This document shows, in pieces, positions 1 to 64,000 of a stretch of 64,000 bases of DNA. The stretch's first letter is position 1, and each line of letters opens with the position of its first letter. Source of the DNA: Thermoprotei archaeon (GTDB lineage Archaea; Thermoproteota; Thermoprotei; QMSL01). The notes beneath the pieces were generated by a model. The model worked only from the letters and a program-made list of their open reading frames with translations, made no database searches and had not been told where the DNA came from. Where the stretch lies: the NCBI GenBank assembly GCA_003650925.1, contig QMSP01000003.1, forward strand, positions 19,446 to 83,445, read 5' to 3'. The position numbers and the translations under genes were made by a program.

Positions 1-355
1 GTGTATATCCCACTGCTGAGAAGAGTACCGAGAAGCTCGTCTCTTTCTTGAATATCCACCTATTGAAGGAATAAGCTATGGCCACGGCAAGTGAGAAGGC
101 ACCTAGACAAAGCATCAAGTCAAAGAGGGTCATGGGGATAACAAAGCTTACTGTGAGAGTCCTTGAGACATAGTCCCATGATTTTCTAAGTATGGGCACA
201 AAACACGCCATTATCTTGGATACAGCTGCATAGTGTATCAATCCATAGAGGAGGGAGAGGACTATTATGTTGATGATGAGGCCATTCAAGTCAGGTGCAT
301 CACTGAGCTCCTCGAAGACCTCCCATGGATTTTTAAACATCAATAATAGTTTCAT
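1..355 (-). CDS. Hypothetical polytopic membrane protein, N-terminal part; the gene continues past the window start.
   Basis: The minus-strand reading frame is open from an ATG at 355-353 to position 1. It translates to MKLLLMFKNPWEVFEELSDAPDLNGLIINIIVLSLLYGLIHYAAVSKIM... with hydrophobic TM-like segments. It is absent from the ORF track because it is truncated. Confidence 0.3.
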   Translation of the reverse strand, partial: MKLLLMFKNPWEVFEELSDAPDLNGLIINIIVLSLLYGLIHYAAVSKIMACFVPILRKSWDYVSRTLTVSFVIPMTLFDLMLCLGAFSLAVAIAYSFNRWIFKKETSFSVLFSAVGYT

Positions 356-481
356 GTAGAAAGGCCTAGCGGGTCTTTCCTCTACGCTCTTGCTCAATAC
401 TCTCAACCCTCAGGTCAATAGTTAGAGCGGAACTTTTATATCAATTACCACTATCTAACTTAGTTAAGGTGAGCTAAGTGG

Positions 482-1636
482 GTGTCCATATTTGGAGTAA
501 GTGAGTCTAGTTCACTTGAGAAGAGAACTGACTACGAGCGGTTGATAAAAGAGTTTGGACTAAAGCCCTTAGATAAGAGCCTATTGGTCAAGTTACAACC
601 ACTGCACTACCTATTCGAGCTGGGCATGATATTCGCCCATAGGGGCTTCGATGACTATTTGAGGAGATATGAGATAGGGCAGAAAGTTAGCATAGTCTCA
701 GGAAGAGGCCCATCAAACTTCATGCATCTAGGCCATCTAGTAGTTTTTGAAGTAGTTAAATGGCTTCAAAGTAGGCTTAACGCTAGTGTCTACATACCAC
801 TTTCAGATGATGAAAAGTACGTATTCGGCAAGGTCAAGAGGCTTGAAGATGCTCACTTCTTCGCCTTAGACAATGCCCTAGACATACTCTCACTAGGCTT
901 CATCAAGGGCAAGACCTTCCTCTACATATCATCTAAGATGCCTGAAGTCTACGAGATATCAGTTAAACTCTCAAGATATCTTACCTACAACACCGTCAAG
1001 GCTACCTTTGGACTTGATGACTCTACCAATCCTGGGACCATATTCTATGCCTGTGTTCAGGCTGCTCACATACTAATGCCTACACTGCTTCATGGAGAGG
1101 TTGTTGTAGTGCCTATAGCTATAGATCAAGACCCATACATGAGGCTAACAAGGGATGTAGCAGAGAGAGTTGGAATTGCCAAGCCTGCAGCCATATACTC
1201 AAAGTATATAAAAGGGCTTACAGGAGAGCCCATGTCAGCCTCTAAGCCTGAGACCTGCATCTTTACCTCTGACGACCCCGAGACTGTGAGAAAAAAGGTC
1301 TGGATGGCATTTACAGGAGGAAGACCAACCTTAAAGGAACAGAAAGAGCTTGGAGGAGAGCCAGAGAAATGCGTAGTCTTTGAGTGGTTAAAGGTCTTCG
1401 TATTCAAGCACATCAAGGACATAGGACTTCACGAAGAGAAGTGCAGAAGTGGTGCTCTAGTATGTGGTGAATGCAAGAAAATGCTGAGTGATGCACTAGT
1501 TAAGCGCCTAGAGGAGATAAAGAGAAACAAGATGAGAATTCTGGATAACATTGACGACTATTTCCTTCATCCCATAGAGGAGGAGCTGATAGAAAATGTT
1601 AGGAGAAGGCTACATATCCAGGAGAGCCAAGCTTGA
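482..1636 (+). CDS. trpS: Tryptophanyl-tRNA synthetase, archaeal/eukaryal type class I aaRS.
   Basis: A HIGH-like motif (GPSNFMHLGHL) and a KMSAS-type motif (PMSASKP) typical of TrpRS rather than TyrRS. The 384-aa length fits archaeal TrpRS. Confidence 0.8.
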   Translation: MSIFGVSESSSLEKRTDYERLIKEFGLKPLDKSLLVKLQPLHYLFELGMIFAHRGFDDYLRRYEIGQKVSIVSGRGPSNFMHLGHLVVFEVVKWLQSRLNASVYIPLSDDEKYVFGKVKRLEDAHFFALDNALDILSLGFIKGKTFLYISSKMPEVYEISVKLSRYLTYNTVKATFGLDDSTNPGTIFYACVQAAHILMPTLLHGEVVVVPIAIDQDPYMRLTRDVAERVGIAKPAAIYSKYIKGLTGEPMSASKPETCIFTSDDPETVRKKVWMAFTGGRPTLKEQKELGGEPEKCVVFEWLKVFVFKHIKDIGLHEEKCRSGALVCGECKKMLSDALVKRLEEIKRNKMRILDNIDDYFLHPIEEELIENVRRRLHIQESQA

Positions 1637-2309
1637 GGATGTCTACACAGAAGGACCCGTAGTCATCCTAGGCCCCAGCCTGATAGGTCAGAAGACCATA
1701 TTAGGAATAGGTTGTATCATAGGATATCCAGTGCGAGCTAAGCTCCTAGGGCTTAGGGAGAAGGGCTTAAACCTAGAAGCTCTTGATGAGGCAAGTAAAG
1801 GCACCTCTATAGGCAGGAAGTGCATACTTCGAAGCTTTACTGTAGTGTACGAAGATGTGAAAATAGAAGATAATGTTGAAACTGGTCATCATGTTTTGAT
1901 AAGAGAGAAGAGCCTCATAGGAGCTGGAACCAGAATAGGATCTCACACGGTAGTGGATGGAAGAGTGATCATAGGGAGGAATGTTAGCATACAAACTGGA
2001 GTGTACCTACCTCCTTTGACGGTTATTGAGGATGAAGTATTCCTAGGGCCTTATGTTAGAGTAACAAATGACAAATATCCCCCCAGCTCAAGGATGAGAG
2101 GCGTAACTGTAAGAAGAGGAGCTGTCATAGGTTGCGGAGCTGTTCTCCTAGCAGGAATAGAAGTAGGTGAAAGAGCCGTAGTGGCTGCAGGGGCTGTTGT
2201 TACTAAGGATGTAGACCCAGAGATAGTAGTAGCTGGTGTGCCTGCAAGGCCCATCTCTACAAGGGAGGAATATGATGAGAAGAGGAGAGAATGGGAGGGG
2301 GGAGGCTAG
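1596..2309 (+). CDS. Hexapeptide-repeat (left-handed beta-helix) acyl/acetyltransferase.
   Basis: Repeated [LIV]-G-x-x-x-x hexapeptides (IGAGTRIGSHTVVDGRVIIGRNVSIQTGVYL, GAVIGCGAVLLAGIEVGERAVVAAGAVV). It overlaps the trpS 3' end, suggesting an operon. Confidence 0.6.
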   Translation: MLGEGYISRRAKLEDVYTEGPVVILGPSLIGQKTILGIGCIIGYPVRAKLLGLREKGLNLEALDEASKGTSIGRKCILRSFTVVYEDVKIEDNVETGHHVLIREKSLIGAGTRIGSHTVVDGRVIIGRNVSIQTGVYLPPLTVIEDEVFLGPYVRVTNDKYPPSSRMRGVTVRRGAVIGCGAVLLAGIEVGERAVVAAGAVVTKDVDPEIVVAGVPARPISTREEYDEKRREWEGGG

Positions 2310-2426
2310 AAAAGCATTAGTTTTATATGACCATTTCCATCTAGTGAACATGATGATGAGAAATCGCGGGCCTGAGAGATGATGAGCGCCTCTGATGCTG
2401 ATAAAGTCCAAGATCATGAGTTATGC

Positions 2427-3263
2427 CTATCTCATAGCTCCAGCCAAGAGCCCTCTTATGAAGTACCTACCCATGGCTATGAACAATATCAGAGGAGGTA
2501 TCGAGCCTATTACCGAGCCAGCCATCTGTAGATTCCATAGCGCGGTATAGCATCCCTTAAGCTCAGCAACCACTGGAGCTATCATCTTCACGTTAGTACC
2601 ACCTATGACAAGAGCTATGAGAAACTCATTCCACACACTCGTGAACACGAGGATTGCTGTTGAGAGCAGTGTTGCCTTAGAAGCTGGGAGAACTATGTAT
2701 AGGAAAGTGCTAAGGGGGTCACAGCCATCTATTATAGCTGCCTCCTCCAACTCCCTTGGAAAAGTGAGGAAGAAAGTCATGGATACCAGCGTAGCTAGAG
2801 GGAGATTAAGCATTATATATGCAAAGATGAGGCCATGATGAGTATCTATGAGCCTGAGGAGTGATTCAAAGGTCGTTAAAGGTATTAATATCATCTGATA
2901 TGGAAGGAAGGAGGCGAACATTATGATGAAGGTTAAGGGTATCGTAGCTCTAGATGGGAAGCGTGCAAGATAGTAGCCAGCACATGCTCCAATGAAGACA
3001 CAAGCTGAGGTGGATACTATGGAAATGAAGAGGCAGTCAAAGAGAGCCTTAGCCATCTTCCTCATTACCTCTCCATAGTTCTGAAGTCTTGGACTTGAGG
3101 GAGGATTGAGATATTGCATCTTTGAGATCTCAGCGGGAGTCTTCAATGAGGTTATGACCATAATGTACATGGGCACAATCCACAGGAATGCTAGGAACAG
3201 GAGGATAAAGTAGACGAGCATTCTCCTAATGGTGTATATGGTCAGTCTCATAGACCAAACCAC
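2427..3263 (-). CDS. ABC sugar transporter permease, MalG-like.
   Basis: Six-TM binding-protein-dependent permease with an EAA loop (EEAAIIDGCDPLSTF). It overlaps the upstream permease gene. Confidence 0.75.
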   Translation of the reverse strand: MVWSMRLTIYTIRRMLVYFILLFLAFLWIVPMYIMVITSLKTPAEISKMQYLNPPSSPRLQNYGEVMRKMAKALFDCLFISIVSTSACVFIGACAGYYLARFPSRATIPLTFIIMFASFLPYQMILIPLTTFESLLRLIDTHHGLIFAYIMLNLPLATLVSMTFFLTFPRELEEAAIIDGCDPLSTFLYIVLPASKATLLSTAILVFTSVWNEFLIALVIGGTNVKMIAPVVAELKGCYTALWNLQMAGSVIGSIPPLILFIAMGRYFIRGLLAGAMR

Positions 3264-4201
3264 CTCTTAATGGCATAATACACATATGGAACTATGATCA
3301 CTGCCGTTAGGGAGAATATAATTGTCGCAATAGCACAACCCTTTGCTAAGAGGTCCTGGGCAAAAGCTGCTACGTACATGTATACAGCCAACACCTCGGT
3401 AGCATAGCCTGGGCCTCCTCTAGTCATAACCCAGACTACATCAAACACCTTTAAACTGAATATTGCCAAAAGGCACGTCACTATTAGAAAGGCATGCTTC
3501 ATGTTGGGAAGAATTATGTGCTTAAGTAGCTGAAGTGCACCAGCTCCATCTATCATAGCCGCCTCTATCAGCTGCCTGAGCAGGCTCTCTCTAAAAGCAG
3601 CTAGGAAGAGGAGCATGGCAAAGCCAGTGTACTGCCACATGGCTGCCATCACTATGCAGAATATAGCTCTATCAGGATCATCAAGCAGCAGAGGTAGACT
3701 ATTCTTTGTGATGCCCATCACCTGTAATACCTCTCTGAGGACTGGAACCTCAAGCAGATAGTTGGCGAGAACGAAGTTGAATACTCCTCTCCTTGGGTCA
3801 AAGATCCATGACCAGAGAACCCCTGTGACCACGAAGGAGAGAGCTGTGGGATAGAGAAAGAGTGGCCTAAGATAGGGCTCCAGCTTCTCTGCTGAGATCT
3901 CCATTAGAAAGGCTAAGAAAAATCCCAGTAGAGTTGAAGGTATTACGAAGAATACCAGCCACAGGATGTTGTTGTAGACGTTTCTCCAAAACCTCTCCTC
4001 AGCAGAAAGTTCTAGATACCTATCAAGACCTGCAAAATGAGCTTCCTTACTTCCAAAGGTCCAGTCAGTAAATGACATAGCTATAGTCCAGATGGTCATG
4101 AAATAGAGTATGAGAATGAAGAAGAGGGCAGGAGCGAGAAAAATAAAGGAGTATTTATACTTCCCAAGCCTCATGGCTTTTCTCACTCCTTCCAGAACCA
4201 C
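3248..4201 (-). CDS. ABC sugar transporter permease, MalF-like.
   Basis: Polytopic permease with an EAA motif (IEAAMIDGAGALQ). It overlaps the solute-binding protein gene. Confidence 0.75.
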   Translation of the reverse strand: MVLEGVRKAMRLGKYKYSFIFLAPALFFILILYFMTIWTIAMSFTDWTFGSKEAHFAGLDRYLELSAEERFWRNVYNNILWLVFFVIPSTLLGFFLAFLMEISAEKLEPYLRPLFLYPTALSFVVTGVLWSWIFDPRRGVFNFVLANYLLEVPVLREVLQVMGITKNSLPLLLDDPDRAIFCIVMAAMWQYTGFAMLLFLAAFRESLLRQLIEAAMIDGAGALQLLKHIILPNMKHAFLIVTCLLAIFSLKVFDVVWVMTRGGPGYATEVLAVYMYVAAFAQDLLAKGCAIATIIFSLTAVIIVPYVYYAIKRWFGL

Positions 4202-5526
4202 TCACTGAACTCCCTAACCTTATGCTTTTCCATAAGGGCTACTATATCTGACACTGCCTTACTGACGTCCTTATGGTCAAAGAAGCTTATTATAGCCTTG
4301 CAGAAGTCCTCAAGGAATGCTGGAGGAGCTAGCATGAAGGTGCCATGTGGTATTACAAGCTCTGGATGTTCCTTCAGGAATCTTATGTTCTCCCTTCTTA
4401 TGCTGTCTGGATACTCTGCAGGAGCATCGTCCCTAGCTGCTATGCTTCCCTTCTTGATAGCAAATTCGTAGGCTATCTGTGGCTCGCTTATGAGCTTTAG
4501 CCATAGCTTAGCCACATCTGGATGAGGACAGCCCTCAGGCATTACAAAGGCGTCTACGCCTATTAGGTACACCTCGTAGTCTCCTCCAGGAAGTGGAACT
4601 GCATGGAAGTCGACGTCACACTTTAGCCCTCTTGCTAAGAAGTAGCCTAGAGCCCAGTCTCCATACATACCCATGGCGGCCTTGCCCTCAGCTATAAGGG
4701 CACAGGTCTCATCCCATGTCCATGCATTGCTGGGAACTAGGTAGCCATTCTCTATCAGGACCTTTACAAATTCAAGAGCCTTTCTTAGAGGTTCAGCCTC
4801 CTCGGGCTTTGTTAGGTCAACTCTTCCAGTGAAGAAGTTGAGGTAGTACTCAGTTCTCTCATCCATGGTCTTTCCGCCATAGTAGTATATGAGTGGGTCG
4901 AAGAAGAAGGCTACATGCCAGTAGTCCTTAGTTGACATGACTATTGGATATACATTGGGCTTCTTCTCCTTTATTATTCTACAGACCTCCAGTAGCTCCT
5001 CAGGAGTAGTAGGAGGCTTTACTCCCAGCTCATCAAATATATGCTTGTTGTAGAAGAGAAGATTCTCTCTGTGTACATTATTGGCAGGAACTCCGTAGTA
5101 GTGGCCGTAGAAGTAGCACATTTTAGCTAATAGCTTGGGAACGTGTTCTATGAGATCAGTCTCCTCCCATACATCATCCACAGGTGCTAGGTAGCCAGCG
5201 TCAACATACCTTTTCAGGTTAGCTCCAGCCAGGTCTAGGAATATGTCAGGAGGATTACCTGCCTCAAGCCTGCTCATTACAACGACCCTTATATCTCTAG
5301 CAGCACCACCAGGTACTTCGTTCTCTCTTACAACTATGTCAGGATACCTCTCCTTGAAGTACTTGAAGTATACGTCTATGGCCTCTCGCTCACCACCAGC
5401 TGTGTAGTAGTGGTATATTATCAGTTCAGGCTTAGGAGCGAAATACTGTTGATAAGCATAGTACCCTCCTACTGCCAATACTATTATCGCTATGACGATA
5501 ACCCCAAGCAGCTTCTTGGAGAACAT
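4183..5526 (-). CDS. ABC transporter extracellular solute-binding protein (family 1, sugar-type) with an N-terminal membrane anchor.
   Basis: N-terminal TM/signal segment (LLGVIVIAIIVLAVGGYYAY), a 447-aa periplasmic-binding-protein-like sequence, and position first in the operon with two permeases. No ATPase is in the cluster, which is common in archaea. Confidence 0.65.
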   Translation of the reverse strand: MFSKKLLGVIVIAIIVLAVGGYYAYQQYFAPKPELIIYHYYTAGGEREAIDVYFKYFKERYPDIVVRENEVPGGAARDIRVVVMSRLEAGNPPDIFLDLAGANLKRYVDAGYLAPVDDVWEETDLIEHVPKLLAKMCYFYGHYYGVPANNVHRENLLFYNKHIFDELGVKPPTTPEELLEVCRIIKEKKPNVYPIVMSTKDYWHVAFFFDPLIYYYGGKTMDERTEYYLNFFTGRVDLTKPEEAEPLRKALEFVKVLIENGYLVPSNAWTWDETCALIAEGKAAMGMYGDWALGYFLARGLKCDVDFHAVPLPGGDYEVYLIGVDAFVMPEGCPHPDVAKLWLKLISEPQIAYEFAIKKGSIAARDDAPAEYPDSIRRENIRFLKEHPELVIPHGTFMLAPPAFLEDFCKAIISFFDHKDVSKAVSDIVALMEKHKVREFSEWFWKE

Positions 5527-5876
5527 GTAATCACCTAATAATATCTTTCGTATACAGGTTTTTAAGCCTAAGGGGGATCAAAACGCGATCGCGCCAAGTC
5601 TTATATCTACTACTGATGGTAGTATGTTGAGCAGCTCTCCATGAAGACGTTCACGTTCTCGCTATGTACAGATAGCTGTTCATAGTTGTGAGTGATAGAT
5701 AAAGTGTTCATACTATACTTCTCTGAGTAGACTTTTTGAGATGAATGAGCAGTTACTAGCTGGAGAATTTACTCTTTTTAGTCTATTTCGTGAGTAATGC
5801 TTATTATATACTGGCGAATAGTCGGATATAGGTTACCTCAATAGCGAGTCCTTTATAGGCTAATACGCTACAATTC

Positions 5877-6233
5877 ATGAATAAAAAGGTTAAAATAGGG
5901 TTTTTCATTTCCTACTATGTGGGGATAAGCATGAGTGGAGTTAGTGCAATCCGAGTTGTTGTCAGGAAAGGCAATCTAGACATAGGCCAGCATTTCAGTC
6001 TACCAAGCTGGGTAAGGAAGATGTTGGGATGGAGAACGGATGAGTTATTGATTTTCAGAACTACCAGTGAAGGCAATATACTAGTGGAGAGAGCACCGGG
6101 AAGAACTTCAAGAATGACAAAGAGCCGAATTCACATACCAGCAGAGATCGCCAGGAGTTTAAATCTAAGAGACGGCGATGTTCTAGAATTGGAAATTCAG
6201 GGAGATAGACTACTTATCAAGAGAGCTAAGTGA
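5877..6233 (+). CDS. AbrB/SpoVT (swapped-hairpin) domain DNA-binding protein, two tandem domains.
   Basis: Two segments resemble the AbrB/MazE swapped-hairpin fold (…IRVVVRKGNLDIGQHFSLPSWVRKMLGW… and …RIHIPAEIARSLNLRDGDVLELEIQGDRLLI…). The true start may be the internal Met (MSGVSAIRVV). Confidence 0.5.
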   Translation: MNKKVKIGFFISYYVGISMSGVSAIRVVVRKGNLDIGQHFSLPSWVRKMLGWRTDELLIFRTTSEGNILVERAPGRTSRMTKSRIHIPAEIARSLNLRDGDVLELEIQGDRLLIKRAK

Positions 6234-6242
6234 TGCAGAAAA

Positions 6243-6275
6243 ATAATTTTTTCTTAACTTCAAATTTGAACTTTA
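6243..6275. terminator. Convergent-gene terminator region with a 12-bp perfect palindrome TTCAAATTTGAA and a T-tract.
   Basis: Located between the stop of the AbrB-like gene (+) and the stop of the V4R gene (-). AATTTTTTC plus TTCAAATTTGAA were seen directly. Oligo-T tracts act as archaeal terminators. Confidence 0.35.
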
Positions 6276-6329
6276 ATCATATTTAGTGAATTAATGTATT
6301 AATGTCCTTCTATGTAAGTTATACAGTGG

Positions 6330-6827
6330 TCAAGTAGACGATCTAGTCAAGGCTTCTATAATCGTTTTGCTTCCTCTTGGAGTGAAATAGGAGTCCGCTA
6401 ATTTGACTCTAAGCCCAGTATACTTCTCAAATATAGCCATAGCTATAACAGCACAGGGACATGTAACATCTCTCGGCTCAAGAAAGGGATGTACATGCTG
6501 CGCAAATACACAGTCATCGACAATAAGCTCTATACGATATCTACTTAATTTCCTAACATAAACTCTCTTAGCTACACCAGTTGACAGTAATAATGAGGTA
6601 AGATTAGCCAAAGCATCATCTAGATCTTTGCCCTTTAAGAGACCTAATCTTCGCTTTTCATCTATCTGACGTATAAGGTCAAGCGTAGGATGTATGAAAA
6701 TGCTGGCTCCTGTTCCTAACATCCGTCTTACAGCTCTTTGATAGGCAAACAGTATAGCGTGAACAAAGAGCACTACATCATATATATCACTTGACCCCTT
6801 CTGAACTTGACTCATTATGATCACCAA
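6330..6827 (-). CDS. V4R (4-vinyl reductase-like) domain protein.
   Basis: About 165 aa with a C-terminal Cys pair region (DVTCPCAVIAMAIFEKYTG) characteristic of V4R small-molecule-binding domains. Confidence 0.45.
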   Translation of the reverse strand: MVIIMSQVQKGSSDIYDVVLFVHAILFAYQRAVRRMLGTGASIFIHPTLDLIRQIDEKRRLGLLKGKDLDDALANLTSLLLSTGVAKRVYVRKLSRYRIELIVDDCVFAQHVHPFLEPRDVTCPCAVIAMAIFEKYTGLRVKLADSYFTPRGSKTIIEALTRSST

Positions 6828-6889
6828 TATAGTACTATGCTCCTTAAGTAATGAATTTTTATATCTCTGTACTTAATTGCTATCATTTA

Positions 6890-8671
6890 CTATAGGACAT
6901 CAAGAGGTTCTATTTTAAGCATCTTTATAAATAAATCTGTGTATTCACTTTCAAGGTGTAGATTTAGGTGCCTTACTCTCTTAATGAGCGCCTTCATAAG
7001 CTCTCTAGCTTTACTTGATAATAGGAAAAGCTCACAGCCCATGAGAGAGCCATTGCCAATGAAGGTTACCTTACTTGGATCAACCCTGGGTATAAGGCCT
7101 ATATCTATGGCATTTTCAGGGTCCATGTAAGTACCAAAAGCTCCTGCAACATACAATACTTCAAGGTCCTCCGCGCTGACCTTAGCCTTCCTCATCAATA
7201 GCTCACAAGCAGCTCTAATAGCCGCTTTTGCAAGCTGAAGCTTCCTTATATCACTTTGCCTAAGCAAAATATCATGACCAGTTCCGCTCACGCTCCCTCG
7301 AATCACTACGAAGCACTTTTCTCCATCAATAAACTCTACGCCTGGTAGCTCGCTCTTAATAACACCTCTGGAGTCAATGATCCCTAGTCTTCTAAGTGAA
7401 GCCAGGAGGTCTATAAGAGCTGACCCGCACAAGCCTCTAGGAGGTATGTTCCCTATGGTAAAGTACCTTAACTGCCCTTCTTCAATCCATAATCTCTCTA
7501 TAGCTCCTTCTTCAGCTCTCATGCCACAGCTTATACCTACACCTTCAAATGCAGGACCTGCAGCACATGAGGTTACATAAAGCTTCTCTCCCTTCTTAAG
7601 CACAAGCTCACCATTAGTACCAAGGTCTATGAGTAGAGCGCATTTCCTCTCCATAATGCCCGAAGCTATGATATCTGCTGCTACATCTCCTCCCACATAT
7701 CCTCCTAGAATGGGCATTAAGTATGAGTAGGCCTCTTCATGCGCGATTATACCCAGCCTCCTGGCCTTGACTACATAGGGACCTATGATGGGCGAGTTAA
7801 AGGGAGCTACTCCTAAGCTTGTAGGCGAGACTCCTAACATTATAAGAGACATCACAGTATTTCCTGCCATAGCTACTGCCTTTATATCCCTGGGAGCTAA
7901 ATTCTTGATCTCAAGAAGAGAGCGTATAAGGTTATTAACAGTATCAACAAGCAAAGCTCTTAGCTCAATAAGTCCTCTATCTCCTTTTCTCATAATGTAC
8001 TCTATCCTGGATATGACATCTTCGCCCACTCTTAATTGCTTATTGTAGGCAGACAACACAGCCTCTCTTGTACCCTTCCTGATGTCTAGCAGAGAAGCCA
8101 CTACCGTAGTAGTGCCCAGGTCTACTGATATAGCGTATATCGCACCCTTATCCTCCTCAACATCTATGGCCTCTCTGGCCTCCAAGTCCATTACCATGTC
8201 CACCTCTCTGCAGTTCTCCCTAAGGAGCGATATCTTTCGCAGAGAGGAAAGGGATACTGTTGCATTCTTTAGGTCAGCATTGAGCTGACCAAGATCATGA
8301 AGCATTAGAGAGGCTGAGGAGATTTTGACTCTTACATGCCTTATTATAGGGTCTAGAGGCATGTCTACTCTAAAGCCCCACTCCAAGATCTTGGCCCTCA
8401 GGGGAAGGATCTCAATGACTGCATCATCGAGTACTCTTGTTTGGCATGCAAGTCTCCAGCCCATAGAAAGAAGTCCACCAAGTCTCTTCCTCTCTATGGG
8501 TGTGACCTCGCTTAAGGTGCCCTGAACTACTTTTACAAGACACTTACCGCAGAGACCCTTTCCACCACAGGGAGCAGGTAAGGGTATGCCATGTCTATGT
8601 AGTGAATCAAGAAGTCTCTCTCCCCTACGAACTCTCAAGACTAGTCCTTTAGGAAGAATCTTCAATTTCAC
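6890..8671 (-). CDS. 2Fe-2S ferredoxin fused to an ASKHA-fold ATPase (RACo-like, COG3894 family).
   Basis: N-terminal plant-type ferredoxin cysteine pattern (PCGGKGLCGKC…ACQ). ASKHA phosphate motifs DLGTTTV and IDLGTNGELVL. The 593-aa length matches reductive activators of corrinoid proteins. Confidence 0.65.
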   Translation of the reverse strand: MKLKILPKGLVLRVRRGERLLDSLHRHGIPLPAPCGGKGLCGKCLVKVVQGTLSEVTPIERKRLGGLLSMGWRLACQTRVLDDAVIEILPLRAKILEWGFRVDMPLDPIIRHVRVKISSASLMLHDLGQLNADLKNATVSLSSLRKISLLRENCREVDMVMDLEAREAIDVEEDKGAIYAISVDLGTTTVVASLLDIRKGTREAVLSAYNKQLRVGEDVISRIEYIMRKGDRGLIELRALLVDTVNNLIRSLLEIKNLAPRDIKAVAMAGNTVMSLIMLGVSPTSLGVAPFNSPIIGPYVVKARRLGIIAHEEAYSYLMPILGGYVGGDVAADIIASGIMERKCALLIDLGTNGELVLKKGEKLYVTSCAAGPAFEGVGISCGMRAEEGAIERLWIEEGQLRYFTIGNIPPRGLCGSALIDLLASLRRLGIIDSRGVIKSELPGVEFIDGEKCFVVIRGSVSGTGHDILLRQSDIRKLQLAKAAIRAACELLMRKAKVSAEDLEVLYVAGAFGTYMDPENAIDIGLIPRVDPSKVTFIGNGSLMGCELFLLSSKARELMKALIKRVRHLNLHLESEYTDLFIKMLKIEPLDVL

Positions 8672-9614
8672 ATCTCCTGAGCCTATAGGCCTCCCCCTCC
8701 TGAACTATAAGACCTTCATTCATCAGATCGCATAAGGTATTTTGTAACTCCTCAGGATTGATATCAAACATGATCAATAGCTCATCTTCAGTCGAAGGCC
8801 TTCTAGCCAATATGCTCAGGAGAGCCGTCCTCATGTCATGGATCTGCAAGGATATCCTGCCCCTACTCCTTGGCCTGTCGAAGTCCAGCCTCTTCCAGCC
8901 CAAGATGTCAGCCATTATCCTGTAGATCTCCATTATTTCGCCTCTCGTAAGAGGCTTCCATCCATTGGGTAGGCGCCAAATAGGTGTTGTCAATTTCACT
9001 CTAGAAGGAGCTATGCTGGATACCGTCTCGATGAGCCTTCTGAGCTCCCACGAGCTAGTATTAGAGATGCCCAGAGACCTGAGTAGTGTTACCTCTAGGC
9101 ATAACTCTTCAACTACATCTCTCAACCTTTTGATGAAATTCACTAAGGAGCTGTAGCTTACCTCTACTTGAGGTCTATTTATGGCGTTGAATACTTTTTG
9201 ACTGCCTGCATCAAGCCTAAACACGACTTCGTCTAGCTCTTCAAGGAAGTGAAGCTTATTCAAACTCTTCCTCATTAGGCCTATGCCGTTCGTTAGCAGA
9301 GATATCGACACTCTATCTCCAAGCCTCTTTCTTATATCATGTAGAAATTCTCCTAGAAATGGACATAAAGTCTGCTCACCTGCCCCACGAATAATGATCC
9401 AGCTAATGATCCTCCTCTCCAGCAGGCCACTGAACAATTCTAGCTCTCTCATCACGTCCCTCAGCGATTTCACATGATGGCTACATGATACGTCTGAGTA
9501 AGGACAGTATACACAATCCATGTCACATCTACGAGGAGGGCCTACTAGATCCACCCCTACGGCAAATCCATCCCTATGAGGTACTGGGCCATATACTGAG
9601 GGCAACATCCTCAC
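8649..9614 (-). CDS. Radical SAM enzyme with a C-terminal winged-helix-like segment.
   Basis: CxxxCxxC motif near the N-terminus (CDMDCVYCPY). It overlaps the RACo-like gene by 23 bp, suggesting co-transcription. Confidence 0.7.
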   Translation of the reverse strand: MRMLPSVYGPVPHRDGFAVGVDLVGPPRRCDMDCVYCPYSDVSCSHHVKSLRDVMRELELFSGLLERRIISWIIIRGAGEQTLCPFLGEFLHDIRKRLGDRVSISLLTNGIGLMRKSLNKLHFLEELDEVVFRLDAGSQKVFNAINRPQVEVSYSSLVNFIKRLRDVVEELCLEVTLLRSLGISNTSSWELRRLIETVSSIAPSRVKLTTPIWRLPNGWKPLTRGEIMEIYRIMADILGWKRLDFDRPRSRGRISLQIHDMRTALLSILARRPSTEDELLIMFDINPEELQNTLCDLMNEGLIVQEGEAYRLRRCEIEDSS

Positions 9615-9699
9615 TAGACCTCATGTGCTCTATAGTGAAGCTGTGTAGTCTTATTTCACAAGCCCTCTTAATTCTAACTCAGAGGTTATAGAGCGTTCT

Positions 9700-11037
9700 T
9701 TATATTATTCTCACCTTGGATATCCTCAAGGGAGGAGCGTATTCTGCTATGGGCATCCCCTTCTCAAAACTTATCCTGACCGACATTTCCCTGCCGACAG
9801 CATCTATTCCATGGAGGAGCCGCCTAACATCGCCCTCTATAGCCAGTGGTGATACAACACCCTTTATCTCACCCTTCTCGATATACCACGCTGTTTCCAC
9901 AAATATCTTGCATCTGCCTCTCTCATCAACTTCACCCCTTATTAAGCCGTCTATGAGGAAGCCTGATCTCGTCTCTTCTATCATCTCCTCAAGCCTCCAG
10001 TCGCCTGCCTTGAGTATGAAATTACTCATAAGGGAGAGAGGAGGAGTTTCAAGTCCACGACCATTTCCAGCTGGCTCATGACCATAGAAGAGGGCACTAG
10101 CTCTTGAATGAAGATAATTGAGTAATATCCCTTTCTCCACGAGAACTTTTCTTCTGGCTCTTATCATCTCGTCATCGGCAAAATAGCTTCCAAATCCTCC
10201 CCTCAAGAGAGGATCGTCGTATATGGTCACACTCTCGGACGCTATCCTGATGCCTACTGGAAGCCTTTTAACCCCTCTCAGCATATACATGTCGGCCTGC
10301 AGCTCATGTCCTATGCACTCATGTATCAGAGCTCCAGCCACCTTGCCACTCAATATAACCGGGAAGTGAGTGCCTCTTATAAGAGGATTTATAACACCTG
10401 CTTTAAGCATTGATCTGGCTCGTTTGAGAAGAGGTTCTACATCTTTTTCAGAAAGGTCGAAAAGCATTTCAAGACCTCGAGTATAGCCCATGATTTCGCT
10501 TACACCTAGACCTTGAACTCTCGCATACATGGTAAGATATGTCAAAGGCTTCACCTCAACCAGCTCATGGTCATTAAGGTCTATGTGCCTTTTGACCATA
10601 AGCTCTGAGTCAAGTATTATTTCAGCCATACTGCACCCGGCTTCACTCAAGCTACTGCCGAGAGCGTTCAATTCCTCAATTATGGTATCATCATTTACAT
10701 CGCCTGGCCCATACCTGTAGGGATGAAATATCCTACCTTGTGCAACAATACCCTCTGAGAGGCCTTTACCCCATTGTAAGGATGATGTGTAGGCAAGCTT
10801 ATATGCTCTCTTAGCAAGCTCCTCAGGTTTGACCTCACAGCCTCGTGAAACGACTATACCCCAACGACCCCTAACGTAGACTCTGACTATGAAGACGTTC
10901 GTATGGCTCTTGCTTACCTCATTAGAAAAGCCTCTAGAGGCCCACTGATGATGTACTATGTCAAGTGAGATAGCATCAGCGTGGTCAAGCTTGAACTTGG
11001 AGAGGCAGTCTAGAATCTTCTCCAAAATCCTCATCAA
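9700..11037 (-). CDS. TldD/PmbA-family metalloprotease.
   Basis: A 445-aa protein with the TldD/PmbA architecture and a conserved central HExxxH-like region (IHECIGHELQ). Only a single copy is present here; TldD/E often occur as pairs. Confidence 0.65.
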   Translation of the reverse strand: MMRILEKILDCLSKFKLDHADAISLDIVHHQWASRGFSNEVSKSHTNVFIVRVYVRGRWGIVVSRGCEVKPEELAKRAYKLAYTSSLQWGKGLSEGIVAQGRIFHPYRYGPGDVNDDTIIEELNALGSSLSEAGCSMAEIILDSELMVKRHIDLNDHELVEVKPLTYLTMYARVQGLGVSEIMGYTRGLEMLFDLSEKDVEPLLKRARSMLKAGVINPLIRGTHFPVILSGKVAGALIHECIGHELQADMYMLRGVKRLPVGIRIASESVTIYDDPLLRGGFGSYFADDEMIRARRKVLVEKGILLNYLHSRASALFYGHEPAGNGRGLETPPLSLMSNFILKAGDWRLEEMIEETRSGFLIDGLIRGEVDERGRCKIFVETAWYIEKGEIKGVVSPLAIEGDVRRLLHGIDAVGREMSVRISFEKGMPIAEYAPPLRISKVRII

Positions 11038-12239
11038 GGCTGATAATATATGGAGGCACTAGAAAAGCTTTGTTCTAAGCTCCTAACTCTTGACACCTGC
11101 TCAGCCACTTTCTCCATGAGCTCCTCATCATACCAGACTACCGGCTTCCATGCCCCTATGTCCTCTAAGTATAGCTTAGGATACTCCAAGGATTGCGTAA
11201 GACGAGCCCGATTATCTAGTATGCCCATGGTATATTCACTCACATAACCTTCATATACTAGCTTACTGAGGACGCGATAGAGGCTTATAAGAGCATGCCT
11301 GGGTATGTACATGAGAACGGCACACCAATTGCCGCTAGGCGATCTAGAGAGGGCTTTGACAAAAGGCCTTCCCCTTAGACTATTCAGAATCTTGGCTAGA
11401 ATAGCCCTACTCTTAGCCTTCATGAAGACTATTATGTAATATGAGACATTGACGTTGAAGGTATAAACTATGGGCTTGTACTGCAATATGAGCTTTCTTC
11501 CTATCAAGTGATTGCTGTAGTGGTAATAGGCCTTTGAGGCAGAGATTCCCATACTCCTGGCTAACTCAAATATGGGCTTTGCTCCGTCAGCCTCAAGTTT
11601 TTCAAGCATGTATAGATCCACTACGTCAAACTCCTCTCGAGGAGGAGTCTCCCTCAGCATAGAAGGCATCTGTGACTCCTCAGCATCTATGGTAGTTATC
11701 CAGTCTCTTAGACTTAATCTCCATTTACCTCTTGAGAAATCATAGTACTCAAGAGATGGCTTACAGAACCAAGAATCAAGCATTTCTATAAGTTTGTATC
11801 TTCTGATGATTCCATACTCTACTAGTTTCTTTAACAAACTCTCTAGTAGACTCACTTGGTCATTAGGACATAAGTATAGACAATAATATCCATTAAAGTC
11901 TCCATAACATCTTGCCATGGTTCGCCAGTAAATGGGCTTGGTAAGAATTTTGCTCATGAGGTCAAATCTCACGTATGAGGCCTCAAGAAATACATGAAAT
12001 CTTCTCAAACCAAGTCGTCTGTGACTCACCACAGCGTAAACCCTCAGATATCCTCTTCTCTTAAGCTCACGAAACCTCCTTCTAAGCTCATTCACAGCAA
12101 GACCAGTTTTTCTAACTAGAATCTTCTCATTATGCGGATCTATCTCGAAAAGAGACATTATAAGGCGGTAGCTGGCCTCGTCAAGTAGTTTCGAAACGCC
12201 TGGCTTCATAGGTATCGTTATACCTTGAGCCTTTACCAC
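11034..12239 (-). CDS. Putative transcriptional regulator with two AsnC/Lrp-type winged HTH segments.
   Basis: Two HTH_AsnC-like stretches (…EKILVRKTGLAVNELRRRFRELKRRGYLRVYAVV… and …DVVDLYMLEKLEADGAKPIFELARSMGISASKAYYH…). There is a 4-bp overlap with the downstream TldD-like gene. Confidence 0.35.
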   Translation of the reverse strand: MVKAQGITIPMKPGVSKLLDEASYRLIMSLFEIDPHNEKILVRKTGLAVNELRRRFRELKRRGYLRVYAVVSHRRLGLRRFHVFLEASYVRFDLMSKILTKPIYWRTMARCYGDFNGYYCLYLCPNDQVSLLESLLKKLVEYGIIRRYKLIEMLDSWFCKPSLEYYDFSRGKWRLSLRDWITTIDAEESQMPSMLRETPPREEFDVVDLYMLEKLEADGAKPIFELARSMGISASKAYYHYSNHLIGRKLILQYKPIVYTFNVNVSYYIIVFMKAKSRAILAKILNSLRGRPFVKALSRSPSGNWCAVLMYIPRHALISLYRVLSKLVYEGYVSEYTMGILDNRARLTQSLEYPKLYLEDIGAWKPVVWYDEELMEKVAEQVSRVRSLEQSFSSASIYYQP

Positions 12240-12535
12240 TGTCAGCTACCCAAAATGAAAAATTAGATGTCATGGATATAAACATATCCCTATTTGGCCT
12301 CTTTAACCCCCGCCCTAGAAGGGCTCAGGGTCATCAGTTGGCTCGTATACGTACATGTGGCTCACCAAGCTCTATTTTGTAGAAGCCTGTATTCCTTGCT
12401 TATGGTCATAACTATAGTCAAGATAGCTTAGGCTATTCCTTAAGAGTCATGGGGTATAAAAACCACTGTATTCATGAAAACGGTAAATAATCATTGTTTA
12501 TCATTAGTGGAATATAATGAAAATATAGTGGATAT

Positions 12536-12685
12536 TTACTTTGATCTGGAGCGACTACCTAATCTTTTAACTTTGGTGGATCCACAATATGGACATTTGA
12601 CTTCCTCTTCGCTGGCTTCTACACTGAAGTAACCACCTTTGCCTTTCTTGTTGCAGTCTAGGCATACATACCTGATCTTAGCCAT
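12536..12685 (-). CDS. Small (49 aa) zinc-ribbon protein, possibly RNA polymerase subunit P (RpoP/Rpb12-like).
   Basis: Hand-translated minus-strand ORF MAKIRYVCLDCNKKGKGGYFSVEASEEEVKCPYCGSTKVKRLGSRSRSK with CxxC…CPYCG zinc-ribbon spacing and a basic tail. It is below the ORF-track length cutoff. Confidence 0.3.
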   Translation of the reverse strand: MAKIRYVCLDCNKKGKGGYFSVEASEEEVKCPYCGSTKVKRLGSRSRSK

Positions 12686-12747
12686 TAAGGTCCCCGCTAG
12701 CTTTTTCTTTCTCCACTCTTATTTGTGGTTAAGGGGTTTGCTCGTAG

Positions 12748-13605
12748 ATGATTGCATATGGCCTGTCGATAACAGTATTTGAGGAGCACATAAGGCTTAT
12801 AAGAAGGAGAAGGGCTGGTACAGAGGCTCTCATGGATGCGTTCACGAGGTTAGTGAACTTAGCGTCTGAGGAGGGATATCTAGTAGTTGAGCTCCTTGCT
12901 CCTCCTAGATGGCTACAGATAGGGAGGGAGGACGTTGAGAGGTTTAGAGAATTATGTAGCTCTAAAGGTCTGGAGGTCAGAGTTCATCAATACCCAAGCG
13001 ATAACATAGCCTCACCCAGTGAGTATGCTTGGAGAAGCAACCTGAACAGTCTTCTGAGAAGCCTAGAGGTAGCTAGCAGTATGGGAGCTTCATGCTTCAT
13101 AGTCCACCCTGGCTTTTATCGTAGAATAACAGGTTCGGAAGCGGCTAGGTCTAGGGCTAGAGCTGCTCTCTATGAGCTGGTGGACAAGGCTCAGGAGCTG
13201 GGCATAAGGCTTCTTGTAGAGAACAATAGCAGAGGCTCCTCCATATACATAAGCCCTGACGAAATGTTAGACTTAGTCAGAGAATTTAACGTGAGGATAG
13301 TTTTTGATCCTGCTCATGCATATAGATCGGGATTCAATCCTCTTGAGTTCTATAGGGATCTGAGAGACCATATAGATGAAGTACACGTCAATGATGCGCT
13401 AGACAACAGAGAACATCTTCCAGTAGGAGAGGGCATGATCGATTATAGCTCTCTTATAAAGGAGATAGGCCCAGAGCCTAAACATGTATTCGTCATAGAG
13501 ACGTGTGATATTAAAGGAGCCAAGGCATCGAGAGAGTATCTAGAGCGAGAGCTAGAGAAGCTCAGATCGCGTGCTACATCAGAACCTCTTAATCAGATCG
13601 ATTAA
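12748..13605 (+). CDS. Xylose-isomerase-like TIM-barrel protein (sugar phosphate isomerase/epimerase or AP-endonuclease-2 fold).
   Basis: Metal-ligand motifs spaced as in EndoIV/xylose-isomerase-like barrels (FIVHPGF, LLVENNS, VFDPAHAY, VHVND). Confidence 0.55.
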   Translation: MIAYGLSITVFEEHIRLIRRRRAGTEALMDAFTRLVNLASEEGYLVVELLAPPRWLQIGREDVERFRELCSSKGLEVRVHQYPSDNIASPSEYAWRSNLNSLLRSLEVASSMGASCFIVHPGFYRRITGSEAARSRARAALYELVDKAQELGIRLLVENNSRGSSIYISPDEMLDLVREFNVRIVFDPAHAYRSGFNPLEFYRDLRDHIDEVHVNDALDNREHLPVGEGMIDYSSLIKEIGPEPKHVFVIETCDIKGAKASREYLERELEKLRSRATSEPLNQID

Positions 13606-13724
13606 GGTCAGGCTTGTCATAGTCATGAGCCAAGAGTCCATCTTAGAGAGTTCTTCACCTAGCTCCTTCTGAAATCATGAGATGTACATCTTGTAGGGTC
13701 TTGATAGCTAAAGAATGATGTGAA

Positions 13725-14330
13725 CTAATAGTAAGTGCTGGCATAGACCCAATAGCCGCCGGCTTTTGCCAGTACCTCATAACTTCCAAAGACTCGCTCC
13801 ATCATATCAGCTAACCTTGCACCACCCTTACCATGTCTTGCAACTAGCTGGAGAAGACCACCTTTTCTCAAATACTCGGGAGCTCTCCTTATGATCTCGT
13901 AACATATCTGGAGGCCTGCAGAGGTTGGCGGATTAGTTATGATCGTGTCAAAGATCTCGCCTCGAACAGGCTCATATAGACTGCCCCATCTTATCTCAGT
14001 ATTGGCCTCAACCTTGTTCAGCCTGACATTCATACGAGCCAGCCAAAGGGCTCGCCTATTTATATCCGTCATCACGACCTTGCCATGAGGAGCCAGCTTA
14101 GCAGCTACTATGCCTATGACGCCATATCCACAGCCCAAGTCTAGAATCCTCCATCCATCCTTAACTATCATGTTCTCTACAAGGAGCTGAGTTCCCTTAT
14201 CTATCCTACCCACGGAGAACACACCACTGGCAGTATAGAATTCAAACTCATAACCACGTAGGATAGCTCTAATCTTCTGAAGCCTCAGTCTACTGATAGG
14301 CTCCTCTGAGTAGTAGTGGCTCATAATCAT
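13725..14330 (-). CDS. Class I SAM-dependent methyltransferase (small MTS domain, RsmC/RlmG-like).
   Basis: SAM-binding motif I ILDLGCGYGVIG, acidic motif VVMTDIN and an NPP-type motif ITNPPT in a 201-aa protein. Confidence 0.6.
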   Translation of the reverse strand: MIMSHYYSEEPISRLRLQKIRAILRGYEFEFYTASGVFSVGRIDKGTQLLVENMIVKDGWRILDLGCGYGVIGIVAAKLAPHGKVVMTDINRRALWLARMNVRLNKVEANTEIRWGSLYEPVRGEIFDTIITNPPTSAGLQICYEIIRRAPEYLRKGGLLQLVARHGKGGARLADMMERVFGSYEVLAKAGGYWVYASTYY

Positions 14331-14377
14331 CCATACTTAAAATAGCAGGCTAAAAGCTATAAACTTTAGGTGCTTTA

Positions 14378-15319
14378 ATGAGTGGCATGTATACAGTAAT
14401 GATAAAGTTGTACAGCCTCATAGGACTAGGTTATGCTCTTAGGAGGAGCGGCGTCTTCAGTGAAGAGATGATTAAGAGGCTAACAGACCTAGTCATATAC
14501 CTCACGCTGCCATCACTTACTCTATCATCCATGTTAGGTGCCCCTTTGAGCGAGTCAGTAAAGGCTATGATGGATGTAATTCAGGCAGCCATTTATCTTC
14601 ATGTAGTGATGTTTATGATATCCATGCCTATTACATGGGTTATACTAGAAAGGAGGGATGAGATGTTCATTACGGCCATGCTAGCTACCATAGGCAATGC
14701 AATATTCCTCCCACTCCCCATAGTGGAGAGCTTATGGGGCTCCGCCCTAGTCCCCTTTGTGGTAACGTATGGTTTTATAGGCATAGCATTTGGCAATACA
14801 CTTGGCGCTTTCTTGGCCTCTATGGCCTCTAGAGGAGAAATAGACCTTGGAGAAAGACTTCTAAGGATGGCGAAGTTCCCTCCCTTCATATCTGTGATAG
14901 TAGCCATCTTACTGCTGATTGCCAGGGTTGAAATCCCATCAGAGGTCTTATCGGCCATGGGCTATGTAGGTATGCCTACCTCCTATGTAGTGATGCTCAT
15001 AATGGGGGCTCTTCTAGCTGACCTTAAAGGCAATGAACTTAGCCGTATAGGCAAAGGACTTGCTGTAGTGCTTGTGCTCAGGTTCATAATCTCTCCTCTC
15101 CTCATGATGATGGGCATGAGTGTGCTGAAACCTGAACCTCATGTCTTAAGAGTTGTGATCGTCGAGAGCATAATGCCTCCTGCCATAACAAACATCGTCA
15201 TAGCCGCGGAGTTTGGAGCTGAAGAGAGCTATGTGGCAACGCTCGTATTACTCTCAACCATATGCTCCCTCATAACAATATGGATGATTCCTACTCTGGA
15301 AGCTCTCCTGATCAGCTAA
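14378..15319 (+). CDS. AEC (auxin efflux carrier) family membrane transporter.
   Basis: A 313-aa polytopic protein with two repeated five-TM halves, a typical AEC organisation. Confidence 0.55.
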   Translation: MSGMYTVMIKLYSLIGLGYALRRSGVFSEEMIKRLTDLVIYLTLPSLTLSSMLGAPLSESVKAMMDVIQAAIYLHVVMFMISMPITWVILERRDEMFITAMLATIGNAIFLPLPIVESLWGSALVPFVVTYGFIGIAFGNTLGAFLASMASRGEIDLGERLLRMAKFPPFISVIVAILLLIARVEIPSEVLSAMGYVGMPTSYVVMLIMGALLADLKGNELSRIGKGLAVVLVLRFIISPLLMMMGMSVLKPEPHVLRVVIVESIMPPAITNIVIAAEFGAEESYVATLVLLSTICSLITIWMIPTLEALLIS

Positions 15320-16067
15320 TCCTGAACAATTTCATAGCATTTCTGGTCGTGGCCTTCTTCACCCATTCGATTTCCAGTTCCTTTACTCTAGCTAGAAGCT
15401 CAGCCACTTTGGCTACGCTCCATGGATGAGCCTCCTCCTCTTTGAACATGTAGGGAGCATCAGATTCAAGCAGGATTAGGCTAAGGGGCGTCTTCCTCGC
15501 AACTTCTATAGCCCTCCTTGAATACTGAAGGGCTAAGTTAACTGAGACATAGTATCCTCTATCGATTATCGACTCAAGCACCTCTAGGCTTCCAGTATAC
15601 CAGTGGAAAAGAGCTCGCTCTATTCTATACCTATCCAGAAGCTCTAGGATTATTCTCTCCGCATGTACTGAATGTATGTTGAGGGGAAGATCGTACTCCT
15701 TGGCAAGCCTTACGATCCTTTCGAAGACTCTAAACTGCCTTCTCCACTTATCCTCTCCTCGTACAAACCTTCTGTCCATTCCCACCTCACCGAGACCTAC
15801 AATTCTATCCAAGTTCTCCTCTACTTGCCTTATGATGAGCTGAAGCTCATCATCAGTTGCCTTCCATGATTCCCATGGATGATAACCTATACAGACCCTT
15901 ATGTTCTGAGGGGCAATGCTCATGGCCTGAAGTACCGCCTCATTGGATTCAGGATCTGAGCCTACGCCAATGATCACAGTGACTTCATGTTCAAGCGCCC
16001 TCTTAACTATGCTCTTCACGTCTTCATATTCATCTATATGACAGTGAACATCCACTAACATAGACAT
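15312..16067 (-). CDS. tatD: TatD-family metal-dependent hydrolase (DNase).
   Basis: N-terminal MLVDVHCHID His pair plus downstream conserved His/Glu/Asp positions of the TatD TIM barrel. The 251-aa length fits. Confidence 0.75.
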   Translation of the reverse strand: MSMLVDVHCHIDEYEDVKSIVKRALEHEVTVIIGVGSDPESNEAVLQAMSIAPQNIRVCIGYHPWESWKATDDELQLIIRQVEENLDRIVGLGEVGMDRRFVRGEDKWRRQFRVFERIVRLAKEYDLPLNIHSVHAERIILELLDRYRIERALFHWYTGSLEVLESIIDRGYYVSVNLALQYSRRAIEVARKTPLSLILLESDAPYMFKEEEAHPWSVAKVAELLARVKELEIEWVKKATTRNAMKLFRIS

Positions 16068-16075
16068 GGCCTCTA

Positions 16076-16843
16076 ATGTCAGGTGTCTGGATAAAGTATT
16101 TAAGAGTAGGGCACGCTAGACGCTTTATCGGTGGTCTTGTGGAGAGGTTCAAGAGATTCGTGAAAAGAGTGAGGGAGGAAGCTCAAATTCCTCTTGTGGT
16201 TAAATGCCTTGGAGAGAGAGTTGCTGATTGGCAATCTGCTGGTGGATTCATACTCATAAAGCCTAGAGCAGCAAGCTTTGACTTCATCCTCTATAGGAGG
16301 GAGCCCATACCTCTTAGCTTAGACTTCAAGGATAGATTCATATGTCAGATAACTATAGTATCTGAGGAAAGCATGAATGAGAAATACGTACCAGTATATC
16401 AGAGGATGAAGACTATGGAGTGTGAACTGGTTTGGAAAGGACTTATAGGTAGAAAGCCCACCTTCAAAGCTTCGAAAAGCCTTGAAGCTCTCTCAAGGCG
16501 AATAGAGGGACTTGCCTTCAACCCCATGTTGGCAAAGGCCATAGCGTCAGATGAAAGTATAATTCATCTTATTAGCAGGATCAAGCCAGGTGAGTTGTCA
16601 ATTCAATTGAAGTCAATGAGTGATGTTGATGCCTACTTCGCTGTAACCCCTGAGATGACCTACGCCATACAGGCGACCTACTTCAAGGAGCCCAAGGATA
16701 TAGTGTGGTATGTCAACCTGACCACTATGCTTACAAGAGGGCCTTCATATGCGAGAAAGGTCAATGAAGTATATGATCTCCTCGAGAATATAGCCCGTAT
16801 TGTCAGGAAGATCGCTGAGAATATAAGGCACAGTGAAGCTTAA
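16076..16843 (+). CDS. Hypothetical protein.
   Basis: A 255-aa ORF with no motif I can assign. It is tightly spaced with flanking genes. Confidence 0.35.
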   Translation: MSGVWIKYLRVGHARRFIGGLVERFKRFVKRVREEAQIPLVVKCLGERVADWQSAGGFILIKPRAASFDFILYRREPIPLSLDFKDRFICQITIVSEESMNEKYVPVYQRMKTMECELVWKGLIGRKPTFKASKSLEALSRRIEGLAFNPMLAKAIASDESIIHLISRIKPGELSIQLKSMSDVDAYFAVTPEMTYAIQATYFKEPKDIVWYVNLTTMLTRGPSYARKVNEVYDLLENIARIVRKIAENIRHSEA

Positions 16844-16862
16844 ATAAGCCCCTCTCATAAAG

Positions 16863-17309
16863 ATGGTAGGACTGTTGGAGTCCATAGGAGATGATAGCTT
16901 GTACGAGAGTATCCGCTACAAGAGACCTCGAGGAGCCTGTGTATTTGAACTAAATGAAAGTCTCCAAGATGCAAAAATAACCTTAAGGCTAGCTGGCATC
17001 GACCTCATAAGAGTTAGAAAGCTGAGAAGCCTCAGTGACTATACACCTACCTCTAGAGCTTTTCGTGAGCTTGAAGATGAACTGATAGGAGAGGGTGAAT
17101 ATGAAGTATATGAAGGGTTTGGATTCTATGATGATACTCCCCTAACCCTAAGATTCTATTGTGATTATGAGACCCGGAAAGTGAGATATCTAGCAATACT
17201 TGCATATAGGCCGCGGGTCATGAGGAGGCTCAGAAGGAAGCTTGAGGAGCTGGGATGGAGGAGGAGATTTCTATTTGAGATAGAGGCTAGAGTTAGAAGG
17301 CCTACATGA
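16863..17309 (+). CDS. Hypothetical protein.
   Basis: A 148-aa ORF with an Arg-rich C-terminus. It is convergent with and overlaps the 3' end of the Csa3-like gene by 8 bp. Confidence 0.3.
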   Translation: MVGLLESIGDDSLYESIRYKRPRGACVFELNESLQDAKITLRLAGIDLIRVRKLRSLSDYTPTSRAFRELEDELIGEGEYEVYEGFGFYDDTPLTLRFYCDYETRKVRYLAILAYRPRVMRRLRRKLEELGWRRRFLFEIEARVRRPT

Positions 17310-18117
17310 CCTCCTCACTCAGCCTTCTTACCGCCTCCTCCCTTTTGAGTATAGCTTCTCTATACTTTGCAAGAGCAAGAGCTAAAGCTTTACCAAAGCC
17401 TGTAAGCATTATCGGCTTTGTCCTTGAGCCGAGCTCACACATAACTAGCCCCTTCTTGATCAGCTTATTCACCAGCCTACTATATCTGTTCTTAATCACA
17501 GGGTCGAGAGGATCATCTCCACATAGCTCAATAAGCTTCTTAATTGATGGAGCTCTGCCTCCATGTCTTACAAGAGTTACCAGAATATGCTCCTCCTCAG
17601 GTGATGGATGCTCAAGCCTATAGCCAGGTAGGAAGATCTCAAGAGGCTCAAGCCCTCTAACATTCCTCGCCTTCTCAAACCACTCTTCAAACTCAGGCGT
17701 GCCAGGGGAGGGAATGTACCATCCCCTTCTATCAGGAGGTACTACGTAGACATGAACCCCAGGAAACATTAACGAAACTGTCACTATGGCTCCATATGCT
17801 TCCTTAGTCGTAGAGGTAGCATCGATGTAGACTTCCCTCCTATGCTCAAGAACTTCTCTTCTCAAGATCCTGTATAGTGTGGAAAAGACATCAACATAGC
17901 TCTGAGGATTGACACCAACTCTTACAGGTCTCTTAAAAGCGAACGTCAAAGCTCTTAACAACTCCTTAGTATTTCTTCGAGAAGCATAACCGTAGACATC
18001 ACGCTTCTTATCGTATACAAGGTATATCTTCTCTATGGGCATCTTCTCATGCCAGTGCCTAATCCCATCTATGATCCTCTGAAAATCATAGCCTACGAAA
18101 CATATGAGCACTGTCAT
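17302..18117 (-). CDS. Csa3-like regulator: N-terminal CARF-like Rossmann domain plus C-terminal winged HTH.
   Basis: N-terminus VLICFVGYDFQRIIDGI parallels Csa3 YFVTMGFNETFLLRLL. The D-x-T-x-x-K segment DATSTTKEAYGAIVTV parallels Csa3 DLTMGMRMIN. The C-terminal MarR-like wHTH is …HILVTLVRHGGRAPSIKKLIELCGDD…. Confidence 0.4.
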   Translation of the reverse strand: MTVLICFVGYDFQRIIDGIRHWHEKMPIEKIYLVYDKKRDVYGYASRRNTKELLRALTFAFKRPVRVGVNPQSYVDVFSTLYRILRREVLEHRREVYIDATSTTKEAYGAIVTVSLMFPGVHVYVVPPDRRGWYIPSPGTPEFEEWFEKARNVRGLEPLEIFLPGYRLEHPSPEEEHILVTLVRHGGRAPSIKKLIELCGDDPLDPVIKNRYSRLVNKLIKKGLVMCELGSRTKPIMLTGFGKALALALAKYREAILKREEAVRRLSEEVM

Positions 18118-18175
18118 CGTAGCACCATCTTGCTACAGAATAACTTCGGAAGAGATAGTTATAAACATTATGTTA

Positions 18176-18273
18176 TTGTATCCATGCTATGGTTACTGTA
18201 ACGACTATTCATATCCATAGGCTCATGAAATTAGTCTCATTAAAAATGTACTGTAACCATTCCATGGATACAA
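18176..18273. promoter_or_regulatory. 27-bp imperfect inverted repeat pair in the divergent promoter region between the Csa3-like regulator and nurA.
   Basis: Left arm 18176-18202 TTGTATCCATGCTATGGTTACTGTAAC. The reverse complement of the right arm 18247-18273 is TTGTATCCATGGAATGGTTACAGTACA. They match at 22 of 27 positions across about 45 bp of spacer. Confidence 0.45.
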
Positions 18274-18369
18274 TCTCGATGCAATGCAACTATATATGAC
18301 CATGAGTGACAAAGGCAAGGTTTAAGCCTTAAGATACGTAACTTCACTGGAGTTAAGAGAGGGCTTTAC

Positions 18370-19302
18370 ATGATAATTGAAGCGCGTCAACTAATGGAGG
18401 ATATTGAACGTGCGATCAAGACTTTAAGCGTCACAAGACAGCATAGCAGCTTTACACAGCCGTTCGTACCGCTTTTTAAGTTAAGGAGGAAAAGCATAGA
18501 GGGAGAAGAGGTCTTCATTGATTCCTTCAGACCTCTGAGAAGGATAAGGCACAATAAGACAGTAGCAGCAGTCGACTCCTCTCTTAAACTGATCATGGAT
18601 TTAGGAGCCTTCAAGATCTACCTAGTAAAGATAGCAGGAGCGGTGTTCAGAGGCGCTATACATGAGAAGTCAACGATCATGCTGAGGCTAGGGCTTGTCA
18701 CCTCAAGGGAAGAAGCTCTCAGGCTCATGATGAAGTATGAAAGACAAGTGGCAGCTGAGCTACTTGAGGAGAACGCCCCTTCGTACCTAATGTTGGATGG
18801 TAGCCTAAACCCCATAGTTGAGGGATTGAAAGAGGACAGCCTTATCAGGTTGCTAGAGAAGGCGGAGGAGTATGGATGTAGAGTTCTGGCCTTTGCGAAA
18901 TCGTCAAGGATTGTATACGATGATGTGCCTATATCGCTAATATTAGACTTCATGGCCAGGCATCTAGGGCTGAGCTCTTGGATATGCTACCCACTTCTAC
19001 ATAGAGGACGCCTAACCGTAGCTATGGTCAAGCTATCCCCGGATAGTAGGAGGATATTCAGACTTGATATATGGGGATTAGGCGACGTACTAACAATAGC
19101 CTCTGAGATAGCCTATCTGCAGGATGATGCTCTTCCAGGATATCCATATCCTCTTGTTAGAGCTCATAGGGACTCAAGGATAGAGAAGGCTGAGGCGGAG
19201 TATGTGAGGTGCATCTTAGAGGAGAAGATATCGCTGAGGGATCTAGACACAGTCTCCTTCAGGAGGAATGAGCTTGAAGGTTGGAGTCGTGGTGTGGGCT
19301 GA
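18370..19302 (+). CDS. nurA: NurA-family 5'-3' nuclease.
   Basis: NurA motif I (KTVAAVDSSLK) and the second Asp motif (YLMLDGSL). There is a 35-bp overlap with the downstream HerA gene, as in canonical nurA-herA pairs. Confidence 0.65.
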   Translation: MIIEARQLMEDIERAIKTLSVTRQHSSFTQPFVPLFKLRRKSIEGEEVFIDSFRPLRRIRHNKTVAAVDSSLKLIMDLGAFKIYLVKIAGAVFRGAIHEKSTIMLRLGLVTSREEALRLMMKYERQVAAELLEENAPSYLMLDGSLNPIVEGLKEDSLIRLLEKAEEYGCRVLAFAKSSRIVYDDVPISLILDFMARHLGLSSWICYPLLHRGRLTVAMVKLSPDSRRIFRLDIWGLGDVLTIASEIAYLQDDALPGYPYPLVRAHRDSRIEKAEAEYVRCILEEKISLRDLDTVSFRRNELEGWSRGVG

Positions 19303-20899
19303 GGGAACTACGGTGAAGTTCAGAATACTCGAAGACGTGACAGTTGAAAGAGGCGACATCCTGAAGGTTGAGGGTCATGCTGTGAAGCACATAATAAAGG
19401 TGGTAGACTTCAAGCCTGAGACCTTGCTCACGCCCATCGAGATCGCGAGGTTATCTCTTAAGAAGGCTAGAGGAGAGGAAGTGGAGCTTTATGATGGACC
19501 TCTGAGATATTACGACACAGCCATAGCCACCATAGTGGCCGAGATAACCAGAGATGGAGACGTTAGAAGACCTACATCGGTTCCCAAGCTTTTTACTGAT
19601 GTATACACACTTGAAGAGGATGAGATAGAGGAGCTTAACCTAGATACAGGGGACATAGAGTTAGGCTTCGTGAGGATGGGCAGCAAGGTCACTACATGCA
19701 GGGTCAGCATCTCGGGCGCTAAGGCCTTTCCTCATCACATGTTAATATGCTCCATAACCGGTGGTGGTAAGACTAACTTGGGGAAAGTCATAGCATGGAA
19801 TATAATGAGGCTTAGAGATAGACGATATTCGATGGTCATAGTGGATACCGAGGGAGAGTACTTTGATGGGGGTGATTCTCATCACCTAGGCCTAGTTCAT
19901 TCTCCTAGTAGCGAGGAAGGGCTCTTCTTCGTAAGCTATAGGGTCAAGGACAAGGGCAGGATAACGTATAGGTTTAGATACAATGGAGCTCTCATAGAAA
20001 GGAGAATAAGGGCCTGTCCCCTCAGGATATCCATATCATCCCTACATCCTGATGACTTCATAGAGACAGGAGAGTTCACGCCTCCTCAGGAGTCTTTGTT
20101 ATGGCTCTTGTGGAGAGAGCATGGAGATGAGTGGCTAGATATACTCTTGAGAAGGCCTATAGACTCCATATATGCCTCGCTTGGAAGGAGAGTGATGAAG
20201 AGTACTATAGCTGTTACGAAGAGAAAGGTTCACATGATGATAGGGGATGATGGAATCTTCATAGAAGAGGATGACTATGATGTCCTGGGTGACATACTAG
20301 AGGCTGTCTTAAAGGGGATGGTTGTTCTCCTGGACATGCCAGGTGCAAGTGATGCACAGGAGAGGCTACTCACAGTAATAGTAACAAGGAGGATCTTTAG
20401 GAAGTATGAGGTTGAGAGAAGGATAAATCCCTCTAGATGGAGACGCTATCCGACTGTGATAATAGTTATTGAAGAGGCTCATAGGTATTTCTCAAAGGCT
20501 GTTCTCATGAAGCATGGCGAGAGAAGGGATAATATATTCACCACAATAAGCAAGAGAGGTAGGAAGTATAGAGTAGGACTATGCTGTATAACTCAAATGC
20601 CTGGAGAGCTTGAGGAGACCATAATAAGGCAGCAATTGACGAAAATCGTGCTACCTCTTCCAACAAAGCCTGACTACTCTAAGGTGGTCAATTACACGCC
20701 ATATCTAGAGGGTGCAGAGGAGGAGATTAAGAATCTTGAGCGAGGTGAAGCTCTCCTGATATCTCCTCCATCTGGCATAAAGTTTGCGGTTCCTTTGAAG
20801 ATTCATCAATTTGAAGACCTTGTCTATGAGGAGCTCGAAGAGGAAGTCCTGAAGTCTAAAGTGATAAGTCAAGATAGGCGATTGAAGTCTTCCTATTAA
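19268..20899 (+). CDS. herA: HerA-family (FtsK/VirB4-like, DUF87) hexameric ATPase/helicase.
   Basis: N-terminal HAS-barrel-like region, a P-loop SITGGGKTNLGK and the HerA-typical Walker B/catalytic IIVIEEAHRYF. The 543-aa length fits. Confidence 0.7.
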   Translation: MSLKVGVVVWAEGTTVKFRILEDVTVERGDILKVEGHAVKHIIKVVDFKPETLLTPIEIARLSLKKARGEEVELYDGPLRYYDTAIATIVAEITRDGDVRRPTSVPKLFTDVYTLEEDEIEELNLDTGDIELGFVRMGSKVTTCRVSISGAKAFPHHMLICSITGGGKTNLGKVIAWNIMRLRDRRYSMVIVDTEGEYFDGGDSHHLGLVHSPSSEEGLFFVSYRVKDKGRITYRFRYNGALIERRIRACPLRISISSLHPDDFIETGEFTPPQESLLWLLWREHGDEWLDILLRRPIDSIYASLGRRVMKSTIAVTKRKVHMMIGDDGIFIEEDDYDVLGDILEAVLKGMVVLLDMPGASDAQERLLTVIVTRRIFRKYEVERRINPSRWRRYPTVIIVIEEAHRYFSKAVLMKHGERRDNIFTTISKRGRKYRVGLCCITQMPGELEETIIRQQLTKIVLPLPTKPDYSKVVNYTPYLEGAEEEIKNLERGEALLISPPSGIKFAVPLKIHQFEDLVYEELEEEVLKSKVISQDRRLKSSY

Positions 20900-20931
20900 G
20901 AGTTTTATAAGCTGATGTACGAGAGATCACG

Positions 20932-21432
20932 ATGGGGAGAGACATGAGCATAAAGCTAGAGATAGTCAAAGTAGAGGTTCCTGAGGGCTGTAATGTTATA
21001 ATGGGTCAATCTCATTTTATCAAGACAGTCGAAGACCTGTACGAAGCTATGGTAAATGCTGTTCCAGAGGTCAAATTTGGACTTGCCTTCTGCGAAGCCT
21101 CAGGGCCTAGACTTGTTAGATATGATGGCAATGATGAGGAGCTCATTAAGAGAGCAGTAGACACAGCTCTTAAAGTAGCTGCTGGCCACTTCTTCGTGAT
21201 CTTCCTAAGGGGTGCATATCCAATAAATGTTCTCGACAGGATAAAAGCAACTCCAGAGGTGTTGACCATATTTTGCGCCACAGCAAATCCTGTCCAGGTC
21301 ATAGTAGCTGAAACTGATCAAGGCAGAGCAGTACTTGGCGTTGTTGATGGCTTCAAATCAGCTGGAGTTGAGTCAGAGAAGGATATTGAGGAGAGAAAGA
21401 GTTTCCTCAGGAAGATAGGATATAAGAGGTGA
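20932..21432 (+). CDS. Small conserved archaeal protein, possibly the adenosine-specific-kinase-like family (PF04008-like).
   Basis: A 166-aa soluble protein. The family assignment is from memory of sequence style only, so it is weak. Confidence 0.3.
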
Positions 21433-21525
21433 AGATGTAAGCGAGTACTGGTTTTTAATATTTGCTCTTTATTTGATTAGGAATAAATACTCCCTAGATA
21501 GCTTAGAGAACTAGGCTGTGATTCG

Positions 21526-22545
21526 ATGCTATTAATATGGCTGATAACCTCAAGGTGCACTATGAACTGTCTACACTGCTATGCCAAAATACATTGTACA
21601 GTAGGAGAACTCAATACCACCAAGGCTATAAAAGTAATAGAGGAAGCTGCAGATTATGGTGTGAGAAGAATTGTGTTCACTGGCGGTGAGCCTCTTGTCA
21701 GGCAGGATATATGGAAGCTAGTAAGGACTGCCAGGGAGCATAGCATGGAGGTGGCTATAATAACTAGTGGATGGCTTCTCTCATCTGAGGTGCTTGAGCT
21801 AGCCTCCAGATATGATGTGGAGTTCTACTTGAGCCTTGAGTCTATGCTTGAGGAAGTTCATGACATGATAAGAGGTACAGGCTCTTGGAGAAGAACTATG
21901 AAAGCTATTAGAGAGCTGGAAAGGGAAGGTATTGAATATAGTCTGATCACAACTCTCTCCAAGCTCAACAAGAATAGTGCTTGGAAAGTTCCCTTGGAAC
22001 TAGCGCCTAGTGTAGAATGGTGCGATGGCTTCTCTTTCATACCTGTATTACCCAGCGGTAATGCTCTTAAGAGAAGGGAATTACTTCTCGATTCCAAGGA
22101 GCTGATAGATATCGCTATGAAGCTTGATGAAGTCTCGCGCATGGTTGATGTAAGGGCCTATCTATGGTGTATGAGCTTCATCAAGCGCTACGTCAGAAGG
22201 CTGTATGTAGGCTCTTGTAGGAGGAGCAATGTCATAGACCTCGATCCTGCTGGTAATGTACTCTTGTGCGACACCTTAAGCCTTAGGCTAGCGAATGTTG
22301 TAGAAATGGGCTTTGCCAAAGCCATTAAGAAGGCTGAAGAGAGTCCAGTTCAAAGAATTCTTGAAGAGACCGTGCAGTTAGAGCCTTGTAGAGGCTGTAG
22401 CCTAAGGCAGTTCTGCCTTGGAGGATGCTATGTGAGGGCTTTTCAAGAATTCGGTGATATAGGTATGCCAGACCCTCTATGTCCTTTGGTGAGGAGGAGT
22501 CTCATACATGGTGCTTATAGAAAAAGTCGTAGCCGACATACTTGA
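21526..22545 (+). CDS. Radical SAM protein with a C-terminal SPASM/twitch Cys-rich domain.
   Basis: N-terminal CTMNCLHCYA (CX3CX2C) and a C-terminal auxiliary-cluster cysteines (CRGCSLRQFCLGGCY). Confidence 0.7.
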   Translation: MLLIWLITSRCTMNCLHCYAKIHCTVGELNTTKAIKVIEEAADYGVRRIVFTGGEPLVRQDIWKLVRTAREHSMEVAIITSGWLLSSEVLELASRYDVEFYLSLESMLEEVHDMIRGTGSWRRTMKAIRELEREGIEYSLITTLSKLNKNSAWKVPLELAPSVEWCDGFSFIPVLPSGNALKRRELLLDSKELIDIAMKLDEVSRMVDVRAYLWCMSFIKRYVRRLYVGSCRRSNVIDLDPAGNVLLCDTLSLRLANVVEMGFAKAIKKAEESPVQRILEETVQLEPCRGCSLRQFCLGGCYVRAFQEFGDIGMPDPLCPLVRRSLIHGAYRKSRSRHT

Positions 22546-23797
22546 GCGAGTGGAGACTGAGCCTGTATCGCTCAGAGGAGCAATAGAGGATTTCTTCTCC
22601 ATTCATCGAGAGCTAGTCCCCATAAGGGGAGTTGTGCTAGCGATGTCCCTTGCAATACTTCGCAGATATAGAGTCCTTGACGAGATATCTAGACATGTAT
22701 TGGGCCTAGACCCCTACAGTGTAAATGCATATAAAAGGAACCTGCTCAGAGTCGTCATATACGAGTTAAGGTTTCGAGAACACTTGAGAGCTAGGGATGC
22801 TATGAGGCTTCTAAATAAAGCTGGGCTCTTCACAGATTCTATCTCGCTGAACAAGGTTAGGTCCATTGATATACACGACCTTGTGAAGGGTAAGAGCTAT
22901 GTCGAAAAGTTATCCATAAGGTATTCATTCCCCAGATGGGTCATTTTGAAACTGTTAGCTAAATGGAATAGAACTTTTGTAGAGCACATGCTTAAAAGAA
23001 TGAATAAGCCGTCTACACTATGGCTAAGGATCAATACGCTTAAGATAGGCATTGAAGAGGCTATGAGAGGTCTCAGGTCAAGAGGCATAGAGGCCATAAG
23101 AGATAGTGAGCTCTTTGATGTACTTAAAGTGGTCAGAGGAGGAAGAAGACTTGTAGGTCTAGATCTCGTGAGAAACGGCTTAGTATACATTCAGGACAAA
23201 GCTTCATGTGCTGTTGCTCATGTATTGAATCCTTGTCCAGGAGAGCTTATAGTGGACATGTGTTCAGCGCCAGGAAGTAAGGCTACTCACATAGCTCAGC
23301 TGGGGCAGGATAAGGTTCTGCTAATAGGGCTTGACATATCTCATCGTAGGCTAATCTCTGAGCAGAAATTGGCCTCCAATCTAGGCGTGAGAGGAATAGA
23401 CCTTATAATGTGTGATTCAAGGAAATTTATGCTTCGCACCAAGGCTGATAAAGTCCTTGTAGACCCTGACTGTAGTAGTATTGGGAAAATGGGTCATTCT
23501 CCTGAGCTAAGACTTAAGGTGAAAGAGGAAGACCTAGGTAGGCTAGTCTCTCTCCAGAGGGAACTTATGATGAGGGCCATAGACCTATGTCGACGGGGAG
23601 GAATTATAGTCTACTCAACCTGCACTACGACCACAGAGGAAAACGAGGCGTTGATCAGGAATATCATAGATGAACATGGCTTAGAGGTTGAGGAGATCGC
23701 CTTTGGAGCTAAAAGTCCTAAGCTAGGAAAGGCCAAGTATTTCCTTCCTCACGTCCATGACACTATAGGCTTCTTCATAGTTAAGCTAAGGGTGTAG
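22508..23797 (+). CDS. NOL1/NOP2/Sun-family RNA (cytosine-C5) methyltransferase.
   Basis: DMCSAPGSKATH SAM-binding motif, a catalytic Cys region …STCTTTTEENE, and an N-terminal NusB/PUA-like region. 429 aa. Confidence 0.75.
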   Translation: MVLIEKVVADILERVETEPVSLRGAIEDFFSIHRELVPIRGVVLAMSLAILRRYRVLDEISRHVLGLDPYSVNAYKRNLLRVVIYELRFREHLRARDAMRLLNKAGLFTDSISLNKVRSIDIHDLVKGKSYVEKLSIRYSFPRWVILKLLAKWNRTFVEHMLKRMNKPSTLWLRINTLKIGIEEAMRGLRSRGIEAIRDSELFDVLKVVRGGRRLVGLDLVRNGLVYIQDKASCAVAHVLNPCPGELIVDMCSAPGSKATHIAQLGQDKVLLIGLDISHRRLISEQKLASNLGVRGIDLIMCDSRKFMLRTKADKVLVDPDCSSIGKMGHSPELRLKVKEEDLGRLVSLQRELMMRAIDLCRRGGIIVYSTCTTTTEENEALIRNIIDEHGLEVEEIAFGAKSPKLGKAKYFLPHVHDTIGFFIVKLRV

Positions 23798-23853
23798 GTA
23801 ATTTCGGTAAGGCTAAATAATGAGATTTGAGAATATAGTATCATAGAAGGGCT

Positions 23854-24987
23854 ATGAGGTTGACTAAGGTTAAATACAAGCCATATCCAGCCAGGAAGAT
23901 ATTGATGGAGATGAAGAACCTTTCAGAGCTCATGGTATGTTTAGCATACTATGCCATGGTATATGGAGATGCTGATATGGCTAACGATGTATTCAGTCTT
24001 GAGGAGAGAATAGACTACTTAGAGTGCCTTCTGACCATGCAAGCATCCCTAGCAGCCAGAGATGCCAGAGATGCTGAGAGCATGATCAGCCTTTTCAAAA
24101 TGGCCACTGCTACAGACAAGATTTCAGATGCTGCTGCTGACATAGCTAGGATGGCCCTATATAAGGCGAGAGTAAGGGAACATACAGCAAGAGTTCTAAT
24201 AGGAGGAGATGAAGCTCTAGCAAGGATTATCATTGGCAAGGACATGGAAGGGCGACCGCTAGAGGAGCTATATAATAGGTATGCCCACGTATTCGATGTC
24301 ATAGCCATAAGAAGAGATAACGTATGGCTTCATCAGCCAGGGCCTAGAACCATACTTAGAGAGAATGATGTACTCATCATAAGAGCTCCTGAGGAAAGCC
24401 TCGTTGACATGAAGCTTCTAAGGCCTCCGAGAAAGGAGGAAGAAGGTCTTAGTGAGCTATTAAGAGACGTGCTGGAGCTTAAAAATACCTCTGAACTCAT
24501 GGTCGATCTAGCCTACTCCTCCGTTATGACCAATAGTAGTGAAATAGCAGAGAGAGTTTTGGAGCTTGAGGAATACGTAGATAATCTGTATGCGAACTTT
24601 GAGAGGAAAATACTTCAAGCAAAGCTTCCAACTGAGGAATCCCTATGCTTATTAAGAGTTGGGATAGGAACAGAGAACATAGCTGATGCTGCTTCAGAGA
24701 TAGCAGAGATAGTTGTAAGGGGTATAAAGCCTCATCCTGTGCTCGTCGATATAATAGCCCACTCTGATGAGAGGATAATATCGCTGAGAGTTCCTGAGAG
24801 GCTAGATGGAAGAAGCATAGAAAGTCTAGAGCTAGATAAGGTGAGTTCAAAGATCTTAGCCATAAGAAGGAATGGAAGATGGAAGATTAAGCCCTCCTCT
24901 AAGGACTTGGTCAAGAAAGATGATGTTATCATACTCCGATGTTATGCGGAGGCTGAGAGCAAAGTAAGGAACCTCTTTGCTCAATAG
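23854..24987 (+). CDS. PhoU-like plus tandem TrkA-C (RCK_C) domain protein (COG3273-like).
   Basis: Two TrkA-C-like segments (…VLIIRAPEESL… and …ILAIRRNGRWKIKPSSKDLVKKDDVIILRC…) and helical PhoU-like repeats in between. Confidence 0.45.
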   Translation: MRLTKVKYKPYPARKILMEMKNLSELMVCLAYYAMVYGDADMANDVFSLEERIDYLECLLTMQASLAARDARDAESMISLFKMATATDKISDAAADIARMALYKARVREHTARVLIGGDEALARIIIGKDMEGRPLEELYNRYAHVFDVIAIRRDNVWLHQPGPRTILRENDVLIIRAPEESLVDMKLLRPPRKEEEGLSELLRDVLELKNTSELMVDLAYSSVMTNSSEIAERVLELEEYVDNLYANFERKILQAKLPTEESLCLLRVGIGTENIADAASEIAEIVVRGIKPHPVLVDIIAHSDERIISLRVPERLDGRSIESLELDKVSSKILAIRRNGRWKIKPSSKDLVKKDDVIILRCYAEAESKVRNLFAQ

Positions 24988-25059
24988 AGAGGAGATTTGA
25001 ACTATTGTTTAACGCTTATCTTCCTAGAGCTACTAGGTCTAATATGAGGAGATGATCAC

Positions 25060-26055
25060 TTGCCGCTGAAGGTGCTTCTTCTCACGAGAGCAGAAGTAGA
25101 AAAGGTCATCAACATGAAAGAGACCATAAAAGTAGTGGAGGAGGCATTTAAGGAAAAAGGCCTAGGGCTAGTTGATATGCCTCCTAAAACATACATATTC
25201 TTCCCTAAGTATGATGGCGACTTCAGAGTTATGCCAGCCTATTTAAAAGGGATGGACATAGCTGGTGTAAAGGTGGTCAATGTTCATCCTAAAAATCCTC
25301 GAACTCATAACCTTCCGACAGTAATGGCCACCATAGTGCTACTGGACCCCAAGACAGGAGCTCCCCTAAGTATAATGGATGGTACTTTGATTACAGCCTA
25401 TAGGACGGGAGCTGCAGGAGGCATAGCAGCTAAATACTTAGCTAGGAAGGAATCTGAAGTTGTAGCCATAATAGGAGCTGGTGTTCAAGGAAGGATGCAA
25501 CTTATGGCTCTCACTGAGGTTATGGAAAATATCAAGGAAGTGAGAGTATACGATATACGCAAGGAGGCTAGTGTAGAATATGCCAAGGAGATGAGTGAGA
25601 AGTTAGGATTGAATGTAAGGGCATCTGAGAGCGCTAAGGATGCTGTAGCTGATGCAGACATCATAGTAACAGCAACCCCGTCTAGAGAACCTATAGTGAT
25701 GAATGAGTGGCTCAAGCAGGGAGTACACATAAACGCTATAGGTGCTGATGCGCCTGGTAAAGAGGAGCTTGACCCTATGATTCTGAAGAGAGCGAAAATA
25801 GTAGTAGACGATTATGAACAAGCTTCTCATAGTGGAGAAATAAATGTCCCTCTCTCCAAGGGAGTAATATCCATGAAGGACATATACGCTGAGCTTGGAG
25901 AGATCGTCTCAGGCAAGAAGCCTGGGAGGACTAACGACCTAGAGATCACAGTATTCGATTCAACAGGCCTAGCTATTCAAGATGTAGCCACGGCTTGGAT
26001 GGTTTATAACAAGGCTAAGGAGAGAGAGCTAGGCACATGGATAGAGCTCTTCTAG
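25060..26055 (+). CDS. Ornithine cyclodeaminase/mu-crystallin family protein (archaeal alanine dehydrogenase-like).
   Basis: NAD-binding IIGAGVQGRMQLMAL in the OCD/mu-crystallin context. 331 aa. Confidence 0.7.
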   Translation: MPLKVLLLTRAEVEKVINMKETIKVVEEAFKEKGLGLVDMPPKTYIFFPKYDGDFRVMPAYLKGMDIAGVKVVNVHPKNPRTHNLPTVMATIVLLDPKTGAPLSIMDGTLITAYRTGAAGGIAAKYLARKESEVVAIIGAGVQGRMQLMALTEVMENIKEVRVYDIRKEASVEYAKEMSEKLGLNVRASESAKDAVADADIIVTATPSREPIVMNEWLKQGVHINAIGADAPGKEELDPMILKRAKIVVDDYEQASHSGEINVPLSKGVISMKDIYAELGEIVSGKKPGRTNDLEITVFDSTGLAIQDVATAWMVYNKAKERELGTWIELF

Positions 26056-26119
26056 TAGACTAAGCTTTTCTTGATATTTTCCTCCTCCTATTGGAGAACT
26101 CAAGGTTAGGCTAAAATCG

Positions 26120-27025
26120 TTGAGTAGAGTGAAGTATTTAGGGACTAGTTTGCAGCGCTATCAATTCAAGCCACTGCTACTACCCGTCCTTACAGCAGAG
26201 ATAGCTGAGTCTATACTAAAGGCTATGGAGGAGAATAGAAGCTATGTTGAGGAGACTATAAATCTAGGATTGAGCATGAGCTTGCTACTCATTGAAAATT
26301 CTGAGGTCAGGATAAGAGAGGATATCGTCGTTAGTAGAGACCATTTACTCAAGATGCTTAAGGATCCGAGAGCAGTCTACCTAGTCGATAGGTATGGTGT
26401 CTACAAGGTTGAAATAAGGGCCTATGGGCACTACTATAAGCTAGTGGCCGTGGCCAAGAACAAAGCTCCTACAGTTGAGATCAATGGGATCCACATGCAC
26501 AGAGTAGAGAGCACAGACCCCTGGAGCGACAGCATGGCGAAGGTTAGGTTGGCGAGAGTTAAGAAAGGCCACAGAGTTCTTGACATATGCACTGGAATGG
26601 GATATACGGCCATAGCTTCAAGGATGATGGGCGCAACTTATGTGTTGACCATAGAAAAGGATGAAAACGTCCTCGAAATAGCAAGAGCTAATCCCTGGTC
26701 TAGAAGACTATCAGATCCGCAGATTGAAATAATGCTTAAGGATGCCACCGAAGCTGTAAAAGAGCTCGAGACTTCTTCATTCCATAGAATAATACATGAT
26801 CCTCCTAGGTTCAGCATGGCTGGAGAGCTCTATAGTCGTGAGTTTTATCAGGAACTATATAGAGTACTAAAGCCCAATGGAGTATTGTACCATTATGTAG
26901 GCTCGCCTGGAGCGAGATATAGAGGCCTGGATGTATTGGGAGGTGTTGCAAGCAGGTTGAGGCGAGTAGGATTCATCGTAAAGCCTTTAAGAAGTCAAGG
27001 AGCCATACTAGCTTTCAAGGTGTAG
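26120..27025 (+). CDS. Putative SAM-dependent (RNA) methyltransferase with an N-terminal RNA-binding-like domain.
   Basis: Motif I VLDICTGMGYTAIA and an IHDPPRF (D/N-PP-x) motif. The N-terminal 130 aa are unassigned. Confidence 0.4.
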   Translation: MSRVKYLGTSLQRYQFKPLLLPVLTAEIAESILKAMEENRSYVEETINLGLSMSLLLIENSEVRIREDIVVSRDHLLKMLKDPRAVYLVDRYGVYKVEIRAYGHYYKLVAVAKNKAPTVEINGIHMHRVESTDPWSDSMAKVRLARVKKGHRVLDICTGMGYTAIASRMMGATYVLTIEKDENVLEIARANPWSRRLSDPQIEIMLKDATEAVKELETSSFHRIIHDPPRFSMAGELYSREFYQELYRVLKPNGVLYHYVGSPGARYRGLDVLGGVASRLRRVGFIVKPLRSQGAILAFKV

Positions 27026-27028
27026 GCT

Positions 27029-27328
27029 ATGAAGGACCCTTTGAGAACCCTCCTCTCGTCATATAAAAGATACCTTGAAAAGCATGGTGAAAGAATAATC
27101 AGCATATGTGAAATCACGGGCCAAGAAGAGGTCACTACCACCATAGAGTCGCTGTACTGGTATCATGATTCGTCATATGGTTACTCAAGGCTTGATGACG
27201 CGATAAGAGAGCTATTGCAGGATGAGGAAAAGATGAAGGAGTTGAAGGCTAAGGGCATTGTACTCTCCTCCGATGGAAAGCTCTTGAAAGTCAAGCTGAA
27301 CGTCATCAGGCAGCTAATGGGGAAATAG
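27029..27328 (+). CDS. Hypothetical small protein.
   Basis: A 99-aa ORF 3 bp downstream of the preceding gene. No recognisable motif. Confidence 0.3.
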   Translation: MKDPLRTLLSSYKRYLEKHGERIISICEITGQEEVTTTIESLYWYHDSSYGYSRLDDAIRELLQDEEKMKELKAKGIVLSSDGKLLKVKLNVIRQLMGK

Positions 27329-27814
27329 CTACTCCTTTACAAGCTGCCTGATGATCTCATCGTGTCCCATAGTGCAGCCACAATACTCACACCTGAGGAT
27401 GAGTGGATTGAGGCTCATTGTCCTGAACTCAGGGATTACAGGCTCCCTCGGTTGATTAGTGATGCATCTAGGATTAATGCACGTCAGCAGCCCTCTTATT
27501 CTATTAGGCACCTGTACTTTGCTTTTTGACACAACCAGATAATCCTTAATTATGTTTATAGTAGCAGTGGGAGCTATCAGCGCTATTTTATCAACATCTT
27601 CCTTTTTAAGCTCCATCCCCTCAATCTTAACTATGTCCTTTTTACCCAGTTTTTTACTATCGACATTCATTACTATAGCTACTCTAAAGCCTTCTCGACC
27701 TGTTATACCTAATATTTTGAGCACATATAGAGCATGACCTGCAGGGATGTGGTCTATTACCGTACCATCCTTTATTTTCCTTACGATGAGCTCCTCCTTA
27801 TTAGGCTTCCTCAT
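27329..27814 (-). CDS. pyrI: Aspartate carbamoyltransferase regulatory chain.
   Basis: C-terminal zinc domain ([10 protein letters not shown]…CEYCGC). A 4-bp overlap with pyrB upstream. Confidence 0.8.
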
Positions 27815-28746
27815 ACTCGATCACCTGCAAGTATAAGCTTCAAGAGAGCCATTCTAACAGGAACTCCATATCTAGCCTGCTCAAAATACTTAGCATGCTT
27901 CGTCCTATCAACTTCATGATGAAGTTCATCCACTCTGGGAAGAGGATGGAGTATTATCAGGTCACGTTTTACTTTCTTAAGAGATTCAGGAGTTACTCTA
28001 TAGCTTCCTCTGACCTTTTCATATTCTGCAGGGTCAGGAAATCTCTCTCGTTGTATTCTAGTGACGTAGAGCACATCAAGCTCTTCTATCACATCATCAA
28101 GTCTCTCCACTTCCTCAAAGGCAATGCCTCTCAGCTTAAGGTGATCTCGAACTTCTTTTCTAGTGCTGAGCAGAGGCGGAGATATCAAATAGAGCTTCTT
28201 TATGTTGTAGAGGGACACTCCATATATGAAAGAGGTCGCAGCTCGCCCATACTTGAGGTCACCTAATACGCCTATAGTGAGCCCATCTATATCTTCAAAG
28301 TTTCTTCTTATGGTATAGAGATCTATCATGGCTTGTGTTGGATGATGACGAGTGCCATCACCTGCATTTATAACAGGCGATTCAGCTATCTCAGCCGCGA
28401 ATTTAGCAGCACCTTCTATACTGTGCCTAATGACTATTATGTCAGCATATGAGTCAAGCATTCTTATAGTATCTGCCAAGGTCTCTCCTTTAGCTATCGA
28501 AGTGGTCGAAACCTCTGAAAATCCTATGACGTCACCTCCTAGTCTTATCATAGCTGTTTCAAAGCTTAGTCTCGTCCTAGTGCTGGGCTCGAAGAAGGCT
28601 AAGGCCATGACCTTACCTTTTAATATATCCAGCCTAGAATGTGAGTACTTTAGCATATCATCCGCAGTCTCAAATACCTCCTCCAGCTCCTCTCTTGAGA
28701 AATCCAGTATAGTTATAACGTCACGATTATACCACATCAGACTCAC
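27811..28746 (-). CDS. pyrB: Aspartate carbamoyltransferase catalytic chain.
   Basis: STRTR carbamoyl-phosphate binding motif and HPLP motif. 311 aa. Confidence 0.85.
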
Positions 28747-29356
28747 CTCTCAGATACTTCATTACCCTCTCATAGTCCTCAGAGGATATTAATTCAGCTC
28801 TGAACAGCACAGCCACTATATCTTTGAGTGTAGTTAGGGCATGGAGAGCAACGCCAAGTTTACTCAACCTCTCTCTAGCCCCTTGCTCCCTATCCACGAC
28901 AACCAAGGCTTGCGATACCTTGAGTCCTTGATTCCTCAAGGCTTTCACTACTCTCTCAAGGGTGCCTCCAGTGGTAGCTACGTCATCAATTATAAGGACC
29001 TCGCTTCCAGCAGTATAGTCGCCTTCTATTAATCTGCTAAGTCCATGACGTTTCTCTTCCTTCCTTGCGTAAATGAACGGCTTCTTTAGTTTGAAGGCCA
29101 CTACTGCAGCTAGTGGTATTCCTCCTGTGGCTATTCCACATATGAGGTCAAACTTAAGGTCTTTCACTCGCCTTGCACAGATATCAGTTATCCTATCAAA
29201 CTCTTCAGGATGCGATGGAAGTCTTCGAAGGTCTATGTATATGGGACTCCACATGCCTGAAGTCAACTTGAATGACCCTATCTTCACACATCCGAGCTTA
29301 TACAGGATTATGGCCAGCTCCTCAGCCATATATAACCTTTCTTTGGGCATCGACAA
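28727..29356 (-). CDS. pyrE: Orotate phosphoribosyltransferase.
   Basis: PRPP-binding motif [13 protein letters not shown]. Overlaps pyrB and pyrF. Confidence 0.8.
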
Positions 29357-30008
29357 TCTTCATAGCCTCCCTTGAAGGTTCTTCACTTCTAACTATAAGT
29401 CTTCCCACGATCTCAAAATCAGCCCCTTCGGATAAAGCCTGGCCAGGAACACCTCCTTGAGGTCCTATCCCAGGGGAGAATATAGTCAACTTCTTGCCTA
29501 TCACCTTTCTGGCCAGCTTTATGTATTGAGGCTTAGTCGCTCCTATGACAACGCCTTTGATCCCAGCTCTCAAGCCGTAGTCTAGAAGCTCATTAAAGCA
29601 TTTTTCAAAAAGGACAGCGGTGGGGTGGCTCATCATGAGAACTCCTATCACATCCATGATCTCTGAGATCTTATCTATGCTCATAGTAAAGAGATGAACT
29701 ATCACTGCGTCAAGGCCATGATCTTTTAACAACCTACATATTGCCTCATTAGTATGAGGCACGTCTGCGAGCTTAAAGTCAGCTATGAAGTAGTAGTCAT
29801 CATGATGATCCTCTATCAAGTCTTCTAGTGATGAAAGGCCCATGGTAAGAACAAGTGGATATCCCACTTTAACAGCAACAACATAGTCCCTGAGCTCATC
29901 TAGAAGGCCTTTCGCCTTTCTGAGGACATGCTCTTTATCACCATGAAGATCAAGGGCTAGTACAAGGCGAGAATGTTTGTCCTCAGATAATCTCCAGAGC
30001 TTTTCCAT
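29322..30008 (-). CDS. pyrF: Orotidine-5'-phosphate decarboxylase.
   Basis: LALDLHGDK (Asp-x-Lys) and IADFKLADVPHTN (D-x-K-x-x-D) motifs of OMPDC. Confidence 0.7.
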   Translation of the reverse strand: MEKLWRLSEDKHSRLVLALDLHGDKEHVLRKAKGLLDELRDYVVAVKVGYPLVLTMGLSSLEDLIEDHHDDYYFIADFKLADVPHTNEAICRLLKDHGLDAVIVHLFTMSIDKISEIMDVIGVLMMSHPTAVLFEKCFNELLDYGLRAGIKGVVIGATKPQYIKLARKVIGKKLTIFSPGIGPQGGVPGQALSEGADFEIVGRLIVRSEEPSREAMKIVDAQRKVIYG

Positions 30009-30142
30009 TAGCTGAAACCTCTAGTGCTGGACTCACATGAACTTTCTTATATAGATTACTTATGGGAAACTCCACGTATTATCAATAGAGGAAAGGCATA
30101 AAATGCAACAAGCTATCATAATTAGGAGGAAGGCAGAGGTAC
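30009..30142. promoter_or_regulatory. Divergent promoter region between the pyrFEBI (-) and pyrKCD (+) operons.
   Basis: A 134-bp AT-rich gap between two divergently oriented pyrimidine operons. TATA-like TTATATAG and ATAAAAT elements were seen. Confidence 0.35.
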
Positions 30143-30955
30143 ATGTACATTGTAGGGAGAATACTTGAAATAAAGAGGCTTACTTGCAGGATAAAGGCTT
30201 TTACAGTAGAGGTTTGCGAGAGAGTAAATACTACTCCAGGTCAGTTCATGATGGTATGGATACCTCAAGTAGGCGAGATACCATTAAGCATAGCCTATAA
30301 GGAGGATAGGCTTCTAGAATTCATAGTAGCCAAAGTAGGCAGAGTCACGGGCCATATGCATGATAACCTCAGCAAGGGGGATAGACTAGCCATAAGAGGA
30401 CCGTATGGAAGAGGATTTACACTTAGAAATGTAGAGAAATGCCTCATGATAGCGGGAGGATATGGGCTTGCCCCCCTCCTTTATCTTTCACATGAACTAA
30501 AGAGAAGGGGTACTGAGATTGATGTAGCTTTAGGCTTCAGGACGAGAGAAGATGTGTTCTACACCAATAGATTTGATCATGTAGCTGATCATGTATGGGT
30601 TTTTACTGAGGATGGAAGCTATGGCATCAAGGGCATGGTAACGGAGGTCATGAAGAAGCATGTCAAGCTAAAGGACTACGACATAGTGTACACATGTGGA
30701 CCTGAGCTTATGATGTTCGAAGTTGTCAAACATTGCCTAGAGCAGGGAGTTAAAGTAGAGGCCTCACTCGAGAGAGTTATGAAATGTGGTATTGGAATAT
30801 GTGGCTCATGTATACTTGACCCTCTTGGACTTAGGGTCTGCAAGGATGGGCCTGTATTTGATGGAGAGGTGCTCATGAAGATTAATGATTTTGGAAGATA
30901 TTGGAGGTGTCTTGATGGAAGAAAGGTCCCTATCAAGAGTAGATTTAATAGTTGA
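30143..30955 (+). CDS. pyrK: Dihydroorotate dehydrogenase electron-transfer subunit.
   Basis: FAD/NAD-binding ferredoxin-reductase fold and a C-terminal 2Fe-2S cysteine cluster CGIGICGSC. Confidence 0.75.
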   Translation: MYIVGRILEIKRLTCRIKAFTVEVCERVNTTPGQFMMVWIPQVGEIPLSIAYKEDRLLEFIVAKVGRVTGHMHDNLSKGDRLAIRGPYGRGFTLRNVEKCLMIAGGYGLAPLLYLSHELKRRGTEIDVALGFRTREDVFYTNRFDHVADHVWVFTEDGSYGIKGMVTEVMKKHVKLKDYDIVYTCGPELMMFEVVKHCLEQGVKVEASLERVMKCGIGICGSCILDPLGLRVCKDGPVFDGEVLMKINDFGRYWRCLDGRKVPIKSRFNS

Positions 30956-32246
30956 GGGTAAGGCATACGTTGAGGGTAGGTTCATAGAGTGCGCAATAGG
31001 TATAGATGAAGGCATTATAGCTTCAATAACAAAACCTTCAATAGCCCCTCGAGCTGAGCACAAGGTGATTGCCAAGGGTAATGAGCTCATAGTTCCTGGT
31101 ATGGTTGATATGCATGTTCACATGAGAGGTCTTGAGGAGAGCTATAAGGAGGATTGGCTAACTGGAACTATGTCAGCTCTAAGAGGAGGAGTAACCTTCA
31201 TATGTGATATGCCGAACAACAAGCCTTTCATAAACTCCATAAGCAGGCTAAAGATGAAGCTTGATGAGGCTCGTGCTAATGCACTGGTCGACTACGGATT
31301 CTATCTAGGATTTCCAGAAGATCTTAATGAGCTCAGACAAGTTAAGGGCCTGGGAGTTTATGGAGTCAAGCTATACCCTGATGACTATCGAAGCGCCAGG
31401 CTATACAAGCTCCTCAGAGTTTGTGCAGAGGAGGGGCTGTTAGTGGTTTTTCATGCTGAAGACCCAGACATAGTAGACTCTGCCATGAGGCTACACAAGG
31501 TGAGGAAAGTGGAGAAACACCATGAGCTAAGGCCTGAGGCTGCTGAACATGAAGCTGTGAGAAAGCTACTCCTTGCTCTAAGTGAAGTTCAAGGTGTAAG
31601 AGCACACTTCACACACCTGAGCTTGGTCGAATCTATAAGGCAGGTGATATATGGAAAGATGCAGGGATTAAGCGTAACTTGTGATACTTGTCCTCACTAC
31701 ATGCTCCTCGATGCTTCTCTATTGACTAAATTGAAAGGCATAGCTAAGGTGAATCCTCCTCTAAGACCTCATAGTTACGTAAGAGAGGTCTTTAACTCAG
31801 TCAAGGGGATGATAGTCGACGCCATATCTACTGACCATGCGCCTCATCTGCTAGAGGAGAAGTTAAGAAGCTCATATGACGAAATACCACCAGGCTTTCC
31901 TGGCCTTGAGGTCTGTCTGCCCTTATTGATGACTTTGATCGACAAAGGCGACCTTCCCTTACAATGTATTGACCTCTACTCTAAGGGCCCAGCTAGAATA
32001 TTAGGCCTAGGTAAGGGAAGCATATCGATAGGATTTGATGGTGATCTAGTGATAGTCAGGAAGGAGAAGTGGACTATAAGAGGGAATGAGCTTGCATCAA
32101 AAGCTAAATTCACTCCATTTGAAGGATGGGAGCTGAAGTGGAAGGTAGTAAAAGTCTTAATTAGAGGCGTACTCGCTCTTGATGAGGGAGAAGTTAAGGT
32201 AGGGAAAGGGTATGGTAGGCTCATCAAGCCTCTCGATAGAGCTTAG
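30885..32246 (+). CDS. pyrC: Dihydroorotase (cyclic amidohydrolase family).
   Basis: VDMHVHMR metal-binding motif and VFHAED. The annotated start overlaps pyrK by 71 bp, so the real start is probably the internal Met (MEERSL). Confidence 0.75.
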   Translation: MILEDIGGVLMEERSLSRVDLIVEGKAYVEGRFIECAIGIDEGIIASITKPSIAPRAEHKVIAKGNELIVPGMVDMHVHMRGLEESYKEDWLTGTMSALRGGVTFICDMPNNKPFINSISRLKMKLDEARANALVDYGFYLGFPEDLNELRQVKGLGVYGVKLYPDDYRSARLYKLLRVCAEEGLLVVFHAEDPDIVDSAMRLHKVRKVEKHHELRPEAAEHEAVRKLLLALSEVQGVRAHFTHLSLVESIRQVIYGKMQGLSVTCDTCPHYMLLDASLLTKLKGIAKVNPPLRPHSYVREVFNSVKGMIVDAISTDHAPHLLEEKLRSSYDEIPPGFPGLEVCLPLLMTLIDKGDLPLQCIDLYSKGPARILGLGKGSISIGFDGDLVIVRKEKWTIRGNELASKAKFTPFEGWELKWKVVKVLIRGVLALDEGEVKVGKGYGRLIKPLDRA

Positions 32247-33141
32247 TGGGCTGTCGTTGAGAAATCCACTGATATTAGCATCAGGCATACTGGGCACTAC
32301 CTTTTCTATTATGAAGAGAATTGAAGCAGAAGGAGTAGGAGCTATCACCACGAAGAGCATTACCAGGGAGCCTCGAGATGGCTATCCCAACCCAGTAGTA
32401 GTTGAGCTTGAGTACGGCCTAGTTAATGCAATAGGTCTATCGAATCCAGGGATTGAGTACTTTGTACATGAGATCAAGCTCGCTAAGAGGCTCCTCAAGA
32501 TCCCTCTCATAGTCAGTGTTGCCGGCGGAGAAATAGAGGATATAGTCTATGTGTCGAGGAGAGCTGCTGATGCTGGAGCTGATGCTATAGAGCTAAACCT
32601 GTCATGCCCTCATGTCAGAGGAATGGGAATGGAGCTGGGAACAGACCCTATCATGGTCAAGGAAGTTGTTGAGTCCGTTAGAAAAAGAGTCAGCAAGCCC
32701 CTCTTCGTAAAGCTCTCCCCCAACGTGACTAGCATTGTAGAGATAGGGGAGGCAGCTGCAGATGGTGGTGCTGATGTACTAGTAGCCATAAACACAGTGA
32801 AGGCTATGGTCATAGATGTATACTTGAAGAAGCCTATTCTTTCAAATAGGTATGGAGGGCTCTCAGGCCCTGCTATTCATCCAATAGCTGTTAGATGTGT
32901 ATATGAGCTCTATGAGAATCTAGGAGATGAGGTTGAGATCGTAGGAGTAGGCGGTGTTGAGACATGGAGAGATGCCATAGAGCTCATACTAGCTGGAGCG
33001 TCAGCAGTAGGCATAGGCACTGCCATTGTAAGAAGAGGTCTCAAAGTATTCAGGGAGATCATTCAAGGTATGGCGCACTATCTTGAGGAGGAAGGCTTCA
33101 GTAGTATAGATGAAGTAGTGGGCCTTGCCCATAGACGCTAA
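32212..33141 (+). CDS. pyrD: Dihydroorotate dehydrogenase catalytic subunit (class 1B).
   Basis: LSNPGIEYF, NLSCPH (catalytic Cys) and the FMN-binding C-terminal GGV/GIGTA motifs. Confidence 0.8.
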   Translation: MVGSSSLSIELSGLSLRNPLILASGILGTTFSIMKRIEAEGVGAITTKSITREPRDGYPNPVVVELEYGLVNAIGLSNPGIEYFVHEIKLAKRLLKIPLIVSVAGGEIEDIVYVSRRAADAGADAIELNLSCPHVRGMGMELGTDPIMVKEVVESVRKRVSKPLFVKLSPNVTSIVEIGEAAADGGADVLVAINTVKAMVIDVYLKKPILSNRYGGLSGPAIHPIAVRCVYELYENLGDEVEIVGVGGVETWRDAIELILAGASAVGIGTAIVRRGLKVFREIIQGMAHYLEEEGFSSIDEVVGLAHRR

Positions 33142-34484
33142 GAGCCAAGCCCTATAGCAGCAAACTTGACGCCTGCTTTTCTGAACTCCTCTGGATCATA
33201 TATTCTTCTCCCATCCACTAGAGCAGGATTCCTCATAAGCTTAATGAAGTCTTTGGGCTTAAGCCGCCTAAATTCATCCCATTCAGTTACAAGTATGGCT
33301 AGATCAGCTCCTCTTAAGGCATCCTCCACTGTTCTAGCATACTCCACTAAGTCGCCGAATATTCTCCTAGCATTCTCCATAGCTACAGGGTCATGGACTA
33401 CAACTATTGCTCCCTCCCGTATAAGAGCTTGCACTACTTTGATCGATACTGCCTCACGCATGTCATCAGTTCCAGGCTTAAAGGCTAGGCCCAGAACTGC
33501 TACTTTAGCGCCTTTGAGATCACCTATGAGTTTTCTCGCAAGAGCAATAGCTCTATAGGGCTGTTCCTCGTTGATCTTCAAGACCTCTTTGAGTAATCCT
33601 GGATCGCAACCAAGTGATTCAGCAAACTTTATTATAGCCTTAAGGTCCTTTGGAAAGCATGACCCACCAAAGCCAAGTCCAGCTCCTAGAAAGGACGGAT
33701 TTATTCTATGATCCATTCCCACTGCATTCATTACTTCGACTACATCACATCCTGGAATCCTCTCACAAAGACGTGCAATCAAGTTGGCGAAGCTTATCTT
33801 CATGGCTAGCAATGCATTGCTAGCATACTTTATGAGCTCAGCTGCTTCAAGGCTTGTTCTTACTATGGGCACTCTATTCTCATAAAATGTTCTCCATAGA
33901 TTCTCCAAGATATCACCGCTTTTTCTATCGTACTCACCTATAACGACTCTATCAGGGTTAAGGGCGTCTCTTATAGCAGTGCCTTCCCTAAGAAACTCAG
34001 GATTCATTGCTAAGCCTAGCTCATCACCAAGAGTAAGCTCACTTTCCCTCTCAATGATTCTACCAACAATGTTACGTGTAGTGCCTGGGATAACAGTGCT
34101 CTTCACAGTTACAAGATGATACATACCTTTCCTTTTCTTAACTCTAAGTGCTCTTCCCAACTCCTTTGAGGCCTTCTTCACATAGTCGAGATTTATACTG
34201 CCATCAGGTAGACTAGGCGTTCCCACTGTAATGAAGCTTATATCACTATCCTCGATGGCTTTTTCATAGCTGGTAGTAGCTTCGAATAGCCCTTTTTCTA
34301 CCACTTCCCTTAGCATTTCCTCAAGGCCTGGCTCATAGAAGGGGGGATTGACATTATTTATCATCCTGACCTTCTCCTTATCTATGTCCACCCCAACCAC
34401 ATAGTAGCCTCTAGACGCAAGACATACTCCTGTAGTAAGCCCTACGTATCCAAGGCCTATTATCGATATCCCCTTTATCCTCAC
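33138..34484 (-). CDS. UDP-glucose/GDP-mannose 6-dehydrogenase family (nucleotide-sugar dehydrogenase).
   Basis: N-terminal IIGLGYVGLTTGV Rossmann motif and the catalytic Cys motif GGSCFPKD. Confidence 0.75.
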   Translation of the reverse strand: MRIKGISIIGLGYVGLTTGVCLASRGYYVVGVDIDKEKVRMINNVNPPFYEPGLEEMLREVVEKGLFEATTSYEKAIEDSDISFITVGTPSLPDGSINLDYVKKASKELGRALRVKKRKGMYHLVTVKSTVIPGTTRNIVGRIIERESELTLGDELGLAMNPEFLREGTAIRDALNPDRVVIGEYDRKSGDILENLWRTFYENRVPIVRTSLEAAELIKYASNALLAMKISFANLIARLCERIPGCDVVEVMNAVGMDHRINPSFLGAGLGFGGSCFPKDLKAIIKFAESLGCDPGLLKEVLKINEEQPYRAIALARKLIGDLKGAKVAVLGLAFKPGTDDMREAVSIKVVQALIREGAIVVVHDPVAMENARRIFGDLVEYARTVEDALRGADLAILVTEWDEFRRLKPKDFIKLMRNPALVDGRRIYDPEEFRKAGVKFAAIGLGS

Positions 34485-34518
34485 GTCTCTCCCTATTGTG
34501 TAGATATCTTGAGGAAAG

Positions 34519-34731
34519 TTATTTTAGTGCTCCTGATCCACAGCCTTTCCTCTCGCTTACCTCCTTGATTGCTTTTAGAGCATTCTCTATGGAGCTTATG
34601 GCATTCATTATATGTGATCTTACTTCATCATCAAAATGATTTGCATAATCTCTAAGGGACCTCATGGTGATCTGAGCAAACAGCTTAAACCTGTGATAAT
34701 CGCTCCTCACATTATCTTCGCACATAGTCAC
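34519..34731 (-). CDS. Hypothetical small protein (70 aa).
   Basis: ORF only, with no motif. It lies just downstream of the dehydrogenase gene on the same strand. Confidence 0.2.
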   Translation of the reverse strand: MTMCEDNVRSDYHRFKLFAQITMRSLRDYANHFDDEVRSHIMNAISSIENALKAIKEVSERKGCGSGALK

Positions 34732-35054
34732 TCGATATCACCTTTATTTAACCCTGTGGATATAAGGGTTACTAATATGTATATCTACATAGTTTAGACA
34801 ACCAACTACATGTTCATAATCTTCACAATCTTAGCTACACCTTCTTCACGCTATCAGCAGCTGCTGAGGATGAGCCAACGTTGATGTATTCACTTCTCTG
34901 AGGACTGGTCAAGGCTATAGATGGGCAGGATACAAAATAGTATGCTCGTAGTGAGCAATTGATAATATGGCATCTTAGCCTCAAGGCCTGCGATTTAATA
35001 AAAAGCGTTATAAAGGATGGAGTTTGACTGGGCTCTCTTACTCAGTAATTTCGT

Positions 35055-36074
35055 TTAGTCTCGAAAGTCTAGGACGACAGCTAGTGCCTGGGTTCTATCC
35101 TTGAGTAGCATTTCGTATGCCTTAGGAGCTTCTCGCCATGGAAATCTATGGGTGATGAAATGGTCAAGGTTGATCAGGCCCTCCTTCAGTAAGTTGAAAA
35201 ATAGCTTTGCATTTCTCTTCCTCGTCCAAGGATAATATGGAGTCTCATAAGCTGGCTGGCTAGTGAAATGGGTACCTATTATCATCCTGCTCATGGCGTT
35301 TACTTCATCATGAAAGTCTATGGTTGATGGACCTCTTGGGGAGCTGAGCACTATGAAGCGGCCCAAGGGCTTAGCAAGCTTTATGGCCCAGGGTATAACC
35401 GTGGGATTTCCAGTAACTTCAAAGACTACATCAGCCATTCTCCCTTCAGTGAGTTGCTTGACCACCTCCATCACTTTTTCAGGGCTTACAGCCTTGACTA
35501 TGGCCGTGGCTCCACTTAGTTTAGCGAGCTCTAACCTCTTATCAGCTATGTCAACAGCTATGACAGGGAAGCCTCCACACAATCTGCTGAAGATGATAGC
35601 CATCTGCCCAAGTAGACCTAAGCCCACAACCATAACGGCCTCGCCTAAGGAGACTTTAGCTAGCCTGACAGAGTGCATAACTCCTGCGGCTATCGTGTGA
35701 AGACAGGCGATCTCAGGCCTCACACCCTCAGGGACTTTAACAAGTTCATTAGCATCCACGATCCAGTGCTTGGCATGAGGACTCATAGTGGCCACTCTGT
35801 CACCAACTTCAAAGCCAGAGACCTCGGGCCCAAGCTCTATTATTCTTCCAACACAAGAGTATCCTGGTATGAAGGGGTATTTGACGTACCTGGACCAAGC
35901 TGAGGGCCTAGGAAAGTCGCCTGTTAGGGCTGTCAGCTCTGTTCCTGTGCTTATGATCGTAAACTCCGTCTCCAAGAGAACTTGTCCTGGACCTGGTTTG
36001 CCAAGCTCAAACTCCTCAATCTTGACTTCAAAGGGCTTTGGAAAGACTAAACGCCAGCTTTTCAAGTAGAGCAC
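35055..36074 (-). CDS. Zinc-binding medium-chain alcohol/polyol dehydrogenase.
   Basis: GroES-like N-domain with Zn ligands (…GYSCVGRI…) and a Rossmann VVGLGLLGQMAI. 339 aa. Confidence 0.7.
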   Translation of the reverse strand: MLYLKSWRLVFPKPFEVKIEEFELGKPGPGQVLLETEFTIISTGTELTALTGDFPRPSAWSRYVKYPFIPGYSCVGRIIELGPEVSGFEVGDRVATMSPHAKHWIVDANELVKVPEGVRPEIACLHTIAAGVMHSVRLAKVSLGEAVMVVGLGLLGQMAIIFSRLCGGFPVIAVDIADKRLELAKLSGATAIVKAVSPEKVMEVVKQLTEGRMADVVFEVTGNPTVIPWAIKLAKPLGRFIVLSSPRGPSTIDFHDEVNAMSRMIIGTHFTSQPAYETPYYPWTRKRNAKLFFNLLKEGLINLDHFITHRFPWREAPKAYEMLLKDRTQALAVVLDFRD

Positions 36075-36267
36075 CTATACATTTCTAAGGTCTGAGTCGA
36101 AATAAAGTTATCAGCTTCTTGAGGTAAAAGAACGGTGATCATGGAGTTTGAGCCTTAATGGAGCTTATCAATGCACTCAGCCTCTAGCCTAGTCGTCATC
36201 GGCAGAAGCCTAGGAGCTGCCCGCTCTCATCACTCCAATCAATAGTAGAGCCTAGTGCGTTATAAAC

Positions 36268-36702
36268 TTAGCTACCTTCATCCTCAACGCCTCGATCTCT
36301 TGCTCTACGCCTTCTCAAGGCCTCTCTTATCCTTTGATCTCTTTCCACTAGATATCTTGCAAATTCACTGTCAATAAAATACAGAGTTCGTTTAATACCA
36401 ATGTGGTCCACTAGCCTTATCAATACATCAAGATGAGTGCCGGGCCCAAGCATAAAGCCTCTTGTCCTCTCCTCCGTGGTTACAAGCCCTAGATCCTCAA
36501 GAAGCTTAACAGCAGAGACCAAGAGCTCAGGAGTGAGAGGATATTCAGGAAGGCCTCTTCTTATCTTAATTATGTCGGTAGGCAGCTCGCTAAGCCATAG
36601 AACTCCATGAAAGACTGCAAGAGCTCTAAGGGTGTCAAGGGCCAGTTTCGAGACGTCATCCTCGGCCTCTAGAAGTCTTTTAATTTCCTCTTCAAAGCTC
36701 AA
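36268..36702 (-). CDS. Hypothetical protein.
   Basis: A 144-aa ORF with an Arg/Asp-rich C-terminus. Confidence 0.3.
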   Translation of the reverse strand: MSFEEEIKRLLEAEDDVSKLALDTLRALAVFHGVLWLSELPTDIIKIRRGLPEYPLTPELLVSAVKLLEDLGLVTTEERTRGFMLGPGTHLDVLIRLVDHIGIKRTLYFIDSEFARYLVERDQRIREALRRRRARDRGVEDEGS

Positions 36703-36739
36703 ATTCTCACACTATTTCATAAATAAGAAGCTTGAGTAT

Positions 36740-37114
36740 TTAAGATGGTCTACTCTCACCAAGCACATCTAATACATAATTTACGAAAGAGCGTGCCAGT
36801 TCATATGCACGACCTACTGAGTGGGATGATATGATTGTCAACGATGAGGGATAAGCCTCTATAACGTGTTCCTTAAGCTCAAAGTCCTCAAAGGATACGT
36901 GGAGGAACTCCACATCTTCGTCTTCCTCATGAGCTATGCCTATGCCCCATCTCCATCTCCTAGCCTTAGGTAGTAGGAACTTGCTCAGGATCTTCTCAAC
37001 CTCTGAATGGCTCAAGCCAAAGAGAAGCCTGAACAGTTTGCTTTCCTTCTCAGAGAGCTCAACAATTGCGTACACTCTATATATGGATGGGAACTCGTAA
37101 ACACTGATCTTCAT
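36740..37114 (-). CDS. Hypothetical protein, co-transcribed with thrC.
   Basis: A 124-aa ORF overlapping the 3' end of thrC by 4 bp. Confidence 0.35.
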   Translation of the reverse strand: MKISVYEFPSIYRVYAIVELSEKESKLFRLLFGLSHSEVEKILSKFLLPKARRWRWGIGIAHEEDEDVEFLHVSFEDFELKEHVIEAYPSSLTIISSHSVGRAYELARSFVNYVLDVLGESRPS

Positions 37115-38223
37115 CCCTGCACCTCCATTGCCTTAGTTAAAGTAGTGACAACTTTGAGACCTGAGCCTGTTAGGGGTAGAAATACCAGTTCATCTCTATC
37201 CACAAGACCCTGCTCCAAGGCCATGCTTAGGGCTGCAAGCACTGTGGCGCTCGTGGGCTCCACTAGGAAGCCCATGCTCAACATATCTTTGAGAGCCCCT
37301 CTTATCAAGGAGTCGTCAACTACTATACAGTCACCTTCAGTATCCTTTATAGCAGCTATTATTTGATGTAGTCTAGGTGGTCTTCTAACTCTTAAGCCAT
37401 CTGCTAGAGCTGAAACTCCATAGATCTTAGCCCCTTTTAAGATTTCGTATACGGGAGCGCATGAGGCACCCTGTACAGCAATTATCCTTGGGACGTGATC
37501 TATGAGCCCTTGTTCTCTCAGCTCTTTAAACCCCTTGTAGAGGCCCAATAGCAATGTGCCACTAGCTACTGGGACAAAAGCAACATCTACCACATCACCT
37601 TGCATCTGCTCATATAGCTCATAGGCTATAGTCTTAGTCCCCTCTATGAAGTAGGGATTCCATAGATGTCCTACATAAGCTATATACTCTCTCTCAGCAT
37701 GCATAGCCTTTATCGCTGCCTCTTCCCTGTCCCTGCACGTGACCAAGTAGGCACCGGATAGCCTTATGAGGGCGATCTTTCCCTCAGGGGCATCCTGAGG
37801 AACATATATGTATGCCTTCATACCATGAGCTCTAGCGTAGAAGGCGGCTGAGAGGCCAGCATTCCCAGAGGAGTCTTCGGCAATAGTGTTGATATTCAGC
37901 TCTAGACAACGAGCTATTGTGACAGCTGTTCCTCGATCCTTGAAGGAGCCAGTTGGATTAAGATACTCAAGCTTGAAGACCACCTCTACATCGTATACTT
38001 TTCTTCTGATGATGGGAGTATACCCTTCTCCAAGGCTTGCAATAGCGTCTGTAGGCAGTACTAATTTATAGCGCCATATATCCCATCTTGGCCTGAGGAC
38101 ACTTAGGTCGATCTGCAGCTCAGGCAATTTCACCTCCAAGGGGCTACCACAAGTACATCTCCAAATCCACTTTGAAGGGACTATCTCCTTACCACATGCT
38201 GTGCACCTTAGAGTATGCTCCAT
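37111..38223 (-). CDS. thrC: Threonine synthase.
   Basis: PLP-lysine motif GSFKDRG and a glycine-rich loop in the threonine synthase fold. 370 aa. Confidence 0.8.
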   Translation of the reverse strand: MEHTLRCTACGKEIVPSKWIWRCTCGSPLEVKLPELQIDLSVLRPRWDIWRYKLVLPTDAIASLGEGYTPIIRRKVYDVEVVFKLEYLNPTGSFKDRGTAVTIARCLELNINTIAEDSSGNAGLSAAFYARAHGMKAYIYVPQDAPEGKIALIRLSGAYLVTCRDREEAAIKAMHAEREYIAYVGHLWNPYFIEGTKTIAYELYEQMQGDVVDVAFVPVASGTLLLGLYKGFKELREQGLIDHVPRIIAVQGASCAPVYEILKGAKIYGVSALADGLRVRRPPRLHQIIAAIKDTEGDCIVVDDSLIRGALKDMLSMGFLVEPTSATVLAALSMALEQGLVDRDELVFLPLTGSGLKVVTTLTKAMEVQG

Positions 38224-38238
38224 GACTCATACCTCCGC

Positions 38239-38715
38239 CTAGTCCTTGAGCATAAGGTCATACCTCTCTACTACTATGCCATACTTCCTCAACTTATAGG
38301 CTTGCTCTCTTACCTGCTTATCTGACAGAAGAGGGATGTGTTCATAGTGGCTGGAGAGCATCATGATCTCCTTAAGCTCCTCGGGGTCTATTCTTCTCTT
38401 GGCTGTGTAGACTGTAACCTTAACCCTATCCTTATAGCTAAAGACAGTAACTAGATGGGCTGGCGTTCCATAACGTGACATAATGGCTAGTGTCTTGAGG
38501 TCGGCAATGGAAGGCGCCGTCCTTGGTATGGGATGGGTGTGCACTACAGCGATTGCTCTACCATGGACTCTGTTGTAGACGGGAATGACAGCCAGTTCTT
38601 GAGTATTATATAAATGACTCGATATGTATCCATCTTCAAAGAGCACTAGAGCATACTCCTTATCCTTAGGATATCTGGCTATGGTCTGAACTAGCCTATA
38701 CAGCCTATCATCCAT
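38239..38715 (-). CDS. JAB/MPN (JAMM) domain protein.
   Basis: JAMM-like motif AVVHTHPIPRTAPSIADL (HxH…S…D). Confidence 0.5.
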   Translation of the reverse strand: MDDRLYRLVQTIARYPKDKEYALVLFEDGYISSHLYNTQELAVIPVYNRVHGRAIAVVHTHPIPRTAPSIADLKTLAIMSRYGTPAHLVTVFSYKDRVKVTVYTAKRRIDPEELKEIMMLSSHYEHIPLLSDKQVREQAYKLRKYGIVVERYDLMLKD

Positions 38716-38741
38716 ATGCTCAACTCCTTAGTCTGGCGTCG

Positions 38742-39032
38742 TTATTTGAGCTCTTCCTCGGTTCTCCTTCTCTTTACAGCTCGGTCAAATATTATCCAGT
38801 TCTTGTACCATTCCTCATTCTCCTTCTTTAGAAGCTCAAGTATCATCTTAGTAAGCTCTTTTGCTGTAACCTCGCTAACTCCTTTCTCTAAGAGCCTTCC
38901 CTCAATTATCTTAGCTATTTTCCTTGCTGCTTCTGGAGTAGCTCCTGCCTTAAGACAGCTAACGACTATCTTCTCAGGAATAAATTCTTCTTTACGTCCA
39001 TCTCTTTTGACTACGGTTATCAAATCTATCAC
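38742..39032 (-). CDS. Stand-alone ATP-cone domain protein.
   Basis: VVKRDGRKEEFIPEKI… matches the ATP-cone N-terminal consensus (V.KRdG..E.Fd..KI). 96 aa. Confidence 0.5.
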   Translation of the reverse strand: MIDLITVVKRDGRKEEFIPEKIVVSCLKAGATPEAARKIAKIIEGRLLEKGVSEVTAKELTKMILELLKKENEEWYKNWIIFDRAVKRRRTEEELK

Positions 39033-39226
39033 CTATTCAATACTTTTCAGCATCATTTAGATATATCTATCGCTACTTATGAGCATGCTGAAATCTTCAT
39101 AATAGCTCATGAAAGCCGTCATATATGAGCGCGATATTTCAAGGTAATTAGGCACCTAATGGAGTTGTAGTAAAGCTAAAAAACAAGCAGTGCCTAGTAG
39201 ACATAGCAGTGATGATCTACCCGCCC

Positions 39227-39295
39227 TGAAGCGTGATGAGCACACCCTCGCTGAGCAAGGGCGATGACCTATGGCCTCCCTGCCTGATGGGTGAT
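39227..39295 (+). ncRNA. Candidate C/D-box sRNA (weak).
   Basis: Box-like elements in order: GTGATGA (C), CTGA (D'), GCGATGA (C'-like), CTGA (D), then a second GGTGATGA. No clear terminal stem, so this is speculative. Confidence 0.15.
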
Positions 39296-39337
39296 GATTG
39301 GAGGCCTCGTGGGAGCCTTGTGCTTATGTAATTCCTC

Positions 39338-40573
39338 TTAGCAATACTTGACCTCTTGGAACTTAGCTCTAAAAGCTAGCACGTCCTTTCTAACCTTGAC
39401 TGGATCTTCCTGGTCTATTATCACCCTTCTAATCAGCGATGCCAACTCCTTCATGTGATGAACCTTCATACCCAATCTAGTTATCTCCTGAGTTCCTAGT
39501 CTTCCTCCATTATCAACTATTATATAGGCCTGCTCAAGCATCTTGGTCAGGGCATGATATTTTCTTCCCGTAAGCCTCTCAACTTCATCTATAAACACTA
39601 GGAGCTGATGTGAGGAGGTAAAGTCTTTCCTCTTGTACATCATTGGCACACCTTCCTCATCTAGAGCTCTACCCAGAGCTTTAGCATTCATGATTACTTG
39701 CTTCGCATATTCCCTACCATACTTTAAATGCTCACAGAGAGCGATGGCTAGTGCAGCTATTCTGTTAAAATGAGGATTATCCACCATTTTGAGCTTGAGG
39801 TTTTTAGACAGTATCTCGGCTAAGAGGTCATTGTTAGTGACTATGATGCCTCCTTGGGGGCCAAAGAAGGTCTTATGGGTACTTCCAAACAACACGTCAA
39901 CCCCTTCGCCTAGAGGGTCAGGCTGGAAAGCTCCTCCAGCTATTAGGCCTAGTACATGTGAGGCATCATATACTATTAGCGCCCCCACCTCATCACACGA
40001 CCTCTTAATTCTCCTTATATCATAGGGGAAAAGTATTGTCGATGCTCCCAGAATGACTAGTCTCGGCTTTTCACTGGCTATAAGCTCCTCAAGTTCCTCA
40101 TACTCTATGCATCCCTCCTCGTGATTAAAAGGTATAGGAGCCATTCGTAAATTGAAGTATTGAGGTAAGGACTGAGGCATATATCCTGGATATCCTCCTT
40201 TTCTCTCATCTATAGCCAGAATAAGGTCTCCTGGTCTGCAGAGGGATGCTAGCACTATTATTGCTGCATGATGGCCTGAAAGAGGCTCTGGAAAGGCGAA
40301 CTTAGCATTGAAAACCTTGCAGGCTAGTTCTCTGCACATTTCAACTATCTGGTCGATGTATCTAGTCCCCCTGTAGAAGTTCTCAGCCTGTATGGGGAAG
40401 TCAAAACACTCCTCTCTTCTAAGGGAATATCTATGGCCAAGATCTGATAGAAAGACTTGGCGAACAGCTTCACTGCTGATGTTCTCTGAGGGTATTAAGT
40501 TAATACACTGCTTAAGCCTCCACTCATCGTGAGCTCTTATCAATTGAATAAGTTCATCCTTAGGTTCATTCAT
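39338..40573 (-). CDS. glyA: Serine hydroxymethyltransferase.
   Basis: PLP-lysine motif GSTHKTFFGPQGG, typical of SHMT. 411 aa. Confidence 0.8.
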   Translation of the reverse strand: MNEPKDELIQLIRAHDEWRLKQCINLIPSENISSEAVRQVFLSDLGHRYSLRREECFDFPIQAENFYRGTRYIDQIVEMCRELACKVFNAKFAFPEPLSGHHAAIIVLASLCRPGDLILAIDERKGGYPGYMPQSLPQYFNLRMAPIPFNHEEGCIEYEELEELIASEKPRLVILGASTILFPYDIRRIKRSCDEVGALIVYDASHVLGLIAGGAFQPDPLGEGVDVLFGSTHKTFFGPQGGIIVTNNDLLAEILSKNLKLKMVDNPHFNRIAALAIALCEHLKYGREYAKQVIMNAKALGRALDEEGVPMMYKRKDFTSSHQLLVFIDEVERLTGRKYHALTKMLEQAYIIVDNGGRLGTQEITRLGMKVHHMKELASLIRRVIIDQEDPVKVRKDVLAFRAKFQEVKYC

Positions 40574-40858
40574 CAGTGATTAGTAGAGAGCACTATAGGC
40601 ATATTAGCTTTTAGATGCACAAGGATCAGCCCAGGAGGATTCTTCATCTGCTGGAGACCCAGCATCGAGGTCGGGACGCTCATCACTTCAATATAATTTC
40701 TCAAGTCTTAGTTTTATGAGGCTTTCTTCCCATTGAGCCATCATGAAGCCTTATCTTCAAGATAAGCGATAAAAGCTTGTTCCAATACGTTAGGCAAAAG
40801 ATGAAGAGGAAGACCTCACAGAGATACTAAGTGATACTGAGGGGGATGGCTTATATTC

Positions 40859-41014
40859 TCAGGGCTTAGGCCTTCTCCTAGCTCCCAGCAGTTCTTCGAC
40901 TATGTCAATGCATTCCTCTATCGTGGTTCTGACTCCTTCGTAGTCTCCTTCGTCAAGAAGAGATAGAGCATCTGATAATAGGTCTAACAGCTCCTTAAGT
41001 CTCTCCTCGCTCAT
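40859..41014 (-). CDS. Candidate acidic helical mini-protein (51 aa).
   Basis: Hand-translated MSEERLKELLDLLSDALSLLDEGDYEGVRTTIEECIDIVEELLGARRRPKP in the 550-bp gap between glyA and the epimerase gene. Confidence 0.2.
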   Translation of the reverse strand: MSEERLKELLDLLSDALSLLDEGDYEGVRTTIEECIDIVEELLGARRRPKP

Positions 41015-41124
41015 AGCGAGATAGATGTATGGGGAATCTCATTAGCTTTTTCCTTATAGTAGAGATTTAAACACTAAGGTCTTCGCATAGTCCCTGATCA
41101 GGATAGCGGTCCTGGCAGGCATGC

Positions 41125-42333
41125 ATGACGTCTCAGGATCATTCTAACAGAGAAACAAAGACGTATAAGCCTAACTTATATAGAGCTTATTCACGAGGTC
41201 GCAACATGAGCGGAAAAGTTCTGGTGACTGGGGGATGTGGCTTCATAGGCAGCTGGACTGTCGATCTCTTGATTGAAAAAGGTTATGATGTAGTAGTTCT
41301 TGACAACCTGGAGTGGCAAGTGCACAGAGGAAGAATGCCTGAATGGATCAATCCTAAGGCGTGTTATGTTTTTGGAGATCTGAGGGACTATAGGCTTCTG
41401 AGAGAGATAATAAGCGATGTGGATTACGTGATACATCTCGCTGCCTTAGTAGGCATAGGTCAGAGCATGTATGAGGTCGAGAGGTATACAGATGTCAATG
41501 TCAGAGGAACAGCTGCACTATTAGAATCTATCATAAATAGTAACAGCGATGTGAAGAAGGTTGTCGTGGCCTCTTCAATGAATGTTTATGGAGAGGGCAA
41601 ATATTACTGCGAGACATGTGGTGAGTATAAGGTTGTTCAGTCTAGAAGCCTTGAACAGTTGAGGAAGCGAATATGGAATCCTCTATGTCCTGATTGTGGT
41701 CAAGAACTTAAGCCTGTTCCAACTGATGAGAACAAGAGCCTCAACCCCCTTAGCATATATGCTTGGACAAAGCTTGCTCAAGAGCAGCTCTCCATGATCA
41801 TAGGTAGGGCTTATGGCATACCAGTTGTAGTTCTTAGATATTTTAATGTGTATGGACCGCGGCAATCTCTTTCGAACCCCTATGCGGGAGTGTGTGCAAT
41901 ATTCATATGTAGGCTTCTCAACGGAAAACCTCCATACATATTTGAGGATGGCGGCCAACTGAGGGATTTCGTATACGTCAAGGATGTAGCTGAAGCAAAC
42001 ATATTAGCCTTAGAGAGAAGAGCTTGTGACTACCAAGTGATAAACATAGGAACGAGCAAGCCTATATCCATATTGAGATTAGCTAAGGAGATAACGGCGA
42101 TACTCAAGGTTGACATAGAGCCTCATGTTACCTACAAATACAGAAAAGGAGACATAAGGCACTGCTTCGCTGATATAAGTAAGGCGGAGAAGCTTCTTGA
42201 TTGGAGGCCAAGAACAGCCATTAGAGAAGGTCTGAGAAGGCTCATAGAGTGGGCTTTGAAGGGCAAGTGGGAACTTATGGATAGGTTTGATAAAGTCTAC
42301 GAGGAGATGGAGAGGAAGGGCATTCTAATCTAG
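41125..42333 (+). CDS. NAD-dependent epimerase/dehydratase (extended SDR) carrying a Cys4 zinc-ribbon insertion.
   Basis: VLVTGGCGFIGSW Rossmann motif, SSMNVYGEG and YAWTK (YxxxK). About 50 extra residues with CETCG…CPDCG lie between the Ser and Tyr motifs. 402 aa versus the usual ~320. Confidence 0.65.
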   Translation: MTSQDHSNRETKTYKPNLYRAYSRGRNMSGKVLVTGGCGFIGSWTVDLLIEKGYDVVVLDNLEWQVHRGRMPEWINPKACYVFGDLRDYRLLREIISDVDYVIHLAALVGIGQSMYEVERYTDVNVRGTAALLESIINSNSDVKKVVVASSMNVYGEGKYYCETCGEYKVVQSRSLEQLRKRIWNPLCPDCGQELKPVPTDENKSLNPLSIYAWTKLAQEQLSMIIGRAYGIPVVVLRYFNVYGPRQSLSNPYAGVCAIFICRLLNGKPPYIFEDGGQLRDFVYVKDVAEANILALERRACDYQVINIGTSKPISILRLAKEITAILKVDIEPHVTYKYRKGDIRHCFADISKAEKLLDWRPRTAIREGLRRLIEWALKGKWELMDRFDKVYEEMERKGILI

Positions 42334-42363
42334 CTAATGGAAGCGATTTCAGTGAGAATGGTC

Positions 42364-43404
42364 TTAGTGAGATGCTGTTAGATGGCTCTTGATCCATGAG
42401 ATCGTCAACATCAGTCCCTCTCTAAGCTCAGTTCTTGGCTTCCATCCCAGCATGTTGACGATCTTGCTTATGTCGGGACATCTTCTCTTGGGATCGTCTG
42501 GACGTTGAGGCTTAAACACTATCTCCGAAGAACTCTTTGTAAGCTCCTTTATTATCCTAGCCAGCTCTAGAATACTTATCTCCCTGTTATTGCCTATGTT
42601 GAAGACCTCTCCTCTAGCCCTATTATCAGTCATCACAAGGATGTGGGCTTCAATGGTATCGACTATGTAGGTAAAGCTCCTCGTCTGAGAGCCATCTCCA
42701 TGTACGGTTATGGGCTGGCCCATGAGAGCTTGATATATGAACCTTGGAATAACCCTTGCATAGGCACCATCCCATCTTAATCTAGGGCCATAGCTGTTGA
42801 AGATTCTGGTTATCCTTACGTCAAGGGAGTACTCCCTATGATAAGCCATGCACATAGCCTCTGAGAGACGTTTGCTTTCATCATAGCATGATCTGGGACC
42901 TATGGGGTTGACTCTTCCCCAATACTTCTCAGGGGTTGGAATGTATTCATCCTCAGGATCACCATAGACCTCACTAGTACTGGTAAAGAGGAAGATGGCA
43001 TCATGTTTTCTCGCTATCTCCAACATATTATAGGTCCCCAAGGTGTTGGCTAGTATGGTCTCAACAGGATGCATCATGTAGTCTTCCGGGCTTGCTCTAG
43101 CAGCCATATGTATTACTACATCAGGCCTAAATTCAACTTCCTTAACTTTCTCAACAGGCTTGTTGATAAGCTTAAATCTGCCAGTTTTCATGAGATGGTC
43201 TATATAGTCTATTTTGCCAGTGGATAGATTGTCTATACACAAGATGTTGGAGCCCCATCTTATCAGCAGATCACACATCCAGCTGCCTATGAAGCCACAT
43301 CCCCCAGTTATCAAGATGTTCATCTCCTCAAATACATCTCTCACCTTCTCCAATCTTCTGTCTAGCTCATTAAGGCCTACCTCTACCTCATGCTCAAGTA
43401 CCAT
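42364..43404 (-). CDS. UDP-glucuronate decarboxylase (UDP-xylose synthase)-like SDR.
   Basis: ILITGGCGFIGSW, then STSEVYGDPE…YWGRVNPIGPRSCYDESKR closely matching the UXS/ArnA-decarboxylase signature. Confidence 0.7.
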   Translation of the reverse strand: MVLEHEVEVGLNELDRRLEKVRDVFEEMNILITGGCGFIGSWMCDLLIRWGSNILCIDNLSTGKIDYIDHLMKTGRFKLINKPVEKVKEVEFRPDVVIHMAARASPEDYMMHPVETILANTLGTYNMLEIARKHDAIFLFTSTSEVYGDPEDEYIPTPEKYWGRVNPIGPRSCYDESKRLSEAMCMAYHREYSLDVRITRIFNSYGPRLRWDGAYARVIPRFIYQALMGQPITVHGDGSQTRSFTYIVDTIEAHILVMTDNRARGEVFNIGNNREISILELARIIKELTKSSSEIVFKPQRPDDPKRRCPDISKIVNMLGWKPRTELREGLMLTISWIKSHLTASH

Positions 43405-43488
43405 ATGACTTGACCTCCACTAGTCCTACTCTGGCCCTAATATTGACTAAGAGGTTAAGCTTAATAACCTCCTATTACTTCTGGTAAT

Positions 43489-44436
43489 ATGACTATGTTG
43501 AGAAAAATTCGCGTAAGAGCATATTGCAGCACAGCCAACCTAGGACCAGGCTTTGATGTATTAGCTCTAGCCCTTGATGCATTCTATGATGAAGTTGAGA
43601 TTGAGGTACTCAAGAAAGGTCTTCTTGAAGTGGATTTTGTAAATGTGGATAACATTCCAAGTGATCCAAGACAAAACACTGCGGGCTTAGCGGCCTTGAG
43701 CTTCATGAAGAGATTAGGGATCAAGGCTGGGGTCAGGATAAGAGTTTATAAAGGAGTGCCCATAGGCATGGGACTTGGCAGTAGTGGTGCTACAGCCGCT
43801 GCCACAGTGGTAGCTCTCGCAAAGCTCTTTGGAGTGAAACTAGACCATAATGAGTTAATCGAAATAGCTGCTCAAGGCGAGATAGCCTCAGCTGGTGCAC
43901 CTCATGCAGATAACGTCTCGGCCTCTGTGCTGGGAGGTTTTGTGCTCATAAGAAGCTATGAGCCACTAGATGTCATCCCACTGAGAGGTTCAAGCAGAGC
44001 TATTATAGTATTGGCCATGCCTCAAATCAAAGTACCAGCCAAGAAGACAGAGCTTGCAAGAAAAGTCCTTCCAAAGCACATCCCTCTCAAGCACATGGTT
44101 CATAATGTGGGCCATGCTGCGACAATAGTGGCTGGAATACTTCTGGATAGGCCAGATCTCATTGGAAGGGGTATGCATGATGTTGTTGTAGAGCCGGCCA
44201 GGGCTAAGCTGATACCAGCTTATCATAGGGTTAAAGAGTATGCCTTAAGGGCTGGAGCCTATGGTGTTGCCGTAAGCGGAGCTGGGCCAAGCATGATTGC
44301 TATAACAGATACTCGTGAAAAAGCAAGAGAAATAGCTAAAGCCATGGAGAGGGCCTATAGAGAGGAGGGCATTGATGTGAGGCTTCTCATAACAAGACCA
44401 GGCCCTCCTGCGCAGGTGATCATGAAGTCTTCCTGA
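43489..44436 (+). CDS. thrB: Homoserine kinase (GHMP kinase).
   Basis: GHMP ATP-binding motif PIGMGLGSSGA. 315 aa. Confidence 0.75.
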   Translation: MTMLRKIRVRAYCSTANLGPGFDVLALALDAFYDEVEIEVLKKGLLEVDFVNVDNIPSDPRQNTAGLAALSFMKRLGIKAGVRIRVYKGVPIGMGLGSSGATAAATVVALAKLFGVKLDHNELIEIAAQGEIASAGAPHADNVSASVLGGFVLIRSYEPLDVIPLRGSSRAIIVLAMPQIKVPAKKTELARKVLPKHIPLKHMVHNVGHAATIVAGILLDRPDLIGRGMHDVVVEPARAKLIPAYHRVKEYALRAGAYGVAVSGAGPSMIAITDTREKAREIAKAMERAYREEGIDVRLLITRPGPPAQVIMKSS

Positions 44437-45604
44437 GGGCATTGTCCAAATCTTCCTTTATCTCCTCTACATCTTCAAGTCCTACGTATAGTCTCACCAG
44501 CTCATCAGTTATGCCCAGCCTCATTCTCTCCTCAGGGGATAGGTCTTTATGACTTGAAGTGGCTGGATGGATTATGAGGCTTTCGCATCCTCCTAGACTG
44601 GGAGATGGCCTTATGACCTTGAGCTTTGTCATGAAGGAGAATACTCTTTCTTGGCCTCTAACCTTGAGTTCAAAGCTAACCACTCCTCCAAACCCCTTCA
44701 AGAGCTTAATCGCCACATCGTGAGTTGGATGATCAGGAAGGGCTGGATAATATACCTTTCCAACCTTAGGATGTTCATAGAGGAACTCTGCTATGGCGCG
44801 AGCACTTTCATTTATATGCTTCATACGAACATGAAGAGTCTTCAAGCCCCTGGCTGTTAAGTAAGCGCTGAAGGGGTCACATATTGTGCCCAATAGCCTT
44901 CTCCACTCCCAGATCTCATCAGTCATCCTATATTCACCAATTATAGCTCCTGCTACGACATCATTATGGCCAGCCAGGTACTTTGTGCAGCTGTGAACTA
45001 CTAAGTCAGCACCATGGTTTATAGGCATGAAGTTGCAGGGAGTGGTGAAGGTATTATCAACTATAACGATTGCTTCAACTTCATGAGCAGCTTTAATCAC
45101 CTCAGGTATATCCAGAACCCTTAGAAGGGGGTTGCTCATGGTCTCGAGGAACACTAAATCACATCCTCTGCCTATCTCATCAATGAGCTCTTCACTTGTA
45201 GGATAGACGAAATTGACTTTAGCGTCCATCATCGATGATAACATGCTTATGAGCTTTACCGTAGCACCATACAGCTCAAGAGGAGCTACTATCCTCAGTC
45301 CTCGCCGCATAAAGCTCATTAGGCAGGTCATTATAGCCGACATGCCTGATGATGTGAGAAGAGCGTCCTCACCTCCTTCGATTGAAGCTAGCTTCAGCTC
45401 ACAGGCTCTGACTGTGGGGTTATCTTCTCTACCATACTTGAAGTACTTATCCTTCCTTACCTCAATCTGGCTCTTGTCAGGTGGATATCTGTATATAGCG
45501 GAAGTGAATATTGGGGTTATGTAATTTCCGATCTGGGGAACTCTAAGCTCTCCGCTATGTATGGCCTTTGTCGCTAGTTTCCTAAAAATCCCAGCCTCAA
45601 ACAT
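44420..45604 (-). CDS. Cys/Met-metabolism PLP enzyme (cystathionine gamma-synthase or O-acylhomoserine sulfhydrylase family).
   Basis: PLP-lysine region HSCTKYLAGHND. The 394-aa length fits the family. Confidence 0.75.
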   Translation of the reverse strand: MFEAGIFRKLATKAIHSGELRVPQIGNYITPIFTSAIYRYPPDKSQIEVRKDKYFKYGREDNPTVRACELKLASIEGGEDALLTSSGMSAIMTCLMSFMRRGLRIVAPLELYGATVKLISMLSSMMDAKVNFVYPTSEELIDEIGRGCDLVFLETMSNPLLRVLDIPEVIKAAHEVEAIVIVDNTFTTPCNFMPINHGADLVVHSCTKYLAGHNDVVAGAIIGEYRMTDEIWEWRRLLGTICDPFSAYLTARGLKTLHVRMKHINESARAIAEFLYEHPKVGKVYYPALPDHPTHDVAIKLLKGFGGVVSFELKVRGQERVFSFMTKLKVIRPSPSLGGCESLIIHPATSSHKDLSPEERMRLGITDELVRLYVGLEDVEEIKEDLDNALRKTS

Positions 45605-45681
45605 TATGCCACCTCGCGGATATAGTTTTAGAAGACACCTTGAAAAGGTTGTCTGCTGCCTTAATATACTAAAATTTAAGG

Positions 45682-46728
45682 CTACACACTAAGATATTCA
45701 CATATGTTAATAGCCGCAAGCTCACCTTCATACATAGCCTTGCTTATTCTCCTCACACCTCCAGTTATGTCACCAGCAGCGAATAAACCCTTCACGGAGG
45801 TCATCATCATATTATCGACCTCTATGTATGTGTCCTTGACCTTGACTTTAAGTCTCTTAAGTGATTCAAGAAGATTAATACACGGCGTGAAGCCTATGCA
45901 GACTATAGCAACGTCTGCTGATATGTAGAGCTCCTCCTTGCCATCTCTTCGTCTAATAACGACTCCTTCCATCTTATTGTGGCCTACAAATTTTGTTACC
46001 ACATAAGGCAGAATAAGTTCGACCTTCCTTTTCAAGAGCTCCTTATACTTCATCTTACCTGCTCGTAGCTCAGTTCTTCTATGGACTAAGTACACCTTGT
46101 CTGCTTCTTTCGAGAGCATTAGAGCTAGGTCTACAGCGCTATTGCCTCCTCCTACAACAACTACTTTAAGGCCTCTAACCTTGAAGGGAGCTATGAAGCC
46201 GTGGTATACCCCCTTTAGGTCTTCACCTGGAACTCCAAGCCTCTTAGGAGCATAGCTACAGCCTATGGCTATGAGCACAGTCCTTGAGTGGTATGTATTT
46301 CCCTTAATGGTTTTTACCTCAAAGGACGATCCATGTTTCTCAACTGAGACTACTTCTTCTTTCTCCCTGAGTGTGATGTTGTTGTGCTCCTCTACCTCCT
46401 TTCTGAGGAGCTCCCCCAGCTTTATAGCAGGGCGGCCTGGCATAAGCGGGCTTTCAAGAGGTTTCCACGGATATAGCCAGTAAGGAGTACCTCCACAGTA
46501 CATTCTATCAAGGACAAGAACTTTTAGATCATGAAGAGCGCATAGAGTAGCAGCGCTTAGGCCAGCAGGCCCTCCACCAACTATAACTGTGTCATATTCA
46601 CTCTTACTCAATAAGAAGCCCCTCTCATAATGTGTAAAAGCCGCCCTTGATATATGTTTCGCTTGATTACCATTGGGCTTAGAGAATATGCACGACGGCC
46701 AGAAGGTCAGAAGGAGGTGTCCAATCAT
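45682..46728 (-). CDS. FAD/NAD(P)-binding pyridine-nucleotide oxidoreductase, TrxB-like but lacking the CxxC redox pair.
   Basis: VIVGGGPAGLSAA (FAD) and VVVGGGNSAVDLAL (NAD) motifs. No CxxC is seen in the NAD domain. Confidence 0.55.
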   Translation of the reverse strand: MIGHLLLTFWPSCIFSKPNGNQAKHISRAAFTHYERGFLLSKSEYDTVIVGGGPAGLSAATLCALHDLKVLVLDRMYCGGTPYWLYPWKPLESPLMPGRPAIKLGELLRKEVEEHNNITLREKEEVVSVEKHGSSFEVKTIKGNTYHSRTVLIAIGCSYAPKRLGVPGEDLKGVYHGFIAPFKVRGLKVVVVGGGNSAVDLALMLSKEADKVYLVHRRTELRAGKMKYKELLKRKVELILPYVVTKFVGHNKMEGVVIRRRDGKEELYISADVAIVCIGFTPCINLLESLKRLKVKVKDTYIEVDNMMMTSVKGLFAAGDITGGVRRISKAMYEGELAAINICEYLSV

Positions 46729-46996
46729 CTGTCATTCCGGAAACCTTTACATCATCCCACCATGTAGATTGCTTTACTGTACTCTTAAGCCTTTCTACAT
46801 CTATGTCAAGGGTATGATGAAAATTGTTGATAAGGCCGGGAGGACTCTGGCCTATTCATCCTCCCCCATGAGGGGGTGTCTTAGGCCATACCTCCGTAGT
46901 ATAGGCTATGGGGCTAGGACTTAAAGTTTACTATCCGCTTTCTCAAACGCTTTCTTCAATACTCACCTATGATCCTAGATAACAAAGGGGATTGAC

Positions 46997-47959
46997 TTGG
47001 AACAGCTAGAGATCAAACCCATGGAGGAGCGTTCTCTGATAGAGGAGATCTCGAGACTAGCTGAAGACGTTAGAGCATTGAGAAGAGAGCTGGACGAGGC
47101 CTTGAAGCTTCTTGAGAGGAGATTCAGTAGGTCACATCCCATAGTGGCTAAAGCTCTTAGGACTTTGCTTGAAGAGGTAAAACTTCCCAAGGTTCCTGAG
47201 GAGGAATCTATTTTCAAGCTCAGGGAGAGCCTCAGCCGATATCGAGAGGAACTAAGGAGATGTCTTGAGAGAATTACAAGGAAAGCCGAGGAACTGGATA
47301 AGCTTGCTATGACCTTGAATTTCCTAGAGAGGGAGAGTCCTTCACTTAAGCTATGGGCTGATGCGATCATGAAGCTGGATAGAGGACTCTATGAGAGGAC
47401 TCAGAACTTCTTCAAGAGGTTGGATGGCCTGAGACAGCTTAATAGCTATGATGCTGTACAGAAGGAAGCCTCAAGCCTCAGTGCAGAGCTGAGAATACTC
47501 ACAATGGCGTGCAAGGAGGTTCTTTACAAAAGATTATACGAGATAAGTAAGATGGCTAGCCTAGCCCTGAAGCTGTACTGCCAAGCGAAGAGTGTTGCCC
47601 CACTTGAGGTAAGAGGAGACATGGATAAAATAGCTAGTGAGGTCAGGCAGATACTGGACAAGATAAATGAGGCGAAAAACAACGCTCCTCACATCAGGCT
47701 CGACTTAGAAGCTATGAAGAGTTTATTGAGCAAGGCTATAGCTCTTTTCAAGGAGGTTCTAAGCGAAGGTATAGGAGATATGGAGAGTGAGATACTTAAA
47801 GCACTGGATAGGTGTGCAGCCAGGTCAAAGCCCGTCAAGCTACACATACTGGTAGCTCAATTATGTGCCATGACTAATAGGGCGCCGCAGGAAGTCTTGG
47901 ACACCATGCTGAAGCTTAGTAAAAAGAACTTAGTGGACATCAAGATCAAAATATCCTAG
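46997..47959 (+). CDS. Coiled-coil protein of unknown function.
   Basis: 320 aa rich in E/K/R/L heptad-like repeats. Confidence 0.4.
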   Translation: MEQLEIKPMEERSLIEEISRLAEDVRALRRELDEALKLLERRFSRSHPIVAKALRTLLEEVKLPKVPEEESIFKLRESLSRYREELRRCLERITRKAEELDKLAMTLNFLERESPSLKLWADAIMKLDRGLYERTQNFFKRLDGLRQLNSYDAVQKEASSLSAELRILTMACKEVLYKRLYEISKMASLALKLYCQAKSVAPLEVRGDMDKIASEVRQILDKINEAKNNAPHIRLDLEAMKSLLSKAIALFKEVLSEGIGDMESEILKALDRCAARSKPVKLHILVAQLCAMTNRAPQEVLDTMLKLSKKNLVDIKIKIS

Positions 47960-48033
47960 CCACATAGCTGTCAGCTGAGCTCTTGAGTAAGCCTTAATAC
48001 ACTCTCTTCACTAGACGAGATAGGAGCTTCGTC

Positions 48034-48666
48034 ATGAGGAGGAGGGTACGACGTGTATATATAGGAAGACACCTCATGGTTAAGGGAGAGTATGTAGATG
48101 CTATTCTAAAAGGCGAGAAGCGAGCTACCATAAGATTAGGCATTGTTATCCCAAAGTTTAGAGAGATAATACTTCATGGAGGAGGAAAAGTAATAGGCAA
48201 GGCTGTGATAGAGGAGGTCAAGCATAAAAGAGTGAAAGACCTCACGGATAATGATGCTATAGCTGATGGATTTTCAAGTAGACATGAGCTCATGAGGGAG
48301 TTAATACGATGCTATCCTGGGATAAGAAAAAGTGATTATGTTACAATCATAAGATTCAAACTAGTCGAGAAGGCCACTGAAGGAAGGGAGGATACCATGT
48401 ACATGGGGTTCAGCCCAGTAGACATAGCGAGGATTGCAATGCGCTACTCATTGCCCATAGGCGAAGGAGAGAGGCAAATTCTGGAGTTAGTGTCAAGGAC
48501 AGGAAGCATAAGAAGAGCCGCCCAAGAGCTTGGAGGTCTTGAGAAGAGGCGCATGATAAGAAGAGTTCTCAGAAAGGTTGTTAAACTTCTTGCAGAGAGG
48601 GGTATCATCAGGGCACCACTTGAAGGGAGGAATGAGGAAGCCTCAGGCCCCCTCATGAATAGGTGA
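48034..48666 (+). CDS. ASCH (PUA-like) domain protein with a C-terminal HTH-like tail.
   Basis: ASCH GxKxxExR motif (GEKRATIR) and a C-terminal …RQILELVSRTGSIRRAAQELGG…. Confidence 0.45.
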   Translation: MRRRVRRVYIGRHLMVKGEYVDAILKGEKRATIRLGIVIPKFREIILHGGGKVIGKAVIEEVKHKRVKDLTDNDAIADGFSSRHELMRELIRCYPGIRKSDYVTIIRFKLVEKATEGREDTMYMGFSPVDIARIAMRYSLPIGEGERQILELVSRTGSIRRAAQELGGLEKRRMIRRVLRKVVKLLAERGIIRAPLEGRNEEASGPLMNR

Positions 48667-48670
48667 TATT

Positions 48671-48988
48671 TCAGCTTAAGACTCTGACCAATACCTTCCT
48701 GGCAACTCCTACGCCCAAGATAATCTTCCATCCTCTAATGTGTCGTCTATCACTTGCACTCACGTCACTTTTATTGCGGAGCAACTCTACGACCACAGGA
48801 CCAGGTCTTGATGCATTCACAACTCTTACAAGAGCACCAGCTGAGAGACCCATCTCAGCAAGCCTACGCACAAGTCCTCTTCCCCCGCTTACACCTACTA
48901 TCTCAACTAAGGCTCCCTCTGGGGCTAGAGCAAGTGGTACTATAAGCTGCTTGCCTTCGCCAGCCTTCATTACTATCGCCTCCCTCAT
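48671..48988 (-). CDS. FeoA/DtxR-C-terminal-like SH3 domain protein.
   Basis: About 105 aa with …LAPEGALVEIVGVSGGRGLVRRLAEMGLSAGALVRVV… resembling the FeoA fold. Confidence 0.45.
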   Translation of the reverse strand: MREAIVMKAGEGKQLIVPLALAPEGALVEIVGVSGGRGLVRRLAEMGLSAGALVRVVNASRPGPVVVELLRNKSDVSASDRRHIRGWKIILGVGVARKVLVRVLS

Positions 48989-49022
48989 GTCTCTGCCTCC
49001 TCTTAGGCTAACCTAACTAGTT

Positions 49023-49038
49023 TAGGCTAGCCTAAATT
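49023..49038. promoter_or_regulatory. 16-bp perfect palindrome TTTAGGCTAGCCTAAA, a candidate operator or terminator.
   Basis: Seen directly. It lies between the DUF134 gene 3' end and the FeoA-like gene 5' end on the minus strand. Confidence 0.3.
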
Positions 49039-49089
49039 TACAATAGGAGGTTTATAAGGATAATTATGTGCTATGGCTCAAAATCTTCC

Positions 49090-49467
49090 TCAGCGTGACG
49101 AAGGCCTACCTAGCGTTCGATAGTTCTGAGGAAGTACATAAGGACTCACTATAAGTGGACGAGGCGTATAGAGCATAAGAGCTATTTTCTTCCTAGCACT
49201 ATTAAGACAGCGCCAGAGAGTGCCTCTGCTTATCCCCATCCTTAAGGCTGCTTTATCTTGGGTAAGCCCTTCATGGTACACAAGACGAAAGGCCTCATAT
49301 TCATCCATGTAAAGTATGACAGGCTCTGGATCTCCCATCCTGTTGCCATTAGCATCAAAAGGTATGAACTGGATGAACCTGGGCTCTATGCTTATAAACC
49401 TGGGCTTGGAGGGTCTTCCAACTCTTCCCCAACGATGTCGCCATATCCAGCCATGCACAAGAACCAC
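49090..49467 (-). CDS. DUF134/UPF0251-family predicted DNA-binding protein.
   Basis: N-terminal GRPSKPRFISIEPRFIQFIP and a C-terminal sigma-70-region-4-like HTH (…LTQDKAALRMGISRGTLWRCL…). Confidence 0.55.
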   Translation of the reverse strand: MVLVHGWIWRHRWGRVGRPSKPRFISIEPRFIQFIPFDANGNRMGDPEPVILYMDEYEAFRLVYHEGLTQDKAALRMGISRGTLWRCLNSARKKIALMLYTPRPLIVSPYVLPQNYRTLGRPSSR

Positions 49468-49510
49468 CTCTCTACTATTAATGTCTCAGAGTATTTAAAA
49501 GATGTGGAAT

Positions 49511-49756
49511 TTATTCTCCACTAGACTTCTCAGCCCATGGAGGTCCTCCTCCACCTCTCCCTCTGCCTCTTCCCCAGCCTCTTCTTCCACGCCCCCTATC
49601 CACTCTATGTATCATATGGTGTGGAGCTCCGCATCTAGGACATTGAAGAGGTTTAGGCATGCCATAGGGCACCTCTATGATATTGCCACATGCCATGCAT
49701 TGAAAGCGTTTCATTGGAGGCTTTACCTCACTAGTCATTGAATACCCCCTCCACAA
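49511..49756 (-). CDS. Zinc-ribbon mini-protein with an RGG/RG-rich tail.
   Basis: CMACGN…CPRCG zinc ribbon followed by RGRGRRGWGRGRGRGGGGPPW. The true start is probably the internal Met (MKRFQC) at about 49714. Confidence 0.45.
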   Translation of the reverse strand: MWRGYSMTSEVKPPMKRFQCMACGNIIEVPYGMPKPLQCPRCGAPHHMIHRVDRGRGRRGWGRGRGRGGGGPPWAEKSSGE

Positions 49757-50630
49757 GCCTGGCTAAAGAGTTTATGACTCTATAGAAAGGTCTCTTCTCA
49801 TCCATGAGCTTGTTTAGATCTCCAGAGCTGTAAGCTGTGTGTACCACCTCATCATAGGGAACCATAGTCAAGGTGTACACGAAAGGTAACCCCTTAGCAA
49901 TTTCCCATACCTCCCTTATAAAGCTCTCCCAACCATCAAACTCTCCAACCTTATTGACTACGATAATACATTGCCTCTTAAACCTCTTATTTAGGTCTAG
50001 TACAAGTTTCAGATCATGAATTCCCATGGGAGTAGGCTCGGTGATTACAAGAACTATATTACTGATATTAAGAACCTCCGATATTATAGAACCTGCTCCC
50101 GGAGGACAGTCCACTAGAAGTATTTTGTTCTTGACATTATCTTTAACATAATCTATTAGAAGATGGGCTACTAAAGGACTTCTCTCATCTCCAGGAACTA
50201 TTTCGCCTCCTATAACAACAAGATCCTTAAGCTTGCCCCTCCATATATATCCCATGATTCGGTAGTCCTCCTTAACGGCATCATGGGGGCATACTATTTT
50301 GCATATGGTACATCCATTACATAATTCAGCTATGAGACTAGGCGGTCTTCCTGGAGGGGCTACAAGAGCATTCTCAGGACAATTCCTTACACATATACTG
50401 CATCCAGTACACTTCCTAGTATCTATTGAAGGAATAAAAGCTTTTAACTCCTTGACAATCTCCACTTGCTCCATGAAGACCTTAGACGAAGGATTATCAA
50501 CATCAGCATCGATATACACAACATCATGTTTCATCTTAGCCAAAAGATAGGCTATGCTAAGAGCTATAGTAGTCTTCCCTGTGCCTCCTTTGCCGCCTAG
50601 GACTCCTATAACCTGTACATTAGAGTGCAC
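49731..50630 (-). CDS. MinD/ParA-superfamily P-loop ATPase with an inserted 2x[4Fe-4S] ferredoxin domain (COG1149-like).
   Basis: Deviant Walker A GGKGGTGKTT. Two CxxCxxCxxxCP motifs (CTGCSICVRNCP, CNGCTICKIVCP). Confidence 0.7.
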   Translation of the reverse strand: MHSNVQVIGVLGGKGGTGKTTIALSIAYLLAKMKHDVVYIDADVDNPSSKVFMEQVEIVKELKAFIPSIDTRKCTGCSICVRNCPENALVAPPGRPPSLIAELCNGCTICKIVCPHDAVKEDYRIMGYIWRGKLKDLVVIGGEIVPGDERSPLVAHLLIDYVKDNVKNKILLVDCPPGAGSIISEVLNISNIVLVITEPTPMGIHDLKLVLDLNKRFKRQCIIVVNKVGEFDGWESFIREVWEIAKGLPFVYTLTMVPYDEVVHTAYSSGDLNKLMDEKRPFYRVINSLARLVEGVFND

Positions 50631-51495
50631 TTTCGATCACCTCCCTGAAGAGCTTGACTAGGGCTCTTGAAGCAGGACTCTCAGGGTATTTGACTATGAC
50701 TGGCTTGCCCATGACATAGGCTCTATAAACATGTTCATCATATGGTATCATGCCCTCCACTTTAATACCTCTCCTATGAAGTAGGTCAAGAATTCTCTTC
50801 ATGATTTCCTCCTTGTACTTATTCAAGATGACCAAATAGGGCACCTTGAAGTGTTCCAAGACCTTAATTACTCTTTCGCATCCCTGAAGTGATGCAAGAG
50901 AAGGCTCTAGCACTACTATGCCTAGGTCGGCTCCGGATATGGCAGCTATAGTAGGGCAGCCTATGCCAGGGGCTGAATCTATCACTATAACACCATCCTT
51001 CTTCGCAAGACCCTCAGCCATTTCCTTAGCCCTATAGACAAGCTTACCAGTATGCCTCATGCCAAGGGCTAAGTTTCCACTTATTAGAGGAAAACCATAA
51101 TCAGTCTCCATTATCCTAAGCTTACCTGGCTCTACATCCTTTAGGACTATAGCCTCTCTAGGACATACAAGACTACAAGCACCGCATCCTTCACATAGAT
51201 AATCTATAACCATGGGTTTACCTTCTATGAGCTCAATAGCTTTAAATTGACATGTAGCAATACACGCTAGGCAATCTATACACTTATCCCTATCTATGAA
51301 GGCTCTTTTAGCCCCCCTTTCAACATATTCCCTAACAACCCTCCCTCCTAAGACAAGATGAAGATTAGGAGCCTCAAGATCAGCATCAAGAGCTATAACA
51401 TTAAAACCATTCTCATGTAAATAAATAGAAAAATTTGAAGATATTAGAGTCTTTCCAACCCCTCCTTTGCCGCTTACCACCACTATTTGCTTCAA
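50620..51495 (-). CDS. MinD/ParA-superfamily P-loop ATPase with an inserted ferredoxin domain (paralog of the downstream gene).
   Basis: GKGGVGKT Walker A. Ferredoxin motifs CIDCLACIATCQ and CEGCGACSLVCP. An 11-bp overlap with the paralog. Confidence 0.7.
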   Translation of the reverse strand: MKQIVVVSGKGGVGKTLISSNFSIYLHENGFNVIALDADLEAPNLHLVLGGRVVREYVERGAKRAFIDRDKCIDCLACIATCQFKAIELIEGKPMVIDYLCEGCGACSLVCPREAIVLKDVEPGKLRIMETDYGFPLISGNLALGMRHTGKLVYRAKEMAEGLAKKDGVIVIDSAPGIGCPTIAAISGADLGIVVLEPSLASLQGCERVIKVLEHFKVPYLVILNKYKEEIMKRILDLLHRRGIKVEGMIPYDEHVYRAYVMGKPVIVKYPESPASRALVKLFREVIESAL

Positions 51496-51496
51496 G

Positions 51497-51844
51497 CTAT
51501 GCCTTCACCCCTAGCTTTCTCAAAGCCTCCCTAACCGTAATCTCTGGCTCTACATAGACTACTTCAATGCCTAGGCTTCTAAGAGCTGCTTCAGCTCTAG
51601 GTCCTAGTCTTGTTACCACGACCTTGCTAACTCCTTTATTAGCCAAGGTCTGTGCTGCAAGAGGGCCTGCACCATGTCCTACGCTAACGGCTGGATTCTC
51701 TATGGCCTCAACTTTAACTATTCTTGAACCTTCTAACTCCACTATGGTGAATGTCTTACATCTTCCAAAGCTTTGTGCTACGAGGTCATCAAGTCCTCCT
51801 TGACTAGCAGATGTTATAGCTATCTTCTCTCTTCCCATGGTCAT
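51497..51844 (-). CDS. NifX/NifB-C-terminal-like (dinitrogenase FeMo-cofactor biosynthesis) domain protein.
   Basis: About 115 aa with …KIAITSASQGGLDDLVAQSFGRCKTFTIVE…GHGAGPLAAQTL… typical of the COG1433 fold. Confidence 0.6.
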   Translation of the reverse strand: MTMGREKIAITSASQGGLDDLVAQSFGRCKTFTIVELEGSRIVKVEAIENPAVSVGHGAGPLAAQTLANKGVSKVVVTRLGPRAEAALRSLGIEVVYVEPEITVREALRKLGVKA

Positions 51845-51865
51845 TCCTCTTGCTGTAGTTATTAG

Positions 51866-52192
51866 TTAAGGTGGCGCCCTACTTTTCCTCCTTTCCTCAA
51901 TAATGCGCCTCAGCTCCTTTATTGCCTCTTCAACACTTCTAAGCTCCTCTTCTAGCTCTCTCTTATACTGCTCAAGCATGGAAAGTTCTTCCTCAGGGCT
52001 TGGTGGTGGAGGTGGTGGCATGTAGTACATTGGTGGTGGATAGTAAGCCGCATAGGCAGGATATGCTTGTTGAGATGGTTGTTGAGTCTGCTGGGCTTGT
52101 GGAGCACTTGAGGGAGCCGATACTGGAGGTGGCGGAGGAGGAGGCATGTAGTACATTAGTCTTCTCCACCACCAGTACCACATACTTTTCAC
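51866..52192 (-). CDS. Pro/Tyr/Trp-rich low-complexity protein with a C-terminal coiled coil.
   Basis: MKSMWYWWWRRLMYYMPPPPPPP…MYYMPPPPPPSPEEELSMLEQYKRELEEELRSVEEAIKELRRIIEERRK. The 12-nt direct repeat CATGTAGTACAT (52019-52030 and 52145-52156) encodes the repeated MYYM. Confidence 0.4.
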   Translation of the reverse strand: MKSMWYWWWRRLMYYMPPPPPPPVSAPSSAPQAQQTQQPSQQAYPAYAAYYPPPMYYMPPPPPPSPEEELSMLEQYKRELEEELRSVEEAIKELRRIIEERRKSRAPP

Positions 52193-52200
52193 CTTTTCAC

Positions 52201-52398
52201 CTAGGCTGGTGGCTTGAAAGCAGTTTCAAAAGCCTTTCTCCAAGCCTCTATAGCTGTTCTGAAGACATCAATGAAGAGCCACCAGTAGTACGTTGCCATG
52301 AGCAGACTGAATAGGTCATACATTAGTGGATATGGCATCAGGTACCAGTATGGTGAATATGGCAGAGGAGGAACATAATAATAGATGTATGGATTCAT
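52201..52398 (-). CDS. Tyr/Pro-rich mini-protein with a hydrophobic C-terminal half.
   Basis: MNPYIYYYVPPLPYSPYWYLMPYPLMYDLFSLLMATYYWWLFIDVF…. It is in the same frame as the upstream Trp-rich ORF, separated only by TGA plus 3 codons. Confidence 0.3.
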   Translation of the reverse strand: MNPYIYYYVPPLPYSPYWYLMPYPLMYDLFSLLMATYYWWLFIDVFRTAIEAWRKAFETAFKPPA

Positions 52399-52407
52399 GT
52401 TATCACC

Positions 52408-52677
52408 TCACCATGGCCTTATTGGGTACCATGGCATTATGTACCATGGATATGACCATGTTCCCCATGGCCACCAGTAGTACATTGGGTAGTATCCATA
52501 GTAGCCTAGCCATGGATACATCCATGGACCAAAGAGCCACCAGCAAGCTCCTCTTCCGAACAACCACCCTGGTCTAAGCCATGGTGGAAGCCAGCTAAAT
52601 GGTCCTCTTCCTGGCCATGGGCTGATCCATCCCCATCCTCTCCCGCCTCTCCATCCCCATCCCATTCCGATCACCAC
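52408..52677 (-). CDS. Extremely Trp/Gly/Pro-rich mini-protein.
   Basis: …GWGWRGGRGWGWISPWPGRGPFSWLPPWLRPGW…PWMYPWLGYYGYYPMYYWWPWGTWSYPWYIMPWYPIRPW. The coding DNA is a CCATGG cluster, so either strand could in principle be the real one. The minus strand is chosen for operon context. Confidence 0.3.
   Translation of the reverse strand: MVIGMGWGWRGGRGWGWISPWPGRGPFSWLPPWLRPGWLFGRGACWWLFGPWMYPWLGYYGYYPMYYWWPWGTWSYPWYIMPWYPIRPW
52411..52620. repeat. Cluster of eight CCATGG hexamers in 210 bp.
   Basis: CCATGG counted at 52411, 52429, 52444, 52465, 52510, 52522, 52579 and 52615, often as TACCATGG or GCCATGG. This is far above random expectation for a 6-mer. Confidence 0.5.
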
Positions 52678-52772
52678 TTATGTGCTATAGCACATAAGTC
52701 TTAAATCTACCTATATATAAATTTATCTCATATCAAAAAGGACGAGTAAAATAAGAGTTGTTTGCAGGAGGG

Positions 52773-55700
52773 CTAGGAGTGCAGTGCTTTCTCCGCTCTT
52801 TCTATGTACTTAGCCTGCTCTTTTGATGGGAGAGATCTCCACAGTAATAGCTGCTTCCTTATGCTATCGATGAAGTAGTAGTTTGATGAAACCCATATTG
52901 ACCTAGCGCCAGAGATCCTCCTTAGGTGTAGACTGAAGGCGTAGCGCTTCTCTTCGGGCAGTAGGCTTGCTGAGATCGCCACCTCCTGATTCACCTGCAT
53001 CTCATAGGGAGCCAAGCCTACTATTAGCAGTAGAGCATTCTTATCATACTGTATGCCCTTCAGCTCCCTGACCATGAAGGTCCTGGTCTCTCTGCCCTCT
53101 CCCTCAAAGTACTCCCTTAGGTATTCAATTACTCCTAGGGCCTCTTTTCTCGAGGGAACTCTTAGTGGTAGAGGTATGTCCCACTCATCCCCTCTTGGCT
53201 TAGTTGGTGGCTTCCATCTTCTCTCAAGTGAGGGAGTGACCATCTTAGCGGCTATTGAAGCTGGATAGGCTGCTGAGGTTAAGGTTGCAAGTATGATACA
53301 GGCTATGGCTACTAGTACGAAGAGGGAGGAGTAGTTGAGGACGAAGTATCCAGGAAGTAGGCCTGTGCTTATGAAGACTAGGTTTGTATAGAAGCCTATG
53401 ATGTAGCCGACGAGTGCTCCTAGGATAGCGTAGACCAGGGTTTCTGATACGAACATCGAGGCCACTCCTATGGGCGAAAGCCCTAGGCTGCTATAGGTGA
53501 AGATCTCCCTAACCCTTTCTTTGACTGCACCAAGCATGGTTACAACTATGTTAGCAATGCCTATAGCTAGGATTACGCTCACTAGGTTCCAGCCTAGGAG
53601 AAGGAATACGGTGATCCTGGACAGCTTATGAACAACCCCTTCCCATCCCATGAACACCTCAACGTCGAGGCACATGGCAGCATCCCATGCCATTTTATGA
53701 AGAACCTCCTTTGCAAGGTCTCTGTTGGCCTCTATGACTTCAGGCTTTAGTCTTATGGCTACATTAGCTACATATCCTCCCAGGTCCAGCGCTAATCTCC
53801 ATGGTACTATAAGGACTGAGCTCCAAGAGAGCGTCGTAGGTGCAGGGACCTGTGGGGGAGCGACAAACCTACATAGAGGCTGTACAGTTATGGGATCAAC
53901 AGGTGTTATGGCTCTATTGTCAAGGTCAACTACACTGCCAAGTATAGAGCCATCAAAGATACCCATGACCTTGAGCTTTATACCTGCCCACTCTATGACA
54001 TCTCCTATGGTTACATTTAGCTTCTCAGCTACATATTTCTCGAGTATGCATGCATAGTAGTCATCCTCTCTGAATCCCTCACCTATTAGCACGTCCTTGA
54101 ATATTATCTTGACCTCCTCCGCACGCATTCCAAGAAGAGCTCTTACAGCATAGATATTCTCACCATGTCTAAGTATGGCCTTAGGGCCTTCTGATGGCAG
54201 CTCAGTCTCTGGATAGTACCAAACTCTTGGGCATACTATAGCGTAGTCTCCAGCTAAACCTTCAGCGTACTCTATCAAGTGATGGTCAAATATATCATAG
54301 GGCACACAGTATTGCCTCTTCAAGAAGACTCCTGCGTATACAGCCTCCTCGGGAGGAGCTGCAGCCTTGGGAACAGCAACTCTCTTGACCGTAGTGTAGT
54401 AGGAGGCTGATGTTATCGAAGTGAGGCCTATAGCTATGGCTATGATAGTAGCTAATACAAGGGTTGTTCTAAGCTTCCTCTTCCTCATGTTCTCAACTGC
54501 TACCGAGAAGGCTAACATCATTATGCCTACAGTGCCTGTCTCAGGCTTGTGCAGGCCCTTGAGCTTTAGAGCTACCTCCTTCATTATCCTATTGACCTCA
54601 TCGAACAGTATGGCCAGTGTTATTATGAAGAAGACCTCTAGTAGGATACCCATGAAGCCCATGAAAGCATTGCTTATGATGCTTAGCCCTGGGTGCATGT
54701 TGTAGAATATGAATACAAGCACTATGGAGAGTGCTATGGTGACAAGCAGTCTTCTACGTCCTTCACTATGGAACAATAGACGCTCGAAGAAGAAGACAAA
54801 GGGTATCATGAGAGCGAAGAATGCTATTGTGGTGTTGGCTGTATCATTGATCAGGCTCATGACTTCCTCATAAGCTCTCACTGACCATGTCCATGCTAGA
54901 TAGGCCTCTCTATAGGCCTTGTCATATTCCATATTTCTATAGTATTCCTCAGCTAGTTCAAGGTGCCTCTTGGCCTCCTTGAGCACTTCCTCAGCGCTAA
55001 GGCTTCTGACAAGCTTTGAAGCTAGTGTATTATACCTATGTCTTGCTACGGTATACATGTCGTACGCATATCGATAGGCAGTGAAGGGTATGCTATAGGA
55101 CCTTATCTTATAGCCCAGCTCTATTCCACTTCCCTCGGGATATTCATCACTAGCGTTTACTACGAAGGCCACAGTTCTAGGCAGGCCAGGGCCTGCACTC
55201 ATAACAACGAAGGACCTAGTTCTTGGAAGGAGGAACACCATAGCTACTTCTTCATTTTGACTATACATGGTTCCATACCATATGTATATGCTTCGACTCT
55301 CGAAGTCATATGGAGTTATGATGAAGGACTCCAGTAGGAACTCCTCAGCATTCAGTCTAGGGTCTGGGATGTATATTCGTCTCATCAGCTTAGGGTCTAT
55401 GACGTCGTAGAGCGTTATGGTACATGCAGGCATTACTACAGTAGCAGCTTCAGCTGTCCCTCCTAGAAGCCATAGCTTGAAGTTCACAAACTTTATACCA
55501 TACTGACCATAGTCAGGAGCGTATATTATCTCTCCTGTATTCTCATCAACAACCCATGCATCTACATACCAGCCAATTCCTCTAGGAACTTCGGCAGGCA
55601 GGACAGGTGCCCAACCAGCATCTATGGAAGGTGTTGGACATAGGCCATGCACTATGAAGTCTCCATTCTCATCAGCATAGACGATGATCTGAGAGAATGG

Positions 55701-57437
55701 ATATGTTGATGCAAGCCATACTCTAACAAGAGCTCTTGGGATCTTGGAGAACCAGCCTTTGCTTATGTTGTATGTCCAGACAATACCTTTAAGAGTAACG
55801 AAGCCAGCACTCCACACCTGATAGCTGCCCACTTGGAACCACTGGAATCTCCTTGGCTTTATCAAGCTCCAGTCCAGCCCTAGCTTGGGTTCATATATCA
55901 CACAACACAGCACTGGCAGAGCCTGTATAACTAGCTTCTTTAGATTTTCCATGTTCACATAGGCACGGTCATCAAGAGGAGTATTCCAGTGCACTCTATA
56001 GGCATGTGCTGTCCTAAGGGTTATTGAAGGTAGTCCTGCCACAGCCAGAGGCTCGCTATCTATCATGTAGGGTGATGGGCTTCTTCCCCACCAGCCATAT
56101 TGAGTTATGAAGTCCTTGGTGCCCATTATTATGCTCACGCCGTACAAGGACTTGGCAACTTGCTCAACTGCATAGATCCATCTGCTATAGAGCCTCCTCA
56201 GTGGCTCCCATCTAGTGACCACGTATTGGCCTTCCCAATGTATAGCGTAACGATAGAAACAGCCTGCATGGAGTATGTCAAGTTCGTCAGAGTCCGTTGA
56301 GAAGTCCAGGTTGATCTGAGTCCAGACCTTATAGTTCTCCTTTTGTATCAAGTCATCGAATAGCACATATTCAACGAATTCCCTAGGACCAGCCAAGGCT
56401 TCCCAATGCCCTGAGAAGGCTACAAACATAAGGCTTCTTGGCGGTGGATTCTCAGAGAAGTATCGAGCAAGCTCAAGGAGAACAGCTATACTGGTTGCTT
56501 CATCAACTCCTCTCGAGAACGCTAGAACAGGGCTCCAGCTATCATAGTGAGCACTTATAATTATTATTTCATCAGGTGTCTCAGTGCCCTTGATCAGGCC
56601 TATGACATTGTAGGCTTCAACCTCTCTATAGAAGACTCTGGAAACTACTCTGACCTCAACCTTACCATGCTCCTTAAGCAGCTTGAGAAGCTGAGCTCCT
56701 ACGTCTGAGGTTACATATACTCGAGGAGTATATAGCGGAGTTATCAGGATCTTAGCCAGAGAGTCGAGCCTTGTAGCGTGTGGAGTCTCCATGAATATAA
56801 CTGCTTTGGCTCCAAGCTTGAAGGCATTAAGCCACTTTCTTCCACAATCATACCTAAGCATCACTATAGCTCCTTCAATACGTTTGCCATTGAAATCCTC
56901 TAGGTCTCCATCATCAGCGTAAACCAATGTTCCTCTAAGCCCTTCTGGTGGTGTTGGAGAAGTCTGTATTGAATTAGGCCACATTGAATAGGCCTTTAAC
57001 CTCATTCTCACAGGGCTTATTACTTCTATGTAACACTCCTCTTCGACAGGAGCTACCACCTTATACTTCTGGAAGTACCCATCTAGTCTCTCAAGCAGTC
57101 TCTCGGATTTGAAGCCGAATTCCTTAGGCGTTATTAATCCATATTCCTCAAACTTCTCAGCGATGTATTCGGCAACCTCCCTAAGGCCAGGCTGACCTGG
57201 TATTCTACTGCCAGCCTTCTCTATTACGGAGAGGTGCTCAGCCACTCTATCATAGTCTATACTCTTCACGACCTTCTCATATATTGACCTTATCTCCTCC
57301 TCGGGTACTTGACCATAGTTCCCCCTGATGCTAACCGATGTCACCAAGGATGTCATTGCAATAGATGAAATGAGCATTATAGCCAATAGTAGGATGAGCA
57401 TACGGTCTTTGACTCTAAGACTCTTAACGTCAAGCAT
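52773..57437 (-). CDS. Giant (1554 aa) membrane fusion protein: signal/TM, M28-peptidase-like plus PA ectodomain, polytopic middle region, and a C-terminal MacB/FtsX-type permease module.
   Basis: N-terminal TM (LILLLAIMLISSIAM). M28-like HxD and Asp motifs (IISAHYDSW, GVDEATSIAVLLEL, FSGHWE). A MacB-like N-terminal helix …VENMRKRKLRTTLVLATIIAIAIGLTS…, a large extracytoplasmic segment and a C-terminal FtsX three-TM bundle (…LLLGWNLVSVILAIGIANIVVTMLGAVKERVREIFTYSSLGLSPIGVASMFVSETLVYAILGALVGYIIG…). No ABC ATPase lies nearby. Confidence 0.65.
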   Translation of the reverse strand: MLDVKSLRVKDRMLILLLAIMLISSIAMTSLVTSVSIRGNYGQVPEEEIRSIYEKVVKSIDYDRVAEHLSVIEKAGSRIPGQPGLREVAEYIAEKFEEYGLITPKEFGFKSERLLERLDGYFQKYKVVAPVEEECYIEVISPVRMRLKAYSMWPNSIQTSPTPPEGLRGTLVYADDGDLEDFNGKRIEGAIVMLRYDCGRKWLNAFKLGAKAVIFMETPHATRLDSLAKILITPLYTPRVYVTSDVGAQLLKLLKEHGKVEVRVVSRVFYREVEAYNVIGLIKGTETPDEIIIISAHYDSWSPVLAFSRGVDEATSIAVLLELARYFSENPPPRSLMFVAFSGHWEALAGPREFVEYVLFDDLIQKENYKVWTQINLDFSTDSDELDILHAGCFYRYAIHWEGQYVVTRWEPLRRLYSRWIYAVEQVAKSLYGVSIIMGTKDFITQYGWWGRSPSPYMIDSEPLAVAGLPSITLRTAHAYRVHWNTPLDDRAYVNMENLKKLVIQALPVLCCVIYEPKLGLDWSLIKPRRFQWFQVGSYQVWSAGFVTLKGIVWTYNISKGWFSKIPRALVRVWLASTYPFSQIIVYADENGDFIVHGLCPTPSIDAGWAPVLPAEVPRGIGWYVDAWVVDENTGEIIYAPDYGQYGIKFVNFKLWLLGGTAEAATVVMPACTITLYDVIDPKLMRRIYIPDPRLNAEEFLLESFIITPYDFESRSIYIWYGTMYSQNEEVAMVFLLPRTRSFVVMSAGPGLPRTVAFVVNASDEYPEGSGIELGYKIRSYSIPFTAYRYAYDMYTVARHRYNTLASKLVRSLSAEEVLKEAKRHLELAEEYYRNMEYDKAYREAYLAWTWSVRAYEEVMSLINDTANTTIAFFALMIPFVFFFERLLFHSEGRRRLLVTIALSIVLVFIFYNMHPGLSIISNAFMGFMGILLEVFFIITLAILFDEVNRIMKEVALKLKGLHKPETGTVGIMMLAFSVAVENMRKRKLRTTLVLATIIAIAIGLTSITSASYYTTVKRVAVPKAAAPPEEAVYAGVFLKRQYCVPYDIFDHHLIEYAEGLAGDYAIVCPRVWYYPETELPSEGPKAILRHGENIYAVRALLGMRAEEVKIIFKDVLIGEGFREDDYYACILEKYVAEKLNVTIGDVIEWAGIKLKVMGIFDGSILGSVVDLDNRAITPVDPITVQPLCRFVAPPQVPAPTTLSWSSVLIVPWRLALDLGGYVANVAIRLKPEVIEANRDLAKEVLHKMAWDAAMCLDVEVFMGWEGVVHKLSRITVFLLLGWNLVSVILAIGIANIVVTMLGAVKERVREIFTYSSLGLSPIGVASMFVSETLVYAILGALVGYIIGFYTNLVFISTGLLPGYFVLNYSSLFVLVAIACIILATLTSAAYPASIAAKMVTPSLERRWKPPTKPRGDEWDIPLPLRVPSRKEALGVIEYLREYFEGEGRETRTFMVRELKGIQYDKNALLLIVGLAPYEMQVNQEVAISASLLPEEKRYAFSLHLRRISGARSIWVSSNYYFIDSIRKQLLLWRSLPSKEQAKYIERAEKALHS

Positions 57438-57493
57438 CCTAAGAACCTCCTAGGATAATAAAAGATTAAAAGAATTTAAAAAGGTTGTTTTGT

Positions 57494-59563
57494 CTAGACT
57501 AGCCTAGCCCAGAACATTGGCCAAGCTCTTAGGCAGAACTGTAACACTGCTGTTATGAAGAAGTTGAATCCATAGCCCATTGCGAAGCCTATAGCAGCAG
57601 GTACAGCTCTCTCCTCATATAGCTTGGCGCCGCCTACTCTGAACACTATCACCTTGATTATTAGAGCTATTAGGCAGTTTAGCCACATCCACTCCATGAC
57701 GAACAGTGTCATCATCATGGCTACTGGGTTCCAGAAGAACCATGGGAACCTCATTCTCAGTAGGTATACTATTATGACAAACACTATACCAGTCCACGTT
57801 AGGTGTATGTACTCAGGTATGGTGAACTCAGGTGTTGTGAGTGTGTAGTTCTGAGCCCAGCCTAGAGCCCATTCGTGATAAGGCACTGGGCCTAGCTTGC
57901 TTAGACCTCCAAGGTGATGTATCCACCATAGGCCAAATACATGAGTCCATATTCCAGCTACGATGGCAGTTATTATCATTGCCCAAAATACATCAGCAGC
58001 TCTCACCTTGTTGACCTCAGCAACCTTGTACATGTAGATGGTGGTCCTTATGTTGAAGGGTGATAGCCTTGGGCCTGCGTTTCCTAGAGCGCATACTAGG
58101 AATATCGACTTTATCATGGTTGGATCAGTTGTTGGTATGGCTGGAGCTCCTAGCATTGCATAGACATATGGTGTGCCAAATAGCTGGTATACTGTGTAGT
58201 GCCTCCATAGCTCTGCTGAACCTCTTATGTTGGCTATCTGGAATAGCCAGTATGTTAGCAGGACGAATATAGCAACGTGCACAGGGACTCCAGAGCCTAC
58301 CCACATTGCTAGCCAGAGTAGGCAGAGTATTATAGTACCCCATGCTACAAGCCTATACGATACGCCCTGCTCCTTGATGTCCTCCTTGCCAAAGGCACAC
58401 TTGAAGATGGTTGCGAGGTGCTTGTAGGTGGTTATCAGAACCCATACGCCTATTCCCAGAGTTATACCGCTTGTAGCCCAGTACCAGTACTTGAAGGGAC
58501 CGTTTCTTCCATAGTAGCCAGCCATGATGCCCATGTACATACTCTCTACGCCAGGCCTGTACTCCAGTATGCCTAGCTTGACTCCTACGACTGGGTATAG
58601 GAAGGCGAATATGAACCAGGTCAGCACAGTAGTGGCGAGTATATCAAGTGGACATAGGAAGAATATTGGTATCTCTGGTATCATCAGATAAGCAAATGCG
58701 AAGCCTCCTGGGAATAGAGTAGTTGTGTATGGTGATAGGTCTACAGGCTGTGTGCTCCACTCAGTGCTTGGTGGAATGGCTGGTATGAAGTATCTGAATA
58801 CGTCTGGCAGGGTTCCTAGGAAGCCTAATATGAAGAACACCCAGAACAGCTTATTCCTTGGTATCCTAAGGTCAAACAGCTTCGTCCTGTTCTTCTCAGG
58901 GTCTATTTCACTAGCCCACTGAATTAGATAAGCAGTTGGTAGTACAGCTGGGAATGGAAGCCTCTCAACTTCAATGAAGGGCTTTCTAAGCATGAAGCCC
59001 CAGAAGTAGCCAGTTATGGTCCATAGTAGGAAGAACAGTATCCAGTAGACCAAGGATGGACCCCAAGCTCCCCATGGAACTTCGCCTATGCCTACGTTCT
59101 CCCTAGCCCAGGCCAAGCCGTACCAAGCAGCATCTACGATGTTCTTGTCCTTAGGTATCCAGAACTCGGGAATTATATCCCACCAAGCCTTATAGGGATC
59201 GTTCTCGGCAGCGTATAATGGCATGAAGAAGTGATAAGTGGGAACACAAGATATGCCCCATAGTAGCTGACCATACTGGATGTAAGTGACACCAGCGCAC
59301 ATTAAGCATGTTGTAGTTAGTACGGTTAGCTCAGCTGCGGTAAGCCTCCACTTGGGATTCACCCATCCTAAGAGCTCAGATACTATGATCACTAGGATTA
59401 TTGGCGGTGGTAATACTCCTGGGAAAGCCCACCATTCAGTTAGCGTCTGGATCCAGAAGTTGCCAACGAACGATGCCAATATTACTACTATCATCCAGAA
59501 GAGCACTCTGGGAGTCAATCCTCTCTGTAGCTCCTCCTTAGGAGCCTCGCTCATAAATATCAC
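57494..59563 (-). CDS. Polytopic membrane protein (689 aa), a paralog of the divergent gene and possibly OPT-superfamily-like.
   Basis: At least 14 hydrophobic segments. It shares the FIEVERLPFPAV motif with 59719..61650 (FIEVEKLPFPFA) and an N-terminal LT-x-R. It sits 57 bp upstream of the giant gene on the same strand. Confidence 0.55.
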   Translation of the reverse strand: MIFMSEAPKEELQRGLTPRVLFWMIVVILASFVGNFWIQTLTEWWAFPGVLPPPIILVIIVSELLGWVNPKWRLTAAELTVLTTTCLMCAGVTYIQYGQLLWGISCVPTYHFFMPLYAAENDPYKAWWDIIPEFWIPKDKNIVDAAWYGLAWARENVGIGEVPWGAWGPSLVYWILFFLLWTITGYFWGFMLRKPFIEVERLPFPAVLPTAYLIQWASEIDPEKNRTKLFDLRIPRNKLFWVFFILGFLGTLPDVFRYFIPAIPPSTEWSTQPVDLSPYTTTLFPGGFAFAYLMIPEIPIFFLCPLDILATTVLTWFIFAFLYPVVGVKLGILEYRPGVESMYMGIMAGYYGRNGPFKYWYWATSGITLGIGVWVLITTYKHLATIFKCAFGKEDIKEQGVSYRLVAWGTIILCLLWLAMWVGSGVPVHVAIFVLLTYWLFQIANIRGSAELWRHYTVYQLFGTPYVYAMLGAPAIPTTDPTMIKSIFLVCALGNAGPRLSPFNIRTTIYMYKVAEVNKVRAADVFWAMIITAIVAGIWTHVFGLWWIHHLGGLSKLGPVPYHEWALGWAQNYTLTTPEFTIPEYIHLTWTGIVFVIIVYLLRMRFPWFFWNPVAMMMTLFVMEWMWLNCLIALIIKVIVFRVGGAKLYEERAVPAAIGFAMGYGFNFFITAVLQFCLRAWPMFWARLV

Positions 59564-59718
59564 CAGATATGGTCGTTAAAAATTTATATTTGAACTCTAA
59601 ATTTAAGCACTCTCCTTACTACTGTTTTTAAGTTTAAACGAGTTTAGAGTTTCGATGTTTAAGTTCTAAAGGCTAAAAAGTCCTTTCCAGCAATAATTTC
59701 GTATCGGTGTGATAGGAC
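59564..59718. promoter_or_regulatory. AT-rich divergent promoter region between the paralogous membrane-protein genes, with an inverted repeat AACTCTAAA/TTTAGAGTT.
   Basis: GAACTCTAAATTT…GAGTTTAGAGTTTCG and a GTTTAAAC palindrome were seen directly. Confidence 0.3.
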
Positions 59719-61650
59719 ATGGAATCAAGAGAAGGTGTTGTACTGAAGCCTGGCCTTACATGGAGATCAATCATGGCCATCATGTATGCCTCTTTAGTCT
59801 TCCTGCCAGTGGCCATATATATGCAATTAGTAGCAGGCACTACAGTACTCGTTGCAGCCGCCTACATAACAGCAATACTATTCAGTGAGTTCTCTAGAGT
59901 ATTAGGTGCGCCTCTCACGAAACAGGAGCTCTTCATAGTCTATGAAATGACCTTGATAGCTGCAAGCGCTGCAGTGTTTACAGGCATGTTGTTCAAAGGC
60001 TATCTCGCTACTTCCCCCATGTCTTGGTCATTCGTAGTGCAAGGAAGACCACTTCCAGAAATAGTGCCCTCATGGTGGGCTCCAACACATGGCTCGCCTG
60101 TGTACAAGTTAAGGACGTTAATGCATCCTGACTGGGCGCTGCCCATCCTATTAGCTTGTCTTCAATATGGTGCCTTTTATCTACTTGAGGAGATAGCTCT
60201 ATCAATGTTCCTGGCCTATCTATTCATTGAGGTTGAGAAGCTTCCATTCCCCTTTGCATCCATAGATGCATCCATGGTAACGGCTCTTAGTGAAAGAAGA
60301 CCTGGAATGCTAAGAGTATTCGCTATAAGTGCCATTCCAGGATTGATAATAGGTGGCCTCGTATTCCTACCTAACATAATGGGCACACCGCTAGTTCCAC
60401 TTCCTTGGTTTGATGCGACATTCTTCACGGAGAAGTACATGCCTGGAGCTATGATAGGATTTGGCACAGACCCTTCATTAATAGTTACAGGATTTCTAGT
60501 GCCGTTTACATCAGCCTTCTACATGCTCATAGGCAGCTTGGCAGTATGGGTTTTTGGCAACTACTTTACCCTGACTACATTCGCAAGCGCCTTTCCAGAA
60601 TGGGTTGCAGAATACTCCAAGGGCATGACTATAGCTGCTATCTATCAGAGGTCTCTTCTTCGAGTGTGGATTTGTCCTCAAATAGGCTTTGTCCTAGCTT
60701 TAGCAACCCTAGTTGTGCTCAGAACTATAAAGCCCATAATTAGAGCCTTCAAGGCATTCACAAAGATTTCATTAAGAGCTAAAGTAGGAGCAGGATACTT
60801 GCCTCTTCCAGTAATAGTGGGCATGTACTTGGCTGGAACTCTGGGCTCTGTCTTCACATTTATGTTGCTAGTCAGAGATTGGCCTTGGGGATACATATGG
60901 ATACCACTTGCCCTTTCCCTTGGCTTCAGCTTCTTCCAAGGTTTGGCTTGTGTAAGAGCTATAGGAGAGACTGGCTATTCCATCTACTTCCCCTATGTCT
61001 GGCATATATCGGTGTACGCTACAGGCTACTCGGGCTTCGCAGCTTGGGAGTTCCCACCAGTGATAGGCGGCTCATATGTCCCACCTGTAGGTGGTGCTCC
61101 CTCATGGGTTAATATGATAAAGGCGGCCTATTTGACTGAGACAAGGCCAATGGACTTCTTCAAAGCACTACTCATAACCGTGATAGTGTACCACATATTC
61201 AGCTTCATCTACGTTGACTTCTTCTGGAGGATGGCACCCATACCATCAATAATATACCCATTCGTCCAAATACAGTGGCCAGCCATGGTGATAATGGAAG
61301 GAGCTTGGATCACGAGGCAAATCGGCGTCAAGGCTCACCTGATAATGCAGTCCTATGCCGCTATGTTGGGTATATGCATAGCAGGAGAGCTGGCCTCTAG
61401 GTATTTGGGAGTTCCGTTCTCAGCTGTAGGCTTAGTCACAGGAACAGCGTGGTTGCCTCCCACAATGATACCTGTGTTCATAGGATCCGCCTTAAGCAGA
61501 TTCGTATTTCGTAGAGTTTTCGGCAGAGAGTTATGGGATGAGTACAGAGCGGTCGTGGTGGCAGGCTTCCTCTGTGGGCAGAGCATAATAGTAGGCATAG
61601 GAGTAGCTGCTTCGCTTATAGCTAGAGCGACTTGGGTATGGCCCTATTGA
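59719..61650 (+). CDS. Polytopic membrane protein (643 aa), a paralog of 57494..59563.
   Basis: Shares the FIEVEKLPFPFASIDA motif and the overall TM layout with the divergent gene. Confidence 0.55.
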   Translation: MESREGVVLKPGLTWRSIMAIMYASLVFLPVAIYMQLVAGTTVLVAAAYITAILFSEFSRVLGAPLTKQELFIVYEMTLIAASAAVFTGMLFKGYLATSPMSWSFVVQGRPLPEIVPSWWAPTHGSPVYKLRTLMHPDWALPILLACLQYGAFYLLEEIALSMFLAYLFIEVEKLPFPFASIDASMVTALSERRPGMLRVFAISAIPGLIIGGLVFLPNIMGTPLVPLPWFDATFFTEKYMPGAMIGFGTDPSLIVTGFLVPFTSAFYMLIGSLAVWVFGNYFTLTTFASAFPEWVAEYSKGMTIAAIYQRSLLRVWICPQIGFVLALATLVVLRTIKPIIRAFKAFTKISLRAKVGAGYLPLPVIVGMYLAGTLGSVFTFMLLVRDWPWGYIWIPLALSLGFSFFQGLACVRAIGETGYSIYFPYVWHISVYATGYSGFAAWEFPPVIGGSYVPPVGGAPSWVNMIKAAYLTETRPMDFFKALLITVIVYHIFSFIYVDFFWRMAPIPSIIYPFVQIQWPAMVIMEGAWITRQIGVKAHLIMQSYAAMLGICIAGELASRYLGVPFSAVGLVTGTAWLPPTMIPVFIGSALSRFVFRRVFGRELWDEYRAVVVAGFLCGQSIIVGIGVAASLIARATWVWPY

Positions 61651-61712
61651 TATTAAAAACAGGAATTTTAGGTGTCTGGGGTAAAAGTCTCCATCTCTTA
61701 GCCAGACTCCTC

Positions 61713-62792
61713 CTACTCAAGAGGTAGCTTGATAGGTCTACCTTCAGCTGATGATCTGAGGGCAGCTTCGGCTATCTCTAGGGCCCTGAGACCTTCTACT
61801 TCATTTATCTCAGGCCTCTTGTCCTCTATTATGCACTTGATGAAGTATTCTAGCTCCCTCTTGTACATGAGCTTCCAGTCCTCCTCCATCCTCAACTGCT
61901 CATAGGGACCATCAGCTATCCTGATCTTCATGACCCCGCTTAAATATCCTTCCACAGCCACAGTGCCTTTCTCGCCAACTACTCCCCATGAGTCCCAGCT
62001 ATGTGTGCCAGACCAGCTCTGTATGAGAGTTGATATGGTGCCCTCCTTGTGAATACATACTACTGATGCGTTATCCTCAATCGTTATGCCCGACTGTACA
62101 GTCATGACCTTAGCGTAGACAGTATCTACATCTCCAGCGAACCATCGAAAAGCATCGAATGCATGAACTGCATTTTCAACTAACATGCCACCACTTATGG
62201 TCTTGTCCTTAAGCCATGGAGCTGGGGGTAATGGCCATACACAGACTCTCCATATGTTAACAGGTCTTCCAAGTCTTCCACTATCTATTAGCTCCTTGAC
62301 GTGCTTGAACATTGAGTGGAATCTGAGGCAGAAGCCCACCATACACTTGACGCCAGCCTTCTTTATAGCGTCCACTACCTCTTTAGCATCCTTTACATTG
62401 GTGGTAATGGGCTTCTCCACAAATACATGTTTACCTGCCCTGGCAGCATTTATCACTTGATCCTTATGAGTAAGAGGTGGCGTAGCTATGAGGACAGCGT
62501 CTACCTCAGGCATTTCAAGCACTTTATGATAGTCAGTATAGTACTTCTCAACTTTGAACTGCTCAGCAGTTTTTCTTGCCTTCTCCTCAACTACATCACA
62601 TACAGCTACGACTTCTACGTCAGGGATCTCTGTCAGAGAAGGCAAGTGAACACTTGTCGATATGAAACCACAGCCTATAACAGCCATTTTCACTCTTGCC
62701 ACGTTACCACCATAAATAACAAGATGAGGTTTCAATTTAACTCTTAGTGAAGTACTCCCAAGGCCTTTTGATGAACTCTCTAATCCTCTCAA
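61713..62792 (-). CDS. Gfo/Idh/MocA-family NAD(P)-dependent oxidoreductase.
   Basis: N-terminal Rossmann MAVIGCGFISTSVHLPSL and the EKP motif (VFVEKPIT). Confidence 0.75.
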   Translation of the reverse strand: MRGLESSSKGLGSTSLRVKLKPHLVIYGGNVARVKMAVIGCGFISTSVHLPSLTEIPDVEVVAVCDVVEEKARKTAEQFKVEKYYTDYHKVLEMPEVDAVLIATPPLTHKDQVINAARAGKHVFVEKPITTNVKDAKEVVDAIKKAGVKCMVGFCLRFHSMFKHVKELIDSGRLGRPVNIWRVCVWPLPPAPWLKDKTISGGMLVENAVHAFDAFRWFAGDVDTVYAKVMTVQSGITIEDNASVVCIHKEGTISTLIQSWSGTHSWDSWGVVGEKGTVAVEGYLSGVMKIRIADGPYEQLRMEEDWKLMYKRELEYFIKCIIEDKRPEINEVEGLRALEIAEAALRSSAEGRPIKLPLE

Positions 62793-63987
62793 TAATCTCC
62801 TCCGATAATTCCCTTCCTACGTTTTGTGAGACAGGACAGACCTTAAGGCAAGCATTACAGCTTAGACAAAGATCATCTTTTATCAGGGCTTGATCCTTAA
62901 GTATTATAGCCTCTCTTGGACAGCGTTCCACACAAAAGCCGCAAGCCACGCATAGTAATGCTCTTACTATGACCTGAATTGTGTTCTGAACTATGGTCTC
63001 CACAATATCGATAGGGGATGTGATTTTTATGCTTCTCTCCGCAATCTCAACTCTAGAATTCTGGTAATTCAGAACAACTGAATGATGGCCAACTTCATAG
63101 CATGAGGTAAAGGAAACTATAATGTTTGATACTCTCTTCAGATCAAGAGGTTGACTAGGCCTCAGGCTTATGGTCAACGTATCCCGGCTTGAGATGACTT
63201 GCTCGATACTCATGTGTATGGGTAAGGCCCTTAGCTTCATTTTCTCAACATTAAACCTCATGTTCTCTAGAAAGCGCCTCATATCCCCCGGCAACCTATG
63301 CCATCTCCATAATGAGAACCTCATCCACAGAGGATGAAGCCCATGTCTCTCAGCCCATCGATTAAGAGCCTTCTCCCACATCTCCCAAAGAGCTGGATAG
63401 TACATTTTAACCAGCTCTAGCTCGGCTAGTTCACAGGCAGGACATAGCCAACAGCCTACTCTATCAAATCCTTTGAAGTATAGTGGATTAGGCCTTAATC
63501 CTTCCTTAATGATATATATCCACACGTCTAGTGAGGTCCATTCATTGATAGGAGCTATGACATGAGAAGTGGGCAATATCTTGCTCCTAGTGAGTATAGG
63601 CATCCTTGCTCTAGCTGCAGACTCGTATTTGCGCTGACCTACAATGCTTATGTTGCCTTCAGGAAACTGCCTTTTTAGATACCTGACCATAGGAGCTAAT
63701 TTGCACACTTTACAGCACCATCTGTAGTCTCTAGCTGGAGGTCCCAGAATCTCCATAGCTCTGAAGAATATATTGCCTGCCTGAGCTCTTGCGATCTCTA
63801 CGCCAAGGCCATCAGCGACGTGATCTATGCTGGCATAAGTCTCAGGAAGCTCAAGTCCTGTATCGCTGAATAACGCCTTCACATCCCCCAAGAATCTAAG
63901 TGCCAGATGCAAAGCTACGAGGCTGTCCTTGCCTCCTGAGAACGATACCACGAAGGGCTTTCTGTATTTGGTAGCTTCTTCAAACAC
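62737..63987 (-). CDS. PAPS-reductase/PP-loop ATP-pyrophosphatase family protein with a C-terminal 2x[4Fe-4S] ferredoxin domain.
   Basis: PP-loop VVSFSGGKDS. C-terminal CVACGFCVERCP and CLSCNACLKVCP. Confidence 0.65.
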   Translation of the reverse strand: MFEEATKYRKPFVVSFSGGKDSLVALHLALRFLGDVKALFSDTGLELPETYASIDHVADGLGVEIARAQAGNIFFRAMEILGPPARDYRWCCKVCKLAPMVRYLKRQFPEGNISIVGQRKYESAARARMPILTRSKILPTSHVIAPINEWTSLDVWIYIIKEGLRPNPLYFKGFDRVGCWLCPACELAELELVKMYYPALWEMWEKALNRWAERHGLHPLWMRFSLWRWHRLPGDMRRFLENMRFNVEKMKLRALPIHMSIEQVISSRDTLTISLRPSQPLDLKRVSNIIVSFTSCYEVGHHSVVLNYQNSRVEIAERSIKITSPIDIVETIVQNTIQVIVRALLCVACGFCVERCPREAIILKDQALIKDDLCLSCNACLKVCPVSQNVGRELSEEIIERIREFIKRPWEYFTKS

Positions 63988-64000
63988 AGCTTCAGCATAT

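Follow-up and report, generated by a model that had tools for sequence, protein, structure and literature searches.

One intact open reading frame in the window (the whole stretch of DNA that was analysed, 64 kb) starts with ATG, occupies positions 52773 to 57437 of the minus strand and encodes a genuine giant archaeal membrane protein of 1554 residues, in which a peptidase-like domain of the transferrin-receptor kind, probably inactive, is joined to a MacB/FtsX module. This product, here called the M28-FtsX fusion protein, would be the large subunit in a conserved envelope system, so far uncharacterised, whose core is a type VII (MacB/FtsX-like) module. Tentatively, and with somewhat less than even confidence, we read it as an ABC mechanotransducer of type VII: its ectodomain, which is exchangeable, would capture an oligomeric nutrient on behalf of an importer of the OPT type, the ATPase being supplied in trans in this organism.

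One chain with three parts

An earlier note on this DNA had described a three-part fusion on a single polypeptide, and profile searches bear this out. Pfam places Peptidase_M28 at residues 277-404 (54.1 bits; GA 21.3) and FtsX (PF02687) at residues 1287-1399 (40.7 bits; GA 25.5) of the same chain, with MacB_PCD at 1100-1181 (20.2 bits; GA 27) and PA at 169-247 (18.4 bits; GA 23.9) remaining below threshold. The motifs IISAHYDSW and FSGHWE, which the note had quoted, are located at residues 293-301 and 341-346, GVDEATS at 310-316 and VENMRKRKLRT at 980-990. The note had also raised the possibility of a frame fusion of two genes. The identical protein is found on 7 contigs from several independent samples and assemblies, more than 120 homologue clusters of about 1450-1580 residues have the same domains and align with 95-100% of the query, and the full-length architecture is common to 460 genome loci. 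Since the fusion is conserved at full length, it is not a frame fusion. An artefactual joining of separate M28 and FtsX genes by frameshift or assembly error, in favour of which nothing was found in a protein whose length is unusual, is ruled out by the identical contigs and the full-length homologues and keeps practically no probability. No described family or paper matches the domain combination, as the note had supposed; literature searches on DUF6785, on FtsX with M28 and OPT, and on FtsX with Peptidase_M28 found no papers.

Hydropathy gives eight transmembrane (TM) segments at residues 14-32, 871-889, 897-915, 927-945, 993-1011, 1285-1303, about 1330-1356 and 1372-1390, and the charge distribution agrees with an N-in protein with both large domains outside (Table 1). 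The N-terminal anchor and the complete FtsX unit of the first description stand, but its "multi-TM middle section" shrinks to just three helices, as defined by the TM segments at 871-945. An invariant H915-P916 pair is located at the outer end of TM3. The elbow helix region aligns with the pre-TM1 helix of MacB in a profile alignment. It is followed by TM5 (993-1011), an extracytoplasmic domain of the Porter/Sabre type (1012-1284) and TM6-8 (1285-1390), the last region holding the coupling loop ERxREI...GLSP. The motif after TM8 is conserved as well.

Table 1. Features of the M28-FtsX gene and its permease neighbours (positions in the window; aa, residues of the 1554-residue protein)
Feature	Position	Strand	Basis
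OPT-family permease, 643 aa, divergently transcribed, second conserved partner paralogue	59719..61650	+	Pfam, hhalign, synteny
DUF6785+DUF6784 polytopic permease, OPT superfamily, upstream co-oriented partner	57494..59563	-	Pfam above GA
N-terminal hydrophobic segment (aa 14-32), signal anchor or signal peptide	57342..57398	-	4 K/R before segment, fits N-in
PA-M28 ectodomain (aa ~60-515), TfR/GCPII/2ek8-like fold	55893..57260	-	Pfam, PDB profile, AF2, Foldseek
Beta-rich extracellular domain (aa ~530-785)	55083..55850	-	Secondary structure of AF2 model
Three-helix stalk (aa ~786-868) leading into TM2	54834..55082	-	AF2 model
Three extra TM helices (aa 871-945)	54603..54827	-	Hydropathy, conservation
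Cytoplasmic linker with conserved LGxHxxE, then amphipathic "elbow" helix ENMRKRKLRT (aa 946-992)	54462..54602	-	
Complete MacB/FtsX unit (TM5 through TM8)	53268..54461	-	
Post-TM8 motif TPSLERKWKxPTKPxGDxW, then cytoplasmic helix-grip (SRPBCC/KA1-like) domain (aa 1391-1554)	52776..53267	-	

The PA-M28 ectodomain matches the PDB profile of 2ek8 at 3e-33 in an alignment that covers both the PA and the M28 domains, and TfR1, nicalin and GCPII are matched as well. Its AF2 model (the protein was modelled as two separate halves) has a pLDDT of 92. The M28 alpha/beta fold is present, with a Foldseek match at 1.6e-26, and GCPII and TfR1 align over about 550-600 columns at about 1e-20. The PA (apical) domain is inserted in M28 behind the N-terminal membrane anchor. 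Pfam finds no TFR_dimer in the 1554-residue protein, and in the AF2 model a three-helix bundle stands after the intervening beta domain. The Pfam M28 match spans only profile positions 1-105 of 193.

The note had suspected an incomplete zinc-ligand set. Two or three ligands of the five-ligand His-Asp-Glu-Asp-His set are indeed absent, and profile alignment and column counts show replacement of the canonical catalytic Glu and of the Zn1 ligands, as in TfR and nicalin. In alignment columns over 78 family sequences the position of the general base Glu151 is His in 70 and never Glu (His344 here), and that of Glu152 is aromatic (Trp, Phe or Tyr) in most (W345 here). The His256 position is not kept in the family (N485 here). 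The His97 position is variable in the family and Tyr in 24 of 25 bacterial members, with H297 intact here; the D312 zinc-ligand position is D or E, and D378 is retained. The M28 part is probably an inactive pseudo-peptidase of the TfR/GCPII type, and binding is more likely than cleavage because the di-zinc site is partly lost and the catalytic glutamate missing. A single metal may still be bound in a mononuclear site by the conserved D299, D/E312, H344 and D378, which would leave room for residual hydrolase activity.

The FtsX unit is complete, as the note had claimed: its fold matches MacB, LolC/E, HrtB, FtsX and YtrF, the PDB profile match to MacB (5lil) is 6e-18, and the order of elbow helix, TM1, large extracytoplasmic domain and TM2-4 is present with a MacB-like fold. 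The Porter/Sabre periplasmic core domain (MacB_PCD) is recognisable, though its Pfam score lies below GA. Among archaeal members without a linked ATPase, conservation is 3.03 bits in the post-TM8 motif, 2.79 in the coupling loop and 2.68 in the elbow helix, against 1.7-2.2 bits in the ectodomains; the two least conserved regions among archaeal members are the ECD (1.67 bits) and the beta-rich domain (1.79 bits). The best-conserved segments appear to be those that contact the NBD in MacB-type transporters, a pattern that would fit ATP-driven mechanotransmission. The best NCBIfam match of the fusion protein is TIGR03434 (ADOP), at 27.5 bits against a cut-off of 622.3; this score and the single FtsX unit rule out ADOP membership.

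Permease neighbours and the ATPase

The gene of the DUF6785+DUF6784 protein is separated from the M28-FtsX gene by a gap of 56 bp, with GGAGG 8 nt before the ATG. The product of the divergent gene passes Pfam OPT (PF03169) at 45.2 bits (GA 25.8) over profile positions 127-615 of 623. The two permease neighbours give no significant match to each other in direct BLASTP, and their homology is seen by profile-profile comparison only; by that measure (hhalign probability 100%, E 2.9e-40, 605 columns) the OPT and DUF6785 types are full-length homologues. A homologue search with the DUF6785 protein gave at least 8 matches. Among the 37 archaeal loci with both flanks, an OPT/DUF6785 gene is immediately adjacent in 33, and two or more are present in 27. 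DUF6785/DUF6784 and OPT genes are conserved partners across 67 of 85 loci, and in one locus (L082) the M28-FtsX and DUF6785 proteins form a natural in-frame fusion of 2488 residues. Synteny and this one fusion are the evidence that the M28-FtsX protein may interact physically with the permeases. The first reading of the sequence did not mention these conserved partners.

Characterised OPT members are all cation-coupled importers; the prokaryotic ones are biochemically uncharacterised, and their context suggests peptide or oligosaccharide uptake (PMC3061005). Because every characterised member is an importer, the neighbour context would point to uptake rather than to the "surface remodelling or export" that the note had envisaged.

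The note had found no ABC ATPase in the surrounding 12 kb or so, and had allowed that an adjacent one might make the protein an ordinary MacB-type transporter. None is present in the full 64 kb window: the combination of Walker A and LSGGQ is absent in every frame, and tblastn with an ABC ATPase query finds nothing, which excludes a hidden ATPase gene there. HMM searches of the window's ORFs for c3, small FtsX, PqqD, c23 and c24 return only the FtsX domain of the focal gene itself. The cluster in this lineage consists of the permease genes and the M28-FtsX gene only. An operon-type ATPase gene, downstream and on the same strand, is found in only 3 of the 37 archaeal loci and is missing from the other 34. 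An ATPase-independent role is therefore possible for this protein.

The label "orphan" is true of this locus but not of the family. Operons in Armatimonadota and Tardisphaera-like archaea add a minimal FtsX subunit, one or more ATPases of the LolD/MacB type, a PqqD-like protein and a Cys/His-rich protein. The bacterial order M28-FtsX, DUF6785, c3, PqqD, small FtsX, ABC ATPase is seen in 12 of 16 loci with enough downstream sequence, and three archaeal contigs (L025, from Tardisphaera saccharovorans, L091 and L092) have all of these components, with two ATPases. In all three, the full operon has an orphan SBP_bac_5 binding protein behind it, and glycosidase genes come next in L091. The operon ATPases find their best matches in MJ0796, MacB and LolD. 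The c3 family has no Pfam, NCBIfam or PDB relative, and its gene stands alone in one locus (L086). Since orthologous operons carry a small FtsX and LolD/MacB-type ATPases, a precedent within the family, the note's suggestion of an ATPase borrowed in trans is plausible. For the lineage of the window, genes for the ATPase and for the small subunit most likely lie in other parts of the genome.

At 50% identity the family falls into about 1,200 clusters; it is represented by 460 genome loci at species level, and is concentrated in heterotrophic Thermofilaceae, Bathyarchaeia, Brockarchaeota and Armatimonadota. Genomes hold several paralogues, and those that are M28-less retain just the core of three TM helices plus FtsX, a pattern that would fit exchangeable specificity modules on a common engine. 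A Pfam census of 111 archaeal flanking genes is heterogeneous, with small counts of radical SAM/B12, GFO_IDH_MocA, URO-D, aldo-keto reductase, TIM-barrel, TrmB and sulfatase, and defines no pathway signature.

Proposed mechanism and its rivals

In the mechanism we propose, the TfR/GCPII-like PA-M28 domain would stand outside the membrane, followed by the variable beta domain and the helical stalk. Three extra helices and the four-helix FtsX unit with its own extracytoplasmic domain would lie in the membrane, and the helix-grip end inside the cell. The protein would act with one or two adjacently encoded OPT-superfamily permeases. In the full form, which Armatimonadota and Tardisphaera-like archaea have, the ABC engine would be completed by an FtsX protein of minimal size, with 4 TM helices, and by the LolD/MacB-type ATPase(s). 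Cytoplasmic ATP binding and hydrolysis could then be transmitted through the FtsX stalk helices and move the ectodomains, which would capture an oligomeric nutrient (a peptide, possibly an oligosaccharide) and present or release it to the OPT-type symporter for import. The type VII mechanotransducer, a primary-active device with exchangeable receptor ectodomains (a TfR-like pseudo-peptidase here, another fold in paralogues), may even be coupled physically to the OPT-superfamily secondary transporters, as a hybrid uptake machine of a kind not described before, which uses ATP to capture, unload or gate the substrate; this we regard as possible but rather unlikely.

The ATPase may also be dispensable altogether. 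In most archaea, this one included, the FtsX module could be a passive anchor or dimerisation platform, which holds the PA-M28-like binding domain beside the OPT-type permeases with no ABC engine, as a receptor or scaffold. The 34 archaeal loci and the window that are without an ATPase gene favour such a role, as does the absence from the window of the c3, small FtsX and PqqD genes, and orphan FtsX permeases have a precedent in the ADOP model, whose score here is far below cut-off. However, the coupling loop, elbow helix and post-TM8 motif are the most conserved parts of precisely those proteins that have no linked ATPase, archaeal relatives with the full operon exist, and components of the system can be scattered in archaeal genomes, as the solitary c3 gene illustrates. 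On balance an ATPase-free receptor is unlikely. An active surface exopeptidase is a good deal less probable still. Its M28 domain would trim extracellular peptides, the OPT permeases would import the products, and the FtsX part would anchor or regulate the enzyme as FtsEX does with hydrolases. The M28 fold with its PA domain as in the secreted aminopeptidases 2ek8, BSAP and PaAP, the neighbouring OPT genes, the four conserved residues that could hold one metal and the frequent pairing of type VII ABC systems with hydrolases (FtsEX-EnvC and YbbAP, both structural matches) are all in keeping with it. Against these stand the general-base glutamate missing from 78 of 78 sequences, the mostly aromatic Glu152 position, the lost His256, the bacterial Tyr for His97, the truncated Pfam match, and an operon (L084) that ends with a separate canonical M28 peptidase gene.

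PqqD-like proteins, and the B12-radical SAM genes present at some loci, are usual companions of peptide maturation and export, and the locus could serve these ends: a PqqD-like chaperone and accessory enzymes would prepare a peptide, the OPT-like protein or a MacB-like pump would move the product out, and the ectodomain would process or position it. Of about 15 bacterial operons, 9 indeed encode a PqqD-family protein, as do the full archaeal operons. In about six archaeal loci the module has a B12-binding radical SAM gene next to it (one of them, L005, with a PqqD-like ORF beside it), an FkbM methyltransferase lies within the L084 operon, and the operon ATPase is similar to exporters of the MacB type, among them DarD. 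However, no gene for a precursor peptide was recognised, and neither the bacterial operons nor most archaeal loci, the window included, have the radical SAM gene. The characterised OPT members import (PMC3061005), and several diverging paralogues per genome suit nutrient receptors better than a single biosynthetic exporter. Such a machine is quite improbable.

If the hybrid uptake machine is real, it would play, in Thermoproteota and Armatimonadota, a role functionally analogous to nutrient capture by binding-protein-dependent or SusCD/TonB-type systems, and would give a first functional handle on prokaryotic OPT and DUF6785/DUF6784 proteins. A type VII branch hard-wired to a receptor-like pseudo-peptidase and OPT permeases would extend the uses of mechanotransmission. 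Through this large, heterotroph-concentrated family, archaea of hot springs and sediments may take up organic matter by a major route that has gone unrecognised, and Tardisphaera saccharovorans, a cultured carrier of the full operon, makes the family experimentally tractable.

Relation to known systems

Extraction, efflux and the control of hydrolases are the known roles of type VII ABC systems, and to our knowledge the MacB-type systems characterised so far expel or extract substrates and do not assist import. The fusion protein shares with this mechanotransmission class (MacB, LolCDE, FtsEX, HrtBA, YtrEF, YbbAP) the elbow helix, TM1, a Porter/Sabre-like domain, the three-helix FtsX bundle and the ERxREI coupling loop. 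The orthologous operons encode an NBD of the LolD/MacB type and, on the pattern of LolC/LolE, a second FtsX subunit; several type VII systems have an extracytoplasmic partner, a hydrolase or hydrolase-like protein, which they drive or feed. What sets the fusion protein apart from these systems is that this genome region has no NBD, either fused or adjacent, that some 990 residues (PA-M28-like ectodomain, beta domain, stalk and three TM helices) are added at the N terminus and a helix-grip domain at the C terminus, and that the association with OPT-superfamily permeases looks obligate, for which no description was found among type VII systems. ADOP proteins are likewise FtsX-type permeases without a linked ATPase gene, but they have two FtsX units and no M28 domain. 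As for the OPT family (TC 2.A.67), the 643-residue neighbour passes its Pfam GA and the DUF6785/6784 neighbour is a full-length homologue of it, whereas a partnership with an ABC-type or receptor-like protein is not known for any prokaryotic OPT protein.

In sequence and in fold, residues ~40-515 best match the secreted PA-M28 aminopeptidases of Aneurinibacillus (AM-1, 2ek8), B. subtilis (BSAP/YwaD) and P. aeruginosa (PaAP), which differ in being soluble, active di-zinc enzymes with a complete H-D-E(E)-D-H set. With TfR1, GCPII and nicalin the protein shares a membrane anchor at the N terminus and, after it, an M28 fold into which a PA (apical) domain is inserted, and with TfR1 and nicalin also the loss of catalytic and zinc residues, which implies a binding or scaffolding role. 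Unlike them it is prokaryotic, has no detected TFR_dimer, runs on into a polytopic MacB-type module and follows its own replacement pattern, with GHW where active enzymes have xEE.

Architecture and fold of the M28-FtsX protein

The M28-FtsX gene is a single open reading frame with an ATG start, and matches to Peptidase_M28 and FtsX above their Pfam gathering scores lie on the one polypeptide, as the earlier note had proposed (table). A frame fusion of two genes, which that note had kept in view, is ruled out. Seven contigs from independent samples encode an identical protein, over 120 clusters of 1450-1580 residues have the same domains at 95-100% coverage, and species-representative genomes have relatives at 460 loci. 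Eight membrane segments are predicted by hydropathy, and their flanking charges are compatible with an N-in topology, which would place residues 33-870 and 1012-1284 outside and 1391-1554 inside. The protein scores 27.5 bits for ADOP, where the cut-off is 622, and membership of that family was rejected.

A 36-member family profile run against PDB sequences matches in its N-terminal half the PA-containing aminopeptidase 2ek8 (3e-33), BSAP, transferrin receptor 1 (TfR1), nicalin and GCPII, and in its C-terminal half MacB (6e-18), YtrF and LolF/C/E. AlphaFold2 gave confident models of the two halves, each run separately (residues 33-870, pLDDT 92.0 and pTM 0.92; residues 860-1554, pLDDT 89.8), and Foldseek relates the N-terminal model to PA-M28 enzymes, GCPII and TfR1 (1e-26 to 1e-20). 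In this model the PA-M28 part is followed by a beta-rich domain (~530-785) and a three-helix stalk (~786-868) leading into the second membrane segment. The C-terminal domain, assigned as helix-grip at the fold level only, recurs in 1230 proteins (E up to 1e-3) when 1.84 billion cluster representatives are searched. It is C-terminal in the best 150 of these, in proteins of ~1450-1550 residues, fragments or variants of ~1050-1170 residues.

Catalytic positions were read off the 2ek8 alignment and counted over 78 non-identical family members. His97 of the HxD motif (H297) is His in 31 of 53 archaeal members and Tyr in 24 of 25 bacterial ones, Asp99 (D299) is invariant, the bridging Asp117 (D312) is Asp or Glu across the family and Asp179 (D378) is kept in 69/78. 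The general base Glu151 is replaced by H344 (His in 70/78, Glu in none), the zinc ligand Glu152 by W345 (Trp, Phe or Tyr in most) and His256 by N485 (Gly, Asn, Trp or Phe in archaea, Asp in bacteria). Therefore the whole family has one zinc site destroyed and lacks the catalytic base, which bears out the suspicion that the zinc-ligand set is incomplete, and the M28 part is, as judged from these residues, a pseudo-peptidase.

Two to four paralogues, or more, occur in many genomes, to judge from assembly prefixes that recur among the best 80 of 460 loci. Paralogues of ~1020-1130 residues also adjoin DUF6785 genes, align with window residues ~830-1466 only (three membrane segments and the FtsX unit) and have a different, non-M28 N-terminal ectodomain. 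At L085 such a 1069-residue protein has a beta-sandwich-rich protein before it and DUF6785, c3 and small FtsX genes after it. The membrane and cytoplasmic core is thus conserved while the ectodomains evolve fast and can be exchanged, as one would expect if specificity modules were mounted on a common engine.

Permease neighbours and operonic ATPases

Neighbouring genes were called in 85 loci by a simple longest-ORF procedure and clustered. The genome loci examined are the best 80 of 460, their bacterial or archaeal labels come from record titles, and the procedure miscalls some genes in high-GC bacterial loci, where the calls for the downstream operons were corrected. One polytopic family of ~640 and ~685 residues is prominent (67/85 loci); it directly adjoins M28-FtsX in 33 of the 37 archaeal loci with sequence on both flanks, and 27 of the 37 have at least two copies. 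Its DUF6785 and OPT types, both present in the window, are full-length homologous in profile-profile comparison (probability 100%, E 2.9e-40, 605 columns). The DUF6785 and M28-FtsX genes are separated by a 56-bp gap, with GGAGG 8 nt ahead of the ATG and T-rich tracts after the M28-FtsX stop codon. In an Armatimonadaceae MAG (L082) the two are joined in frame in a 2488-residue ORF, which may be a natural fusion or result from the loss of a stop codon. A full-text literature search returned no paper for DUF6785 or for an M28-FtsX or FtsX-OPT association, and homologues bear automatic names only ('FtsX-like permease family protein', 'M28 family peptidase', 'hypothetical protein'), in line with the earlier note, which could map the combination to no described family.

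Coordinates of the M28-FtsX gene, its features and neighbouring genes
Feature	Position	Remark
M28-FtsX gene	window 52773..57437 (-)	1554 residues
PA	residues 169-247	Pfam, sub-threshold
Peptidase_M28	residues 277-404	Pfam 54.1 bits (gathering score 21.3)
MacB_PCD	residues 1100-1181	Pfam, sub-threshold
FtsX	residues 1287-1399	Pfam 40.7 bits (gathering score 25.5)
Membrane segments (TM1-8)	14-32, 871-889, 897-915, 927-945, 993-1011, 1285-1303, ~1330-1356, 1372-1390	hydropathy
H915-P916	~54690-54695	invariant His-Pro, outer end of extra TM3
G961/H963	~54549-54557	conserved LGxHxxE motif, cytoplasmic linker
DUF6785+DUF6784 gene	window 57494..59563	Pfam; co-oriented, upstream
OPT gene	window 59719..61650	Pfam 45.2 bits vs 25.8; divergent
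Fe-S ATPase cluster	window 49731-52192 (-)	downstream of M28-FtsX
c7 copies	window 16076-16843 (+); L072:16171-16863 (-)	also L015, L017, L039, L005, L013, L029
c3/c24 family	L084:16615-17556 (+); L025:16216-17319; L003:15772-16662	alignment A8
Radical SAM genes	L007:3710-5206 (-); L005:12828-14444 (-)	also L013, L024, L058
PqqD-like small ORF	L005:14327-14632 (-)	adjoins radical SAM gene
SBP_bac_5 genes	L025:21597-23603; L091:15427-17430; L092:15150-17216	after full operon
FkbM-type methyltransferase, M28 peptidase	L084:19380-21688 (+)	Armatimonadota; after ATPase gene
Fused M28-FtsX and permease	L082:9347-16813 (+)	
M28-less paralogues	L024:8162-11557; L033:9194-12259; L035:638-3748; L005:17691-20747; L085:3777-6986	

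The 64 kb window has no pair of Walker A and ABC signature in any of its frames, tblastn finds no ABC ATPase there, and it carries no c3, PqqD, small FtsX or ATPase gene. The Armatimonadota gene order is M28-FtsX, DUF6785-like permease, c3 (300-350 residues), PqqD-family protein, minimal FtsX (4-TM, ~210-240 residues) and ABC ATPase; among the 16 bacterial loci with 6.5 kb or more of downstream sequence, 12 have the ATPase on the same strand. Three archaeal contigs (L025, the cultured Tardisphaera saccharovorans, L091 and L092) carry this set with two ATPases; an operon-type same-strand downstream ATPase occurs in only 3/37 archaeal loci. These ATPases best match MJ0796, MacB and LolD in the PDB (1e-71 to 1e-55) and LolD, MacB, DarD, YbbA, FtsE and DevA in NCBIfam. 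Thus the FtsX unit is an orphan within the window, as first noted, but the family as a whole is not ATPase-less.

Several other genes accompany the module. The c3/c24 family, a cytoplasmic protein without a relative in Pfam, NCBIfam or PDB, is conserved as a member of the operon in Armatimonadota, in Tardisphaera-like archaea and in Caldarchaeales loci; its invariant C118, C278 and C308-H309 and almost invariant H147 suggest a metal site. The c7 family (230-255 residues, no Pfam match) directly adjoins the M28-FtsX/DUF6785 module in 8 loci, and the window copy lies 36 kb off amid unrelated genes (TatD, HerA/NurA). A B12-binding radical SAM gene (closest model TIGR04190) is divergent beside the module in ~6 archaeal loci. 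The SBP_bac_5 (OppA/DppA-type) binding proteins have a CarboxypepD_reg-like tail and no visible OppBC-type permease genes nearby, and that of L091 stands beside glycosidase genes (GH31 and GH57). The M28 peptidase of L084 is canonical and full-length (profile positions 1-189 of 193). Downstream of M28-FtsX in the window is a separate cluster encoding DUF5320, a NifX/NifB-like (Nitro_FeMo-Co) protein and two MinD/CbiA-type P-loop ATPases with inserted 4Fe-4S ferredoxin domains, which in L087 continues with MJ0401-like, DUF134 and FeoA genes.

A proposed mechanotransmission system and its alternatives

Conservation was measured in 52 archaeal sequences without an operonic ATPase. The most conserved group comprises the motif after TM8, TPSLERKWKxPTKPxGDxW (3.03 bits per column), the TM6-TM7 coupling loop ERxREI...GLSP (2.79) and the pre-TM5 elbow helix ENMRKRKLRT (2.68), against 2.19 for the PA-M28 domain, 1.79 for the beta domain and 1.67 for the FtsX extracytoplasmic domain. 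In MacB-type transporters the nucleotide-binding domain is contacted by coupling helices and the elbow helix (PMC8277102). A cytoplasmic partner may thus persist in the ATPase-unlinked archaeal members. The solitary c3 gene of L086 indicates that components can be scattered in archaeal genomes.

On the best-supported reading, the M28-FtsX protein would serve a type VII ABC mechanotransmission system as its large subunit. The ectodomain would bind, not cleave, an oligomeric substrate, and the complex would cooperate with OPT-superfamily permeases; the window lineage probably provides ATPase and small FtsX subunit in trans, and ATP would still drive the system. An ATPase-free scaffold is one rival; it agrees with the gene content of the window, and the conserved coupling segments speak against it. 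A residual hydrolase is another: D/E312, H344 and D378 may form a candidate mononuclear site, in a domain that has lost its general base. A peptide-maturation or export system is a third, suggested by the PqqD-like proteins in the operons and by B12-radical SAM genes beside the module in some loci. Uptake is the favoured direction for the mechanotransmission system, because all functionally characterised OPT members are cation-coupled importers; the prokaryotic members are uncharacterised, and their context suggests peptides, or oligosaccharides for one subcluster (PMC3061005).

Comparison with known systems

Such a type VII ABC system would be new in its fused receptor-like ectodomain and its class of partner, in a family that is large, conserved across domains of life and unstudied. 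The C-terminal unit has the structure of the MacB/FtsX family but no linked ATPase at the window locus, and MacB-type proteins have no counterpart to the invariant His-Pro in the extra TM3 of the M28-FtsX protein or to the LGxHxxE motif of its cytoplasmic linker. The N-terminal unit shares the fold of M28 peptidases but not their catalytic residues, and is therefore best classed among the non-peptidase M28 homologues; TfR1 and nicalin likewise lack a zinc site and the catalytic base.

Follow-up and report, generated by a model that had tools for sequence, protein, structure and literature searches.

The locus lies in a 64-kb window, the whole stretch of DNA analysed, from a Thermoprotei archaeon. 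It comprises two divergently oriented genes for polytopic membrane proteins, here called A and B, and a gene for a giant membrane protein, G, downstream of A on the same strand. The features, in order of position, are:

52773 to 57437, minus strand: gene G, 1554 aa, giant membrane protein with M28-like and FtsX parts, conserved partner of A and B
57438 to 57493, minus strand: A-to-G spacer, 56 bp, 26.8% GC
57494 to 59563, minus strand: gene A, open reading frame of 689 aa from a GTG, polytopic membrane protein
58950 to 58978, minus strand: part of A that encodes the FIEVERLPFP motif, inverted repeat with 60223 to 60251
59564 to 59718, no strand assigned: divergent A/B intergenic region, 155 bp, AT-rich, putatively holding two archaeal promoters
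59719 to 61650, plus strand: gene B, open reading frame of 643 aa, polytopic membrane protein
60223 to 60251, plus strand: part of B that encodes the FIEVEKLPFP motif, inverted repeat with 58950 to 58978

The divergent reading frames and the 155-bp spacer of a preliminary description are confirmed, and A and B are found on the same side of G (G and A leftward, B rightward), not on either side of it as that description had placed them. For A, an ATG at 59554, three codons in, is a likelier start than the GTG and yields 686 aa. The divergent intergenic region has a GC content of 31.6% versus about 45% across the window, and TATA-like A/T boxes, read by eye, may be present about 25–35 nt upstream of the A and B starts; an Rfam search of the region gave no match. 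The spacer between A and G, previously given as 57 bp, measures 56 bp and carries a Shine–Dalgarno-like GGAGG 8 nt before the ATG of G as well as a T-rich/TTTAAA stretch. The closest A relatives show the same adjacency of A and G, again about 50 bp apart (46–53 bp in loci L091 and L089), and the two genes are probably co-transcribed.

Members of the OPT/yellow-stripe-like (YSL) superfamily are elevator-type secondary transporters, and B passes the Pfam OPT profile (PF03169) with 45.2 bits (gathering score 25.8; E = 7e-12) over residues 166–624, matching neither DUF6785 nor DUF6784. PF03169 is reached at E ≤ 0.01 by only 9 of 35 B-family members. In a search of 1.84e9 proteins, the B family comprises 327 representatives at E ≤ 1e-30, and its profile retrieves only 890 proteins, without pulling in the bulk of canonical OPTs. 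On profile evidence, B is a small, remote and OPT-marginal branch of the OPT superfamily.

Protein A shows the reverse profile pattern, with no match to PF03169 at E ≤ 1, but with matches to DUF6785 (98.2 bits, cutoff 25; E = 5e-28) and DUF6784 (33.2 bits, cutoff 26.4; E = 6e-8), found in 15/15 and 14/15 aligned A relatives, respectively. Pfam gives no function for DUF6785 or DUF6784, and no paper naming either family was found. The earlier suggestion to compare them with OPT and DUF profiles thus yields different families for the two proteins, and the guess of an OPT relationship is upheld by PF03169 in B and by the predicted structures of both. AlphaFold2 models of A (pLDDT 80.6, pTM 0.85) and B (pLDDT 90.8, pTM 0.91) are all-helical bundles. 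In Foldseek searches of the PDB, the sole significant matches of either are 7wst and 7wsr of barley YS1 (HvYS1), with E = 3.2e-10 and TM 0.61–0.69 for A, and E = 3.5e-11 and TM 0.65–0.72 for B; the next PDB matches have E of at least 0.04 (0.13 for B). Each model aligns structurally along its full length with HvYS1, a solved OPT/YSL transporter with core and scaffold domains, and the two proteins resemble OPT/YSL members (PF03169, TC 2.A.67) in being polytopic and about 640–690 aa long. Sequence identity to HvYS1 is, however, only 13–15%, and PDB sequence and profile searches with A and B found nothing. The tie of A to OPT therefore rests on this predicted fold and on profile–profile alignment to the B family; as modelled, A has the OPT/YSL fold. 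By a crude hydropathy scan, A and B each have 13 strongly hydrophobic segments; OPT members have 16–17 transmembrane segments (PMC3061005). Prokaryotic OPTs fall in the YSL-like subdivision in Saier's analysis, and peptide transport has been suggested by genome context for many of them (PMC3061005). The motifs of the PT clade, NPG and KIPPR, occur in neither A nor B.

The two proteins had been called clear paralogs, which is too strong for a pairwise comparison (BLASTP E = 0.078, not significant), but their homology is established by alignment of the A-family and B-family profiles with hhalign (99.85%, E = 1e-30, 595 columns, 18% identity) and by the fold. That alignment runs end to end. A and B are thus anciently diverged homologs within the OPT/yellow-stripe-like superfamily that share the HvYS1 fold. 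The short motifs reported for both are indeed present in both: FIEVERLPFPA at A196–206 and FIEVEKLPFPF at B169–179, and an N-terminal LT-x-R segment as GLTPR at A15 and GLTWR at B12. The E-[KR]-L-P-F-P core is kept across both families. At the DNA level, the longer motif forms a 29-nt inverted repeat with 27/29 identical positions (93%). This repeat is the coding DNA of the common motif and is explained by conserved amino acids together with codon bias; the motif codons are identical in 7/9 cases (P about 0.05 given codon usage).

The preliminary description had raised a duplication in inverted orientation. In a recent, local form, with a single uncharacterised membrane-protein gene as its source, such an event would account for the adjacent, divergent arrangement and the near-identical 10-residue motif. 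It is nevertheless refuted by the low identity of the pair, the separate Pfam families and the presence of relatives of each type in both Archaea and Bacteria, where assignment by HMM is never ambiguous; conservation of the motif extends across the families, and the agreement of its codons falls short of significance. A and B are instead members of two old subfamilies.

The third protein, G, has an N-terminal anchor followed by an extracytoplasmic PA and M28-like domain, a beta-rich/helical region and three transmembrane helices; its C-terminal part is a MacB/LolE/FtsX-type module (TM1–PCD–TM2–4) ending in a cytoplasmic domain of about 150 aa, and hydropathy gives a 1+3+1+3 pattern of transmembrane helices. 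Pfam matches are obtained for Peptidase_M28 (54.1 bits, cutoff 21.3; E = 2e-14), covering only profile positions 1–105 of 193, and for FtsX (40.7 bits, cutoff 25.5; E = 3e-10), while MacB_PCD (20.2 bits, cutoff 27) and PA fall below cutoff. PDB matches to the N-terminal half are PA-aminopeptidases, NAALADL and the transferrin receptor, and those to the C-terminal half are MacB, YtrF, LolE and LolC.

Like PA-domain metallopeptidases of the M28 type and the non-catalytic proteins related to them (Aneurinibacillus aminopeptidase 2ek8, YwaD, GCPII/NAALADL, transferrin receptor), G has the PA plus M28 arrangement. It differs by its fusion to a membrane mechanotransducer and in the active site, where the M28 Glu-Glu pair (equivalents of Glu151/Glu152) aligns to His344-Trp345. 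Across 47 G-family members, the first position is His in 34 and the second Trp or Tyr in 42, the general-base Glu position is Glu in none, and the equivalent of His256 is Glu in 40. The first-His and Asp motifs of M28 (AHYDS, VDEAT) are kept, but the full set of catalytic Glu and zinc ligands (His, Asp, Glu, Asp, His) is not found in G. Because the Glu-Glu pair is replaced family-wide by His-Trp/Tyr, the suggested combination of extracellular proteolysis and peptide uptake is not established, its proteolytic half being the part that is weakened.

The link of A and B to the giant gene, suspected earlier for one of them, extends well beyond this window. Synteny was examined in L003, L006, L008, L009 and 79 genome loci, and proteins of the A and B types adjoin a PA/M28-like and MacB/FtsX protein of about 1500 aa in dozens of loci with shuffled gene order. 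Counting only B loci with at least 7 kb on both flanks, G is present at 25/25 archaeal loci (adjacent in 24) and A at 22/25, the three archaeal B+G loci without A within 10 kb being L037, L039 and L048; at bacterial loci, the counts are 10/11 for G and 7/11 for A. In many cases G directly adjoins B or overlaps it, with a median gap of about −10 nt between stop-to-stop reading frames, and the gene order of the window is found again in L089/L090 and L036. G, A and B thus form a conserved three-gene module, recurrent in many Thermoproteota archaea and in bacteria of the PVC group. The module is apparently undescribed, no literature on such a module having been found.

Genomes may hold several modules, up to about five. 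The same MAG has a second module with a different gene order, in which A, B and G are 32%, 53% and 37% identical to the window proteins. Distance matrices of the three proteins correlate strongly (Mantel r of 0.95 for B–G, 0.91 for A–B and 0.91 for A–G), partly reflecting shared species phylogeny. In multi-module genomes, 16/20 modules are nearer, for A, B and G alike, to a module of a foreign genome than to their own paralogue. Judged from these distances, paralogous modules diverge in step and track across genomes as units. Recurrent neighbours encode URO-D-like, Gfo/Idh/MocA-like, MttB-like and fucose-isomerase-like enzymes; peptidases and amino-acid catabolism genes are not among them. Modules of PVC bacteria add LolD/MacB/FtsE-like ATPases and a small FtsX protein, and a LolD-like ATPase also lies beside modules in L092 (with a small FtsX) and in the archaeal L054.

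Like type VII ABC permeases (MacB, LolC/LolE, FtsX, YtrF), G has an FtsX domain in which TM1 and TM2 are separated by a MacB-like periplasmic core domain, and the accessory genes of the bacterial modules extend this likeness. It differs in its length of about 1500 aa, an extra ectodomain of 830 aa, three more transmembrane helices upstream of the FtsX module and the C-terminal cytoplasmic domain. Type VII permeases have a cognate ATPase, whereas a search at E ≤ 1e-6 finds no LolD-like one in the 64-kb window, nor in most of the archaeal loci. An ATPase encoded elsewhere in the genome could still energise G. To our knowledge, partnership with an OPT-fold protein is not known for type VII ABC permeases; conversely, no description was found of OPT proteins that come as a cognate pair linked to a giant protein of the FtsX type. 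Residues 816–1442 of G also match the PADLOC-DB profiles PDLC01991 and PDLC01990 (CARF_m8--CARF_LolE_TM and CARF_m8--CARF_Beta-galactosidase_LolE_TM; E = 1e-68 and 3e-40). G covers profile positions 25–593 of 810, its C-terminal domain reaching no further than about 595, and so differs from CARF_m8-LolE_TM proteins by the lack of the last ~215 positions, presumed to be the CARF part; from the second type it also differs in having a PA/M28-like instead of a beta-galactosidase-like ectodomain. True CARF_m8-LolE_TM members occur close to some modules (L032, L034, L055), the L032 protein reaching 1751/1791.

We lean, with some caution, toward the reading that A and B, OPT/YSL proteins separated by an ancient divergence, are the two permease components of the conserved module with G and act together in uptake. 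The two might pair, plausibly as a heterodimer by analogy with HvYS1, which is a homodimeric, proton-coupled elevator transporter (PMC9691689), and would then import a small organic solute that the G ectodomain may capture or process at the cell surface. G would accordingly be a mechanotransducer or receptor and not a canonical aminopeptidase, and separate modules within one genome may serve separate substrates. Candidates for the solute are a peptide-like compound, a glycan-derived one and a metal chelate; both the solute and the direction of import are conjectural. The three archaeal B+G loci without A, DUF6785 proteins outside the module and the many archaeal loci without an ATPase speak against this reading.

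Some of these observations would be accounted for if A and B were self-sufficient transporters of different substrates, merely co-located or co-regulated with G and with no heteromer or physical coupling. DUF6785 proteins do occur without G or B, as three tandem copies in L093 and with GHL10/GHL6 neighbours in L001, and A-type proteins can therefore work alone; in addition, some B+G loci lack A, B in the window has a putative divergent promoter region of its own, and HvYS1 works as a homodimer. We consider such independence unlikely, given that the linkage of A, B and G persists through heavy shuffling of gene order in two domains, that G and B frequently overlap, and that the A, B and G lineages which belong together diverge in parallel from genome to genome. 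Somewhat less likely still is the model in which G is an active M28 aminopeptidase outside the cell, breaking down proteins or peptides and feeding the products to A and B as oligopeptide importers: the N-terminal half of G is most similar to PA-domain aminopeptidases (2ek8, YwaD 6hc6) and passes the Pfam M28 threshold, peptide transporters exist among OPT members with suggestive prokaryotic genome context (PMC3061005), and the host lineages Bathyarchaeia and Thermofilaceae are heterotrophs, but the substituted active site, the M28 match over the first half of the profile only, the missing NPG and KIPPR motifs and the character of the neighbours all argue otherwise.

MacB/LolCDE/FtsEX-type modules characteristically act on the membrane's outer side, and G, which matches PDB chains of this kind, might likewise be a mechanotransducer of the type VII ABC class that handles a substrate at the cell surface as part of a cell-envelope machine; A and B would then export or flip a precursor instead of importing nutrients. 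The way in which G joins a degenerate hydrolase-like domain and a helical segment to FtsX may recall FtsEX with EnvC/PcsB-type partners, and dedicated ATPases are present in bacterial loci. Such a role is nonetheless quite improbable, as characterised OPT/YSL members are importers (PMC9691689, PMC3061005), up to about five paralogous modules per genome fit substrate-diverse uptake better than one housekeeping function, and the neighbouring enzymes look catabolic.

The uptake reading, taken further, would make A, B and G a single physical machine. In it, an extracellular substrate would be captured or processed by a MacB/FtsX-type mechanotransducer with a pseudo-peptidase ectodomain, ATP-driven where LolD-like ATPases are present; this mechanotransducer would then pass the substrate on to a heterodimeric elevator transporter of OPT fold, or else gate that transporter. 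The machine would have diversified within genomes into several paralogous modules, each specific for its own substrate, and would have been exchanged between Thermoproteota and PVC bacteria. This extension is speculative and we think it rather doubtful; if true, the machine would combine primary-active mechanotransduction with secondary transport in one hybrid. For the families themselves, what is new is that DUF6785/DUF6784 proteins are tied to the OPT fold, by profile alignment and predicted structure, and that a subset of them has been recruited into the G–B–A module, the rest occurring alone or in tandem.

Three genes in the window, lettered A, B and G, make up the module described here:

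57494..59563, minus strand: gene A, an ORF of 689 aa counted from a GTG (an alternative ATG lies three codons in, at 59554)
59719..61650, plus strand: gene B, an ORF of 643 aa
52773..57437, minus strand: gene G, an ORF of 1554 aa downstream of A on the same strand

The ORF coordinates, the divergent arrangement of A and B, the AT-rich 155-bp region between them and the quoted motifs are all present as given in the preliminary description. The divergent spacer has a GC content of 31.6% compared to ~45% across the window, the shared motif reads FIEVERLPFPA at residues 196-206 of A and FIEVEKLPFPF at residues 169-179 of B, and the N-terminal motifs are GLTPR and GLTWR, respectively. The gene order is G<-A<- followed by ->B, so the A/B pair does not flank the peptidase/FtsX gene G, as had been stated. 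A and G are separated by an AT-rich spacer of 56 bp, with a GGAGG located 8 nt 5' of the G ATG. An Rfam search in and around the intergenic regions found no element. Three further plus-strand ORFs (52000-52314, 53725-54057 and 62316-62747; 100-143 aa) are antisense to or overlap real genes and are most likely spurious.

By profile and predicted fold, B belongs to the OPT superfamily. It scores 45.2 bits against Pfam OPT (PF03169, cutoff 25.8), whereas A matches DUF6785 and DUF6784, and in a Pfam cross-check neither protein matched the families of the other. No NCBIfam or PADLOC model matches A or B. The OPT model is reached at E<=0.01 by only 9 of 35 B-family members, and DUF6785 is matched by 15/15 A-family members. 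A HMMER run of the B profile over 1.84 billion representative proteins returned only 890 proteins at E<=1e-3, of which 327 pass E<=1e-30; this makes B part of a small branch that the OPT model barely reaches.

Confident AlphaFold2 models were obtained for both B (pLDDT 90.8, pTM 0.91) and A (pLDDT 80.6, pTM 0.85). In Foldseek searches against the PDB, the sole significant match of either model is barley Yellow Stripe 1 (HvYS1; 7wst/7wsr), with E=3.5e-11 and TM 0.65-0.72 for B and E=3.2e-10 and TM 0.61-0.69 for A; the remaining hits have E>=0.04 and TM ~0.1. Sequence and profile searches of the PDB with A and B returned nothing up to E<=10, so the link to HvYS1 comes via the fold search only. 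HvYS1 is a solved OPT/YSL representative, a proton-coupled elevator-type importer whose homodimer contacts are made by the scaffold domains and a C-terminal beta-strand (PMC9691689). Neither sequence contains NPG or KIPPR, the motifs of the PT clade. This agrees with the YSL-like placement of prokaryotic OPTs, whose bacterial and archaeal homologues were biochemically uncharacterised as of a 2011 survey (PMC3061005). The suspected OPT relationship thus holds for B, above the PF03169 cutoff, and for the HvYS1-like fold of both models, but not for A as a PF03169 member: A belongs to the superfamily by profile-profile homology and predicted fold only, and is formally a DUF6785/6784 protein. Literature searches for these two DUFs found no paper.

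The two proteins had been called clear paralogs. Pairwise BLASTP gives a best segment of only E=0.078, but the relationship stands at the profile level. Relatives were gathered for each protein (alignments A1 and A2, with 8 and 35 sequences), and hhalign joins the two with 99.85% probability (E=1e-30); the 595 aligned columns run from one terminus to the other, with 18% identity. The aligned blocks comprise G-L-T-x-R, (S/T)-K-Q-E-L, E-x-E-[KR]-L-P-F-P, an R-x-x-x-E block and the C-terminal G-G/G-x-G helices. This end-to-end match means that A and B are homologous across their whole length, with an ancient split between them. Searching proteins a third time, now with the A-family profile, brought in just eight more members, all distant. 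The proposed duplication in inverted orientation is refuted as a recent local event. A 29-nt inverted repeat, considered as a trace of such a duplication or of gene conversion, is DNA coding for the shared motif; codon identity within it is 7/9 (P ~0.05), and the motif is conserved across the family.

GTDB representative genomes were scanned with a 10-sequence B-family alignment, yielding 79 loci with a B-type gene, and every ORF of these loci was searched with the A and B HMMs and with G (loci and contigs carrying relatives of A, B or G are given L numbers). The archaeal loci derive from Thermofilaceae, Bathyarchaeia, Brockarchaeota and other Thermoproteota, and the bacterial loci mostly from the PVC group (Phycisphaerae, Verrucomicrobia, Kiritimatiellae, Lentisphaerae and Omnitrophota), with one locus each from Poribacteria and Abditibacteriales. 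Counting B genes with at least 7 kb of flank on both sides and A-type genes within 10 kb, G accompanies 25/25 archaeal B genes (24 directly adjacent) and 10/11 bacterial ones, and an A-type gene is found at 22/25 and 7/11, respectively; the linkage of A, B and G recurs in relatives, for which a synteny check had been suggested. The median G-B distance is ~-10 nt (stop-to-stop ORFs), so that G and B often overlap. At least 12 gene orders occur, led by A>G>B> (11), G>B>A> (8), A<G>B> (7) and G<B>A> (5); the order of the window is rare (L036, L089/L090). In L003, G and B overlap (G->B) with A divergent, and L009 reads A->B->G->. Four to five B genes are present in some genomes, Thermofilaceae SKYB99 and Bathyarchaeia JZ-1_201803_bins_90 among them. 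The window's own MAG holds a second complete module (L006 3450-12101) in the order G<-, B->A->, also found in L008, with identities to the window module of 32% for A, 53% for B and 37% for G.

HMM assignment to the A or B type left no ambiguous case and both types are present in archaea and bacteria, which implies that the A/B split is older than the spread of the module. The A->G adjacency is kept in the closest relatives of A, with spacers of 46-53 bp, and supports, short of proof, co-transcription of A and G in the window. A 1449-aa ORF (L087 2681-7027) joining A to the N-terminus of G was considered as a Rosetta-stone fusion; the A C-terminus is lost before the G start, and a frameshift or read-through, in an assembly of high GC, probably produced the ORF rather than a true fusion. 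Literature searches on M28 with FtsX in archaea and on OPT with M28 in Bathyarchaeota, Thermofilum or Brockarchaeota turned up no relevant work; the G-B-A module appears to be without description in the literature searched, and the cognate pairing seems new, although the individual folds are known.

Alignment-based distance matrices of 35 non-redundant complete modules are strongly correlated (B-G r=0.95, A-B r=0.91, A-G r=0.91; Mantel P<=5e-4), though shared species history feeds into such correlations, for which reason multi-module genomes were also compared. In 16/20 cases, A, B and G are all nearer to a module outside their genome (distances 0.05-0.4) than to the paralogous one within it (0.55-0.8). 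The three genes thus diversified as units into several cognate lineages.

Protein G starts with a signal-anchor helix followed by a PA and M28-like ectodomain (Pfam), which among PDB sequences best matches PA-domain aminopeptidases, NAALADL and the transferrin receptor. G departs from the M28 peptidases in its catalytic residues: in HMMER alignments, His344-Trp345 align to the M28 catalytic Glu and the adjacent zinc-ligand Glu. Among 47 full-length G-family members, the catalytic-Glu position is H in 34 and Glu in none, the adjacent position is W/Y in 42, and the last zinc-ligand His is replaced by Glu in 40, while the first His is retained in 32 and the second Asp in 37. This conserved non-canonical site argues against an ordinary aminopeptidase, and may be compatible with a role in binding or with metal-dependent chemistry of some kind.

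The C-terminal half of G contains an FtsX domain, with MacB_PCD below cutoff, and PDB matches to MacB, YtrF, LolE and LolC. Three extra TM helices precede this MacB/LolE/FtsX-type module and a cytoplasmic domain of ~150 aa follows it; G would work in the manner of type VII ABC permeases and belongs in part to their class. Residues 816-1442 strongly match the PADLOC models 'CARF_m8--CARF_LolE_TM' and '...Beta-galactosidase_LolE_TM' (E=1e-68 and 3e-40), the match ending ~215 positions short of the profile end, so G has the membrane core of the CARF_m8-LolE family but lacks the end portion, presumably CARF. Genuine members of this catalogued family occur close to some modules. Paralogues resembling G but with other ectodomains are found near modules at L032 19792-21912, L034 15845-18748, L055 6729-9764 and L057 3-2108. 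They have the LolE_TM core in common with G and match PADLOC 'CARF_m8' models, the L032 copy with 965 bits and into the terminal region. In L034, one such paralogue adjoins a URO-D gene and another A-type gene fragment.

In PVC-bacterial loci, in L092 and in archaeal L054 ('Thermoproteati archaeon 3817-70'), the module has as neighbours a small FtsX gene and one or two ATPase genes of LolD/MacB/FtsE-like type:

L086 1889-4072; L068 757-2317; also L078, L079, L081, L085 and L087: ATPase(s) and small FtsX preceding bacterial modules
L092 16951-17998: ATPase(s) and small FtsX

The small FtsX of the bacterial modules has 4 TM helices and no periplasmic domain. In bacteria, G is larger, with 1939 aa in L086, and A attains ~990-1010 aa. 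An ABC ATPase search found none in the 64-kb window nor in most archaeal loci.

Recurrent neighbours of the module are URO-D-family proteins (19 loci), MttB-like methyltransferases, fucose-isomerase-like proteins, B12/radical-SAM proteins and Gfo/Idh/MocA oxidoreductases, the latter at 10 loci (including bacterial L086) and in the window:

61713-62792, minus strand: Gfo/Idh/MocA oxidoreductase, convergent with B

Its listed TTG start probably lies too far 5'; a start inside the ORF, at MAVIGCGF, suits the Rossmann motif. Outside the module, L093 (8001-14766), a spore-former-like contig with YabQ, DivIC and Peptidase_S55, carries three tandem DUF6785/DUF6784 genes without G or B; the A-type family therefore exists also as stand-alone transporters. 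In L001 (1208-6228), an A relative (37% identity, among the closest non-identical ones) is followed by GHL10/GHL6 glycoside-hydrolase-like genes instead of G, which hints that some A-type proteins may handle glycan-derived solutes. Neither the neighbours nor these extra-module contexts point specifically to peptides. Two side observations concern the window: 580 bp downstream of G, on the same strand, lies a four-gene run (49731-52192, minus strand) encoding a DUF5320-like protein of 108 aa that is rich in proline, a protein with a Nitro_FeMo-Co (NifX/NifB-like) domain and a pair of MinD/ParA-like P-loop proteins that bear Cys-rich ferredoxin-type inserts, for which no evidence of module membership was found, and 62737-63987 (minus strand) encodes an unusual fusion of a PAPS-reductase domain to a C-terminal 2x[4Fe-4S] ferredoxin domain.

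Taken together, A and B have an elevator-type importer fold, and the three genes A, B and G are linked and diverge in concert. We lean slightly toward a composite reading in which A and B would form the permease part, G would be their ectodomain partner and the modules would be diverse in substrate. An A-B heterodimer is conceivable on the model of the HvYS1 homodimer; both families have conserved C-terminal tails (...ATWxxPY in B, ...RAxPxxxARL in A) where HvYS1 carries its dimerising strand. The G ectodomains would capture or process an extracellular substrate, the FtsX-type module of bacterial G might be powered by the dedicated ATPases, and several modules per genome would correspond to different substrates. 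That all three proteins form one physical hybrid machine is considered rather improbable.

The model proposed at the outset, an active G aminopeptidase feeding peptide importers A and B, is weakened by the active-site substitutions in G and by neighbouring genes, none of which is peptide-specific. Two less probable rivals stand beside the composite reading: A and B may be independent transporters that are merely co-located, or the module may be an envelope or export machine. Stand-alone A-type genes speak for the first rival and the joint divergence of the three genes against it; the LolE-like core of G suits the second, and the importer fold of A and B tells against it.

The locus ties DUF6785/6784 to the OPT fold, and presents two deep OPT-fold lineages inherited as cognate pairs with a giant ectodomain-FtsX protein. 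The hosts are uncultured heterotrophic archaea (Bathyarchaeia, Brockarchaeota and Thermofilaceae) and PVC bacteria, and for the role of these transporters a concrete testable hypothesis is now available. Annotators who read 'protein degradation' potential from MAGs should not count G as an active M28 aminopeptidase. Furthermore, the module may represent a new kind of coupling, in which a secondary transporter would be joined to a type VII ABC-like mechanotransducer.
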